A DNA stretch of 64,000 bases. Source: Curvularia clavata. Lineage: Eukaryota. A program made the translations under genes and the position numbers. How positions within the stretch are numbered: position 1 is the first letter of the stretch; every line of letters begins with the position of its first letter. Positions 1 to 64,000 of this stretch are shown here, one piece after another. The stretch spans positions 4,712,001 through 4,776,000 of the forward strand of contig CP089274.1 in NCBI GenBank assembly GCA_023920165.1, in the 5' to 3' direction. The notes under the pieces are model-generated. The model was not told the DNA's origin. It saw only the letters and a program-made list of their open reading frames with translations, and did no database searches.

Positions 1-1050
1 CGATGGCAGGGCCCACACCCAACGAGTCTTGCATCAGCTTGTCGTACTCCAGAATCTCAGGTGCCCTTCTGTTCTTCCACATGTCTTCCATGCTCCTTAG
101 CCGCTCAATATCCTCCTTGAATACTTTGTCAAAGACCATCCGTGGGAAGTCTTGGGAGCCCATGGAGTCGCGTATGCGCTTCAACGCCTGTGCCTCTTTG
201 CGCAGGTTTGCGACCTCATTCGCGTTGTCGGCGTCTTCACTGTGATCTAGCTCCGGAGCATCGTCTTCGGACGTGCCAAAAATCTCGGCGAACAGATACG
301 ACTTTGCCCAGACTATGCAATGGATAGGCTGTGAGGGGGTGCTTCGGATGGTACAAACGGGGAAGGACTTGGGCGCATCTTTGGGGGTGCAGTCGTAGCA
401 CTCGGTTTCGCCCTACGATTATCAATCAGTATGCGCAATTCTAAAACGCTTCGATCCCATGTTGCGTACCCGCTTGATGACCTGAACCTGGCCGTTGAAG
501 CCGGTTGTGCCGCTCTCGATCAATGGCACGTTGGCCGCGAGGCACATCTTGTTGACATGCCGGCGCGCATCCAAGTTATCAAGCGCGTTGAAGACGAGGT
601 GGAAGCTCTTGAACCACGCGACGTTGAATTGGCTATCCTTGATGTTGTCGTGGTATGCTATGATGTCAACATTGGGGTTGAACTTGGCAGCCGACTCTTT
701 CGCAACCTGTCGGGTCGTCAGCGCATGCGCAGTCACCTTTGTTTTTATGCGATTGTTAGCATACCAGCGCCTTGGACTTCTTGATATGCTCGTTGCGGAA
801 CAGGAATTGGCGGTTGAGGTTGCTCAGGTCGATGGTGTCCAAGTCCACGATATGGATCTCGCCGAAGCCAGTGAGAACCAGGTTCTTGAGGAGCTCGCAA
901 CCGATACCGCCAGCTCCTACCATCAAGACGCGCGACTAGACGGGGTCAGCGACTGTGTGGTGTGCGACTGCGCGGGCTTATAGCTACCTCTTTGATGCGC
1001 TGATGGAGCGGGCCACCCAGGCTCTGGCGAGCAAACTTGTCGCGAGCCAT
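1..1050 (-). CDS. UBA2: SUMO-activating enzyme E1 catalytic subunit (5' part, runs off the window)
   Basis: Spliced reading [13 protein letters not shown]...|[17 protein letters not shown]...[16 protein letters not shown], plus [29 protein letters not shown] and the catalytic region [18 protein letters not shown]; several GT-AG introns. Confidence 0.93.
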
Positions 1051-1411
1051 TGCGAAGTCGGTTCAGGTTTGGTCGGATGAATAGGTGGAGGGTGGGTGGA
1101 GTTGTGGGCGAGGCTGCGACATGCGAACAAGGCTGTAGCGCCGGTCCCAGGTGAAGGTAAGAGGCTCAGAAGGGTGAGAGACGTCAGTGCTGCTACGTAG
1201 TGCCGCTCCACCGGGACCGCGCCGTCTCGTTCAGCCTCCGAAGCTTGGCGCTTAAACGAACGCCCTATGGGTGGAGCATGCGACTGGAGACGCAGGGACG
1301 CACATTCATCGCCGCTGGGCCCTCCTGCTGACGAGACGAAACGCATCCTTGTGGATTCATTTTCACCGCGTTCACCGGACCTGGGGCTACCGTCTTTTGT
1401 TTGCCCTCATC

Positions 1412-2622
1412 ATGTCCGACGACGACGTGGACCTGGAGCTGCTCGACCTCATGCGAAAGCATTGGGGAGGCGGTGCTAAAAACAACGGCCCACCAGAGAC
1501 AAACGTGCTTGAAAATGCTCAATTCATCTACGACAACAGCATGGATGTTGCTCTCGACATGCGGTCCACCAAAGTCGCTGCCCAGCTTGTGCTGGACGAG
1601 ATGGAGAAGCGCGAGTACTCAACAAAGTCATGGTCCGAGCATGAGTTGCACCCAAAATCAAAGGATGAGAGCACCGTCAATTTCATCTTTACCATGGATC
1701 TGCTGAACTTTAGTTTCTGGAGCGAAAAGAACGAGGAGGACCGGTTTGCTGTAGTATACCAAGGGAAGAGATGGACTGGCTATTGGAGCCTGGTAGCAAT
1801 ATTGCAAAGAGCGCTGGAGCAAGAGATTCCTATTACTAGCCCAGATTTCTGGGTTGACGAAGAGGCATGTTCAGACGAAGTGCTGCGCACCGTGTTCAGT
1901 TCTGGCACCGACGAGGAAATCCCCATGTTTGAGCAAAGGGTGCGATGTTTAAGAGAGGCCGGCAAAGTTCTACAGGAGGTAAGTTTGTCCGTGTAGAAAC
2001 GAAGTGTCCGAGTCATGAACTTGGTTTTTGACTAACTGGATAGGAATTTGACAGTAGTGTGGTCACTCTCATTGAGGATGCAAACAACTCAGCGGCAGCC
2101 TTGGTAAACTTACTCGCCGAAAAGTTCAATTGTTTTCGGGACGAAGGCACATTCGACAACAAGAAGGTGCGATTCTTGAAACGTGCTCAAATCTTCGTTG
2201 CAGATTTATGGGCAGCTTTTGACGGCGAAGGATACGGCCAATTCGATGACATTGATAAGATCACCATGTTTGCAGGTACGTGTTGATCCCATCATGAATG
2301 TCGGTGCATAGGATTCATGTGTTCAGACTACCGTATACCACAAATGTTGCACTCATTGGGCATCATGTGGTACTGCCCACCTCTCGAAAATAAGATTCGC
2401 CGTCTGGAAATGATCGATTCAGGTGACACCTGGGAGATGCAGATTCGCGGCTGCAGTATTTGGGCCGTTGAGCTTCTTCGCCGTGAGATCAAGAGACTCA
2501 AACCGGACACCGAGGTCAATGCTATTCTCATAGATTTCTTCCTGTATGATTTGGCAAAGGAGAAGGAGAAGGAAGGGATAGATGTAATACCACATCACCG
2601 GACAAGAAGTATTTGGTACTAG
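1412..2622 (+). CDS. QNG1: Queuosine salvage protein / queuosine nucleotide N-glycosylase (DUF2419, C9orf64 family)
   Basis: Motifs FTMDLLNFSFWS, GYWSLVA, FLKRAQIFVAD, TMFADYRIPQ and PHHRTRSIWY; introns 1979-2043 and 2276-2326 join three ORFs in frame. Confidence 0.9.
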
Positions 2623-3452
2623 GAGGTGGTCTGATGCAGGCACTGCCACCTACTAGATGACACCTTGTGTACAGAGTATTCGGTGTTCGCGTGCTTGCGT
2701 TGCGGCAAAAGTGTCAATGTGCATGACGAACTTCTGATCAGACCATGTCAAGGGTTATTGGATTGCAATATCGCAATGTCGCACCGTAAGCACTTGTCCG
2801 TTCCGGGTTTCCGCCCCCCTAATTTTCAGAAGATCACATCCTCCGCGGGCGTGTCACGGAGCAGTAAATTACCGGCCTCTTAGAATTGAACATCACAGCC
2901 TGTCACCACAGAGCGAACCAGGTTTAACGGATGCCAAACCTTTGAGGTTGTCATGCAATGTTTGTAGGTAGCCGTTATTTGTCGGCGCTAACATTGCAGG
3001 CCACGCATGGGTACGCGGCCCATCGTCTTTGCTACCCATTTTGAGTAAAAATGATTCCCCCTTTTGGCACAAACTTTATATTATGAATTCTAATACTGGC
3101 GGTCCAACGTCACTAGTCGGCTGCAATGTTTCATGGCTCTGTCCTCCCCTCACAAAGGCCATGTTGATGGCAAGGGTCGTCGATAAGCTTACACGGATAC
3201 TCCTATGTACCGTCAATTTTAGGTTTCTATTCACCATCAGTGGATGCTCTTATACAAGCTGCAATCCCACTAAGGGATCTGCATTAGTCGTTCGTTGTTC
3301 TCAATCCTTCCACTGATTCTTCGGCTGTTCCTCTTGCAGCCCTAGTAGCCGTCCAGTACAGCCCTAGGAAGCCTTCATGTACCACCACTTGTGATTGCTG
3401 CCCAAAGAGAGCCATCAACTCACCACATATACAGATATCCTATACCTTCATC

Positions 3453-4978
3453 ATGGGAAATGCCGCGAGTTCCACAAGCACAGTGGGCTCCTCGCTCCAG
3501 CAATGCCTCGTGAAGGCCGTTGGCGAAGACAACGTTGCCTTTAAAGGCTCGCCCCTATACCAAGTCACCGACGTCAAGCCGTATAACCTTGATATCAGCG
3601 TTACTCCAACTGCAGTTACGTATCCCAGCTCTGCTGATGAAGTCGCTGCAATTGTCAAATGCGCCGCCGATAGCAAATTGAATGTACAAGCGCGGAGCGG
3701 CGGTCATTCGTATGCGAACTATGGTATTGGAGGGAAAGACAATGCCATCGTTGTTGACCTAAAACACTTTCAGCAATTCAGTATGGACCAGTCCACCTGG
3801 CGTGCTACTGTTGGCGGCGGAACGCATCTCGGCGACCTTACACAGCGACTTCATGACAACGGTAACCGCGCCATGGCCTATGGCACATGCCCGCAGGTAG
3901 GTATCGGAGGGCATGCGACTATTGGCGGACTTGGACCACCCTCTCGAATGTGGGGCGCTCTTCTCGACCATATAGAGGAAGTGGAGGTTGTTCTGGCCAA
4001 CTCGACCATTGTGCGTGCTTCAGAAAAGCAACACTCGGATGTCTTCTTCGCAATCAGGGGAGCTGCTGCCGGCTTTGGAATAGTCACTGAGTTCAAACTT
4101 CGTACTCAAGAAGCGCCCGGCAAAGCGGTGGTTTACTCCTACACTGTGCAAGGGGGTTCGACACAGTCAAAGGCAGATATTTTCAAGAAGTGGCAGAAAC
4201 TGGTATCTGATCCACAGCTCTCCAGAAAGTTTGCCAGTCAGTTTATCTTTACCAGGCAAATTGGCGCAATTGTAACTGGTACCTATTTTGGCAGCCAGGC
4301 AGAGTTCGATAGCTTGAACCTTACTTCTCGTCTATCAGTAAGCGCAAGCAATCAGTCTGTCGAGCTAAAAGATTGGCTCGGCGCTGTGGGTCACTGGTCA
4401 GAGGATGTCGCATTGAAGATCGTTGGGGGCGTACCTGCGCATTTCTACGCCAAGTCTCTCGCATACACAGAGAAGGATCTACTACCAGATGACGCAGTCG
4501 ACAAACTCTTCAACTACATGGCCCAAGCAGACGACGGCGGTGCGCTGACATTCGTTATCTGGGACCTCGCAGGCGGCGCCGTCAACGATGTCGCGCCAGA
4601 CGCAACTGCGTACGGGCATCGTGACGCGCTATTCTTTCACCAAGCATATGCTGTTAACCTACTTGGCAAGGTCCGTTTATCTTTCACATCGGAAACTATA
4701 ATCACTCTTTCTGACTCGCACAGGTCAACGACAAAACTCGCGCTTATCTCACTGGTATAAATAATATTGTCTTAGATTCGCGTCCGAGCCGCGACGAAAG
4801 CGTGTACGCAGGCTACGTGGATCCTGCACTGGGTGCAAATAGTGCAAGTTTATACTGGGGCGGTAACGTGGACAGGCTGCAGCATATCAAAGGACAAGTA
4901 GATCCGCAGAATATCTTCTCTAACCCACAAAGTATAACACCGGCAGTAAAGTCAGCAAAGAAAAGGCTTGCCATATAA
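3453..4978 (+). CDS. FAD-linked oxidoreductase, BBE/AA7 glucooligosaccharide oxidase-like
   Basis: ARSGGHSY covalent-FAD motif, GTCPQVGIGGHATIGGLG, C-terminal BBE motif YAGYVD...YWGGNVDRLQHIKGQVDPQNIFSNPQS after intron 4671-4723. Confidence 0.9.
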
Positions 4979-6020
4979 ATGTTTCAGACGAAAATACGAC
5001 ATTACAGGGAGTGTTGGAGGCCTAAGTTGCTCGACGCCGGTCTTGCAAGTCGGCATCACCATAGTATTCTTCGATTCTATTCCTCTTCTTAATTTTACCT
5101 CTGGTCTGTGTCTAGCAACTAAATATCTGGCGTTGCGTTCCAGAATATTCTTAGGCATACGTATTCTGCCAACGATCGGGGCCTGGAGCAGAAGTGGTGG
5201 TTAAAATCGCGGAGGACTGGGGCTATAGCATTTTTTTTCTTTGTATTTATCAATGGATTAATTTCTATAACTACATAGAACTGATTTCTCAAAGAACACT
5301 GCGGTCTGCTAGCCATTGTCCTTTTCTACTTCTCCGTATCCGCTCACAATGCCACTGAGTAACCCATATACCACCGCCAACCAGCCACGATACATACCTA
5401 GCCGTAACCCTATCCATAATACACGTACCAATTTCGTGGGCAGCTACTGTTCGATACATGTAATTTTAAATCTAAGTTGCTAGAAAGATCTTCGTAATAA
5501 ATGGCTAACCGAGATTTATTGGCTCTCATTGATGCTAAAGACCCTGAGATATGCATTTGAGAAACGAAATAACATTTCTCTTTTACCACATGAAATAAGA
5601 AAATGTTTGAGTTTTTTTTGGAGAGATCAAACTCATCGAAAAGTTCACAGTGAGAGAAGCTAGGTTTGTGTAATGTGTACTTGTATCAAGTGGCGAACAT
5701 GCTCAGCGTCCGTGCGGTCGGAAACCAAACCTAGGGAAATTTCGGTTCGTGACACCCCTTGCATTGAATATCTGCATTAGTGCCGCCAGCATCTCTACAA
5801 TAAATGCTATCAGAGTCAGAGATCAACCTCTTCTAGGGGTAGCATTAGCATGATTTAGGTTGACTTTTGCCAAGTGGTCTGCGAGACGACCAGTCTCTTC
5901 TGACGCGGCGGTACGTCCCATGCGGACTCTTCGTTGTCCAATCAGAACTTCGGTCATCAAGACACTCATATCGCTCACGTTTGCAGCTGTCAATAAAACA
6001 ATCGTCTCGAAAGCCTCGAT

Positions 6021-8085
6021 ATGGCTTTCAAAGGCCATCGATTATCTGCAGTTTCGAGGCGTCGCTATCCTTCTAATGTATTCGGCAATCCCCGTTCGGT
6101 ACCATCGTATCTACGGGTACTCGAAAAGAGGCAGTGGGTCAAACGGCCAGTTAAGTCTGCTGGAGATTGCAGTATCAAGAAACCAAAACCATGGCGGCCC
6201 ATTGGTGAGCTGCGACAGCACGTTGGACCAAAAGCCCGTATACCCGATCTCTTCCAGGGGGAAAATGACATACATCTAAAACTTGCAGCCCAGCGTTTGA
6301 AGTGGTACAAGACTCCACCGCGCCTTCACCACGATCTTCTGGAAGCAGTGGCAAAGGTAGGACGCCTCGAGGAGCGTATTCATTATACCTTTAAAGACAA
6401 GATGACATGTGTCGAAGCACTGAAGGTCACATCATCAGTTACGCCTCTATTTTTCAAAGGCATGATCTATAAAACTGATCGAAACAAACGCCTAGCTTTG
6501 CTAGGCGATCGCGTTCTCAGTATGGTTTTGTGCGAAATCTGGTTTCCCACGGGGAACTCACTAAGTGTGTTCGATTCGTATCTTACATGATTCAAACTGA
6601 CACTTGGGCAGGTGACTGTAAGTGTCCTCTCACTAACCTCATATGGGACAACATCTAAGTTCGTACATCCTGTAGACACGAAGATGCACACTGAGGTAGA
6701 AACGAGGGCTTCGCTAGCGGAAAGAGGCCGCGCCCTCGGTATACATAATGGACTACTGCTTCCCGAAGGGGTTGATGAACCAGAAGCCTTCCAAATTGCT
6801 GAGGCTTTCGAGGCGGTGATCGGAGCTATTTATCTGGATTCTGGTAAAAGCATTGAAGTGGTAAAAAAGGTCATCAACGACATCAAACTCGATGACCATA
6901 GATTCTTGACACCAAACTCTAGATCACGTAACGATCAAAACAGGAGGGAGCTTTGGTATCATTATGCGGAAGGAGAACTACTAGATGACAAGACCGAACT
7001 CCTAGAGCGCGAGGCACTTGGGCTGCAGAAGGAAATACAAGATGACGATGCGTCCGTCGCGGAGCAGCAAGGAGACAAACCTCCTGACGACTCCCAAATA
7101 CAGGTGACCGTAGAGACAGAGGCTGAAACTCCAGATCACAAGGCAACAGAGTTGCATAATGCAACGGAAGATGCGAATACTTCTATTGAAGAGCTAAGAG
7201 AAAATCTGGCTATTGACTCTCGAATGAAGGTGCACATAAAGAGACGCATCGAATATTTGAAGTCATTGTCATTGCGGAAGGAGAAGGAAAATTCAATCGC
7301 CTCCAGAAAAAGCCAAGGAGGCAAGCCTGGCGTGGACTCACGAACACGAGCGGACAGCAACGAGAACGCTATCGATGACTTGCAATCAGTCGTAAGTGAT
7401 TCAAAGCTATCGCGATGCCAAGCATTTCTTGAACGCAGAAAAGAACGTTCAAACTGTATGTATATTAGCTGACCATGTAACCTTGCAGGAGACCTCTGAG
7501 CCACCAGAATGTACAAGTGCAACTATTATGGATCTGGTGAAGGAGATAAAGGTGGTTCGTAGGCGAAAATCTAAAGCATCCTCAGGTCGAGCACGAAAAC
7601 GTTGGGAGATTGAATACCAAAAACTTCTGAAAGAGGCGTGGGATGTCACAACTAAGAAAGCGCTGAACCTTCGTGAGCTGCGCCTGCCAGCTGATACGGG
7701 AGCATTATACGAGGAAATACTTAAAGACAAGCTAGTAGTTGTCTTGAACCGAGAACAGCGTTGGAAGAAAGCGCGAGAGATTGCGTATGCAATGAAGCAA
7801 AGCCTTGCGCCAAAAGACCCTCAACAAACTGATATTCTGGGTGCTGAACACAGCCCTTCACATGTTACCCAGGAAACACCTAAAAATCCGGAAAAATCAC
7901 GGCGACGTGCAACAAAGCCCATGCCGCTTCAGGACAAACTTGAGAGAGATGGATTTGATTTTCTGTTTCCGGATGAGCCCACGACGGAAACCAATATTTG
8001 CGTCTGGACACCTGAAAAATTAAGAAAGGTCATGGCTCGCAACAAAAACGTGGATCTGACTAAGAAACGGTTGCCTCCTCGGTAA
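6021..8085 (+). CDS. RNase III-domain protein with long charged C-terminal extension
   Basis: LEERIHYTFKD, NKRLALLGDRVL and AEAFEAVIGAIYLDSG match the RNase III fold; predicted introns 6565-6611, 6618-6675 and 7392-7488 keep frame. Confidence 0.75.
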
Positions 8086-8420
8086 GCTCAAAGGGCTAGA
8101 CATCACGTGAGGCTCAGAGATCTATAAATTGCAGTATGACGCTTAATTGGGCTGAAGGTAGACAAGATTTTGGAGAGTGGTGGCTGTGCTGTTGGGAGTT
8201 TGCCTGCGCTATCGCCTGCAAGGTCACAAAGACATTTCTTGAACTGGATGAGACGCATCATTTGACAGAGTTCTTTTACTATATGATAATTTCATATTTT
8301 ATGATTCGTAGTATACTCCTTGTAGATTTCTCCTCGTTCGCAGACAGCTTCACTACAATTATCCTAGAAAACCCTCGAGCTTTGAGAACATATCTTGGCA
8401 TGCCGCTTGTGGCGTCTGCA

Positions 8421-8542
8421 TGACCAACAGCGAGATATTCTGGCATTAGCCAATCATGCTAAGCCCTCTACTATTGGGGTTACACCGCATATTCCAGTGA
8501 CCCGGCAGCGAGACATTCTGGTATTAACCAATCACGTCAAGT
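8421..8542 (+). repeat. Imperfect direct repeat (2 x ~43 bp), each copy containing CCAATCA
   Basis: tgaccaacagcgagatattctggcattagccaatcatgctaag versus tgacccggcagcgagacattctggtattaaccaatcacgtcaag. Confidence 0.8.
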
Positions 8543-8722
8543 TTGTATTGTTCGTCTTGGCATCTTTCTCAGCCTTTCTCATCTCTGTAATTCTCAAACA
8601 CGCCCAGAATTTTCTGTTGAGACTTACATCGCTTCAATACTCAACAAGTGAATCTTCTTTGCCACTATTCTTACCGTGCTCATTGTTCATAGTTGTGGTA
8701 CTTGGGGCCGCGTGTGGTCAAC

Positions 8723-10290
8723 ATGGCATCGAAGCTCACTGAACACAAGCGCCTACTGTGGCACCTGTACATTGAGAAAGACCTCACGGCCAAACAGATC
8801 TCCAAGTATATGGAAGAGGAGCATCAGGTGAAACATAGGTATGTATCTTGTCTTCCGGCTCCTTGCCTATCTTGCTGGGTTAATTTAATCTAGTGAGGGG
8901 ATGTATCAACGCGCCTTCAAGAAATGGGACTTCAAAAAATACTGCGATAGCAACGATTGGGTTTGGGTCGACAAGAAGCAGAGAGGACGAGGTGCGTTAG
9001 GAAAAGAGACACGCTTCACATTCAACGATCGAATCATAGATGACTCGAAAATTCGGAAGGAAATCTCACGTAATGTGAGTACTGTTCAGCAGATGACGAC
9101 TGGTGAGTGCTGCAGCTGAGATGCGAAATAGATGAAATGCTGATACGTACACTCAGTCACCACTCCGAAGACGCCAAGCGGCTGGGCTGCCATAACTCCG
9201 GCCGCGTCCACGCCCGGCTATGACCCCTCAGACTCCCATACTCTGCACAGTGAGAGTCCAATTGAACAGGAAGCGAACGTGGGAACCCTCTCAGCGGCAG
9301 ATAGCTCAAACCCTGTTCATACCAAACTTTCACACGTCAGAATTCTGGCGCAAACCATGCGAGAATGCGGCATATTTATCGACATGTGCGCTCGAGCACA
9401 TATGAATATCACTAGGCTTGTCATGACAATCAGATATTTCGATGTAGCTTGGGGCATCGTATTAGCACAACCTCAACCCCCATTCGTCGACTCTTCCGAA
9501 TACCCATCAGCGCTTCGCATCTTGCAAATGACCTTTTTCAACGATCATTTACAGCTTGATCAGTTCCTCAGAACAACAGAACGAACAACTGACGATGTTT
9601 TGCGTACAGCGCTATTCCTTACCTGTAAAGGTAATCAACACCAAGCTGCAAATGTCTTGCTGTCACATGGTGCGGAACCGAACTCAAAAGACAGTAATGG
9701 CGATCCGTGCCTTATCGTAGCCTCCCGCAACAACCTCGATAAAATAGTTAAACTTTTACTCGATTTCGGTGCCGATGTAGAAGCAAAGGATCTTGCAGGC
9801 AAAACATCGTGGTCACATGTGTGCGGACTCCAAAGCCATGATCTTGTCGCCTTAGTTCTGCAGGAAAGAAATGCTGAGAAGAACGTCAATTGGAAGGCTG
9901 GACACAATTCTCTTCACATGGCTTCTGCTCTTGGGCATGTGGATCAAGTACGAGTCATGCTCAGCCGTGGCATGGACCCATCCTTCGCCAACCTATATCA
10001 ATACCAGCCGCTGGCAAGTAGACTCTTCGCTGATGTCTGAGGAATAAGCTAATCCCAAATTTCAGCATTTGGCAGCAAAGTATGGTCACCTTCGCATCGT
10101 CAAAATATTGATCGAAGCGGGCGCTGACCTTACTCATATCTCCGTCTGCAGCACAACCCAACTCGACGCGGTGTTCAAGTATGATACCACAGGCATTTGC
10201 CAACTCATCAGTCATATTGCTCAGCAGATGAGACGAAAGGACTTGTCCGATCCACTCTCTTGCCTCCACCTCTATTTTTCAATCCGATGA
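8723..10290 (+). CDS. Clr5-domain plus ankyrin-repeat protein
   Basis: N-terminal HKRLLWHLYIEKDLTAKQISKYMEEEH...YQRAFKKWDFKKY (Clr5-like); ankyrin repeats LLSHGAEPN, LLLDFGADVE, SLHMASALGH and QPL|HLAAKYGH; three introns. Confidence 0.8.
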
Positions 10291-11525
10291 TAGTGAACAT
10301 CTCCAGAGCACGGCTGATACCTAAGGAAACGTAGTCTGCGTAAGCTGACCCACATTGACATCATTCAAATGCAAGCTAGTTCTCGAGTCTTCAACATTAA
10401 CGTGGATTCATTCAATGTTAGTAGAAGAACAGCTACGATGAGCCTTCCCATTTCCTACCCGAGAAGACACCACTCTGGACACTGCAGCTACTTCTGCTCC
10501 ACATACACATGTAGAAGAGCCTTTTTCATTCCCATTATTCTTAAATTTGGTCGATAAGGCTAAGTCAGAGCCCAACTCTTTCCTATTCCGGGAAATCCAC
10601 TCAAACCCGAAGGGCGTCATCTTCCGAGATACCAACGCTGGCGAGCTTGTCAAATACTGAACTGCAGATATGACCAAGCCCTCAAACACCTGAGCCCATG
10701 TTTTAGCGTGCATGGAAGGAAGGGGCAGATAGAGAACATACAGACAGTGTCTCGAGGGCTTTCAACCGACGCGCTTTCGAACCAGTAGCTAGTCAGATCT
10801 TGAGTATTCACACGTTCATACAACAAATCTTTGAATTTAGGAGATACGGCTTTGTTCTACAATAATCCCACATAACTGGACATCTCTATTTCATCCAAAG
10901 CACATGTTTCAAGCTTACTCAAGGCTTAACTTAACGTTTTTCGCAATCCAATGACCACAGAAAGCGGAAGCAATAGTCCAGGAAGTTGCACTGTCTACGG
11001 AATGTCAGAGACACATTTTGGGCAATGTCATGGTTATTGGGTGTGAACGTGTTACGACCGGATTGAGGGGTTGTGCTTCTCTGGAGATGTGTATTCGCAT
11101 GCCACAAACTTCACTCATCAGACTATCTCCCTGCAAGCTACTGTACTGCCACATGTTGCTATTGGCTGACGCCATAATCTTCAACTCCACAGGTCCTGAA
11201 TACCAAATTTGGCGACCGACTTCAGTGCACTTCCACTCCGAACAACTACAGCAGCATAGCCTTGTCATTGGCTAATACCAGAATGTCTTTTGCTGCGCCA
11301 CGAGTGCCTGGTGAATACCATTGGTCGGCGCCAAAATGTTCCTTCTCTACCATTGCAATGACACGATGTTACCTGTCGGTCAGCAACTCGAACATGTCAG
11401 TGCGGCCTAGGAGGAAGATAAATGAAGGAGAGGGGACTGCCAACATCGCCCACATCTGCACACAACTAGAACACTCATTACCACATCACGAAGCTATCCT
11501 CAAGGCATCCTCTATCTTCTCAATA

Positions 11526-11763
11526 ATGGCTCTTACAACCGAAGCAATTGTGGGCATTATAGGCGTGGTGGTAGCCCTGCCTCCAACATCTTATGTTATT
11601 TGGAAAATGAGCAATCATTTTTGGTGCACTCCGACAAATGAAGGTACGTCAACATGTCATCCTCAAGTTCTTTTCAGACATTGTATTTACTGACTCATAC
11701 GATGCAGAACACGAGCTTGAGTCAGCTAGAGCATCAGTCGACCTTTCCATCCGCAATCCATGA
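11526..11763 (+). CDS. Putative 57-aa single-TM small protein
   Basis: MALTTEAIVGIIGVVVALPPTSYVIWK hydrophobic N-terminus; GTACGT...CTGAC...CAG intron 11644-11707. Confidence 0.45.
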
Positions 11764-12598
11764 AATAAACAGGGTCGAAATCGACTTTGTTGCCCAGTTT
11801 TCTCAGAAGTTTTCTCACGCAGAGGTAGAGCACTATCAAAATTCACTTACCAGTGAACACTACCGTGGCTGACGTAGGATAAAAATAGTGGTTTTTGCTT
11901 GCTTCGCTTCGTACTTTGCGAAGGCGTTTGGTCATCTAGGTGTTTGGGTTGTGGACTATGTTACGTTTTCTAGCCTGGCCTCTGTCATACGGAACATGTC
12001 GTTTAGGGATTTCGGCATAGTCAAACAAACGCTATATGTGCAGTTGTATGATATATATGGCAATAAACGCGATTGAAACTGATTGACCTTCAGCATATGA
12101 TCTTGTGCATTAACGAGTGTACCCCTCTTCATTGGCTTAGGCCGTTGTGTTTGCACGAACAGTGCTGCTGCATCACACATGTTCATTCAATCATTCGTTC
12201 TCGCTCACACTCCCACAATTAGATTTATATCCACATTTCCCGCTTACATTCTCGTTTCTACATACATTACATTCCTAAAGGTACAAGATACTACATGCTC
12301 CATACGCCAAGTATCTTGTATTCTTTTGATGCTGTGGTGGTACAAGGTGAGTTCATGCGTCTGCTCCATGATATTTAATAGTATCCCAGTTCAAGATTCG
12401 ATGACGAGAGTTGCCCCAGGGATGGCCGTCGATCCGGACGCTAGAACGGCATGAACGGGTAGATCAGATTGCTGCCAGGGAAGCTATGACGTCGAGTGTC
12501 GATCACGTATCACATTGACATCTTCTATAGCAATATTTAAAAAAATCAACAATCAAAACACATGTACAAATACAAAACTACTTTTACATGCCGACACG

Positions 12599-14441
12599 TT
12601 ACAGCTGGCTCAGTAGTCCCAAAATCTCGCCTCTCAGCTGCTGTAAGCCAACCTCCTTCTTGACACCCAGTCTCCGACACTGCACCTCTACTTCCTTCTT
12701 CTCCTTCCAGCCTCTTCCTAGCACAACAACGACGGGATACCCTATCAGATCCGCGTCCCTCAGTTTCCAGCCTAGATTCCTTCCTGTTCGATCGTCAAGA
12801 ACTACATCTACGCTTTCATTTCCTTCTCCATGCAACAGGTCGTAGACCTCTGTGACGTCTTTTTCTTCTGTTTTTGGAGAGCCGAAGACGATGACTTCGT
12901 ATGGTGCAATGGCTCTGGGCCAGTTGAGACCTTTTCCGTCAGAGAGGAGAGATGCTACAGCACCGATGATGCGCGAGACGCCGATACCATGGCAGCCCAT
13001 TTGTAGGGGTGAGGAGAGGTTTTGATCTGGGAGGGCAATGACGGCTTTGAGAGGCTCGCTATAGCGGGTACCGAGATGAAAAGTGTGGCCGACTTCGATT
13101 GCTTTTTGGACATCTAATCTTCCTTGCGCGCAGCTGGAACAAGAATCGCCAGGCTTAGTGATTGTAAGATCTATATTTGAAAATTCGGCGTTGTCAGACA
13201 CAGATTGGTCGTATAGGTCGATCTGGTTGGTGGCTTTGAGAAGGAGAGTTGATAGGGTTGAGGATTCGATGCCTGTATCCATGTCCATGTCTGCAGGCAA
13301 TGCTCGTTTGACAGCATGAAAGTTGACAAACTTCGAAACGTTTTCCCATGACGCCTTATCGTTTTCTCCAAAGCCCGATGGTCTTGGTATGTAGATGTTG
13401 ATTTTTGTCTTCTTATCTACGCTGATCCCTGTGAACATGATCGTATCTCTGGTATTCGGTGCTGTCGCGAACTTCTTTACTACGAGCTCTTCATTTGCGA
13501 CATAATCACATGAGCTGCATGACCATACATTGTCTTCACCCTTTGGTGATACGAAGTGGTACTCATGGCTTAGCTTGCCACCCATGTTGCCAGAGTCAGC
13601 ATCAGCGACCAGGTAGGGAAGCTTGAGTTCGTTAAAGAGGTTGTTGTATGCTTGCCGGACTGATTGGTAAGTCTCCAGAGCGGCTTCTGGCGTGTAGTCG
13701 AATGTATACAAATCCTTCATCATGAACTCTTTTGCCCGTAATAATCCCTGTCTAGGCCGTCGTTCGTCACGATACTTGCGACCTATCTGGTAGAGCCTCA
13801 ATGGCAGATCCTTGTATGAATGTACCATACTAGCAACAAGAGCTGTGATCTCCTCTTCGTGAGTAGGTGAAAGCAGGAATCCTGACTCTCTCCTATCTTT
13901 GATGCGAAGAAGTTCTGAGTTTGCAGAATACCGGCCAGATTGTCGCCATAATGCCTCAGTCGTAATGGTTGAGAGTGAGAGTTTCGAAGCACCTATAGAG
14001 CTCATGTGCTTATCTATGAGTGCCTCAAGTTTGTTTTGCACCCGCAAACCGAGTGGCAGAAGATGGAAGACTCCTGAATGTGCCTGCACGTGATGAGTTC
14101 AAGTATATACGAGAGGGACGGGGTAATGTACTTGACGCAGAAAGCCGCTACGGACGAGTAAAGAATGTGACTCGTCTTTTCATCTGTTAGTAAATTGTAC
14201 GGAAACGAGTAGTCAGGCATACTTGCCTTGCTCTCCATCTTGTGGTGATATTCCGCCGGTTGGTGCCCAGAATTTCGATAGCCGATTCCTTGAGTCGGTC
14301 TGGGGAACAATCAGTTTAACCTGAGGACAAAATATACCAACTGAAGAATCTCACAGCTATCTGTCTAGTTATTTGGTAGCCCTGAATTTGTATTCTCGCT
14401 GTTCGCGGTTGCCGTAACACTTTCCACATGTGAGTCGCCAT
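12599..14441 (-). CDS. AIM10: Prolyl-tRNA synthetase, mitochondrial (bacterial type)
   Basis: LSPTHEEEIT, YQIGRKYRDERRPRQGLLR, IEVGHTFHLG, MGCHGIGVSR and anticodon domain DADLIGYP; Arg-rich presequence; three 5' introns. Confidence 0.92.
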
Positions 14442-14736
14442 GCCCGCACAGCCGTGAGAGCGCGCCGAGTAACAGTACAATAGCAATTGAAAGTAGCCCG
14501 GTGCGGTTGCCAAAGCGAAATTACAACGAAATGCGGGTCTGCTCCTAAGATAGTCTGCGACTGCTGAGCGTCGCCATCTTGAAGTCTTGTGCACGGACCA
14601 ACTCCGAACCTGAAGCGTATGGAAATATTTGGAGACGCAACTCGACCTCTCCATTGTGACACGACCACATCTCATGTAAGTCTAGTACCTCTATGGTCGA
14701 ACCGCCCACTCTTTCACAATTACTTACGACACCAGA

Positions 14737-15783
14737 ATGCCTCCACGAATACGCGTACGGCCACGCGCCCTCTGCGCCTGCGCCTCACGCCCCAACCATG
14801 CCATGTCTATGCCCGCAATCGCAACCTACGCCTCGGTTGCAACAGCCTCAGCAACTACCCCCGCGCCCCCAATTCAGCAGACATACAAAGCCGCAGCCCC
14901 AGTGCTAAGGTACCCACCTACCCAACCGCCCTCTCACAAGCCCCCGGAGGTCCGCAAGACGCAATTGCACAGGCAATATCAATCGCTGCTGAAATCCTCG
15001 CCCTTGATCCTGATCTTCCAACACAATAATGTCAAAGCTGTAGAATGGATGAGCATACGAAGGGAGCTCGCTATTGCGCTGAGGAAGCTAGACGCCCAGA
15101 GAGCCAGCAGCGGGAAGGAAACGCTCGCAGACGAGATCAGGATGCAAGTTGTGCAAACCAACATCTTCGCAAGCGCATTGAGGATCGTTGAGTTCTTCCA
15201 CCCACAGGAATCTTCTCTGGAGCACGCACAGCATCCCACAGACCCGCGGACAGCGACTAGCGCCCAGATACCGCAGACCAGCAACCGCGTCGACGACGAG
15301 CGTTTCACTCACGGCTTGTCGAGACACGCCTACGAGGTTGCGAACAACAGAAAGCTGAAGCTCGAACTGGAGCCTTTACTATCTGGCCCTCTTGCCGTTG
15401 TGGCATTCCCCACCGTCTCACCAGAATACCTCAAGGTTGTGCTCTCCATCCTTTCACCTTCGAAACCAGACTTCCAGGCTCCAAGCCGCAAAGCAAACCC
15501 CGATTACTATGAGCCAGCCGTACAGGCCGGACTTCAGAAGCTAATGCTGCTGGGTGCAAGGGTTGAGGGCAAGGTCTTCGATGTAGAGGGTGCCAAGTGG
15601 GTTGGTGGTATTGGCGGAGGTCTGGATGGTCTCAGGGCACAGCTCGTTCACATGCTTCAAGGAATTGGCGGAAGCCTCACTAGTGCATTGGAGGGCGCGA
15701 GCAAGAGTCTCTACTTCACTGTTGAGTCCAGGCGAATGGATATGGAGGAGAAGGAGAAGGGACCCGAAGAGAAGAAAGAATGA
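14737..15783 (+). CDS. MRPL11: Mitochondrial ribosomal protein uL10m (YmL11-like)
   Basis: 348-aa ORF with presequence-like N-terminus; RKTQLHRQYQSLL, LIFQHNN, LLSGPLA, LLGARVEGKVFD, GLDGLRAQLV. Confidence 0.8.
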   Translation: MPPRIRVRPRALCACASRPNHAMSMPAIATYASVATASATTPAPPIQQTYKAAAPVLRYPPTQPPSHKPPEVRKTQLHRQYQSLLKSSPLILIFQHNNVKAVEWMSIRRELAIALRKLDAQRASSGKETLADEIRMQVVQTNIFASALRIVEFFHPQESSLEHAQHPTDPRTATSAQIPQTSNRVDDERFTHGLSRHAYEVANNRKLKLELEPLLSGPLAVVAFPTVSPEYLKVVLSILSPSKPDFQAPSRKANPDYYEPAVQAGLQKLMLLGARVEGKVFDVEGAKWVGGIGGGLDGLRAQLVHMLQGIGGSLTSALEGASKSLYFTVESRRMDMEEKEKGPEEKKE

Positions 15784-16867
15784 GTTGGCCTTCGATTTGT
15801 ATATTGAGCTATACACGATCGTGGAATGGAAATGTAAAAATACTTGTACAGAGAGTCTACGTGACGTTTGGATGGCATCTACATTACCTATCTTCAGAAC
15901 GGGGCGCCCGTTAGCCTGGAAAATACACCAACACGCACTGCCTTGATCTAACCAACTCAGACCACCCGATCCCTTGGACCCAACACCTCTCCCCATCCAA
16001 AAGCGAATCGGATACTTTTTTTCTTGGAAAAGCACTCATAACAGGCTGAAACAGTTCCACTTCCCAACGTACAAGGCCCTCAAACATATAGAGCTTGTCT
16101 TTCTTTTCTTCTTTCACGTTCACAGCAAAGGATAACACAAAGATTCGAGACAAATTTTTAAACAATTTTGATGTCATTTTTCTAATAAAAGATATCCACG
16201 TGAGAAAACATAACAAAGAGGTTTTCCGTGGCATCCCAAGGGTATCATGAGGGTAGGTTGCTGCCTTTCCCAAAATATGCACATTTCGAAGTAGGTTTGG
16301 TTGGTTTGGTGTTAGACACCAGGGGCGGGATGGGGAAGGGGGTTTAAAAAAAAAGGGGGGCACTGAAGCGGTTTCCCCCCGCGCTGATAAAACAAAAAAG
16401 CTTCCATACACACACACGCGCACGCAATAAAAGACAAAAAAAAGCAAAAAAGGGAAGACCAAACTAGACACAAAGTCGACATCCTGGCGCCTCAATCTGG
16501 TTTTCCCACCCATGTATGTGTAAAGTAGGTGTAGGAATATCATGATCGTCATACCGTTTGCTTCGCCTCGTTCGATCGATCGTTCTTCCGCTACGCATTA
16601 TGCCAGTAGGAAATGGTGTGCTGTTGTAGGGGTGGTAGTTGTGATTGTAGTTAGTGTTGTTGGAAGTGCTGGTGCTGGTGCTGGCGCCGGTGTTGATGAT
16701 GGTGATGATGTAAATGGTGACGGTTTTTTCCCGCCTTCTGAGCAACCCTCATTACCGCCACCGTTGCCTTCGTAAACCCGAAATTTTCCTGTAAACGCCG
16801 ATGATGGAGAGAGCTGGAAACCCCAATGCAGTTAAGTTGATGTATGCGAAAGAAAATGTCGACATCA

Positions 16868-18073
16868 CTATCGTCGTGCACCGCCTACTTCGACCGAATG
16901 TGATGTTCGTTCAAATTGTAACTTCCGCCTCTTGTTTGCCATGCTGCCTCCTGGCGTATCTTCGCCTCCAGTTGAGTCGGCATAGTCGTCTCCAAAGCCT
17001 TCACCGTAACCCTGGAACGCGGCGTCTGTGTATCCACGCTTCGATCCGGATCGCTCTGGTCTGACCAAACCCCTATTCATATGATTGTTGGGTGTTGGTG
17101 CAGATGACGCAAATGGTGTTATACGTTGTGGTGGAGCATCCTGGGCTTTCGGCTTAGCTGTGTCGTCGGTGCCCAGATATGCCTTGTATTTGGCAGCATC
17201 TGCATTGGGAAGAGGTCCAGGGCCCATGCCTGCGAATGCACCATCAAGCAGTTGGCTGAAGTCTGGAGTGAGCCCTGTGCCGTCAGGTGTCAATGCAGTC
17301 TTCTCTGGTTCCCGGTTCTGGACGTGGTTCGGCTGCCATATCTCTTCTGGCAACATTAACAGATCGCGGAATACGCCGTCCATCTTGGTCGCCTTTGGTT
17401 TTCCGGCAATCTGCATCTGTTTGATATGACCCTCGTAGGACTTGCGAAGCTTGTTAATCTTCTCGCCCGTTACCGGATCATTTCGAGCCACAGAACTGGC
17501 GAGCGGCTCGAGCCTGTAGAGTCTGATCAAGTTTTGCGAGGCGTGCGGCCGCGACTTCTCGACCTTGTCTGTCGTGACTTTAAACAGTTGGCGCCCGCTG
17601 ATGCCTTGAGCAGCCTTCAGACGTCCGTCTGGTGTGTATGGGGACTCCCCTTGCCGGTTGTGGTTGGAAAGCCTGTGACTCCGAGACCGCGCCGTGCCAT
17701 CATCTGCGCTTTCTTCCATCGTCGCATCGCCGTCGCTATCGACATTGGCGCTGGAAAGGAAGCCGGCAGTGCTTGCCGGGGTCGGGAAAGGATGCAGGTT
17801 GGATGCCGACGCGGCCGACTGGGAGAAAGACTGGGACATGGGTAGCGAGGATTGCGGGGAGCGGTCCGACGACGTCGTGGTGTTTGTCGTGGAAAAACCT
17901 CCATTGGATTGCGAATTCATCGAGGAGTATGGCGGCGAGGTAGGTGTGCGCGGATGGTTGAGCGTCTTTGTCGTCTGGCTGCTCGCCTTGGCAGCGACGT
18001 CAAAGGGCGGGCTGGCGGGTGAGAATCTTCCTATCGAATCCAGGCGTTGGCGTTTGGCGCTGTGATCCGACAT
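16868..18073 (-). CDS. MED19: Mediator subunit 19 (Rox3)
   Basis: PHASQNLIRLYRLEPLASSVARNDPVTGEKINKLRKSYEGHIK; ATG at 18073 (MSDHSAKRQRL). Confidence 0.88.
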   Translation of the reverse strand: MSDHSAKRQRLDSIGRFSPASPPFDVAAKASSQTTKTLNHPRTPTSPPYSSMNSQSNGGFSTTNTTTSSDRSPQSSLPMSQSFSQSAASASNLHPFPTPASTAGFLSSANVDSDGDATMEESADDGTARSRSHRLSNHNRQGESPYTPDGRLKAAQGISGRQLFKVTTDKVEKSRPHASQNLIRLYRLEPLASSVARNDPVTGEKINKLRKSYEGHIKQMQIAGKPKATKMDGVFRDLLMLPEEIWQPNHVQNREPEKTALTPDGTGLTPDFSQLLDGAFAGMGPGPLPNADAAKYKAYLGTDDTAKPKAQDAPPQRITPFASSAPTPNNHMNRGLVRPERSGSKRGYTDAAFQGYGEGFGDDYADSTGGEDTPGGSMANKRRKLQFERTSHSVEVGGARR

Positions 18074-18579
18074 AGAGGCCGCTTCACGAGATCTGGGCGT
18101 GGATGGAAGGCTCTCGGGCGCAGGCGGGTAGTTGTGTGGGTGTAGGGAAGAGAGAGGAGGGCTTGTCGTGAAGCGCTTGGCGTCCTCTGCGCGGGTCGAC
18201 CGCGGCAGCAAGGGAGAGCGCTCTACTCAATAGTGCGCATTCGAGGAGGGTCGGCAGCGGGCGTCAGGCGTCGTCAGATGCAGGCGATGTGCGAGGCGGC
18301 GTGGTGGCGGAGGGCGTGGGAGGGTCGTTGGTCGGCTGAAGATGTGAAGATGCGAAGGGGATTGATGGGGTGGACCGGCGGTTTGGGCTCAGCGCTGCGT
18401 GCACGTGACCCGCCCAGCCGGTTCACGCTCCCGCCACCTAAAACCGCGTCTACTATTAGGCCGTGTCACCCTTTCATCGACTATTGCGAAACACGCGGGC
18501 ACAGCAGCGGGTCCCAGGCATATTGCGCAGAGCCTCGCCTTCACTTCAATGCCTCGACTGTCGCCCGTCTTTGGCCAGC

Positions 18580-19701
18580 ATGGATGACACCCAGCCACGC
18601 GCCCACGGCTCTGCCCCGGCCACCCCAGCAAATGCTGCTGGGCACGCTGCCCGTTCCGGGGCCACAAATCCGCCCGCGACTAGCAGTGCGCACAAGGTCC
18701 AGCAGCCGAAACCCCAAGCTTTGCCCTCGCGCTCCGGGCCCAGTTCCATTTTGGTCTCGCCGCGACAGAAGGGCAATCCTATCCTGAATAGCGTGCGTGC
18801 AGTGGCCTGGGAGTATTCAGACATTCCCGCCGACTATGTCGTTGGCGCCACAACATGTGCCCTATTCCTGTCACTCAAGTACCATCGCTTGCATCCCGAG
18901 TACATCTACAACCGCATCCGAGACCTAAAAGGCCAGTACAATCTGCGCATCCTGCTTACCATGGTCGACATTGAAAACCATGAAGACCCGTTAAGAGAGT
19001 TGTCAAAGACATCATTGGTCAATAACGTCACAGTCATGCTGTGCTGGAGTGCCCAAGAGGCCGGCCGCTACCTAGAGCTTTTCAAGACATTCGAGAATGC
19101 TGCACCGACTAGCATCCGCGCCCAGCAAGCCGGCACTTACTCTGAGAATATGGTTGAGTTCATCACAGTACCGCGCAGTATCAATAAAACAGATGCGGTT
19201 GGTTTGGTCTCCAACTTTGGGAGCATCCGCACTGCCATTAATGCCGCCCCTGAAGAGATTGGGCTGATCGCAGGATGGGGCGATAAGAAAGTTCAGCGAT
19301 GGTGCAATGCTGTCCGAGAACCGTTTAGAGTGAAGAAGGCAGCTAAGCGGGGAGGTCTTGTGCAAGAAAGCAGTCAAGCACCCGTGACGGAGGGTCAAAA
19401 TCAACCGCCCAACGTGACAAGCGCTAATGACATAGCTCGTCAAAGGGTAGATGACGCTGTGCCTCTTGCAATGGAGATGGAGAGATCGGCTCCTCTCGCA
19501 ACTTCTGGGTCGGATGCAGACAAACGGCTTGATCACCGTCCTGCCGAAGACCTCAACGAAGATGACGAACAGGCGATGCGCGAGGCTGAAATGGGCCATG
19601 GATCAGGGTTCAATCAACCCAAACCAGCAAAGAGGAAACAACCAGATGAAAGCATGAGCGAAGGCGTAATGGCAGCACTTGATAAATTGAGGAAACAGTA
19701 A
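18580..19701 (+). CDS. RAD10: ERCC1/Rad10/Swi10 excision repair endonuclease subunit
   Basis: ILVSPRQKGNPIL, LFLSLKYHRLHPEYIY, CWSAQEAGRYLE and a HhH region. Confidence 0.93.
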   Translation: MDDTQPRAHGSAPATPANAAGHAARSGATNPPATSSAHKVQQPKPQALPSRSGPSSILVSPRQKGNPILNSVRAVAWEYSDIPADYVVGATTCALFLSLKYHRLHPEYIYNRIRDLKGQYNLRILLTMVDIENHEDPLRELSKTSLVNNVTVMLCWSAQEAGRYLELFKTFENAAPTSIRAQQAGTYSENMVEFITVPRSINKTDAVGLVSNFGSIRTAINAAPEEIGLIAGWGDKKVQRWCNAVREPFRVKKAAKRGGLVQESSQAPVTEGQNQPPNVTSANDIARQRVDDAVPLAMEMERSAPLATSGSDADKRLDHRPAEDLNEDDEQAMREAEMGHGSGFNQPKPAKRKQPDESMSEGVMAALDKLRKQ

Positions 19702-20081
19702 ATTGCCTTCTGGGCCACATTGCCACAGAAGTGCACTTCACACAAGTTACCCGAACAGCGCCTGAGCCATTGGTGAGTCCAGGCTAATCTGATATGCAGT
19801 TCTTTTACCCTGTGAAAACAGGTCTGGGGTCTTCAGGTCCACAGCTGTGGGCTCTCTTCTCATTGGCGAGCTATCAATACCGTTTGCCCTGCAGCCTAGC
19901 CGTGCCGGTTCTCCACCCCCGCGCCTTACCCAGTGTGCCATTACCAACCAAACACCTGTGCTGTCTTTTGCTGTTTTTGCCAAATATTAACCCACCCGCT
20001 TCGACTTGATCATTAAATTAATATTTTGGCAAATGTCTCGCTGACTATCATCCCCTTATCCCAACGCCTGGAGCTTTAAAT

Positions 20082-20420
20082 ATGGATCACTTCTCGAGCC
20101 TGCCTGCCAAGCTCCAAATTAAGATTTTCGATCGTCTTGAAACCTCCAACACCAAAGCTGAAAGAGCTGTTCGCAAGACGTTTCGGGACAATGCTATGTC
20201 AGCTCTCTTTTGAAGTATAGTCGCATGTGCAAGACATCACGCTCTCGGCGCTTACCAGAACTTATCACAACACCCAAATATATTCAGTTTACGTGAAACA
20301 GATCGTCTTTGATGGTAGAGTTTTCAGCCAAAGGACTGCGAGATGTACCCTCCATTATTACAAGGCAGAGGGGTGGACTAATGATGTCCTTTGCCATGGG
20401 AACGAATATGGAGAAACTCC
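20082..20420 (+). pseudogene. Degraded F-box-like gene
   Basis: MDHFSSLPAKLQIKIFDRL...RAVRKTFRDNAMSALF*SIVACAR: in-frame TGA at 20211-20213, then a frameshift before YVKQIVFDG. Confidence 0.6.
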
Positions 20421-20915
20421 TACCTTGCCGTAGGCTTCAGCACAGCTTAAGTATGATAGTTATGAATGTTTTGAGTGCTGTGATGCCCTCTTTAAAAGTC
20501 TCAACGTTAACCGATCAAGAGATGCACCACTTAAATGACTTTAGATGGCACCACACTATCCCTGTTGAGAAGACAACTGTGACAACTACAGGTGCTTATA
20601 AAAGTAGAATCGTAAGCATCAAGAACATAGCAGCTGATAAGTGACTGTGACAAATACAGCTACTTCTATAAGAAGCAATGCAGGATGGTGTTGTAGGCCG
20701 CTATCTTCCGGTTTCACAGGTCGTGAGAGAGTTAGGCATTTGCAGTCTTTCCTTCTCCAATCTGCTAACAGATTCTAGGTCAACAGCGATCCTACCAAAG
20801 ACTCCATTTACAAACAACGGTGATACATGAAGAGTTTATAATTTACAGTTACTGTACAACAACCTATCGAAATCTTCTCTTCGCTTTAAATTCTTCTTCT
20901 GCATTCCACACCAGC

Positions 20916-21656
20916 TCAAGTCCCAGCCCCAGCTCGCTTCTCTCCGTTTCCTTTCTCTTCTTTCTTCTTCCTCTTCCCGTCTCTCTTGCCATTCCTCTTC
21001 CTATCCTTCCCATCCCTCCTCTTATGCTTCTTCCTATCCTCCTTCTCATCTCTCTTCTCATCTTCCCACTCCTCTTCTACAATAGTATCTAACTGCATCG
21101 GCTTCCTTTCCCTCGTCTTCTTCATCCCAAAATCTATAATCACGCCTCCTCCATTCGCCGCCCACGACTTATCAATCTTGCCTATCTCTGCCTCGCTAAG
21201 CGCAAGGCGTCGCTCTTGAAACGGTTCCCAGCCGCTGGTCCCCTTTGGATGGTAATCCTTTACTTGGTCGTCTCGATGATGTATCCGCCCTGGGAGCGGC
21301 TCCCCCTTCAAGGGCTCGACATAGCCTTTTGGAGGCTCAAAGCCCAGAGGCGCCAGTCTGTTAATGCGCCTGCGGGGTTGGTACGGGTTGATGCGGATTG
21401 GCTGGGTTGATGTTGGTGAACCGGATTGAGAATAAGATTGGGATTGATGATCATCTGCACATGGATGTGCAGATTTGCTGGTAGAAGTTGGGCGTGATTG
21501 TTGTGGTGGATTGGCTGCGCGAGGTTGTGGGGGCGCAGCAAGGTATTCTGAAGGCGAAACTATTGAAATAGCTTCAGAGAATTGACTAGAACTAAGTGGC
21601 TGATTGCTTGGAATTGCTGGCATGCGCGTAGCCATGGTGTGAGAGGTATTTGGCAT
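20916..21656 (-). CDS. Hypothetical protein with Pro/Ser-rich N-terminus and Lys/Glu/Arg-rich C-terminus
   Basis: 246-aa ATG-initiated ORF; no recognised domain. Confidence 0.5.
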   Translation of the reverse strand: MPNTSHTMATRMPAIPSNQPLSSSQFSEAISIVSPSEYLAAPPQPRAANPPQQSRPTSTSKSAHPCADDHQSQSYSQSGSPTSTQPIRINPYQPRRRINRLAPLGFEPPKGYVEPLKGEPLPGRIHHRDDQVKDYHPKGTSGWEPFQERRLALSEAEIGKIDKSWAANGGGVIIDFGMKKTRERKPMQLDTIVEEEWEDEKRDEKEDRKKHKRRDGKDRKRNGKRDGKRKKKEEKGNGEKRAGAGT

Positions 21657-21879
21657 TGTTGCTTAGTAGACTATTATGATTTGGGAATGGTATTTGAGTT
21701 TGATGCAAGATGAACTCAAGATGAAATTTCGTCTTGTTTATATCCATTTACAGGCGTGCAAAAATTCATACATTATTGTAGGCGACACTGTCATAAATGC
21801 CACAAATGGGCAATGGTAGGAGAAGAACCATGGTTCGTGTTGGAAATATTGTAATCCAACTATGGTTGATGACAGGCTG

Positions 21880-23518
21880 CTAGGCCCTCAGAACCCTCTC
21901 CACGGCACCCTTCTCCTCAACATCGACAGTGACGCTCTCGTGCCTTTCAGCATTCTTGCTCTCGATCGCCGCGCCTTCAATAACATGATTCTGTCCTCCG
22001 AAGATGGCGTCCATCTCCTCAAGACTCACCTGCTTGGTCTCTGGGACAAAGAACCACGTGAAGGCTGCAAGCAAAAGGTTGATAGCAGCAAACATGTAAA
22101 AGGCGTAAAATCCTTCGTTCTTCAAGAAGATGGGGAAAAATTGCTGGACAATCGAGTTGACGACGTTTTGTGTCTGGGAGCACATGCCTACGGCTTGGGC
22201 GCGCACATTCATGGAAAAGATCTCCGCAGTGAAGATCCAGACTGTAGCGCCCCATGAAGGTTTGTCTATTGGATATGTATTAGCGGGTGGTCGGTTTAAA
22301 GAGTCAAAGTTGTGTATGTGACTCACAGAAAAAGGCAAAAAGAAACATTAGAAACACTATAGCAATGCCAACTGGTTGCGTCTTCGCCCCATTGGGTAGT
22401 GACGGTGTTTGTGTCTCGACTGTCGCAGCAATGAGCATGCAAGCACCCATGCCTATGCCGCCAACAATGAAGAGGAACTTGCGACCAAACCGGTCAACAG
22501 TCCATGTTGCATTGAGGGTGAATAGGATGCTGAAAGTGGCATTGAGAGCGTTAATGAGAGAGATTGTGTCTTTGCTTGTGAACACTTTCTTGTAGATGAT
22601 GGAGCTGTAGGTGTTGAGCGTTCCCTGTCCGGTGATTTGCTGGCCTCCATTGATAATCATGGCAATGTACATGCGCTTCCTGATAGACTTGTCCTTCCAC
22701 AGAGCAGAGTATCCAGAGGAGATGGCTTCGGCTTCGAACTCGATGGCCTCCCGGATGGTGGTGATTTCCTCTTCAACCTCCTCTTCGGTATCACGGATGC
22801 GACGAAGTGACTGGCGGGCCTGGTCGTAGTTGCGGCTCTTCTGAACGTACCAGCGAGGCGACTCGGGGATGAAAAAGACTTGACTCAGAATGATGATAGG
22901 AACGAGCATCTGGAAGATGACGACGATCTTCCAGTCCCACTCGCCGAGCTTCTTCGGGTTCTTGGAGGTGCCGAAGCTGATCCAGTAGGCGATGAAGGAA
23001 CCGACCGAGTAAAACATTTGCCAGAAGGACATGATTGTACCTCTAATCTCGGATGGACACATCTCGGAGATGAAAATGGATCCAGCCGTAAGCGCAAGAC
23101 CTTGGCCAATACCGATGAGGACGCGACCAGCGATGAAGACACCAATTTGACCACGGGGAGCGAATGCTTGCATCAAGGTTGCGATGATGACACAAAAGGC
23201 TCCGGAAGCCATACCGATTCGTCGACCGGCGAAATCAGCAAGAGGTCCACCCTGGGTAAGATGAAGTCAGTGCATGTCGTCGGCATGATGCCTCACTCAA
23301 AGCAATCTCACCATGAAGAATCCAGCGACTACTGCACCAACAGTGTACGAGGTGTTGATAGCTCCGATAATATTAGGCCCTGGTTTATTGAAATAGGCGA
23401 CCCAATGGTCGGAGTTCTGCAGCGCGTTGAAAACAGACGCATCGTAACCGTAGAGCACCATACACGACGCTGCAACGAGCGAGATGTACCAGTTGTAGGC
23501 TCTCTTTGTAGAGACCAT
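21880..23518 (-). CDS. MFS sugar porter family transporter
   Basis: LYGYDASVF, GRVLIGIGQG, EMCPSEIRG, PESPRW, QQITGQ, DRFGRK, PETKQVSLEEMD; two introns. Confidence 0.93.
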
Positions 23519-24868
23519 CTTGACGGTAGTCTTTCTGAGTCTCCTTTTCGCACGACAGTAACAACAAAGCGATCGACTTGGTAACGATCAACAAAAACGT
23601 CCGGCTCGAAACCCGCAAAGTTAACAGAGGTTGGTCCGTAGAGCTAAGGACTGGAGGCAAATAAGAAAGACTCGGTTGGGCATATACATATATGTATGCA
23701 CATGGCATATTTCGAGTCCGCCCACCGGGGAACGGCTACCGCTATGGGCCCTATCGAACCCCATGGGCACGGAACGCGCTACCAACGCCCTGGTACACGT
23801 AGCTTGTACTACTTCAAGAAAAGCTCTAGGAGTGCATATCACCACGAATCATCTTGCCCAGAAAGCTTCAGAAGCTTGCCCTAATGCCAAAAACGTCTAC
23901 GCTTAGCATCCTTACCCCCTATCGCCTATGAAATAGTGAATCTGGGGAATCTTGAGGCTGGACTACGTGCTCGTAACAGCGGGAAGCGGTCCACTTGGCG
24001 AACGGAGCGGCATCGCAAGTGATTTTCCACGAATGGGCACCAGGGCCACCAAGTGTTGAGGCGCCGTTACTTTCGGGGAGTAACAATGGAGGATAGAGCC
24101 GAAACAACGCCCGGTGCTTCATTTTAATCTGTGAGTGGTCAAGATTGCCGGGAGCACAGTCGCAAATGGGTAGTAGTTCCCTTCACCGCAAGCCAGCCAA
24201 GGCTGGGCACAAGGGAAAGGCGGCAGTGGAAAGCTTTTGGCTGCAGCCTGGGCGCTCTTGTTTCTACCTCTGCGAGGGTTCGGATTGCTGGAATGTTGAT
24301 TGACGTTGTCCGAGTGTGGCGTTCGCACATGGCGATCTGAGCCGTCACACAGTCATCCCATGATTTCTAAGGGTGGGAAATGAGGTTGGATTACGAATAG
24401 CTCATGATTCGTGATGGAGGAGGATAGGGCTTAGTAGCGAGTAGTGGAGCCCGGGCGCCGGTGTAATGGAGGGTGTGCTGACCTCGATATCACATCCTTT
24501 GAAGCAGCCCGTGCTGAAACCAGCAGGAGCCAATACGCCGCGGAGAGGTCCAAGCAAACAAACAAGACAAGCACATCCATGACTTATAGTGATGGTTTAA
24601 AAGGTATTGTTTGAAAAACTATATTGTTACTAATACACACATTGGTAGCGCCGTAGAAACATCGCCCTACGAACATGACAAAAGTCACGTGCCTCTGAGC
24701 CACCGAGGCGTAGTCGGCGCGCATCATCCCACTTTTCCCAGGCGTCTCGACCCGAGACCCTTTCTCACCGCCCGCAACCGACCAACATTTTCCACGCCGC
24801 AAGTCGCATCCCGACCTTCCACCACCAAAAAAAACTCCTTTACAAATCACACTTGATACTCATCCAAG

Positions 24869-25273
24869 ATGCCTTCCGGACAAGGAGGTAAGCACCTCGA
24901 AACAGCCTTTCCCCGCGCAACGCAAAGGCAGTGCGGGGAGGCAAAACGTCCAACCCAAAACGCTGACAGAGAATCACAGCGGGTACCAACCCCATCCACA
25001 ACAAGAAGCCCAAGAAGAAGGCGGCTGAGCTAGATGAGGACGACATGGCGTACAAGGCCAAGCTTGCTGCTGGTACGTTTTCTCCCTCCGACTACCTTGC
25101 ACTTTGCATTCACCGACCCAACACCACCAACGAGCAACTACAAAGGAAGAAAGCGATATACTAACACAACCACAGACAAGAAGGCGCGCGAGGAACTTGC
25201 CAAGACGGTCGGCAAGGGCAAGGGCCCTCTCAACACTGGATCTCAAGGTATTAAGAAGTCGGGAAAGAAATAA
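24869..25273 (+). CDS. TMA7: Translation machinery-associated protein 7
   Basis: MPSGQG|...KKPKKKAAELDEDDMAYKAKLAA|DKKAREELAK...KGPLNTGSQGIKKSGKK; two introns. Confidence 0.9.
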
Positions 25274-26309
25274 ATGTGCCTGGCTTCTTTGAACTCCAAA
25301 CGCACACTGGACAAGCGAGAGAGGGGGGAAACAACGAAGACGATGATTTGACAAAGATACCATGGACTAGACAGTCATACTTGAAAGGGAGAGGGAGAAG
25401 CGGCGTTTTAGATACACATAGGGCTATGGAATTGCATGGCATGAGATATGGAGATGGCGTGTTGCTTGCGTGATGTATGTGCGAGTAGCGGGGTTTCACT
25501 ATGTGTGTTGCATGAGTTTTTGCCACGCTGCAGCGCCGAGGCTGGATTGTAGGGATATCTTGTGTTCAGGACACTCGGAGTGGTTGCGCTTGTACCACGA
25601 TGCCGGTGAAGTGCAGGCTAACTTTAGGTATCAACAGCCTGAGAATGGTTGTAGAACGGCGTCTATTTGGAGAATCGCTCCACGGCGCACTAAAGGTTGG
25701 ATGAGCTACGTAGCGTACTGATTGTACACCAAGTGCATGTTCCTTCCGCATTCATGCATACTGTAGCGAGGAAATCGCACACGTCACGGATAGCGAAACG
25801 TGACGAAAGACAAGTGTATCATAGTCATGAAGATGTCATCAATGCTTGAATAAAATATTGCATTATGATACTTTTGTCTCTTGTCTGCAGAGATGAAACA
25901 TATGAGGACACCCATTACCTCTTCCGTCTATCCTCATGCTCTCCCTTTCTCAGTGGGACTTGATTCGTGATTCATTAACAAACTCATCCCAAACGTCCTC
26001 CAACTGGCAAACTTCGTACTGGAACTACGCGGGAGTGACGGTAGAGCTGGAGTGCGTGTATGTGTAGTGGTGCTGACAGCCACGGTGGGGATAGTGTGAT
26101 GATGATGATGACGTCCTGGTATTGCAGCAACTGTCGGCTAGGCAATGGGAAATGACGGACCATGGCTCGTCAAACGGTGCGACTAGTCTCTTCCAACACT
26201 TGGTCGAGAGTGTCAAGCTCGTGAGTGGACATGGTGGTATAAACCATTGTGCGTGATAGTTGTGTCATGGTAGGCGTTTATGATGGGAAACGCCCGGGTA
26301 GGTCGTCAC

Positions 26310-26558
26310 TCACGTTGAGCGACGACCTTTTTTGCCCCCGATGGTGAAAGCTCGCTTGATCTTGCTTTCAGTGGTTGTTGGCGAGGTAGGGCTCATTGCT
26401 GCAGAGGTGCTTCCGGAGCGGCGGGTTTCTGAGCTCCCTGAAGATTGGGAAGAAGACCTCTTGCGATGCTCCTCTGCAAGAATGTCGTCCAAGGAGACGT
26501 TCAGGTGGGGGTGGCTGATGGGCACCTCTTCGAGGTTTTCGACAAAGCGGGAAGCCAT
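26310..26558 (-). CDS. Small Ser-rich protein (82 aa), function unknown
   Basis: MASRFVENLEEVPISHPHLNVSLDDILAEEHRKRSSS...; good start context (GCAATGG), CT/CA-rich leader, TATATA about 100 bp upstream. Confidence 0.65.
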   Translation of the reverse strand: MASRFVENLEEVPISHPHLNVSLDDILAEEHRKRSSSQSSGSSETRRSGSTSAAMSPTSPTTTESKIKRAFTIGGKKGRRST

Positions 26559-28236
26559 TGCAGTAGTGCTGGGGATTTGAAGTCGGTTGAGGAGTGGTGT
26601 GGTGGTGATTGAAAGGAGGATAGTGGTGTCTGTGTGTGGGGGAGAGGGGCGTTGGACGTATATAGGTCTGGAGGAATAGTATTGACGTGGGTTTGCGTTA
26701 TGATGTGCTATTGCAGTAAAAGGGTCCACGGGAACAGGTAAGGGAGGAGGTTCCAGAACCCGGGGTGGCGTTGTTGAGGCTTGGTGTACGAGAATGGTAA
26801 TCAGGCACGGAGGGCCGGAGATGAAGAATGGTAGCGAAGGGTGTTGGTTGCGAATGGATAAAGATATGGTGAGATGAGGCGAGCAGCAGGGACAAAGGCA
26901 GGGTATGCAAGGGCGGCGAAAGGTTTTTAAGATTGTGCGAGAAATGAGCAGCGAGCATGTGGGTGGGCGGGAGACAGAGTTGGTGTGTTCGTGTGGATGC
27001 AAGGGCCGGGGGTTCAATTCAGGGTCCCGCCGATCGCAAAGTCTCGATGCATAATAACGGCGGCGCTAAGGGCTGGGAATGACGTGCCGGCGTGGTCTGG
27101 ACAGCTTTCGGCTGGCGCGCCCGCTGCTTTTGGCGCGGGCGTAACCGCAGGCGACCAATTTCTGTGTCACTCAATTGCCGTCTACCACGACGACGACGAC
27201 GGCGACGCTGAAAATAGCACGCATGCCCAAGGCCGAGTAGAAGCGCTCGTCGTCGGTCGTTATCGCGTGCAACGTATTCTTTGCCCCTGCTGCCTGGCTA
27301 TCTGCAGCCAACCGCGGCGGACCCTGCAAAGTCTTGACCGCACGCGCAATCACTTTGCCACAACGTCTTGCGTGTGTATAGAGTAGAGTACATGCTACGT
27401 ACATGGTAGCTAAGCTCCCAAAATAAGCTCCAGGCAGTATTGCGCCGATCAGTGCGATCGGCAGCCCAGCTGGGGACACGACGCCGAGCCTAATCACTCT
27501 ATCCGCATCGCACAAAGTGAGTCAGTAGTTGAATGGGTGTCGTCTGCCGTGCTCGCAGCTGCTCGCAGCTGCTCACGAGGTCATATCGGTCCTCCCTGGC
27601 CACTGACGTAGGACGAGGCGCAACCCAATATCTCAGCCACCGTCTTAATAATTACCCATTTCCGCAACCGGCCTGGCGCCACGCGGGAGGCCGGCTACGG
27701 CTGCCAGCGAACGACATTGCACACTCTGTTCGTGCTGCGTGTGCCGTCGACTAGCCTACATCATCGTGCAGGGACTGCACTTCAAAACGTCGAGCGCTCG
27801 GGCCCGCACCCATCGCCGTCTTTCTGTCTTTGACAAAACCTAATATGGCCTCCACTCTTGGGCCCCATCTCTCACGTCAACCCGCGCAACCCCGTCCTCG
27901 ACTGAGGAATGAGTGCCGAAGCGCTAGCCGCGTGTGCTGAGTCCTAGTCCGGGGCATCCAATATATATCGTCATGAACATGTGCTCCAGTCGGCGCGCAA
28001 TTCGTCTCGCTAGCTGCTCTGGGTGTAATGCGGGGGCTGCATACACAACTCTCCGCTAGTCAGACTGACCACGAGATGCTCGTCCCCACAGACATGTGCA
28101 AGCTTTTGCTAACGGACGCGGGTCCAATGCGTCGCCAGCTCATCCATCATGTCTTTTCCTCTGCACCGCAACCTGACGATCCCTCGCAATAGCCGCGCCC
28201 TAACGTAGCTTGCCTAGTCAGCCACTCAGCCAGCCA

Positions 28237-29960
28237 TCACCACCGTCCTCGACCTCGTCCGCCTCTCCCCCCTCGCCCGCGCCCTCGGTGCCCTTGACCG
28301 CGCCCGCCTCCTCTGCGTCCATCTCCGCCTCTGTATCCCCCTCTTCCACTGCCCCGGTTCGACCGCTGCTGTTCCGGTCTCGGTCCGTTTTCCGCTAGCC
28401 GTGTCCGCTCCTCGTCTGAGGCGTCAAACACGTTTGCGATCTGCACAAGATCGCAGAATCGCTGAGTGTGCGGGTTAGTGTACTCGCTAGGCTGCTCTTG
28501 CACATGAATGCCTGACGCGGCATCGTACACTGGCGCAGTTTGCGCAAAGTCTTCAGGGATCGTCATCTTGTTGCTTTTCACTAGCTTCTCCTCTACCCAT
28601 GCCATCTCCTTCTCTATCAGTGGTCGGTAGAAAGCATCTCCTTTGTCTGCAGGTACTTGGAAATGCGGGTCTCCAACTTGCACATGATCAGCAAACACAC
28701 GAGTGATGGCAAGCCACTCTTTGTCGTATTGCAGCTGTAGAGGGCGTTGCAACTCAGCCGGCGTGTGCGGCTCAACCTCAAGTAACTGCAGGAAATTCCG
28801 TCTAGGCAGACACTTATCCAGTGCCAAGAAACTGGTCGTTTTATTCGTTATGTCTTCAGGGAAGGGTAAGGTCTGGGCAGGTTCCGATTTTTGTCGAGAA
28901 AACGACTCTGGTAAGAGGCTCCGAATATCCTCAGGAATCTCAGATTCCTGTTCGGTTGTCGTACGCTTGCTCGCTTCTGTGTTCTCTGTAGCGGGAGCCG
29001 TCGGAGTTTCGTCTTCATCCATGTCAAGATCGATCTCGGCGTCATTCTTTGGTGCCGGCACAGACTCGTCACCTGCCACATCCAGGTCAATTTCGTCGTC
29101 GTTCACTACTGCTGGGGCGGCGCTCTCAGGCTGAGCGGTCGGCCCTGTGTCAACCTGGGCGTCTTTGTGCTGCCATACGGCAGGATACTTGGCATGCATA
29201 TGTGCACTGAACCAATATGGCGGGCGTAAGCGCTCCAAGACTGCTCTAGCCGCGACACTTCCCAAGCTACCCTCTTTTGCTTCTTGTTCGAAGTCAGGCT
29301 TCCACTTGAAGAGCTGTCGGTAATTGCCTTTCCACTCCATACCACGTGGCCAGTCATGGCTCAGTCCAATATCAACCTGTGTTCGTATCTGAAGCAGCTT
29401 GCGCACTTCAAGCTCCCGAACGTGATAGATGCTCTTCACATCGTCGCTGTTGTAGGGCAAACGCTCGTAATGCGGCTTATTGTAGTTGTAGCCTTTCCAG
29501 ATACCGGACAGACCAGCAATACGAAGAGGACCCAATTGTACTACGTTTGCTGCGCCCATGTAGTAGATCTTGGGCGCAGCCCACCCACCGTAGTAGAGCT
29601 CCCACATGTAATTACTTGCTTCATGATTACCGCCGATAAATATGGTGAGATACGGAGCAAGGCGCGCGCCGGAGTAGTATTCGTGGAAGTCGTGCATGGC
29701 ATAGTATTTGGGAGGAATTGATACTGCCTTGAGATCGGATGCATTTCGGACAGCCTACAATGTCAGATACTGCAAACGCATCGCAATGAGGAGCCCCTCA
29801 CCTGAAAGTCTCCGCCGATGATCAACAGATCGACATCAGGCCAGCCCTTCATCTCGCATGATTTCGCGACGGATGCGTAGATCTCATTGAGCACTCCGTG
29901 ACCGCAGCCCTCCACAGCTATGCGCAGCCCTTGCCGTTCGATCAATTCAGGCGCCGCCAT
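28237..29960 (-). CDS. DBR1: RNA lariat debranching enzyme
   Basis: IAVEGCGHG, GGDFQ, FIGGNHEASN, LSHDWP, WFSAHMH, FLALDKCLP; C-terminal RGG tail; one intron. Confidence 0.95.
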
Positions 29961-30242
29961 GCTTGGCCAAGTTGAGGTAGGTGACGCGAGTAAGTCTGGC
30001 AGAGTAGGGACGCGACTCAATTATCACTGGTGAATTTGTGTGTATGATGCTTGGGCACAAGCAATTGCGACCGGCCAACAGTAAACAGTCGAACGGAGAA
30101 GTTGTCGAGCGAGGTACGACCGAGGGCCCTGCAGCTGCTAGCGTCGGAGATCGGCGTTATGATAAGAAGTGAGCACGTGATGATACCGAACCTGCAGCAA
30201 GCTCTCCAAGCTCTGCACCGAGATCATACAGGTGCTCCAACA

Positions 30243-30824
30243 ATGGCACAAACCGACCAAATCGAAGCGCGGGCGAGATTCCTTCAAGAGGCTGCCCATT
30301 TTCTCGCTGCCTCTTCGCCGACGACTGCAGCATTCATTGGAAGGGCACATAACAAACTGATCGAGGATAGCGAGTTGGAAATTCCAAGCAAAGAAGCCGA
30401 TGCCTATCGTCGAAGCATCTGCAACGCCTGCGGCAATATCATGATTCCCGGATGGTCATGTAAAGTCTCGAGCCATGTTCCCGGTATAGCCTCCATAAAT
30501 AAAGACCACAGCAACCCCAAGAAACCACCAAAGGTAGAAAAAACTATCATTTACACGTGCTCGATGTGCCATCGCGAGACACATCAAGTGCTGCGGCAGA
30601 AACCACGCAGAAGGAACGAGAGATCGATGCCTGTGCGGAATGCAGAGCCTACCACAGCACCAGGAAAGCCAATAAAGGAAGCCGACAACGCGCCAAAGAC
30701 ACTGAACGCCAGCAGCAAGCAAAGACAAAAGGCACGCAAAGGCGGCTTGCAAGCCATGCTCGACAAAAAGAAGTCGGAGAACTCGGCCAATGGCGGCCTC
30801 GACCTGATGGACTTTGCCATGTAA
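30243..30824 (+). CDS. RNase P/MRP subunit, Rpr2/Rpp21/Snm1 family
   Basis: ARARFLQEAAHFL, RRSICNACGNIMIPG and YTCSMC zinc-ribbon pair. Confidence 0.8.
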   Translation: MAQTDQIEARARFLQEAAHFLAASSPTTAAFIGRAHNKLIEDSELEIPSKEADAYRRSICNACGNIMIPGWSCKVSSHVPGIASINKDHSNPKKPPKVEKTIIYTCSMCHRETHQVLRQKPRRRNERSMPVRNAEPTTAPGKPIKEADNAPKTLNASSKQRQKARKGGLQAMLDKKKSENSANGGLDLMDFAM

Positions 30825-31021
30825 ACGCCGGGTAGGGCTGAGTAGCAGCAACCTTGCTGGGATGCGTCACAGCTTAGCGAAACCCCGCCGCGGGGCGACT
30901 CAAAAAAATTCCAGCACTTTCGTCATCAGAACTTGCGGCGCCACTTCACATATTCGAGCAGCGAGAGTAAATTCATTCCCTTCAACCCTACTCTACAGCC
31001 ACATCACTCGATTTTGAAAAA

Positions 31022-32577
31022 ATGGCACAGCACACGAGTCTTGCGAAAGACCTCTTCGAGGACATGGGCCGCAAGGTCGCCGAGGCCAGCGCCCAGCCAG
31101 ACAGCGAAGACGGCAGCAAAGTTGTCGATGAGATTGAGAGTTTGTGTATGAACTGCCACGAGAACGTAGGTATAGCAAGAGAATATTCATACAAGTAGCT
31201 AACCTTCTCCAAGGGAACCACTCGGCTGCTCCTCACTAGGATACCGTTCTTCCGCGAGATCGTCCTCATGTCCTTCTCATGCCCACACTGCCACTTCAAA
31301 AACTCCGAGGTCCAGCCCGCCGGCGAGATACAACAGCGGGGTATCCGATTTTCGCTCAAGGTCGACACCGCCGATGATCTCAGCCGACAGATTATTAAAA
31401 GCGATACCGCGATTTTCCGAATTGAGGACATCGATCTTGAGATTCCCCCAGGAAGGGGACAACTGACCAATGTTGAGGGCATTCTCACCATGGTTGCGCA
31501 AGACTTGGAGCAGAAGCAAGACGAGAGGAAAGAGGTGGTACCAGAGGTGTACGAGCAGTTACAGGGTGTCATCAACACGCTCAAGCAAATGGCGAGCGGA
31601 GAGAAATTGCCATTCAAGTTGACAGTCGACGACCCTGCTGGTAACTCCTCGATTGAGCCTCCGACCGTACTCGCTGCAGGCAAATACTCACGACATGAGT
31701 ACGCGCGCACTGCTGAACAGAACGAAGCATTGGGCCTTGGAGATACTAGCGGCGAGGCGCCTGCCACCGAGATTCGCCCAGAGTACCACGCTTCGCAGAT
31801 GTACCCGGAGATGCCCTCGGCCCACCAGCCCATGGTGAACAACGTAGACGACGATATTGTGGAGAACCAGGTTTACTCGTTCCCTGCTAGTTGTCCCGGA
31901 TGCACTAAGCCGTGCACTACAAACATGAAGATGGTCAACATTCCCCACTTCAAGCAAGTAGTCCTGATGAGCACCGTGTGCGATCATTGCGGATGTAAGT
32001 TGGACTTGAGAATTTGGATATGACCGCTCACTAACGTTCTGTAGACCGAAGTAATGAAGTCAAGACAGGAGGTGAGGTTCCTGAGAAGGGCCGCGTCATC
32101 ACTGTTACTGTTGACAGCAAGGAGGATCTGTCACGAGATATCCTCAAGGCTGAGTCCTGTGCCATGTCTTGCCCTGAATTGAACCTCAGTGTTGAGCCAG
32201 GTACGCTTGGCGGTCGCTTCACAACGATTGAGGGTCTCCTTACGCAAGTACGCGACGATCTAAAATCTTCCATCTTCGATGCTGCAGATGGCGGTGACTC
32301 CATGGATGCAGAGGCGAAGCAGAAGTGGAATACCTTCTTCGAAAACCTCTCAAAAGCTATCAACGGTGATGACAAGTTCACCATTGTCCTCAGGGACCCT
32401 CTTGCCAGCAGCTATGTCCAGAGCTTCACCGCACCTGAGCCGGACCCCAAGATCAAGGCCGAGGACTACGAGCGAACAGAGGAAGAGGAGGAAGATTTGG
32501 GTCTTAAGGATATGAAGACGGAGGGCTACGAGCAAGAGCATGCGGCGACGAACGGTGCGACCACCAATGGCGCGTAA
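31022..32577 (+). CDS. ZPR1: Zinc finger protein ZPR1
   Basis: Two ZnF-domain modules (ESLCMNC...CPHC; CPGC...CDHC), PGTLGGRFTTIEGLL; two introns. Confidence 0.95.
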
Positions 32578-32781
32578 GGGTTCGGATCAATTCCACATCC
32601 TCTAGATTTCCTTGACTCTTCTTGCATTGAGTCGGCGCTTCCGAAGATACCAGGGCCTCGCCAGCCACGATGAGTACAAAAATGATTTCATGCCGCAGTA
32701 TGTTCGCCGGTGGTAATGTTTTTGTGGCGTTGTCGTAACCGATGCTACCATGCGTGATATTTCTTGAGCTTGGCTGATCGC

Positions 32782-33340
32782 TCAACCCGCCAAAGGGTTT
32801 GCGTGTATTGTGACATTCTTGATCTCAATCCTCTCCTGTGGGCGCGACTTCTTGTCCACTTGCACTTGCTCTATATCATCCAATGTCTCCCAGCCCTCCA
32901 AGACTTTTCCAAACACGGTATTCTTCCCATCCAAATGCGGGGCGGCCGCAAACGTAATGAAGAATTGAGAACCGTTTGAATTGGGACCCTTGTTTGCCAT
33001 GCTCACAATTCCCCTCGCATTGTGCCTCAGCGCTGGCTTGATTTCGTCCTCGAATAGCTGGTTAGGTGTGTCGAAGATGGAGGTCGACGTCTTAGATTTG
33101 GGGTCTGAGGCAGGCGACCCTGTCTGTACCATAAACGAAGGAATCATGCGGTGGAACGGCGAGCCATTGTAGAAGCCTGAAGCGCAGAGGGCTAGAAAGT
33201 TTTCGGCGGTTTTGGGGACGGTTTCGCAGAAAATCTCGAGTTTGATGTCGCCTTTGGTGGTGTGTAGCTAGGCAGCGTTAGGAACATATCTCGGAGAGGC
33301 ATACAGGCGAGGAATATTCGGGGCTTACAGTAACGGACAT
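32782..33340 (-). CDS. PPIL3: Cyclophilin PPIL3-like peptidyl-prolyl isomerase
   Basis: MSVT|LHTTKGDIKLEIFCE...ENFLALCAS, SMANKGPNSNGSQFFIT, TIHANPLA. Confidence 0.9.
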
Positions 33341-34015
33341 GGTGGTGGTGGTGGTGAGATGTGGTGTTGATCAGAGGGCAGGATCGCGCGGTCAGATGCG
33401 AAGCAGACGCGGCGGAGTTGTCGAGCTTACCATCTCCACCTCGCGGCGGCTAGAACATGTGCGTCAGCCCCGTCTATACGTTTCACCTTGGTGCAATCGC
33501 CCTGCATTCGCTATCATCGCCATTACCCTAGCCTTCTCGCGTCTGCGGTTTATGCCCAGCCCTCGGGCTCCATCATCAGCCGCCTCAGCTATACAGACTC
33601 CAGCTGCAGCTGCAGCTCCAGCTTCACTCCACCCCACAACCAGCACTGCCCTACGGGCCTCGGACGTCATCAACTTCAGACTCCAGCATACCCACACACC
33701 CACCACACGCTCCATCCCGTACAAATCTCTCGTATTCTCGCTGGTCGGCCCGCCGCGCAGCCACCGGCTCCCCTGCCGCCTATCCAGCGAGACCCCGCTG
33801 GTTCAAGAGTCGAGCCGTCTGCCGTACATCGCCCTAACCCCACACTCGAGGCTACCTACTGGTAGCTCCCAGCACCAGATCGCATAGCTACCAGTCGGCC
33901 CACTACATTTAACCAAGGGCGCGCATCTCCAACACGAGGCCTGGGTGCTCAAAGGCCACAGTCACGCCCATGCAGCGCCAGCTGCGGTCCCACGCTTGCG
34001 CTGTGAGATTCAAAC

Positions 34016-35394
34016 ATGTCGGCCTTCGTGCGCGTCTCAGGACCGCCAAACAGTAACTTTCTCGTAGGCTATCCTGGCATATCGGCTACACTTGTACGTG
34101 CCTCTTGTTCCGTCCTCTTGTCATTGCATGTCTGGCGTTTTTGTGTGCCCATCTGGGGCCACTGCTCAGCGCGCAGCGCTTTCGCAACCATACTGGTCCA
34201 ATGCTGACACACCCGCAGCCTCGAATAGAAGGAAAAGTCGAAATACGCCCACTCGTCGGTATCTCGGCGCCTGTCAATGTCTCGCTCGTTACCATTGCCT
34301 TGCACCGTCGCGAGACCATTCACCCCTCCGCCGACTCGGTCACCAAGAAGCATCTGGCTGCCCCGCGCAAAGAAATCACCGACATTGTGGGCAAGGAAAT
34401 GCTCCTGTATCGATGTTCGCCTGGGAAAGAATACGAGAGCATATTATGTATGGACCTTCCCTTCGTCATCTTCATACCGTACGGACGTGGTGGCGAGGAG
34501 GTGGCGCGGAGAGTTCCGCCAGCAAGTTTACAGTTACCGAGTCGGACAGCTGAGACATTCTACGAGCTGGTCGTGACAGTTCAGCAAGGACCTCAAGAAC
34601 AGAAGAAGTACCCATTTGCAGTACCAATACAACGATACGATACCCTCTCCACATTTGGCATGTACAATCGACCCGAGAGCGCGGAACGAGTCACGGATCA
34701 CTTGGTCACTCTTGGAATAAGCTTGCCCCGTTGGAGTTACGGACCGCTCGATCCTGTTTCAGTATACATCAAGCTGAGTCCGAACCCGGATTGGTTGAAT
34801 AAGGCGAAGAAGGTCACGATACAGAAGATCACAGTTGGCATAGATGAGGAGATCATTTTCAATCACGAGGGAGACGAACCAACACGAAAAGTAAAGAACT
34901 TGGCGAAAACGACACAGGCAGTTGGAGTCAAGATGCCTGAGGCCGGCTATTTCACCAACCTTGGACTCGTCTTTCCAGCAAAGGAATTGCGAGATAGCGC
35001 TGGAATAATACCCAGAGGACAGAAGGAATTTCCAATGTACGCTGTGAATGGCTTCACGACAACTGGCACTCTGTACAAGATTGAGTACTATCTCACGGTC
35101 AAGGTAAGCTGGAGTGGACACATTCTAGTACTAAGCGCTTACCAGATGCAGGCACAAATGTCGTCAGCACGAGATATTTTGCTTCGTCAGCCAATTGTCG
35201 TATGTCCGTTCGACCACGCCGGCTGCAAACAAGAGATGGAAGCCATTGAGCAAGCCGCCAAGGACGCCGCACACGTCGCGCCTGACAACCCCATGCTTCC
35301 TGCCAGCACAATCATACGATCCAACGACCCAGAAGGCCTACGCGCTCTCGGCATCTCCATCGTAGGCGGTGTACGGAAACCGCTGATTGAGTGA
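34016..35394 (+). CDS. Arrestin-like fungal protein
   Basis: MSAFVRVSGPPNSNFLVGYPGISATL|PRIEGKVEIR, PPASLQLP, TLYKIEYYLTVK; two introns; family assignment from recall. Confidence 0.7.
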
Positions 35395-36614
35395 AGAGCT
35401 ATCATTGGAGAGTTTGAATTCTGTAAGGAAGTGGTTGTTTCTGGAAAGCTGCCAAGCTCGAATGACATACCTACGACTTTCACGCAATTGGGGGGACACT
35501 GTAAATGCCTTCCGTTTCGTTGCAGCTCAAACCCAGTGTAGAGCCTCCCAGCTTCACTGACGGTCCTTTCCAAGCCATACGCGCGAAGCCTGAGGTTCTC
35601 AGTCGCGTGCGATTGCATGCAGTACAGCAAGAATAACTGGGGATGTAGCGCAAACTACAAGCACTGTTTGCTGCAGCAGGGCGACGAGCTATGTATTGGG
35701 CTCCATCACCACACGCATTTGGTCCCATTTGAGCGTACACCCGGCGTAACGACATATACCCAGCGGCGTCGTGCAATGTACAACACAAGCCCTTGAATTT
35801 TTCCGTTCTTGTTTCTTCCGTTGGGCGTTTGACACCGGTGGGTACGGGTGGACGGGACAGTTGCTTGAGTACTTTTTTGCCTTTATGATACCTTCAGCTC
35901 CTTCCTTTTTTTTCCAACGTTTAATCACTAGTCATTTTGATTGCAAACGAGGACCAGATAGGGAATTTGGTTGTGCGAGGTTATGCCAGGGTTGGCTATG
36001 TGTATTATGGTGATGTGGCGGCTGAAGAGTAGGACCGGAGATGTCAAGGTGACTGGCTTTGTTCTATGGAGAGAGTAGAGAAGAGTTGGAGGTATTGTTG
36101 TTACCATTACTATATTTCGGTCGACACAATACATATAATATTCTGTATTCGTGCAACTCCTCTTTGGAAACATTCGTTCCTTCTGTCTTGTTTTCCACGA
36201 ATCGAAGTATGCGAACCAGTCCTAGGAAGCAAGCCTTGAATACCTCGTTTCGAGCATGTGAAAATAAGCAGCACATAGTACTCTTTAGAGGCAAGTGGGG
36301 ATCTCGGCACTGTGGCGGAAGGAAACGCCGCGGAGGTTTGTCATTGGAATCTTTTGGAAATGCAAGCTTATCGATAGGCTGGCGCATTGCGTGACTGCAA
36401 AGGGTCCTGTCATCCGCGACATCGGCTCTAGGAATCTTTTGTATTCGGCCTGCGCTCTTCTTTCGTTTTTATTCTGCAACTGATATCCTCTTGCATTCTA
36501 CGGTGTTCTTTTGTTCGTTTTCGTATCCAAGGCCTTTTTCGGCTTTTTTTTGTGAATTGCTTCCATACTTCCGGACTTGCCACCCCTCGTTCCCCCACCA
36601 ATCGCTCGCGCACC

Positions 36615-38523
36615 ATGAGTGCCATTCTTTCGGCGGACGACCTGAACGACTTCATATCGCCGGGCGTCGCATGCATCAAACCTATTGAAACGCTCCCTGC
36701 ACAGCGAGAAGACACATCGGTATGCCCCTTTGCGCTGGTTCCTGGGTCAGCGCATGCTAATCTGCTAGAATGCCTATGAAGTCACAACGGAAGAGAAGGC
36801 CGCTGCCTCAGAACCGCCACCACCCGCTTCGATATCGCTGACAGACTGCCTCGCTTGTTCAGGATGTGTGACGAGCGCGGAAGCAGTGCTGGTCTCGCTA
36901 CAATCGCATACTGAGGTTCTGACGACACTCGATACCTATCGGTCGCTGCGCGGACCATGGCTGGAACAAAATGGGACCAATGGTGTCGCTAACGGCTGCG
37001 CACATAATGGAGTCACTACTGAAACGAACGGGAACATCTCTGAGGGAAAGTTATTCGTGGCAAGCGTCTCGCCGCAGACGCGCGCAAGTCTGGCAGCCGT
37101 CTTCAATGTTTCCGAAGTAGAGGCCGGTAACATGATTTCGCAGCTCCTCAGCGGTCCAACAGGCTTAAAAACTGGCGGCCATCAGGGAAGTGACTTCACT
37201 TGGGTTATTGACACCAATGTAATGCGAGAAGCCTGCCTTGTAGCCGCAGCAGATGAGGTCACAAATGCGCTTTCGTCTGCAACAGCAAAATCTCCACCAA
37301 CACCTGGATCCGAAGGCGCAATTGATACCATACCAAAGGCACCTATACTCACATCTGCATGTCCTGGCTGGATATGCTATGCTGAGAAGACACATCCATA
37401 CGTTCTGCCACACCTTTCGCGCCTCAAGTCCCCTCAGGCGCTTACGGGCACCTTGATCAAGTCAGTTCTTAGCGAGCGATACAATGTATCACCGTCACAG
37501 ATATGGCATTTGGCAATCATGCCCTGCTTTGACAAGAAGCTCGAAGCTAGCCGCGGCGAGCTCACGTCTGCTGCCTGGCTGCCGAGCCATAGTCAGTCCG
37601 GAGAGAAGATACGGGACACCGACTGCGTCATTACTGCTCGTGAACTACTGCATCTTGCTGCAGCCCGTGGCATTAACTTTGCCAGCCTTCCTCGGACTCC
37701 TCTTTCTCCATCAGATCGAACACCGTTCCCGGACCCCAAACTTGACGCTTTCTTGTTTCCTTCTTCACGCCGGAAGAATCAGAGCGTTGCCGCCGGTCCC
37801 TCTGGAGGCTACCTGTACCATATTTTACAAACATACCAGGCGCGGAATCCAGGGTCATCGATATCGATAGCGAGAGGTCGGAATTCCGATGTAGTGGAGT
37901 ACTCTGTGGTTCAGGGCTCAGAAGTCATTATCAAAGCGGCGCGGTTTTATGGTTTCCGCAACATCCAAAATCTAGTACGACGGCTAAAGCCAGCAAGAGC
38001 AAGCAGACTGCCAGGTGGAAAGACAGGTGTTAGCAGGAGGCCAGGGGGAGCCAGTGCAGCTGGCGAAGGTGTGAAAGATTACGCATATGTTGAGGTCATG
38101 GCTTGCCCAGGCGGATGTACAAACGGGGGCGGACAAGTCAAAGTCCAAGAAGTGGAAGAAGTTCGCGTCTACGAGGGCATACAAAAAGCTAACGAAGACG
38201 CTCCCACACCAAAGCCTGGTCCAAAGGAACAAAAAGAGTGGCTAGCCAGGGTCGACGAAGCATACTTTTCAGGCACAGAATCAGACGACGAGAAGAGCAA
38301 CGGTTCCGAGGCAAACGGCCACGCTTCTGAAGATGTCGTCGATGGGATATCAAGATCGCACATGAAGGATATGATGGCGCATTGGTCACGTATCACAGGC
38401 GTCGAGCAACAGAAGCTCATATACACATCGTACATCAAAGTCGAGAGCGACGTGGGGAAGAAGAAGCAGAGTGACATGGAAAGAGTGGCTGGCTTGGCTG
38501 TTACTGCGGGTGGTGGATGGTAG
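36615..38523 (+). CDS. NAR1: Cytosolic Fe-S assembly factor, hydrogenase-like
   Basis: [70 protein letters not shown]. Confidence 0.95.
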
Positions 38524-39959
38524 TTGATCTTATTTTCTACTGTTCATGAGCATGGGCGGCGTTAATGAATGGACGCTAGACATACGAGTCCTTTTCTGCC
38601 AATGATTCAATAAACCCAAGACATCTTACACCTTGTTTGCACTCATCTTGCACAAATGATTTTCCATGGTGAAGTTGCAAATAGTTAATCTGGATGATTG
38701 CCGCTATCTCTTGCGCCATCCAAAGCATACACCACACGTTATCACATGCACATCACCGCGGCCCGAACCCGCACGCCATCTGTCCATCACTCGCACGCAC
38801 AAAGCCAAATCTCTTCTAGCAACGATATCCCCTGCGGCTGTCTCTCCCTACGCACAGACGCTCCCGCCAACGGCGCTACATGTCGCACCTATTCTGCGCA
38901 CGAGCACACTTCACCACCTGTCACTTTTACTCAGGAGTATATTTATACCTACACCGATGGCTGTTTCAGAGCGACGGTAGTCCGCTGTCTATCTTACCTT
39001 TGTGCAGGGAAGCGGCATGTTGGGAGAGAGTTTGAACGAAAAGTACTCTGTAGACCGCGGCAAGGACAAGGGAATGAAAAGGGAGGTTGGGCGGTAAAAC
39101 ACCTACATGACGTGTGTCAACACATGGATGTATAAGCGGACGCCTGTGTAGTGCAGACATGTGGCGTGAGTTTTCCTGTGGTCCCTCGTATATCACCACT
39201 CTTTTGTGTGTCTCTGTTCCGCGGACTCCTCAGCGACCAAGAGGGACTCCGTAGGTATGCGGACTAAGAGAGTGTGTGAGGCGAATAGAATAGAACGGAG
39301 GAAAGGATAAAGGTGGTCCGAGGTCTCGTATACTTTACCCCACTAGGACTTACATCAGTGGCAAGATTACATGGTATGTGGGTAAGGTAATGTAAATCAG
39401 GGTAAGAAAGACGGCCAGTAGGTAGGTAGGGTAGGCTGGTTAGAGAACGGCGAAAGGGTTTTTTGATGACGATGACGACTTGGCGCGTCCCGCGGCCGTT
39501 TTGACCCTGAAAAGGACCCTTTTTATTGCTTGTCTCTTCGTTAGCTTACGTGTCTGTGTGTACATGTGTATATACATACAGTAAATTTGGGTGGGTGAGT
39601 GCCGGCTGTATCAGATATAACAAGGAACAAGGGAGAAGCAGTAATAATAGTGTATACTATGTATACGCGTAACCATGCATTTGACTGTATATACATACAC
39701 ACTCGCCATGTACACACGCATGTCCTAGAAAGCCAAAAAAGCATGGATAACGGGGAGGCGCGACGGGATAACGGCAATGAGCGCATGGTTGGTCCCTGAG
39801 GAAGAGACGGTACATGGTCCGTTCACCAGACACACAACGCAAAGACATGTCAGCTTGGCCAGGGCATCATTGACTCAGGGCTGAGTTTGCGAAGGTGACA
39901 GCGCACAAAAACAAGGGTCGTTCGGGAGAGCAGGGTTTAGGTATTTTAGAGTGTGTTAT

Positions 39960-39981
39960 GTATATATAGATATATATATAT
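39960..39981. repeat. Interrupted (TA)n microsatellite
   Basis: tatatatagatatatatata. Confidence 0.8.
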
Positions 39982-40423
39982 GAGTCGAGGTTGGCTAACT
40001 AAACTATTTCTGAAGCTGACGAGACATAGGAGACTATGAGATTTGTAGGCAAAGGAAAGGAGAGAGAGGCAGGAGCAGCGATCTGATGGGCCAGCCCGGA
40101 AAGGAAATCTACTTCTATAGCAAAATGAAGAACAAGAAACCCATGTGGTATCAAACGCCTTTTCCAATGACCCAGGACCAGCGATGCAGAAGCGTACAAG
40201 GACAGTGGTGGTTGGCCAGTGACTGGGATAGAAGCCATCCTGGGCTGTGATATCGACAATATTATGTCCGTCAGTATGACCGTATTACAATAGGGTAGGC
40301 GCCAGTAGCTGGCAAAAGAAAAGACACAAGAAAACAAAGATATGCAGAGACAGAAAAAGCAAACGATCAAGCATGCGTTGCATTTTTTGCAGGACCAAGG
40401 AGAGACAGAAAGAGACAATGAAA

Positions 40424-40449
40424 TAGAGAGAGAGAGAGAGAGAGAGAGA
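40424..40449. repeat. (AG)n microsatellite
   Basis: About 13 consecutive AG units. Confidence 0.9.
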
Positions 40450-41303
40450 GGTGGTAGAGGGAAGAAGGCAGTTGATCGCTCAAGTTATTCTTTACAACTC
40501 CACACCGCCACAACCATGTATGCCCAAATGTTATCCCAAAAGATCACTTTCTTTCCTTTCCCCTCTTCCTACCCATTTAGCCAACCAGGATATATAGTTA
40601 GAAGGTGATGGTATAGGTGATATGAGGTAATCGCCAATACGCAAATTGGGGTATCCGCCAACGAAGTGAAGCACAGTGAAAAAGGAAAAAAAAGGACTCG
40701 GTCTAGTAAGATATGATGAGAAAGATGACGCGCTGCGCCGCTGCCTATTTGAACAAGGCGCGGGCATGCGCCGAAAAAAAAACGATTTTGAAACCGAAAC
40801 TCAAGGCTCAACCCGGCAAAGTTTGTCTTGCGTGGGGAGTCCATGATGTGCTGTGTGCAAAGTCTCAACAATTTCCTCCAAAATAACACGACGATTGGGT
40901 AGTGCCCACCAGAGAATATGAAGTGAGATGCCGCCCGAGAAGATGATTGAGTAAAAGGAAATATGTACTGTTGTTACAGAACGAATGTGGTGTGGTATGG
41001 AAAGGATATTTCCAGTTGTGAAAGGGCAAATGATGGTGGTGGCGCAAAGGACGAGGATGTGTGTTACGACGCCTATAACACCGTCCCGGAGGATGCGCTG
41101 GCTTTTGAGGGCTTTGTAGCGCATCGCGTCTGTGTCTATCTTTGTGTAATCGTGCACCGTTCCAGACGGGAGAGCTCAAGGTCGTAGGGTCGTATAGGAA
41201 GCGACAAGGAGCGGGTACGGTGACCCAAATTACAATTATACGGATGAAGGAACATGCAGCGAAGGCAAGGCGAAAGGAAGTACGGGTCCCGTACAGTTGG
41301 ATA

Positions 41304-43651
41304 TCATCGGTGTCGGGTTTGGGCAGCCATGAGGCTGGCAGCGACACTCGAGGCCCAGTCCAGATCACCGTCGGATGGTGGCGTTGGCCACTTGGATACG
41401 GGGTTGGTGTCCTTTGCGGGGTTCTTGGAGATGTCCATGGGCTTGCTCGGTGTTGCGTACGCTGACTGCCCAAAGCCGACGCTGTTGCGGTTCGACGACG
41501 GTGAGGGTGTCAGGTAAGATGCGGCAGCGTCCAGCTTCTTGGTAGCTTTGTGGGTCGATGCGAGTACCTCACTGAGGAGCTCCTCTTCTTCGTTTGGTGT
41601 CTCGTATCGATTTGAGGGGTTAGACTTGTTTTGGAGTGCTCGGCGAGTTCTGCTCGATACTGGGGCACCACTGCCATTTGCCTCACCGTTTCGTGGCTCA
41701 GGTCCATGTGGAACCGAATGATGTCGCTTAAGCATAGGGTTCGACGCAATACGTGGGCTCTTTGTGGACGCTGACTGTTGCGAGTGAGCTTCTACACTAT
41801 CCCTCACATGTTGCAACGCCTTGTCCAGTTCGGAAAAGTCTGATGTCGAGGCCGAGGGGGCGGAAGTGTGTGACTGATCCATAATCAGAGATTGCCTAGC
41901 GCTGCTGCCACCGGCCCAAGGTGCGCATCCAGCGTTGGCCTCAATATCATCTGAGTTGGGCGACATGGGGGTTTGGTATCGGCCGGACAGGCGTCGAGCG
42001 CGCTTCCTGAGGTGTGAAAAGAAACCTTCTTTTTGTCCGCTGACTGGGGAAGCAACGTCTGACTGGCCATTCAGAGCACGCTCGGCCTCTTGGCGGTGCA
42101 TGTCTGTATAGTGATTGCCATGTGAGGCAACTGACAGCTGGCGGCCAATCTTCTTTGCAGCCTGCTCTTCGTTGTTGGCACGAACGGCAGCTTGTGCAGT
42201 CACCTCAGCAGATAGCGGTGAGATTGGCTTGATGGAAGGCAGAATGGGGATAGGCGCGCCATTGTTGGAAGCCCCGTTTGTCCACGTAGCTCGCTTAGCA
42301 GCATTGGGACGTTGCTTAGTCGACCCACCCGCATCACCAGAATTGACTTGTGCAGGTGATTGGGGCTTTGAGGTGCTGTGCTGTGACACTGCTGGGGCGC
42401 TTTCGCGAGCGACCAAGGATCGGCGGAGCCATGAGGAGGTCTTTGATGTGAGCTTGGGGGAGGCGTCAGGAGAATCCTTTCCAGAGAGCTCAGAGCCCTT
42501 GCGGCCCAACAGGCGCGAAGACGATGACTTGAGTCGAAGCGGGTCAACGGCGTCCTGGAAGTACTCGTGTTCGAGCGCTTGCCGCGAGGTAGGCCTAGCA
42601 CGGGGATCCCAAAGCAGGCACCATGTGACAAACTGGGCCAAGCTGGCAGGCCATTGTGGTGATGGGAGGATGGTATCCAACGAATGTGGTGCCATCTTGG
42701 GGAAAGAGAAGCCCAACTTCTGTGCGAGCTTGACACCGTCTTTCCACTCACCGCCACCAACTCGTTGACCGTTCTTGTTGACCCAGCCTCCAGGGCTGCC
42801 CATGATTTCGCATACCCGCCATACTTGGTCGACCTCGTTTCCGCCAGGGAACAGGGGCTTTAGGGTGGCAATCTCAACAGCCATGGCACCGACGGCCCAA
42901 ATGTCGACGGGTGCGGAGTAGTGGCCGGCCCGCAGCAGGACCTCAGGGGCGCGATACCAGCGGGTCGAAACGTAAGTTGTGTAAGGAAGCTTTGAGTGGG
43001 TTTCCCTGGCAAGTCCAAAGTCGGCAATCTTAATTGTGTAGACTGGTGGGGTCGATGGGGGTGTCATCATAGATGAGTAGCGACGGAAAGGATGCGATGT
43101 GTCGTTCTGTTGCGATGTGGAGACGAGGATGTTCTCGGGCTTGATGTCACGGTGGAAGAACTCGCGATCGTGAATGTGCTCCAGTCCGGACAATATCTGG
43201 AAGAGGATGCTCTTTACACTGTGCGCGTCCATTGGCTTGTGCTCACGGGCCTTCATGAGCTGGTACAGATTGCCATCCATGAACTCCATGGCAATGTGAA
43301 GCCTACGGGTGTAGGGGTCCAGAAAGATGTCGAGTGCCGGAACCAGGTGAGGGTGTGGGGGTAGCGACCGCAGGAAGATGACTTCTCGCAGCTCCAGACA
43401 GCTCGAGAATGAGTCGAATGTCTTCTTCATGGTCTTGATTGCTACCTGCAGAAGGCGTCAGTTTGGTTTCGACGTCACTGTCGTCAGTTTGTACTCACTA
43501 GGGTTCCACGGCGGGCAATGTGAGATCCAGCGGTACGGACGCGGGCGAGTGCGACGCTACCGAAGCTGCCGTCGCCAATCTCCTTCATCACCTCATACCT
43601 CTCCTCGAGGGATGCCCAGCCATGGGGCTGGACTTGTGATTCTGGGTGCAT
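41304..43651 (-). CDS. IME2: Ime2/MAK-class Ser/Thr protein kinase (ImeB/Crk1-like)
   Basis: IGDGSFGSV, VAIK, HRDIKPEN, DFGLARE and activation loop PYTTYVSTRWYRAPE (TTY); intron 43446-43498. Confidence 0.9.
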
Positions 43652-46600
43652 GGTGATGTGATGTGCAGGATCTGTTCTAGCCGAATGCTCCTGGTAAGAA
43701 GGGACTGCAGACAGGTTAGAAAGGGGAACAATAGCAGCAGGCGTGGGGGAGACTTGCCTGTAGACAAGTCCTTTTTGGGGAGTGGTGATGGTGGACGACG
43801 GGATCGGTTTAGTTCATGTCATTCGAGGAATCGAGTTACAGATAGGAGTCGGTAGTATAGAGGACGTGGAGGCGGTGATGTGTCGAGGAGTTGAGGGGGA
43901 GGGGGAGTTCAATGCGTATCTTGGGTGGTGAGATGCGATAGGAGGGTGGTGTGGTAAGGGTCCAGGTTGATGCAGGTGCGGGAATGTCGAGAAAATGAGA
44001 GACGACGGTTGGGAGGACGTGTGTGGAGACGTGCCCGGGACCACGGTAGACGGGTAGTATTCCGTAGCTCAGGAAGTTCTAGTGAAGATGAAAGAGGAAT
44101 GACTCTGTGACCATAGCGCGGATGGCTTAATGATCGGGCTGGGAGATTGAGAGGGTGCCTGTGCGTTCGGGGGAGTAGGGATGTGGATTACGGAATCTAG
44201 AGTGAAAGGGTGACAGAGTTGGCTCGACGCAGGTGATTTGGCGCGTGTGGAGGGGGGGAAAGACACGACGGCCTAACGGGAGCGAGATGTGACGCAGCAA
44301 GACGACGACGCGCCAGTTTGCACGCGAGGATGTGATTGATGGGCGGCGTGTATAATGAGAGACAGCAAGGGGTGCGGCAAATGGGCCTTAGCACAAGTCG
44401 CAAGGCTAGACCCAAGAGATTAGAGTGGAAGCGGCGCCTTGCGAGTCGTCTGAGTCGTAACAATGAAGATCGCGCCGCCCAGACGGGGCAAGTGCGGTCA
44501 ACTGGGCCAGGAGCCGGTCTGTTGCCGTGGTGAGGGCGGTCTCTGCTGTGTGCGTTGGCAGCAGAGCGGCAGCTGGCGGAGAGACGCGACGGGGTGGGCT
44601 TAGCAGACGCGCGAGACAGGATACAGCGCGAGACAGGGCGGGGGTGCGGTGGACGAGGACAACAGAGCGAGGGCGGTCAGGACGAGAGGCATGACGGCGC
44701 CGGGCAGGGCAGGGCAGTTTGGTTTTTGAGGAGATGAGAGTGCTGGACGGTGTGGCGCTGGGTTTGGGGGGGGGATGCGAGTGAATGGCCCGAGATGAAG
44801 GCGCTGGGGGGCTGACTGTTCGACGGGATCGGGGCGAGTGGTGAAGGGACGGCGTGCAGGCTGTTCCAAGCTTAGCTGCAAGGAGCGTTGGGCATACGCA
44901 AGCGGCATAGGCCGCGAAATGCAGTTTATTTTCCCCCTTTCATTGGGCCCATGCACGTCCTTTTTCCCTTCGCCCCGAAAGCCTCCCTGGCTGTGGCCGT
45001 ACACAGGCAGCGTGCATGCCCAGTACAAAGTAATAATAATAATGCTGTGCAGTCCTTGTGCATGCCACGCCCAATCGGGTAGCCGCCTTCACGTGACCCT
45101 GGACCCGGCGCGCACAACACCGCACAGCACAGGACAGCACAGCAATGCACTCACTGCACACCACAGGCGCCGTCCGCTGACCCCGCCCCGTCTTCACCGC
45201 AAGCCCACCCTTTCTTCTCCCACGACCGCTCTTCTCGTCATCCCCACTACTGCCGCCGCCGCCATCATCATCGTTGTCGCCATCGCCATTACCATCACCA
45301 TCTCCTCCATTGCCACGACGCGCCAGGAACGTCACAGGCCCAAGCAAGCATCAGGCTGTCATTTCCACGGCGGCCCACGTTTCGTACCCTTCCCTCGTCG
45401 CGCCGCCGGCGCCCGGTTCCTGATTTGTGGCAGGTTCCTGGCTGGCTCTCATGCAGCCTTACTCAATTGGCCCCATGCCGCCTAGCTGCCCCCGCCCAAG
45501 CATCCGTCAACGTGGTTTGGTTGTCGAGGCGTGCCTCTAGCCTTCCCGCGGAAACCGGAACAGCCACCGTCTCTGTCGCCGGCCAACCCATCCCCTGCTC
45601 AAAGCCAAGGGGTAGGGGAGTAAAAGGACCGTTCATGATGCGCTGATGATGTGCTCTTCCCACCACCATGGCCTGCGAACTGGACCAAATCTCCTCTTCA
45701 AGCACCCGCACGCCTGCCCATCATGACGCACTCGCACTCTCCCTCTGAGACACCGGCAACCGCCTTGGTTCAGGGGCTGCGAGCCCGTGTTACACAAGTA
45801 CTCTCTGCATACCCACCATCCTCGCGCCACGGCTGCGAGCCACGCCGCTCTCGACAGATGCAGGGCACCGCACGCGGGGTTGGTCTGCCCGACGCGTTCG
45901 TCTAGCTTTGCCCTCTCGCCCTCTGATCGACCAAACGGCAGCGCAGGCCCCAAAAGCAAAACTCTATTTTTCCCGCCATCACTCGCGGCACACTTGCTTG
46001 CCCTGGGTCGATGCTACATTGACCCATTTCGTGTGCGCGACAGAGTTTGCGCCTGTTGACCTAAGTTTGGCCGATATGTTCATGTTCGCGTGCGGACGCG
46101 CTTCCTCCCGGGCGCGCGACCGCGCGCACAATGTCGCCGTTCCCCCTCTGCAAACAGAAAAAATATGTCCCTGTGCGCCCTGTCATTCACCAGACCCTGA
46201 ACGTCAACCCACCTACCAATGTCAAACTGCGCCTTGCTGGGCAACATGTTGGCGGTAACCGTTATCAGCATTTGCTCCAGGGCACCCCATTCTTCCAGAA
46301 CGCTTCTCCCGTGCTTTGCTCGTGTTGCAGCCTACTCGAATAGATTGCTGGCCCACCCCGAATCCTGCCTCATGTCCACAGAATCTCCGAGCCCTGCCTC
46401 TCCTTTGTCGGGCACGAAGCTTGTGAAAACTAGCCTCAACCTCGCCAGACGTGAACGAGCCTCGCGCTGACTAGCATGCTTTATCGATCGTCGATGGGCT
46501 CCCAGGGCAACCACCTGTTTGACCATGATCTTTTGCTAACCTTGGGTCCTGAGCGTGCGTTCGGCTCAATTTGCATGCTCGACTGACATCCAACCAATAG

Positions 46601-49406
46601 CTCGTCCATCACGACAGCCTAAACTTCTCCTTGGTGCCATAGTCTTTCCAGCCATCTTCCGTGCCAGATGGAGTAGGCATTACCGCCATTTCCATGAATA
46701 CATATGTCCAAACGCAACCTCCTCAATTCGCTTGATGCCTTGCACAGTCCTGCATAATCTTGATCACACGCGATCAGCTGCAACCACAGCCGAGGCGTCG
46801 AGGAACCACGCGACACGGCACAATCAAACGACGAGCCTACCGCAAGCCAGCGCGCAGTTGCACGCGTTACTCGTGAGCCCAAGATAGTCCTCGTGTCTCT
46901 TCGTAAAACCGGTTGCCGCTGTGCGCCCACATTCGAGGCGGTTGCCCTCTTGGCTGCTCACACGTTTTGAGACACCAAGCTCGACAGTGGAAGAGCATCC
47001 CAGGAGAAAAACGTCATTGGGCGCTTGACATCCTTTTGCTTTACTCGGGATGCAGCTGCTCCGCGCGCAAAAAGCATAAACAATAACTGGACCAGCAGCG
47101 AGACAGTGACGTTCAGGCGTAAAAGCAAATCCAATTTCGCGGGCAGTGGAGTCTCGAGCCACCCGTTTGTTGCGCGCTGATAAACCCACCCAATCATCAC
47201 CTTGCACAACGTGACGCAGCTGAATGCAGAACGACGTAGGTGTAGATACCTCCCAATGCGACGTCGCGCAACCTCGTGTTGTCTTTGCAGACGCCTTCCC
47301 TATCTTGTTCCGCAGCTTCACAGCCACACAAGACCAATCAGCGCGTTTTATTGAAACACGCCATCAAATTGCATGTTATGCTCGTCGCAATGTGCTGGTT
47401 GCTATTGATCACCGTCTCCCCACAAATAGCTTTTCCAATCCGACTTTGTTCTCGGCAGACTTGGTCCAACGTCAGCATACCGTTTACTCGCACAGGGTCC
47501 GGCCCGAAACATTTAGCCATAATACTGCCGGGCGAGAATTATTGGCTACATACGGCCATGTTTCTCGGCTTGCTCCGCGATATTTGGGGTTACGTGAGCG
47601 ACTCGATTCTCGATCACCGCCGACTTATGCCAATCGACAGGCCCGTCTACAATACCGAGGCAGTCGCCGCATATCCGGCCGAGTGGTGTCTATGCCAGTG
47701 CTGAAGAACAGAGTTATCGATAGCTTCTGTGACTATACACACATCCACGAGCATACTCGGCTCAGCATAATTCAACTATAGAAAAAACCATGAATATACG
47801 AAACCTCATAGGTCAACGAGCCTCTCATGCGCTCGTTCAACACGCCTCATTCGTCCCAACAGCCCTCTCATTCGGAGGTATACCGCAGGAAAGGATGTCG
47901 TGGCTTGACAACATGCATGTGCGTCTGAGATGCAATATGCATTGAAAAACACTTCACACACATATCACCCCCACATTCAGACTGCAGCATGCAAACCACG
48001 TCATCCCACACCAATACTTCTCAGCTGCATCCAGTTTCTCGCTTGCTTGCTTGTTTGTTTGTTTTGATGCTTTTTGTCGTTTGTCTTGTAAACAAAGCAA
48101 GACAAGACAAAAGAACGCATCAGGTGCCCATTCCATTGATTCGTTCGCCAATTATTTCCGTGGCGCCCGCTAGAAAAAAACGTATTCAGCCGGTTGAAAA
48201 AAGTATGAAAACAAATGTGGTAGAATAAGAAAACTGCAGCACTTCCCTGAAGAAAGAAGGAAGAATGAAGACTCCAAAAGAAATTTCACTTTTGAAGAGA
48301 AAGATTGAAAAAAGAAATATCATAAAGATGATCTCGATACCTACCCGCAGAACACGATGCAAAATCCCCGCGTTCCAGATACATACCCGCACTCTTCCCG
48401 TTACATCGTGCACTCGCTGGCTCGCTCATCAGCCAGCCACCACAGACACATGGTAAAACGGGTCGTTTGGACCCCCCTACACCCTTCTCTCACCTTGATC
48501 TACACCAAGCACTAAGCACCATGAACGAAATGCATGACCAGCTTCATCCATTGCACTCTCTTGTCCTCTCCATCGCACTCTCCAAATCATACCCCCCATA
48601 ACCAAACACGATCCGGCCAATCAGGCCATACCCCGTTCGACCACCCTCCCCAGCCACATCTGTAAAAAGTACTCTAGAAGAAAAGAAGCCAAAAAAAAAC
48701 ATCTGCTCACGTCTCCCGCCTGGTCGTTGCTCATCTGCAGCAATAATCATGCAACTAACCAACCGGTCGACGACCGGCCAGGCGGTCGGCCGATTACCTG
48801 GCCTAGTATGTACTTGCTTGCTGCCGCGCTGTCAATGCCGCAGGTACCGGGTGTGAACTACTAGACATTTTTGCTCAAAGATGGGCGGGCGACGGAACCA
48901 ACCCTGACCGCCTTTTCATGCACGCAATGCATCCACACTTCTCCACCCCACACACATACACGAGTCCAGAAGCTCCGGTGGCCCAGCCCTCGAGAATTAG
49001 TCTTTCGTCTATGTACATATGCAAGTTCCACGATGTTGCCAACTGCCGCTACAGGGAACGCTGGCTCACGGCCGTACAAGCCGGTCCGCTTGTCAGCCTT
49101 TGTTGAGGCTTATGGGTTACGGTGGCAGGTACGGTGAGAAGAGCGGTCACCTAGAGCCATCCTCAAACCGAGAAGAAGCGATTCATGCTTTGATCACGAC
49201 ATCACCACATTAACGCCGCAAGCTTCAACCATAAACAAAAACAGTAAAGCAAAATGATCATGACAAAGTATATCGATTGACGCTATGTACACTATTGACA
49301 TTGCAGATCCGCTCCCAGCCAAAAGCCTAACTAAATCGACGACTGCAAATGGTTAGCAAACCAGCCTAGCAAAAGAGCATGTACATGAGAGTAGATGGCG
49401 TGGTGC

Positions 49407-49485
49407 GAATTCAGGTCTCCAAGGTGATTGTATCTTCAATGTGATTAAGAAAGAACACAGCGAATCATGTTTTTCATCATATGAA
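49407..49485 (-). ncRNA. Box C/D snoRNA, U55-like (LSU GUCUCmCAAGG)
   Basis: C box ATGATGA, D box CTGA; 13-nt antisense TCACCTTGGAGAC to LSU GUCUCCAAGGUGA. Confidence 0.82.
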
Positions 49486-49626
49486 GGGGGATTGGGGATA
49501 GGCAAAGAGCAGCACTTACCAGAAATGCAGAATGCCAAACTGCGAAAAGCGAAAGGTAAGACTGGAATAAATGCGTCAGTGGATGTCCATGAAACACATC
49601 GATTTTCAGAAAGATTGAACAGAACA

Positions 49627-49800
49627 AGTCCATCAAGTTTCAGCCTGGATCTAGTTAGCTGACAGTTGCATAGCCATCATTTGCGCAGTACATACCTCAT
49701 TAAATCAGATTTGGTTAAGTGATCAGTATGACGGACGCTCGTTACAACGCCGCCACTCACACAGTGTGAATATCAAGAATCATCATTGCAATGATGGACT
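49627..49800 (-). ncRNA. snR51: Box C/D snoRNA snR51 homologue (25S Um2729, 18S Am100), split by nested intron 49645-49695
   Basis: C box ATGATGA; D' guide TATTCACACTG-t-GTGA; D guide CTGATTTAATGAG|g-CTGA formed only after splicing; perfect 9-bp terminal stem AGTCCATCA/TGATGGACT. Confidence 0.88.
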
Positions 49801-49890
49801 GTCTTCGAGAAAAAGAAAAAATCGTACCTGTGGAGTCTGTCAGAAAAACAATCCACAAGAGTGTATCGCCAGAAATGTGTAATGTGTAAG

Positions 49891-50026
49891 GGCAATCAGT
49901 GATGCTTGTATCAACAAGTAATGCCTCTTCCAAACACCCACAGGTTTGTACGCCTGCTTGTAACGGATGCCCAGTTGAGGTATACGTTATGTCCGCCCGA
50001 CGCATCAAAGGGTTTCATCAGGATGC
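49891..50026 (-). ncRNA. snR70: Box C/D snoRNA snR70 homologue (18S Cm1639)
   Basis: C box TGATGA, D box CTGA; guide GCGTCGGGCGG pairs with SSU CCGCCCGUCGC (one mismatch), +5 from D' CATA lands on C1639; lies between snR41 and snR51 as in the yeast cluster. Confidence 0.8.
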
Positions 50027-50136
50027 TGAGGGGTGTTCGCAGAATGCAGGATTGAAGTGAGGGGTGTATGTACCTATCAGAACACAGTTAGCGTCTTGGT
50101 TGCAGAAATAACTGTGTAAGAGTATGGTAGGATTGA

Positions 50137-50232
50137 GCAGTGTCAGACAAGGCTGAAACTAAATGCAAGGGTGTCGACATTGTATGTTCAGGTCGAGGAA
50201 TGCCTTTCCGTGTCTTTTTTTCATCACGCTGC
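50137..50232 (-). ncRNA. snR41: Box C/D snoRNA, snR41-like (18S Gm1126)
   Basis: C box GTGATGA, D' and D CTGA; 13-nt antisense to SSU CAAGGCUGAAACU placing the +5 position on G1126; D' guide antisense to CGAGGAAUGCCU. Confidence 0.88.
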
Positions 50233-50373
50233 GGGCGGGGAGGGGAGTTGGAGATGCCTTACCTTTAAGAAGATTGTATCGAGTGCTGGAAAGCTAGATG
50301 CGCTGAATCATTCTACTAAGTTTTGTTAGCCTTTGCGCAAACAAAGGTTTGTGAATATGTGTATGTGCTTGGT

Positions 50374-50455
50374 TGCATCATTGTAATTCTAGAGTTTGTA
50401 AAGTCCTTCACGATGCTGTAGGATTTGGATTGTTCGTATGTGATAATCATCTGCA
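50374..50455 (-). ncRNA. Box C/D snoRNA, U45-like (SSU Am159-equivalent) with second LSU guide
   Basis: C box ATGATTA, D box ATGA, TGCA terminal stem; 12-nt antisense to SSU GUAAUUCUAGAG (50383-50394); 11-nt antisense to LSU UUGGAUUGUUC (50425-50435). Confidence 0.8.
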
Positions 50456-52495
50456 GGAGTCGCGGGAGCTGGAATTGGCTTACCTGATGTGTTTCATTTG
50501 CGCGACTGCTGCATTAGTATTGATCAAGAGAGATATAGAAGCGCGCAAAGTAGACGCGTTGTGTGGTTGGAGATGAGGTGTTGGAGAACGGTTTTGAGCT
50601 CCAGAAATTTTAGCTCAGAGCTCGGCGCCGAGCCTCCGTAGCGCCGCTTATGTAATGGATCTGGTGGGTCAGTTGCCCAGTCAACCATCCACTCTCATCG
50701 AGGTCGAACGCAAATCTTCAACCCACCATAGGTGGTAGACTAATTAGAGTGGCATTGATTTTGGTCATATTCATGACTTGACCCAGACTCTGCATCTGTA
50801 TCAATCTCGAGCACCCTCTGTTCTATGCAGATAGCAGATCTCGAAAATTAATGTAGTTTTTTTCTTCGATCACGAGGTATCCCCTTGGTTCTAAGACTCG
50901 AGAAGGCAATGTCGGAGCAGAAGTCGATTGATGGCTGCTAAATGAGTCTAATCTTGTCGGAGAGGAATTGAAACAAGTTGGCCGAAGGCCAGATCTCAAA
51001 AAATGTTGCTAGAGGCCGTTGTTAAAAATGTTACTCTCTAAACTAGAGACTCTATCAATGCCCCCTGTATTGGCCACAGCATGTCGATTCGCATACAAAA
51101 CTTGGGATGATGCCGCATCGGAAATGTTCAGAACTAATTGCCGACGAATGTTAGAGGCCTTTGTAGGCTGACCCCAAATAAAAGAGAAATTGATGTAGCA
51201 GTTGATTTATTGGTGCTACTCAGTGTATTCACCGAATTAACCTTGAGTTTAGAGACTACACTGATAACATATATCTAGCGTGTTATTATAACTTGAAAAT
51301 GCATGATACACATCACCGATGTAATTCTGGCTACCGACGTGGCATAATACATGATCAAGCCCAAAAGATCGAGGGTGACCCATGGTCGAGTAGGTAAAGA
51401 CGACACTGAGAGACACTTGCTGAGGGTGAGTTGAGTCAATAATATGCCCAGCTACAGCCTATTAAGTAGTTGAAATGTAAAATGAACTAGCTCACATCAA
51501 TACTTGAATATTGAAAATGCCTACCGCTGAGGTGTAAATAATGGGTTCTCCCAGCCGCATCTACTCAAGCAAACATTGCACTATAGTTATAAAGCAACAT
51601 ACAAAGCATTCTCCAAACTGAATTATGTTAACGTGACAAAGTCCTACAACACAGTCAATCTCTACGTCTAGATATCATCACATAGTTACGCAATCCACAC
51701 CAACACCACCAAACTAATCTAGATACTCGATAGCAACCCCAAGAGCTCTTTCATTCCATCAAATGACATTACACTACCCGTAAGCTTGTCTATATCCTAC
51801 GCATGCCGTCCCACAAAAAACCCTCTTACGCCACCTCTGAAGAAAATCCCATAACATCACTGCCTACGCATGCTCCCTACACGAGCACCGCAAGCCCTTA
51901 GATAGTACTTAGAATCTCTTATAAACTATAGCAGTGTTTCAGCACAAACTCTAGATCTCCGAGCACTCTCCTTCTTCCCGCACTTCTGTCCCCTTCTTTT
52001 GAGAACACCACACACCTACTTACGCACCATTTCCCTTTCAGTTTCTCTACCACCGTTACAGACAGAAGTACCACGTACCATTCACACCCTCTTTTCTCTT
52101 GTTCTTCTAAGAAAAAATTACGTTTACGAACCAACCCACTCACACTTCTCATGTTCGCTGGCTTCTTAACCAGAACCCGCAAGCACCTACCTCATCCGAT
52201 CGACTCGAAAGATATTGCTATGTTTACAACCTGAATAACCAGAGTGGGAAAAGCAGATGGTGATTGACCACTATTACTGTGAGCCTTGGGCTTAGAACAT
52301 CCACATCCCCACAGAGTCTTTCTGGTGGGGAGGTTCAAGTTCTATTATGTGATAGTGTATCTGATTAACTGGTATATTGTCACGGTTACGTCTAGTTGGT
52401 GTCACTACGGCGGTTCATGGGTGTGAAGTAATTCAAGAAGAGGGAGAGCCGGTTGATTGAGAAGTGCAGTTAGGTAGATATCAGTTACCTCTAGC

Positions 52496-52514
52496 ATATA
52501 TATATACATATATA

Positions 52515-52552
<38 letters not shown>
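52496..52552. repeat. Compound microsatellite (TA)n-(TG)n-(GA)n
   Basis: atatatatatacatatatatgtgtgtgtgtgtgtgagagagagagagagagagaga. Confidence 0.92.
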
Positions 52553-52554
<2 letters not shown>

Positions 52555-53311
52555 GATCACATAACCATTTTCAAGTCAAAAGTAGTGGTCATATAGTATA
52601 GGCACTTCTACATACAAATGACTCCTTTGCAAAAACTACTCGTACAATATCCCCGTCAAAGACACACGCCCAAACACAACCCACAACCACGCATGTACAA
52701 ACAATTTATTCACAATTTGCTCTCCCCATGTAGATCAGTACGAAAAAGCTTTCCATTTTGTGTCATGTATCTAAGCTCGCTCGTCAATGCTGTCCAAAAA
52801 AAAAAAAAGAAAAAGAAGAAAAAGGCGAAGAGAAGAAGACAGCAAAACGCAGCTCTCCCTTTCCAACCTCATATCGAAAAAGCCCTAAATTGAGCCATCC
52901 AAACTGCACCCCCCCAAAATATACATTAAGAAAACCGAGAGGGTAGAAAGAAAACGAAGAGGAAGAAGAGGAAGGTAAGAGCACGGGTATGGGGGGATAT
53001 GCAGCCAGAGAGGAAACAAAGTTATGGATACAATGCAAAGAAGCTGTTAATGTCGAAAAACGACACCACTCGTCCAACGATGTGCGTGCCAGAAATGCGA
53101 ACATTACAAATCGTTGAAAGCATAAAGACATATCGAAGAAAGAGAAAAGCACCTGTCCAAAGTGTACAATCAAGCTATGTCGGACAGGTGTGCGAGGGGG
53201 GTATGTAGCGTTGGTATATAAATGATCCCTTCCAGTGTACGCCGGTAGAAGCAGGTGGCAAAGAAGCAGATACATGAAGGATAAAGATGTGGCGAGGACG
53301 GGCGGAAAAGC

Positions 53312-56300
53312 TTAGAAGCAGTTGAGTGTGCCCTTCTTCTTGCTCTTCTTTTGCGCGTTACTCAGGGCTGCCATGCGGGCTTCCAGATGAGCGCGCTCAG
53401 CTTCGACGCGTAGACGGGCGTTGCGCTCTTCTTCAACAGCTTGAAGGGAGTGGCGTGCTTGACTACGCTCCTTGCGCATAGTATTGAGCTCTTCTTCTAG
53501 GGAAGCACACTTCTTCCTGAATTGATCCAGGTCAGCCTTGGTCTTTGTGCTCGAGGCTTCCAGATCGGTCAAAGCATCCTCCAGGGTAGCTGTGAGCTGC
53601 TTCTCTGCAAACAGGTGCTTCTCGATGGTACGAATACGAGCCTCCTGGTCTTCGACCAATTGAGCATGGGCAATATCCTTGCTCTGGTGACGCGAAGTAG
53701 GAGGAGAAGGAGCATTAGTTTGGGGTGGTGGGCTGCCAGGTGGGAGAGGTGGGAGAGGAATGGCAGGTGGGGGTGAGGGCAAGGAAGTGTGTGCAGCGCT
53801 CTTGCGCGCAGTGGAGTTGTTAGAGTTGGATCGTTGAAGGTCGTCACGGGGGTCCATGGATACACGGGCAGAGTTGCGCTTAGCATCAACGAGTTGTGAC
53901 TGGTTATGTTAGATATATTCTCAAGTCAAAAGGTGGTTAAGCTTACCTCGAGGAGCGCAATCTTGATGCGCGACTCCTGTACCTCCTTCTCAAGTTCCTC
54001 ACTGTGGGTCATGGCATCTTGAAGCTCACGAGAGCGCTCAGTCTGTAGAGCAGAGAGGCGGTTGTTAGCGGCCTCATGCTGGTCCCAGTTCTGGTTGAGC
54101 TGATCCTCCAGCTCTTGCACAAGGCGAGCACTCTTGAGCTCCTTCTCGCTGACCTTCTCAAGCTCCTTCAGCGTCTCGGAGTTGATCATCTCCAACTCCT
54201 TCAGGTTGCCCTTGAGCGTACCGATGGTGCTAGTGGCTTCTGCAAGTTCCTTCCTTGCGGATTCAAGGTCTTTGACAGCCTCATCTAATCGGCTAGCAAT
54301 TGACTTGCGCTCTTTGACTAGTGCTTCAATGTGAGACTGAATGGAGCTAATGTCTGTTTCTTCGCCCAAGGCTGTCGAAACACCTTGGAGCAGTGTCTCC
54401 ATCTCCGTTTTCGCCTTGGAGAGATCAGCCTCGAGAGAAGATGCTGTCTCTTTGTGAGTCGTAAGCTCCAATGCAAGCTTGTCGAGCTCAGCGGCGTGTG
54501 TCTTCTGGAGAGAATCCATGCCCTGCTGGTGATACTCAATTGCTGCCTTGTGTTCCTCAATCTGCCTTTCTAGATTGGTGACGAGAGACCGATGAGTCTC
54601 AAGTTCTTTCTCGGTAAGCTCACGGGCTTGCGAGTCTTCCTCAAACTGCTTCACGATATTGGTATGAGACTCCTCAAGCTCGGCAAGACGAGCAGCGTTG
54701 TTCAAAGCCGTAGACTTGTGCTCATCAACCTCAGCTTGCAAAGCAGCAATCATCTCAGCATGCTTGGCACGCTCCTGTTGCAAAGCAGCTTCGGCTTCGG
54801 CGCCTCGTGTCTGCTCAATCTCGGACAAGCGCAGAGCATGGTCGACCTCGAGTCGTTGCTTGGCAGATTCCAGCTCGCGAACGGTTTCAAGATGCTGCCT
54901 TTCCGAGGCCCTCGTGGCTTCGATGGCCTCAAGGTGCTTGGAATGCCAGTGCGCAGCTTCGTCGCTAAGCTTGTCGAGCTCACTGCGCTCAGTGGTTTCG
55001 TCCTCAGGCTCTCCATTACCGTTGATTGTTCGAGGCGTGTCTGGCATCTGTCGGGACGAGAGTAGTTCGTCTGACAACGACTCGCCAGGCTTGACAGATG
55101 ACTTGAGCGTCTCAATCTGAGCCTTGAGTTCCTGCTCCCGCTGAGCGTGCGTGTCCTTCAACTCTCTAATGTGATCCTCATTTTGCTTCATCTGATCCTG
55201 CATTGAAGCAACGATGGATATGTCAAGAGGGGATCCAGCCTTCAAGCTCGAGCGTTCCTTTGTCAGACCACTGATCAAAGTCATTTTCCCTTCCATTTCT
55301 TTGCGTATGGACTGGACTTCAGATTCCAAATCATGGGCTCGCTCCGATCGTAGTTGAAGCTCGGACATGATTGTGTTTAGGTTGAGCTCAAAGTTCTGGA
55401 TGGCGTCGGCGTCGTCATCAAGCCTGTCCAGAACGAGGCTTCGAAGAGAGTTCACAGCGCGATTGGCACGATCGTTTGCAAGGACTGCTTGGCTTGATTT
55501 GCGGCGGATCATGTGCACTGATGGCGATGCCGGTCGATTCATTTGCGCTTTGGTGATCTCTGATTTGAGCTCTTCGACGTAATCGAGCGTGTCTTGGTGT
55601 TGTTCTTGCAGCTCAGCATATGTCTGCTGGAGTTCGGTGATGCGCTCCTCCTTCTCTTCCTGCAGTAGCTTCAAGGCCTTCAATTCTTGGACAAGGACAG
55701 TCTCGGGAATGTGTGACTCCTGGCCCAGAGATTCGACTGATAGTCGTCGTGGAGTTGTCTGATCATGGCCAGGTTCCGTCTCCTCGTCTTGAGTACTGGT
55801 ATTGCCAGACTCCGCTAAGGACAATTCCGCAGACAAGGTACGCGAGGATGAAAGTTGTCCATCCTCTGCTGTGAGTCCATTCACCCCCGCGTTTGATAAA
55901 AAAGACGATGGCCGAGAAGACGGTGCAGATGGTGCACGATGACGCGCTTCGTCTACGGAATCCTGGAGAGCGGCGAGAGTGCGCAGAGCCTCCTGGTACT
56001 TACTGGCAAGCTTCTCGTAGTCTTGCAGCGTTCCTTCGTGCTCTACACGAAGATCCAGCAACTCCTGTGTGACGGTATCGAGCTTGTCATGGACGAAGCG
56101 AGTTTGTGCAGGGCTTGATGGACCATCATCCGTGTCGTCACGCTCCTTGTCGTTGGAAACAGCCTTGACAGCAAGGTCGTCCTTGTGCTCCTCATCATCA
56201 AGACGAGGAACAATAGCACCAGCAGCAGTGCTGGCGGTCTGAGGACGCTCGCCGTCGGCCTCTTCGGGGATAGCATCGACAGGGGTACCGAACTGGTGCA

Positions 56301-58767
56301 TACTGTCGCTTGTAACCCGCTTCTCGAGTTTGGGCCGCTTGTCAACGAAGGGGTCACTAGGAGTCTTGGAATGGCCGTTGATATGGGATTCCTCGGCTTT
56401 TGAGTCCGTCTTGTCGAGCTCGTAGAGCAAATTGTCAAGTTTAGCAACGCTACGTTGTCGCTCGACCACATGCTTGAGTCGCTCAATCTCACGGCTCATC
56501 ATCTCTGTTTCTTGCTCATTCTCGGCGAGGCGCTCTTCCAATGTGGAAATGTACTCTTCGCTGCTCGACTCGTTCTCTCGAGCCTTTTGCAGCTTTTCGC
56601 GAAGCTCAGATATAACCGTGTCGTTCTTCTCAATGCCGTTGACTGACGAGTCAATTTGGCGCTCGAGCGACTGGACGTACTCTTCGTTGTTGGCGTCCCG
56701 CTCCATTGCTTTCTGGAGGCGAGACTGCAGATGTTGATTCTGGCTCTCAAGGATGGCGATGCGAGTTTCCTTCTCCAGAAGATCACTTTCGTGGGTTGAC
56801 AGGGTGGAGCGCGTGTTGGAGAGAGAGGACTCCAGCGACTGAATTGTCTTCTCGTACTCCAAAACAACAGATTCGACAGCTTCGGCAAAGGAGTTTGATC
56901 GCTTCAGCCGTTCTAGTGCAGAGTCACCAATGGCATCCTTAAGCATAGGCGTCTCCGTCTCGCTATTGTCGCGCGCCTTTGTGATCTCAGAGATGAGTTT
57001 GGCGTGACGTGCGCTGAGGGCGTTGTAGTTTTCCTGAACATCCAGTAGTTGGTTCTGGAGTTCGGCTTCGCGCTCTTCTTGTCGGTCGGCACGCTCGTGA
57101 GGGCCGCTCTTCTTTCGATCAGTGCGTTCGGACAATCGTATCTGGTCCCGGAGGAATTGAACTTCAGCTCTCAGCCGGTCGATAGCGGCTTGCTTATCGC
57201 TGTCGTCATGAATCTGTTGAATCTGGGGTTTGACTTGGATAGCACGGGCGCGTTGCGCATACTGGACAGTGTTGAGGGTTTCGCTGAGGTGAAATTCCGC
57301 AGGGTTAACACAGGCGATCATGTAGGTAATAGCGTTGCCGCCAAGCGAGTCTTGCAGAAGACGTGTAAGCCTAGAGTCGCGGTACGAGACATAGCCTCCG
57401 TGGGAGCGGGCCGAGAGTTGCGAGATGACTTTGCCCAAGCTGGCAAGACCTGCATTGATGGAAATACCCTCCTTGGCGCGCTCGCCCTGGGCTCCAGTGT
57501 TTTTCAGCCGCTCACTTCCCGCCAGGTCTACAAAGTGAAGCTTGCTATCCACCGTCACCCAGCTCTCGCTTGAGCCTGACATCATTTCTATGGGGACGGA
57601 TCGGCGCTTCTCACGGTTGGAAGTGGGTGATGCTGGCGAAGATTTCTTCTGTACCAAGTTTAGACTAAAAACCGCGTGTGAACGGGACGATTTGGCATTG
57701 ACAGCAGTGGCATCTGTTTGCCGGATCGAGGAGCCGAAGTTGAGGGCACCGAGCAGATCATCAATGGAGTTGACAGGTACTTGGGTGAGTCCAGTAAGGA
57801 TGATGCGACCATCGCGATCCTCGCGGATATTTACCTGTGGTCGCTCGCTGTGGGCTACGTTTTCTGGTAGTAGCAGGTCGCGGAGTTGCTCGTTGTAGAT
57901 CTAAACTTGGGTCAGTGCTTGCTTCTTTCTATTGTTTTTGTTTCTTTTTCTGTTCAGCTGGGGGAAATGGTACCTCGACATATGTGGCTTTCAGCTGCCA
58001 GTTTCTGTTCGCCTGCGATGCAGACTTGGCGGCGAAGTTCTGCATTCCGGATAGGCGAGATGGGGCGCGAATACCAGACGTAGGGCTTTTGCTAGGCCCA
58101 TCGAGTTTTTCAAAGAGCAATGCGGCCGCACGGGGAATGATGCCTGGTGCACGGTCAGTATACCTCGTCCTATAGTAAAGAGTATACTGGCAAGTCAACT
58201 ATACCCATAACATCCGGATCGGCCTGATCTCGAGGACCGGTCGTGCCCATTGTGTACGACTTTCCGGCGCCCGATTGGCCATATGCAAGGATGGAAACAT
58301 TGTAGCCCTGCACGAAGGAATGAACGCTGTCTGCGACGTATTCAAAGATGCCTTCCTGATCCACATCTTGATCAAATACGCGGTCAAAAACGAAAACCTT
58401 CTTGCCTCCGGCCGCATCTACAGTGAGACTCGAGGATGAAGTGACGTGACAAAGAGCATTGCGAAAACGCTGAGGAATAAGTTCAAAGCCAGGATCGCCC
58501 TGTTGGAGTGCAGGTCGCACGCGGACAGCTGCATTAGAGTGTGGTTAGTACACAGCATGCACGGCGGACCGCAGAGGGGGGCGCGGCGGAGAGGGGGGGG
58601 TGGCACCTACCAACTTTGACTGCGGTCCTACTGTCTTCGTCCGAAGCCTTGCTCTCGCCAGGCTTGCTGCTGAGACTCATACGGCTTGAGCTGCGATTGG
58701 AGCGGATCATGGCGCTCATTGGCCGCGTAAAGCCGTTGGCGGGCGAGCCTGGTGGTGAGGTGGCCAT
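53312..58767 (-). CDS. Kinesin motor protein, kinesin-4 (KIF4/KIF21)-like, with long coiled coil
   Basis: AVKV|AVRVRP, P-loop AYGQSGAGKSYTMG, NAKSSRSHAVF, FVDLAGSER, VSYRDSRLTRLLQDSLGG; about four introns; over 1000 aa of coiled coil. Confidence 0.92.
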
Positions 58768-61700
58768 GGGAGCGGCCACGGCAGCGCCGTGAGAAGGGAG
58801 GGAGGGATGTGCCGCACGGTCTGGTGGGGTGATGGTATTCTGTTTTATGCTTTTGCGTATTGAACAACGGTGGCGGTGCGGGCTGAAAAGACAACGGGGG
58901 TCGTGGTGGCCGTGGTCTGCATCCGCGTGGTGATTTAGAGAGACGACGGAGGCGGAGGCGGAGGATGGGCAAGTGAAGGTGGAGCGCGCCGGGTGATGTA
59001 CAAGGCGCGTCTGGACTTGCAGCGGCGGCAGGCACAGGCAGGCTGTGGAGTAGAAAGAGTGTGGGCGCAGGCTTGGGCGAGGTGGCGGGGGGGAATAATG
59101 AAGGAAGAAATGAATTATTTTTCTTGTGAAGGCCAGAGGGCAGAAAGGGTAGGGTTGGGTAGGGCAGGGTAGGTATGGTAGGTTGGCGCGGGTTGGAGAG
59201 CGACAAATGCCCCTTAGCGCCAGCGCAATTCCAGGGGGAGCGCGCGCCTTTCACAGCACCCCCGAGCCATCCATGCAGACCCTGACCGTCGGCGTGAATC
59301 TACTGTGCTCTTCCGCCCACGCCCTCGCCCACGCCCTCGACGCCAGCCGTTGTTCCTGCAGCAGGCCCCATCTGCTCCGCCGCCGTGCGTCGCTCGCCTC
59401 GCCTGACGGTAATGTCATGTATCTAGTGCCATGCAATGTCATGTACTATACGCAGGGCGAGCAAGGCGGAGCGTCAACGGCCTCATGTTTCTGAGCAGGC
59501 CCCCGGCGCACCTTGATATGGCCCACCGGAGTATCTTGTCCAACGCGGTAGGAAAAATTAATCGCGTTGCTATGCCCCTCCTAAACTCTGTGCCGCCGCC
59601 GCTGCTCCAACCGGTGGCTCCCTAGCCATAGTAGCACCTGTTAGTCGCGCACGCTGACGGATCTCCTGTCATGGCCTCGGGGAGCTCGAGCATGTAACAC
59701 GCACGCAATGCTCTTCATGCATCGGTCCACTACGCCCAACACGGCTGTCCTGACGGCTGCTCGTCGTCGCCAGCCCACACATACGGCGCCGGCGCTGATC
59801 TCGCCAGCCTCCCTTTGCCGTCCTGGGCCAGCCGAATCCCGTGGCCACGAGAGCTGAAGCTGTGCACCCGGCTCCATTCGCTTCGAGTCGTGTTCTGCGC
59901 TGACAGCCTCATCGACGTCGTCGTAGCGTGTTTCACCTTGGTCAATCTTACCTCCAATCCCACCCGACATACCGTTTCCTGTTGCTTGGCCAGTCTGCGT
60001 GGCGAGGCTGCACCATCCCCGTGCGAACCGGTCCTGTAGCTGTGTAACCCCCTCCCCCGAAAACCCTACTCTTGCTCGCTCAACTTGCTCAGGCAATGGG
60101 CCAATTCACTGCGACGATGGCGACGTTTGCAAGTGTCGAGCTCTTAGCGCCTGATACCAGCAACGCCAGTACCGTCGATAGTCGTGCTGCTACCACCCCT
60201 TTCGAGCCAACCCGCTTGGACGCGTCCTTTTAGCAGCAGCCCCTATCATTGTCTCGGGCATCTGACGCCCGTCAAGAGTTGCCGTCGTGTCGCATCTGCG
60301 CAGCGCTCCAAAATCACGCAACATCTTGCCATGTCGCTATCGTCTGCCAGCTTTTCTGCGACGGATGCAATGTGTGTGACTTGGAGTGCTAGCCGCAGAT
60401 GGCCTTTGGCCCAAATAGGAAGCCGCGCCAGCCACGTGCTTCAGGCTCCACCCCATCCAAACCCGTAGACCACACTATCTCGACGTACAGTTCGTCTATA
60501 TGCTTGTATGTACCATAGACTGCCACAACCCTCGGCAAATACCGTCCTTGCGCCTGTACCTGACCCCGCAACCTACATACCAATCTTGCAGCCCAACGCC
60601 TCTAGTCTCGCCGACCTATCGTAGAAGCGCGAAGCACGCACTTGACTTAGTCAGGCACATGCCTTGGCGTCAGTTCCAGCCGCTGCCTAACGGCAATGCA
60701 TTTTCTCTAGTTCTAACAGACACCTCGCTCCAACAAAAGCATACAAACATGCCTTGGCTTGCTTACGGGCCTCATGTTTGCTTCTCTACTAGTGGGGACC
60801 CAGTGTAATAACACCCGGCTATTATAGGTCCAAACCCCTGCTTACGCCATGCTGGCTAATACTGCGCAGTACATATGCACTGCATTCCTTGTTTCCTTGT
60901 TTCCTGCACATTACACCGTCTATACACCTCTCAAGTGAAGGCGAGATAGTACCGGGTACTTGCAAACCACTGCCTGTCATTTGCACCAACCCCGTCATGC
61001 AGACATGATGTGGGGTCGACATATGGCACAAGAACATCAGGCAAGCTTCATTTCCTTCGTACGAGAGACTCGCTAGAGAACCTCCAAGATACGGCATTTT
61101 CAGCTACGTGCCGCACATCCCCGGCCCACAATACCTCCTCCCTCTTGAAACCTACAAACCTGGACTTTGAGGCAACTCTCTGATTTACCCGCATGTCCTC
61201 CTACTCGCCCACATGCCTGTGACACACTGACTGTGCGGGGTAAGTTTGCCAGCCCACTCAAACACTGTGCTTCTTTTCTGTCAAATCACAACCTACATAT
61301 GCAACTACACCGAGCAAATATATATACATGTAAACTATCTACGTATGTACGCATGTACATGCCTAGTATGTGCATGTGCCCAGCAGCCCCAAACGTTCAT
61401 GTGGACTTCGTAAAAGAACCCCGGTTCATACTCGACCTATCAAACCCCAGGCCTCCAGGGTGACGCCATGTGCGAAAACGAGCCAGGATCACGTAACGTT
61501 CGTTTTCTTTCCTCAACTACCGTGAATCAGTACATGTCCCACTACACGCGCCACGCTTATTCAAGCTTCGCATGAATGGTCCAGACTCACCCGCCGCCGG
61601 ACCTTCCTTCGCATCACACAAGGTGTCCCGATCTAAACCTTAAATAAGATAACACTCGAGCCTGCTATCTCCATGTGAGGGGAAGATTCCACATGGTCAC

Positions 61701-63301
61701 CATGTGATGTGCGTCTATCTTGTTTCCTTATCATCAGAGTCAAGAAGAAATATTCAGCTCAATGGCTGCTTTACGTTGCATAAATTCTTCGCGTCCGCAT
61801 TGCGACGTGAAAGTAACGAGGTACCTAGGTACATCCTCTGACCCACTCGTGCGTAACGGTTATGTCAGATCGACCAGCATACTCCAAAGCCACGCTTCGC
61901 CACACGTATGCACATAGCCCAAATGAGACTTGCGATTCCATTAAGGTTTCGCGCATGAACCAAACATCTCGCATTAGCATTACATATTACCTGCAGCCGG
62001 TGATCAAAATGGAAAAGTGCCAAACACTGATGTGATGGAAGAAAGAAAAGTCCACGTATGCTTCTATTTCCAGAACGTTAATGCAGTCTGATGACGATAT
62101 AGATTGGCTAGTGGAAATGGGAAGTTTGATTGGAGTGATGTTTACCGGGCTAGACAAGGAGGATGAGTCTGTGACTTGAATTGGACTTGGTGAAGTGAAT
62201 GGGACTTCGTAGGGAAAAGACGAGCGTCAGAAGCTTCTGTACTAGATCTCACATGGGTACATACCCAAGTTTCCATATGTGAAACGCACTCATACTACAT
62301 ATCGTCTGTTGCGTTTATAATTACAACAATCAAAATGACAGAGCTCACAACTCTCACACAACTAACCAAGCTATATTAAACAATGACTACATGTTCTCGA
62401 ACCAAGAAGACACAGCATCACCCCTACTAACCAGATTACTCCACTTCATATAGTAAAAAAGCTAAAGGTTTACACAGGGAAAGTAGGAAAAATGGTATAT
62501 TACGCTACCCAACAGCGACACCACAACACATCAATCCACTTTCAGTTCAACACCAAGAATAAGAGAAAAAGAGGAAAAAAGGGCTGTCCTACAAGACCCC
62601 CACACAAAGGACTCTGGCAATAACCAGCTAGTCCTCTGCACACACGTACACACCCAATTCCTGGCCGATGAAGCCCCCTCCTAATCTCTCTATATATACC
62701 CAACACCAGTTTTGACCCTACCAACCTGATTTAATTCCTCCATGGAGAGACTTCGTTTGTCTCCCTCTATTTCCATTCCCCTTTCCCTTCTCTTCTCCAG
62801 TGCCAGTGAGATCCCTGAGCCATTCCTTCCTCGCTCCTTCTGCCCCCGCCACAAGCCAAAGCATACAAAAGGAAATAAGCTCCAAGCCATCAAATCCCTC
62901 CACCAGGTCGTCAAGTTTCTCTCAACGACAGTCACGAAAGTGAAGCCTAAACAAGATGAGAAGTAAAGGAAAAAAATCGAGTTTGATTCGGAGATACAGA
63001 AAGGCACTAGGCCTCCCTCACTTAGTAGTCACACACACAGTAAGGAAAATAATCGGTGGTAGTTACTTAAACCCCCTTAAACGCCTTTCGGTCACAACAA
63101 ATAAGAAAGAAAAAAGATAGGATAGGAAATGGGCATCAATGCTAATCTCGTCTCGATCGCTAATGATAAAAAGGATCAAAGTTGGCAAAAGAGAAATGAA
63201 AAAGAATAGAAAGGAAAAAAAAGTAAGCGTTAGCTACAAACAAGCTGCGAAAAGAATCCCTGTCTCTTGCAAGCTCCCTTTTTTGTTGTGACTTCACTCA
63301 C

Positions 63302-64000
63302 TTAGCGCGACGACATGTGACGCATGCTGTTGCTGTTTGGCCGTCCAAGGGGCTGTGCGTACTTGGATACTGGCACCATGTCAGCGTGCAGGTCGTTGTT
63401 GCCGTTGACATCATCATCGTCTTCCAAGATGCGTGTTGGCACGACGGGGACATCATGAGATCGGTGCTGCAGGCTGGACCGGTCTGGTGTTGTGCTGGCG
63501 CTGGCCATGGACATGGAGGTGCTCGACCTGTGGCTTAGGTCGGGAGTAGGAGGAATGCTCGATCCCCGACCGGGGCGGAGCATGCTCTCATCATCGCCAT
63601 ACTCGCTGCCAATGGTCGACTGGGTACGGCCACCGTGCGACATCTGGCCAACGCTGCTGCGACGGTCACTATGACCGTCATCTTCAGTGTCGGCACGCTG
63701 AGCAAGCTGGAGTCCCTCTACAGCGGCAGCGCATTGCTCGGAAATGTTGCGGATGATATAAGCAATAGCGTCGGTCTTGTCACGGAGGACACGGTCGGCG
63801 ACGTCAACCAAAGATTGGTTGGAGAAGCGCTTCGAGTTGCGCGCTGGATTGTTGAACAGACGGTGCTCCATGTCTGGTGAGACGTCTTCGCCCTCAAGGT
63901 GCTTGCCCTGAGCGGTGCTGGCTCTCGACGCCTGGCGGCTGTCGACGCCCGCTACACCACGGATGGTACCAACCTCTGACTTGTCCTTGACAGAGCGGTG
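63302..64000 (-). CDS. 3' end of a protein entering from beyond the window; function not assigned
   Basis: Open frame to the window edge with a helical block VLRDKTDAIAYIIRNISEQCAAAVEGLQLA and Ser-rich tail; stop at 63302. Confidence 0.75.
   Translation of the reverse strand, partial: HRSVKDKSEVGTIRGVAGVDSRQASRASTAQGKHLEGEDVSPDMEHRLFNNPARNSKRFSNQSLVDVADRVLRDKTDAIAYIIRNISEQCAAAVEGLQLAQRADTEDDGHSDRRSSVGQMSHGGRTQSTIGSEYGDDESMLRPGRGSSIPPTPDLSHRSSTSMSMASASTTPDRSSLQHRSHDVPVVPTRILEDDDDVNGNNDLHADMVPVSKYAQPLGRPNSNSMRHMSSR

Follow-up and report, generated by a model that had tools for sequence, protein, structure and literature searches.

The window, by which we mean the whole 64-kb stretch of DNA that was analyzed, carries on its minus strand a non-coding snoRNA host gene (50483-49343), in which five GT..AG introns were read from the sequence and compared with joints found in contigs from public sequencing runs (X1, X2, X8 and X13, described below). 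A protein-coding host was considered and dropped, since the ORFs overlapping 49300-50600 do not exceed 83 aa. Intron A (168 nt, 50483-50316) and intron C (177 nt, 49519-49343) are each delimited by a joint of the corresponding size in X1, X2 and X8. The former harbors a snoRNA at about 50455-50372 that resembles N. crassa CD17 (U45-type), with which it shares, as judged by eye, two 13-nt guide elements; its boxes are degenerate (ATGATTA at 50450-50444 and ATGA at 50381-50378) and it has no Rfam match. The latter harbors the snoRNA Afu_294 (49484-49408), which scores 67.8 bits in Rfam, above the gathering score. Between them lie three introns that abut one another, with zero-length exons at their boundaries (AG|GT at 50074|50073 and 49828|49827). 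Intron I (189 nt, 50262-50074; joint skipping 189 nt in X8) contains the snR41-type snoRNA Afu_455 (50231-50141; Rfam 61.9 bits, above the gathering score). Intron II (246 nt, 50073-49828) contains a box C/D snoRNA at about 50025-49896, with TGATGA at 50020-50015 and CTGA at 49899-49896, that matches no Rfam family up to E = 10 and occupies the position at which the text of Luo et al. (2013, PLoS One 8:e58547, PMC3596301) places snR70. Intron III, hereafter the outer intron (266 nt, 49827-49562, GTACGA..CTGAC..CAG), encloses an entire snR51 ortholog, and both its donor GT (49827-49826) and its acceptor AG (49563-49562) are confirmed by RNA joints (49561 to 50263 and 49824 to 50260).

As read by script from the window sequence, the unspliced snR51 ortholog spans 174 nt including its terminal stem (49800-49627, minus strand). 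The stem is perfect over 9 bp, the 5′ arm AGTCCATCA (49800-49792) being the exact reverse complement of the 3′ arm TGATGGACT (49635-49627), and minimum-free-energy folding pairs its two arms whether the RNA is spliced or unspliced. Box C (ATGATGA, 49786-49780) aligns with its counterpart in the Rfam snR51 model. Upstream of box D′ lies the guide for a U of the LSU rRNA (49774-49762), which we recognized by its match to the Rfam snR51 consensus AUAUUCACACUGU and by its identity with the same element in N. crassa CD6, the snR51 homolog described as guiding 26S-Um2687 in the text of Liu et al. (2009, BMC Genomics 10:515, PMC2780460). By sequence reading, box D′ is the divergent GTGA at 49760-49757, the fifth nucleotide upstream being A49765; the N. 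crassa CD6 printed by Liu et al. has UUGA at this place, and the C′/D′ motifs of snR51 are also described as divergent in yeasts (PMC3116282). Between D′ and C′, the predicted fold contains a hairpin (49756-49728), where the Rfam snR51 model likewise has an internal stem, followed by a degenerate box C′ region (ACTGATC, 49727-49721), an approximate assignment based on alignment to the UGA of the snR51 consensus. In yeast, snR51 guides the formation of 18S Am100 and 25S Um2729. The second guide of the window locus, the 13-nt CTGATTTAATGAG at 49708-49696, was located by script and by Rfam alignment, and presumably targets 18S A100, an assignment that we take from established knowledge of yeast snR51. 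This guide has a single match in the 64-kb window even when one mismatch is allowed, with a chance expectation of 0.09 matches and at least one match in 8 of 100 shuffles.

Immediately after the A100 guide, the genomic sequence continues with 51 nt (49695-49645) that display the features of a U2-type spliceosomal intron, namely GT..AG ends, a GTATGT 5′ site, a GCTAAC motif whose branch A lies 10 nt before the end, and a terminal CAG. This inner intron, which is separated from the outer donor by about 130 nt and from the outer acceptor by 82 nt, is followed by a G and then by box D (CTGA, 49643-49640), one nucleotide past the inner 3′ splice site. Removing the 51 nt produces ..AATGAG-G-CTGA, in which box D is preceded, five nucleotides upstream, by the U of AAU, and the spacing of the spliced U-G-A-G-G-CUGA is that of the Rfam snR51 consensus ..AAUGACU-CUGA (U-G-A-C-U-CUGA). 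The guides, boxes C and D and the terminal stem are all found at the locus, with box D canonically placed only once the 51 nt are removed, and the fifth-nucleotide pairing of the A100 guide is satisfied only in the spliced form, the junction of which is present in RNA (see below). When genomic, unspliced DNA was searched at permissive thresholds, the Rfam snR51 model (RF01214) aligned to 49790-49693 at 41.9 bits (E = 0.017) and did not reach its gathering score of 44. The alignment extends from the C box through the LSU guide and internal stem to the 18S guide, and fails at the 3′ end only, where it stops after AAUGA and includes no CUGA. An initial annotation of this stretch had proposed the same arrangement, that is, an snR51 at 49627..49800 whose guide has no adjoining D box, a perfect stem (49792-49800 with 49627-49635) around the distal D box, and an intervening GTATGT..GCTAAC..CAG intron whose removal gives guide-G-CTGA with the right +5 spacing; every one of its coordinates was reproduced by script, and the spacing it predicted equals that of the Rfam family.

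We then turned to RNA. Public runs with matches to the locus numbered 23 among those listed, all in the form of assembled contigs, and four of them, from four different studies, were examined (X1, X2, X8 and X13). X13 is recorded as oligo-dT metatranscriptomic RNA. The three others are marked “RNA?”, and we consider them to be RNA because further intron joints occur in each, with four or five additional GT..AG joints within the same 1.3 kb. In contigs of all four examined runs, position 49643 is joined to 49695, skipping the 51 nt of the inner intron; the skipped sequence has CT..AC ends on the plus strand, hence GT..AG ends on the strand of the gene. This joint creates the predicted junction ..TTTAATGAG|GCTGAAAC, and the contigs that carry it have word depths of 68.6, 134.6, 20.6 and 6.31. 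The contigs bearing the joint retain the flanks of the outer intron on both sides. Record 3 of X1 and record 12 of X2 cover 49534-49643 plus 49695-49829 and cross the unspliced outer acceptor, while record 16 of X8 (527 nt) covers 49525-49643 plus 49695-50070 and is then joined to 50260, such that the inner intron and intron I have been removed and introns II and III kept. These contigs show that the inner intron is spliced out precisely while the outer intron is still present. None of the contigs in the four examined runs covers the interior of the 51 nt, and the depth of the bin 49652-49695 is 0.14-3.06, compared with 6-135 in the adjacent bins. Given that assembled contigs drop rare variants, and that RNA ends and levels do not appear in them, the lack of contigs with the inner intron kept can be taken to show no more than this: among RNAs that hold the outer intron, the form spliced at the inner intron is the dominant one. 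An order in which the inner intron leaves first fits these observations. The initial annotation had proposed such nested splicing together with an outer branch motif CTGAC and an outer acceptor at 49562, of which the acceptor is confirmed by the RNA joints and the order supported by the outer intron retained in contigs with the 51-nt joint; the splice junction that it had put forward as a check is the one recovered in all four runs.

The same contigs inform on the splicing of the host introns. X1, X2 and X8 contain joints removing intron C (177 nt), intron A (168 nt) and the whole of introns I-III (701 nt); a joint removing introns I and II together (435 nt skipped) is found in X1 and X2, and one removing intron I (189 nt skipped) in X8. 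One donor (50262) is thus joined to three successive acceptors, with 189, 435 and 701 nt skipped, and no joint removing intron II alone or intron III alone was found in the four examined runs. Stretches without contig cover (e.g., 50092-50223 in X1, X2 and X8) were left out of the evidence. The joints across 50262-49562 suggest either recursive (stepwise) splicing or the use of alternative acceptors, being compatible with both, and the text of Luo et al. (PMC3596301) likewise does not tell the two apart. Separately, the window differs from the RNA contigs of different runs by single bases at 49606, 49976, 50186 and 50527 and by a 1-nt deletion at 49816. The single-base differences most likely reflect differences between strains, and the boxes, guides and splice sites of snR51 are free of them.

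To compare the window with related loci, we scanned metagenomes for loci in which both snR51 guides lie 30-60 nt apart, requiring nothing downstream, a design by which the guides are conserved by construction. The scan gave at least 117 loci, at least 98 of them distinct after removal of duplicates; these loci carry no taxon names. Of the 98 distinct loci among the matches listed, 74 are interrupted at the identical position, exactly after ..AATGAG and before N-CTGA, by an intron 46-68 nt long, and 18 have none. N-CTGA (once N-CCGA) follows the intron in 74/74 of these listed loci, a count that the regular expression partly imposed. The intronless loci among the matches listed read CTCTGA as in the yeast consensus (n = 9), GCCTGA (n = 8) or GACTGA (n = 1), and the rest of the 98 comprise four that end at a contig edge, all four starting with GGT, and two that are unrelated. 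The intronless GAG-C-CTGA corresponds letter for letter to the spliced product of the intron-bearing loci.

Splice signals and conservation were counted in the window plus 73 of the 74 listed intron-bearing loci, one having been dropped as no C box was found in it by regular expression. In this set, the 5′ site is GTATGT in 30/74 introns and another GT (once GC) in the rest, the last branch motif is CTAAC in 39 and CTGAC in 19 (together 58/74), CTAAT or CTGAT in 13 and absent in 3, and the 3′ end is CAG, TAG or AAG in 74/74. In 2685 of 2701 pairs, conservation is higher in the snoRNA part than in the intron, the mean identities being 0.725 and 0.555, respectively. The listed orthologous loci thus display an intron of conserved position and diverging sequence, as is the case for a U2-type intron. 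The terminal stem around the distal box D has a mean length of 6.15 bp, compared with 4.67 bp for mismatched partners, and reaches at least 7 bp in 22/74 cases with the locus's own flanks versus 93/1465 with mismatched partners. Its arms differ between lineages yet stay complementary, as illustrated by AGTCCATCA/TGATGGACT in the window and GCATGCGTCT/AGACGCATGC in locus L003. In the same set, a branch..YAG|GT junction lies upstream, 37-58 nt before box C, in 70/74 sequences (1/74 on the reverse complement), and a branch..YAG lies downstream in 71/74 (16/74 on the reverse complement). We consider the nested layout to be conserved because these outer-intron signals are present upstream and downstream in 70/74 and 71/74, respectively.

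One intronless locus, L072, matched on its minus strand at 351-419, is colinear with L036 and L064, outer-intron junctions included, with the inner intron precisely absent. Judging from this alignment, L072 may represent either a clean secondary loss of the intron or a lineage that split off before the gain.

The nested architecture of snR51 introns is already published, and the window is a further instance of it, with direct confirmation at the RNA level. The text of Luo et al. (PMC3596301) describes, in the intronic snR51 of Euascomycetes, an “intron B” located between the antisense element and box D, to which our 51-nt intron corresponds; it speaks of “snR51-associated nested introns,” reports that the intron sequences are divergent in different Euascomycetes, and infers a single gain in the Euascomycete ancestor. 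It also describes an intron-intron-intron structure, with 42 ESTs compatible with a 5′-to-3′ stepwise removal of introns I-III. The window agrees with cluster III (snR41-snR70-snR51) of these authors in the cluster itself, the position of the inner intron within an intronic snR51, the abutting introns I, II and III with no interior exons, and the flanking snoRNA introns. We found no structural difference from the layout given in their text, and what the window adds is the removal of intron B with intron III retained: the passages of that article that were searched contain no report of the removal of intron B in RNA, nor of its consequence for the guide, and the figures or supplements may show the removal. 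Only Luo et al. (2013) was found in our search for literature linking a spliceosomal nested intron to a snoRNA box D; a search for stwintrons together with snoRNAs gave nothing on the snR51 locus, and none of the literature matches listed was a relevant ribose-methylation map of a filamentous fungus, nor was A100 methylation found documented for this lineage. In a 2018 survey of fungal snoRNAs (PMC5824354), the text, searched for introns, snR51 and Luo, leaves the inner intron unmentioned and predicts, for Onygenales and some Dothideomycetes, that the D-box guide of snR51 (CD_6) has an LSU target; box D and its target may have been mis-assigned there, if the pipeline left the inner intron in.

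Taken together, these results lead us to a model that we hold with considerable confidence, in which the locus is the snR51 of a filamentous ascomycete, lodged in the third of three abutting host introns and split by a 51-nt U2-type intron that separates box D from the A100 guide, and matures along the following pathway. It would begin with the removal of the short inner intron, which has near-consensus signals, from a host precursor that still contains the outer intron, a step that the contigs show. The guide-G-CUGA would be formed by this removal, and the 9-bp stem would place box C beside box D, as can be read directly from the sequence. Core snoRNP proteins would then presumably assemble on the now canonical C/D motif. 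The outer intron would be excised stepwise from zero-length exons, the intermediates of this step being seen in the contigs, and the excised intron would probably undergo debranching and exonucleolytic trimming, leaving a double-guide snoRNA of about 105-123 nt. By analogy with yeast snR51, this RNA would direct 2′-O-methylation of the LSU U (yeast Um2729) via D′ and of 18S A100 via D. Intronic box C/D snoRNAs have their motif bound by core proteins, after which the intron is released, debranched and trimmed to the boundaries of the snoRNP. From these elements we infer a mature snoRNA that carries the junction and methylates 18S A100. As for the order of events, the inner 3′ splice site lies one nucleotide from box D, so that early snoRNP assembly would probably mask this splice site, which provides a reason for the inner intron to leave first.

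A different reading is offered by the annotation of the N. crassa ortholog. Liu et al. (PMC2780460) report CD6 as a 76-nt cDNA, exon-encoded, with a single guide and a D′ target (26S-Um2687) only, and their table of N. crassa snoRNAs contains no guide for 18S A~100. CD6 and the window locus are alike in their C box, their LSU guide, their divergent D′ (UUGA versus GTGA) and the sequence ..AAUCUGAUUUAAUGAG followed by gua, and differ in that the CD6 annotation recognizes neither the A100 guide nor the inner intron. Transposed to the window, this would mean a short, single-guide snoRNA ending near the inner 5′ splice site, with the CUGA within the A100 guide (49708-49705) acting as box D, the RNA from intron II to the inner intron being an exon and the A100 guide and distal CTGA mere relics. 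The location “Exon” given for CD6 and its printed clone, which stops at ..AAUGAG, speak for it. However, the N. crassa library was made with a dT16-NNN-TCAG primer on A-tailed RNA (PMC2780460), so that only RNAs with CUGA plus 3 nt as their 3′ end can yield a clone; the printed clone, which runs to ..AAUCUGAUUUAAUGAG and is then followed by genomic gua in lower case, extends 9 nt past its internal CUGA and does not suit this requirement. A clone ending in this way, at the splice site, would fit a spliced ..GAG-N-CUGA-NNN RNA, an interpretation that is ours and on which the authors' text is silent. Several features of the loci also argue against a short RNA. The distal N-CTGA stands straight after the 3′ splice site in 74/74 listed loci, although the regular expression required it; the distal box D is flanked by a stem pairing with the flank of box C, with arms that vary between lineages; and the intronless homologs among the matches listed have guide-N-CTGA. 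Moreover, the RNA joints remove 49827-49562 as an intron, which leaves no stable exon. We therefore regard the short-RNA interpretation as very unlikely, and retain the split, double-guide snR51.

It could also be argued that the unspliced snoRNA is the functional one, the terminal stem joining box C to the distal box D with the 51 nt looped out, and that the spliced form is a by-product of host splicing. The unspliced 174-nt RNA is indeed predicted to fold with the 9-bp stem formed, but the insert puts the guide 52 nt from box D, such that the fifth-nucleotide rule cannot select A100. What the insert keeps is splice signals only, the snoRNA part being the better conserved in nearly all pairs formed by the listed loci and the window (2685/2701), and contigs retaining the insert number 0 in the four runs, compared with joint-bearing contigs at word depths of 6 to 135. 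We give this explanation almost no weight. No more credible is a decaying copy of snR51, whose inner intron would be spliced merely as part of the host RNA and which would yield no functional snoRNA, A100 being guided from elsewhere or unmethylated: a second intact copy could lie outside the 64-kb window to which the analysis extends, and the genomic Rfam score of 41.9 is below the gathering score of 44, but boxes C and D, both guides and the perfect 9-bp stem are intact, the split layout recurs in 74 distinct listed loci with divergent flanks, which argues for long purifying selection, and it extends across Euascomycetes according to the text of Luo et al. (PMC3596301).

Among known systems, the split snR51 of the window can be compared with that of S. 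cerevisiae (RF01214), with which it shares both guides, the divergent C′/D′, the internal stem and the neighbors snR41 and snR70. In yeast, no intron splits the gene, and the snoRNA is released from a polycistronic transcript rather than from an intron. The window gene, in contrast, is wholly intronic and has its box D displaced by 51 nt. Fungal U3 genes, as described in the text of Canzler, Stadler and Hertel (2017, PMC5832005), also encode a snoRNA of the box C/D class from which a spliceosomal intron must be removed to obtain the functional RNA. Unlike the window snR51, U3 is an independently transcribed processing snoRNA, neither nested in an intron nor serving as a methylation guide, and its own intron lies in the 5′ region, not between a guide and box D. 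The stwintrons of Pezizomycotina, according to the text of PMC8469720, resemble the present case, which belongs to the same group of fungi, in that one U2-type intron is contained in another and the inner one must be removed first; the sequence interrupted in a stwintron is a splice signal of the outer intron, whereas in the window it is the snoRNA cargo. We rejected an assignment to this class, as the inner intron (49695-49645) lies apart from the outer donor (49827), branch motif (CTGAC, about 49579) and acceptor (49562).

It is rare for a methylation-guide snoRNA to depend on splicing, inside another intron, for the joining of its guide to box D, and this gene architecture imposes an order on two splicing events. 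The RNA contigs provide direct evidence, from one more species, for the removal of the inner intron first. Although in print, this architecture has been little noticed: the N. crassa ortholog is annotated as single-guide and exonic in the text of Liu et al. (PMC2780460), and the Rfam model falls below threshold on genomic DNA. For the annotation of Pezizomycotina genomes, the lesson is that snR51 and its A100 guide will be missed or mis-called unless the intron of 46-68 nt is removed first. The retention of the intron at one exact spot in most filamentous ascomycetes is notable for its breadth, since loss seems possible, as in L072. It is nevertheless unlikely, in our opinion, that the inner intron is kept for a function, be it as a timer or checkpoint, by which the A100 guide would become active only after passage of the spliceosome, or as a switch that would tune A100 methylation apart from the D′ LSU site. 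Such a role would draw on the closeness of the inner 3′ splice site to box D, which should make splicing and C/D snoRNP assembly mutually exclusive.

Within the inner intron, an ATGATGG was considered as a second C box and rejected, given that the approximately 40 nt that separate it from CTGA are too short for a snoRNA and that ATGATG occurs in 5/74 introns only. This C-box-like ATGATG is found in the window (49681-49675) and in loci L005, L013, L020 and L059, some of which are closely related, and its occurrence may be due to chance.

Follow-up and report, generated by a model that had tools for sequence, protein, structure and literature searches.

In Saccharomyces cerevisiae the three snoRNAs that concern us here, snR41, snR70 and snR51, are carried in that order by a single polycistronic transcript, and they are released from an unspliced precursor, being cut out by RNase III (Rnt1). 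The yeast cluster has no introns, as described by Luo et al. (2013, PMC3596301). The same account gives an intron-intron-intron structure for the cluster (cluster III) in all Euascomycetes examined there, with inserted introns A and C (carrying U45 and U55) and an intron B, which contains no snoRNA and separates the snR51 antisense element from box D. Among the 42 ESTs described by Luo et al., intron I alone was missing from 18, introns I and II from 14, and all three from 10; the counts given include none that lacked II or III while keeping I. Stepwise splicing was proposed in that paper, and a model of alternative acceptors was named and left open.

Related arrangements are described in other fungi. 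Unexpected peaks in spliceosome profiling led Chen et al. (bioRxiv 10.1101/226894) to a zero-length exon in SPNCRNA.445 of Schizosaccharomyces pombe, the host of snoRNA61. In the snoRNA polycistrons of Candida, Debaryomyces and Yarrowia, splicing is both nested and recursive according to Donovan et al. (2016, PMC5033589; also Mitrovich et al. 2010, as cited there), who give, by citation, a size of zero for the exon that separates snR41 from snR70 in cluster III of Debaryomyces hansenii. Recursive splicing is also described for BOT1 of Cryptococcus neoformans (Burke et al., bioRxiv 10.1101/224170).

The probable cluster III host gene and its splice junctions

The locus analysed here is most probably the non-coding host gene of the fungal snoRNA cluster III (snR41/Afu_455, snR70, snR51) in its filamentous-ascomycete form. 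It lies on the minus strand of a 64-kb stretch of DNA (the window), where positions 50573–49230 read as a short-exon non-coding transcript with box C/D snoRNAs inside its introns. A search of Rfam placed Afu_455 (RF01860), the snR41 homologue, at 50231–50141 on the minus strand (61.9 bits; gathering score 48) and Afu_294 (RF01506) at 49484–49408, also minus (67.8 bits; gathering score 43). At a permissive threshold, the snR51 family matched at 49790–49693 with 41.9 bits, just below its gathering score of 44, and weak matches to snR41 (23.1 bits) and to snR61/Z101 overlie the two Afu families. The middle snoRNA, between the Afu_455 and snR51 matches, was read from the sequence, with a C box TGATGA at 50020–50015 and a D box at 49899–49896; it had no match in the Rfam search at E ≤ 10, and its guide block, CGGGCGGAC, is common to the middle snoRNA of relatives. 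Cluster III has the same succession of snR41, a middle snoRNA and snR51. The middle snoRNA is called snR70 because of the cluster order given by Luo et al. (2013, PMC3596301).

The limits of exons and introns were obtained by aligning to positions 48900–50900 the contigs of four public runs (X1, X2, X8 and X13, from four studies, of 23 runs listed). X1, X2 and X8 were classed as RNA by guess, and their GT-AG joints show that spliced RNA is present. Assembled contigs show the presence of a form but not its absence; rare forms are dropped and depth cannot rank isoforms. Every joint at the locus has GT..AG ends on the minus strand. The parts of the gene, in the direction of transcription, are as follows:

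50484–50573, minus strand: host-gene exon 1; 5' end approximate (contig ends at 50572, 50573 and 50556 in X1, X2 and X8)
50316–50483, minus strand: intron A, 168 nt, GTAAGC...TAG (joint 50315 to 50484 in X1, X2 and X8)
50263–50315, minus strand: exon 2, 53 nt, 3' end AAAG (limits set by contig joints)
50074–50262, minus strand: intron I, 189 nt, GTAAGG...GCTAAC...TAG (joint of exon 2 to 50073)
50141–50231, minus strand: Afu_455 (snR41 homologue), box C/D, within intron I (Rfam RF01860)
50073–50074, minus strand: first zero-length exon (acceptor G at 50074 abuts donor G at 50073)
49828–50073, minus strand: intron II, 246 nt, GTACAT...CTGAC...CAG (joint of exon 2 to 49827; 435 nt, introns I and II together)
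49892–50025, limits approximate, minus strand: snR70-like box C/D snoRNA (C and D boxes read in the sequence)
49827–49828, minus strand: second zero-length exon (acceptor G at 49828 abuts donor G at 49827)
49562–49827, minus strand: intron III, 266 nt, GTACGA...ACTGAC...CAG (3' end fixed by the 701-nt joint, 50263 to 49561)
49696–49800, minus strand: snR51-like snoRNA, 5' part, with outer-stem arm, C box (49785–49780), 5' guide and 18S guide ending AATGAG
49645–49695, minus strand: nested intron B, 51 nt, GTATGT...GCTAAC...CAG, inside the snoRNA (51-nt joint in four runs)
49627–49644, minus strand: snR51-like snoRNA, 3' part, with D box CTGA (49643–49640) and outer-stem arm
49520–49561, minus strand: exon 3, 42 nt (between the 701-nt and 177-nt joints)
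49343–49519, minus strand: intron C, 177 nt, with Afu_294 at 49408–49484 (joint 49342 to 49520 in X1, X2 and X8)

Both introns that flank the core of the cluster carry an element of their own, Afu_294 in intron C and a conserved C/D-like element in intron A. In a 10-locus alignment, intron A contains the conserved blocks ACAATCCAA.TCC and CT.TAGAATTAC, after which the group that includes the window has ATGA and others have CTGA, with a degenerate C box, AGATGA, ahead of the ATGA or CTGA. Judged from these motifs, the element in intron A (50316–50483, minus strand) looks like a C/D snoRNA with ATGA as its D box; Rfam at E ≤ 10 gave no match over the intron.

The initial annotation had claimed that the exons between the snoRNA introns have shrunk to 0 nt at two successive sites, and both interior exons are indeed absent, in the sequence as in the contig joints. 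At the first site, the branch motif GCTAAC (50092–50087) is followed by a TAG ending at 50074, and GTACAT begins directly at 50073; at the second, CTGAC (49843–49839) is followed by a CAG ending at 49828, and GTACGA begins directly at 49827. The distance from the branch A to the AG is 14 nt at the first junction and 12 nt at the second. From 50073 to the C box of snR70 the sequence has no further GT, as had been claimed, and the proposed composite intron of 50262–49562 has the same limits as the 701-nt joint in the contigs. The annotation was thus right about three abutting introns; it had missed a fourth, the nested intron of 51 nt at 49695–49645.

AGGT is a common tetramer, which the minus strand of the window contains 200 times, and an AG could stand beside a GT by chance with no role in splicing. 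We counted the sites on the minus strand of the window at which YAG/GT has a YTRAY motif 8–45 nt upstream. There are 25, so that about 0.023 would be expected in a 60-nt spacer; that the two spacers between the snoRNAs hold two of them is not due to chance. Both sites are moreover used as acceptors in the RNA contigs. These joints, together with the conservation in relatives given below, refute a chance juxtaposition.

In X1, X2 and X8, introns A (50483–50316, 168 nt) and C (49519–49343, 177 nt) were found removed, as was the full composite intron (50262–49562; joint 50263 to 49561, 701 nt skipped), the final product retaining no nucleotide of the internal sites. Exon 2 joined to 49827 (GTACGA), with 435 nt skipped, was found in X1 and X2; it is not in the contigs of X8, which are no proof of absence. 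Exon 2 joined to 50073 (GTACAT), with 189 nt skipped, appears as a joint in X8 and as misaligned contigs in X1 and X2. The latter (X1 record 4 and X2 record 14) had first aligned colinearly, with two 'other letters' and a loose end of 17 nt. The loose end maps to exon 2 (50272–50288), and the two mismatches are precisely the two positions at which the final 9 nt of exon 2 and of intron I differ, which identifies both contigs as exon 2 joined to GTACAT. The nested intron (49695–49645, 51 nt skipped) was removed in contigs of all four runs, and is the sole joint in X13, whose contigs cover only part of the locus.

Both intermediates that the initial annotation had proposed looking for are therefore present: exon 2 (..CTTAAAG, 50263) joined to GTACAT (50073) in three studies (X1, X2 and X8), and joined to GTACGA (49827) in two (X1 and X2). 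It follows that both internal acceptors are in use, and with them the internal branch sites, and that the exons are of 0 nt. Joints removing intron II or III with intron I kept were not found in the contigs of the four runs, from which rare forms are dropped.

The contigs differ from the window at a few positions: X1 and X2 by T>C at 49606 and A>G at 50527, and X8 by T>C at 49976 and a 1-nt deletion at 49816 within a T run. These are probably strain differences, and none touches a splice site.

Exactly these three classes of junction are also predicted if 50262 is the sole functional donor and pairs with the acceptor at 50074, 49828 or 49562. The RNAs in which exon 2 is joined to GTACAT or GTACGA would then be dead-end isoforms, and snR70 and snR51 would have to be cut by endonuclease from a multi-snoRNA lariat or from the pre-RNA, in the way that Rnt1 processes the S. 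cerevisiae polycistron. Luo et al. (2013, PMC3596301) list this as an open alternative. The word depth of the intermediate contigs is similar to that of the final product, as it would be for stable isoforms, with the qualification that contig depth cannot rank the forms.

Conservation of the junctions and the proposed splicing route

Relatives of the locus were collected with a probe of 18 nt taken from the snR41 guide and D box, which gave at least 105 metagenome loci. The first junction was scored as YAG/GT with YTRAY, 40–130 nt past the snR41 D box, in the 102 loci with at least 130 nt downstream. The initial annotation had pointed to conservation of YAG/GT across relatives as a check, and the junction was present in 85/102 loci among the matches listed, compared with 35/1678 background windows of 90 nt from the upstream flank, or about 40 times the background rate. 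The other 17 of these 102 loci lack the first junction by this rule, and some of them are unlike snR41 loci. For the second junction, 54 loci were scored in which the C box and 5' guide of snR51 could be recognised; among these listed matches, 52 have AG/GT and the other two AG/GC. Under the strict rule the count was 41/54, and a further 11 loci have AG/GT with an AAG acceptor or an unusual branch motif.

Among the matches listed, the 49 loci that also have the snR51 guide form, together with the window, 35 single-linkage clusters at 80% identity, and the locus nearest to the window is 79% identical to it. That the GT after each AG is kept across some 35 clusters less than 80% identical argues that the internal donors are functional.

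Two of the 17 loci that lack the first junction (L002 and L009) have an snR70-like guide downstream, with no AG/GT in the first 60 nt past the snR41 D box; an AG and a GTATGT or GTACGT donor are apparently 4–5 nt apart. From their sequence, these loci may carry a micro-exon of 4–5 nt in place of the zero-length exon. In L018 and L056 the second junction is TAG/GC, about 326 nt past the snR41 D box, and the near-identical L044 has TAG/GT; a GC donor may serve at the recursive site in L018 and L056.

The end of exon 2 was also examined. It was counted in 77 of the 85 loci with the first junction, 8 being dropped for a missing C box or missing upstream sequence, and AAG/GT was present upstream of the snR41 C box in 72/77 (among the matches listed), with AAAG in 64 of those 72. 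Apart from its AAAG end, exon 2 shows no conservation in the 10-locus alignment. A conserved AAAG in an otherwise unconserved exon is in keeping with this end serving three donors as their exonic half.

Rfam was also run on the loci of 10 relatives, and found Afu_455 in 10/10 (one below the gathering score), Afu_294 in 7/10 (two below the gathering score) and snR51 in 3/10. In three loci (L016, L066 and L078) the two snR51 guides belong to two different snoRNAs. These loci keep a first junction of 0 nt, there is an apparent real exon of about 40 nt after snR70, and the 18S guide is contiguous with the D box, with no intron B. L078 also gave a weak match to SNORD57 (30.5 bits).

If 50262 were the only donor in use, the GT after each internal AG would be free to drift, yet it is kept at the frequencies given above, among the matches listed, in introns that have otherwise diverged. 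The only variant of this GT among the matches listed is GC, which to our knowledge is the one other donor dinucleotide tolerated by U2-type introns. The conservation of the AAAG exon end also speaks against a single donor, as does the S. pombe snoRNA host gene, in which an internal zero-length exon is described from direct end-mapping (bioRxiv 10.1101/226894). We therefore regard a choice among acceptors by one donor as unlikely.

Our preferred reading is 5'-to-3' recursive splicing through zero-length exons, to which we assign a probability of about 0.8 and which agrees with the model put forward for this cluster by Luo et al. (2013, PMC3596301). Both interior exons have been lost, leaving snoRNA-bearing introns of 189, 246 and 266 nt to abut as AG/GT. 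In the first step, exon 2 would be ligated to the first internal site, recreating a donor, AAAG/GTACAT. This donor would then be used with the next acceptor, recreating AAAG/GTACGA, which would in turn be paired with the last acceptor, at 49562. One lariat containing one snoRNA would come from each step, and the snoRNA would then be freed by debranching and trimmed by exonucleases. Separately, the nested 51-nt intron would have to be spliced from the third intron before the 18S guide and the D box of the snR51-like snoRNA could stand side by side. We infer cleavage at the regenerated donors GTACAT and GTACGA because the GT is conserved amid a diverged intron, the exon end is conserved, and there is precedent in other fungi; the release of one lariat per snoRNA and the order of the steps are likewise parts of the proposal.

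A mixture of routes would give the same end product. Some transcripts could lose the 701 nt from 50262 to 49562 at once and others stepwise, the zero-length sites raising the yield of snoRNAs and not being obligatory. The final 701-nt junction is compatible with either route, and two pathways to the same product are described for a Candida cluster (Donovan et al. 2016, PMC5033589). Both internal donors are conserved, however, which suggests that the stepwise route matters, and we think a mixture very unlikely.

Recursive splicing of this kind could also act as a kinetic gate. The recursion might be obligately ordered, and splicing kinetics, not transcription, might set the relative output of the three snoRNAs. 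AAAG would in that case be selected as the exonic half of three donors, the partly spliced RNAs would persist at levels like those of the final product, and snR51 would assemble only once removal of the nested intron gives the D-box context. Taken as a whole, we consider this rather doubtful.

An intron inside the snR51-like snoRNA

Within the snR51-like snoRNA, intron B (49695–49645) separates the 18S guide from the D box. In the Rfam snR51 alignment, the consensus 18S guide is matched up to AATGA, and there is a gap at the consensus D box. In the genome the guide ends with AATGAG at 49696, followed by the 51-nt intron and then by G and CTGA (49643–49640). The intron thus fills the gap between guide and D box, and the D box takes up the spacing of the Rfam snR51 consensus only after splicing. 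In box C/D guides it is this spacing that directs methylation of the target, here 18S. The contigs with the 51-nt joint retain flanking sequence of intron III and are unspliced across the acceptor at 49562, so the nested intron can be removed before its host intron. Its start is separated by 132 nt from the intron III donor upstream, and its end by about 68 nt from the ACTGAC branch motif downstream. A stwintron was considered and ruled out; intron B interrupts no donor, branch or acceptor signal of intron III.

A 9-bp stem, AGTCCATCA with TGATGGACT, pairs the sequence 5' of box C with that 3' of the D box beyond the intron, thereby spanning intron B. In 34/47 loci (among the matches listed) an outer stem in this position has 6 or more consecutive pairs, compared with 606/2142 mismatched-locus controls, and the stems are made of different sequences in different loci, that is, they covary. 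The nested intron itself is present in 39/48 loci (among the matches listed), with a length of 46–68 nt and a branch motif in each case. In 7/48 the guide and the D box are contiguous, without intron B, and 2/48 are too short to tell (again among the matches listed). The Rfam score was tried as a test of split against contiguous snR51 and was rejected: two contiguous loci score 57.2 (L048) and 54.1 bits (L010), but a locus with intron B (L011) also passes, at 50.7 bits.

The snoRNA might alternatively be a short form that ends at a CTGA inside the guide. Such a form would agree with a survey of Neurospora crassa (PMC2780460), whose table lists the snR51 homologue, CD6, as 76 nt long, located in 'Exon' and with a D' guide only. 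The flanking stems that this form would have do not exceed the control, 19/47 loci having 6 pairs or more, against 34/47 for the split form (among the matches listed), and we rank it low. The listing of CD6 at 76 nt and in 'Exon' may itself be a consequence of the gene being interrupted by intron B.

Comparison with known snoRNA clusters and recursive splicing

Splicing through abutting sites has been described in several settings, with which the present locus shares some features and not others. At the ratchet points of Drosophila and vertebrates (Duff 2015 and Sibley 2015, as cited in bioRxiv 10.1101/224170), AG/GT likewise regenerates a 5' splice site and leaves no trace in the final mRNA. 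As described there, those introns measure tens of kb, belong to protein-coding genes and are believed to be split on account of their length, whereas the pieces in the window are 189–266 nt long and each carries a snoRNA. The stwintrons described in filamentous fungi by Flipphi, Fekete and colleagues share consecutive splicing reactions and an intron inside an intron. In those accounts, the internal intron breaks a splice signal of the external one; intron B breaks a snoRNA, and introns I–III abut and do not nest.

The snoRNA clusters of Candida, Debaryomyces and Yarrowia are closer. As described by Donovan et al. (2016, PMC5033589), they too have one snoRNA per intron, and the zero exon between snR41 and snR70 of D. 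hansenii has its counterpart in the window. In those clusters, unlike in the window, only some junctions are of 0 nt, others being single-base or overlapping ('negative') exons, and intron B is not among the features that the paper reports for them. SPNCRNA.445 of S. pombe resembles the window in having a 3' splice site directly beside a 5' splice site within a snoRNA-host intron, conserved in relatives (bioRxiv 10.1101/226894). It belongs to another cluster and another fungal lineage, and its site came from spliceosome profiling, while the site in the window came from sequence and contigs.

The locus shows how the rule of one snoRNA per intron can outlast the complete loss of the intervening exons, and how a snoRNA can depend on the splicing of an intron within itself.

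The closest system of all is cluster III as described by Luo et al. (2013, PMC3596301), in which this arrangement is already known. The apparent order of the snoRNAs, the two missing interior exons, the nested intron B, the flanking snoRNA introns and the three classes of partly spliced RNA are all the same. Set against that description the window shows no material difference, and it is another copy of the same cluster. What is added here is modest: contigs that show the junctions in another three studies, counts made in some 100 environmental loci (among the matches listed), the conserved AAAG exon end, and the covariation of the outer stem across intron B.
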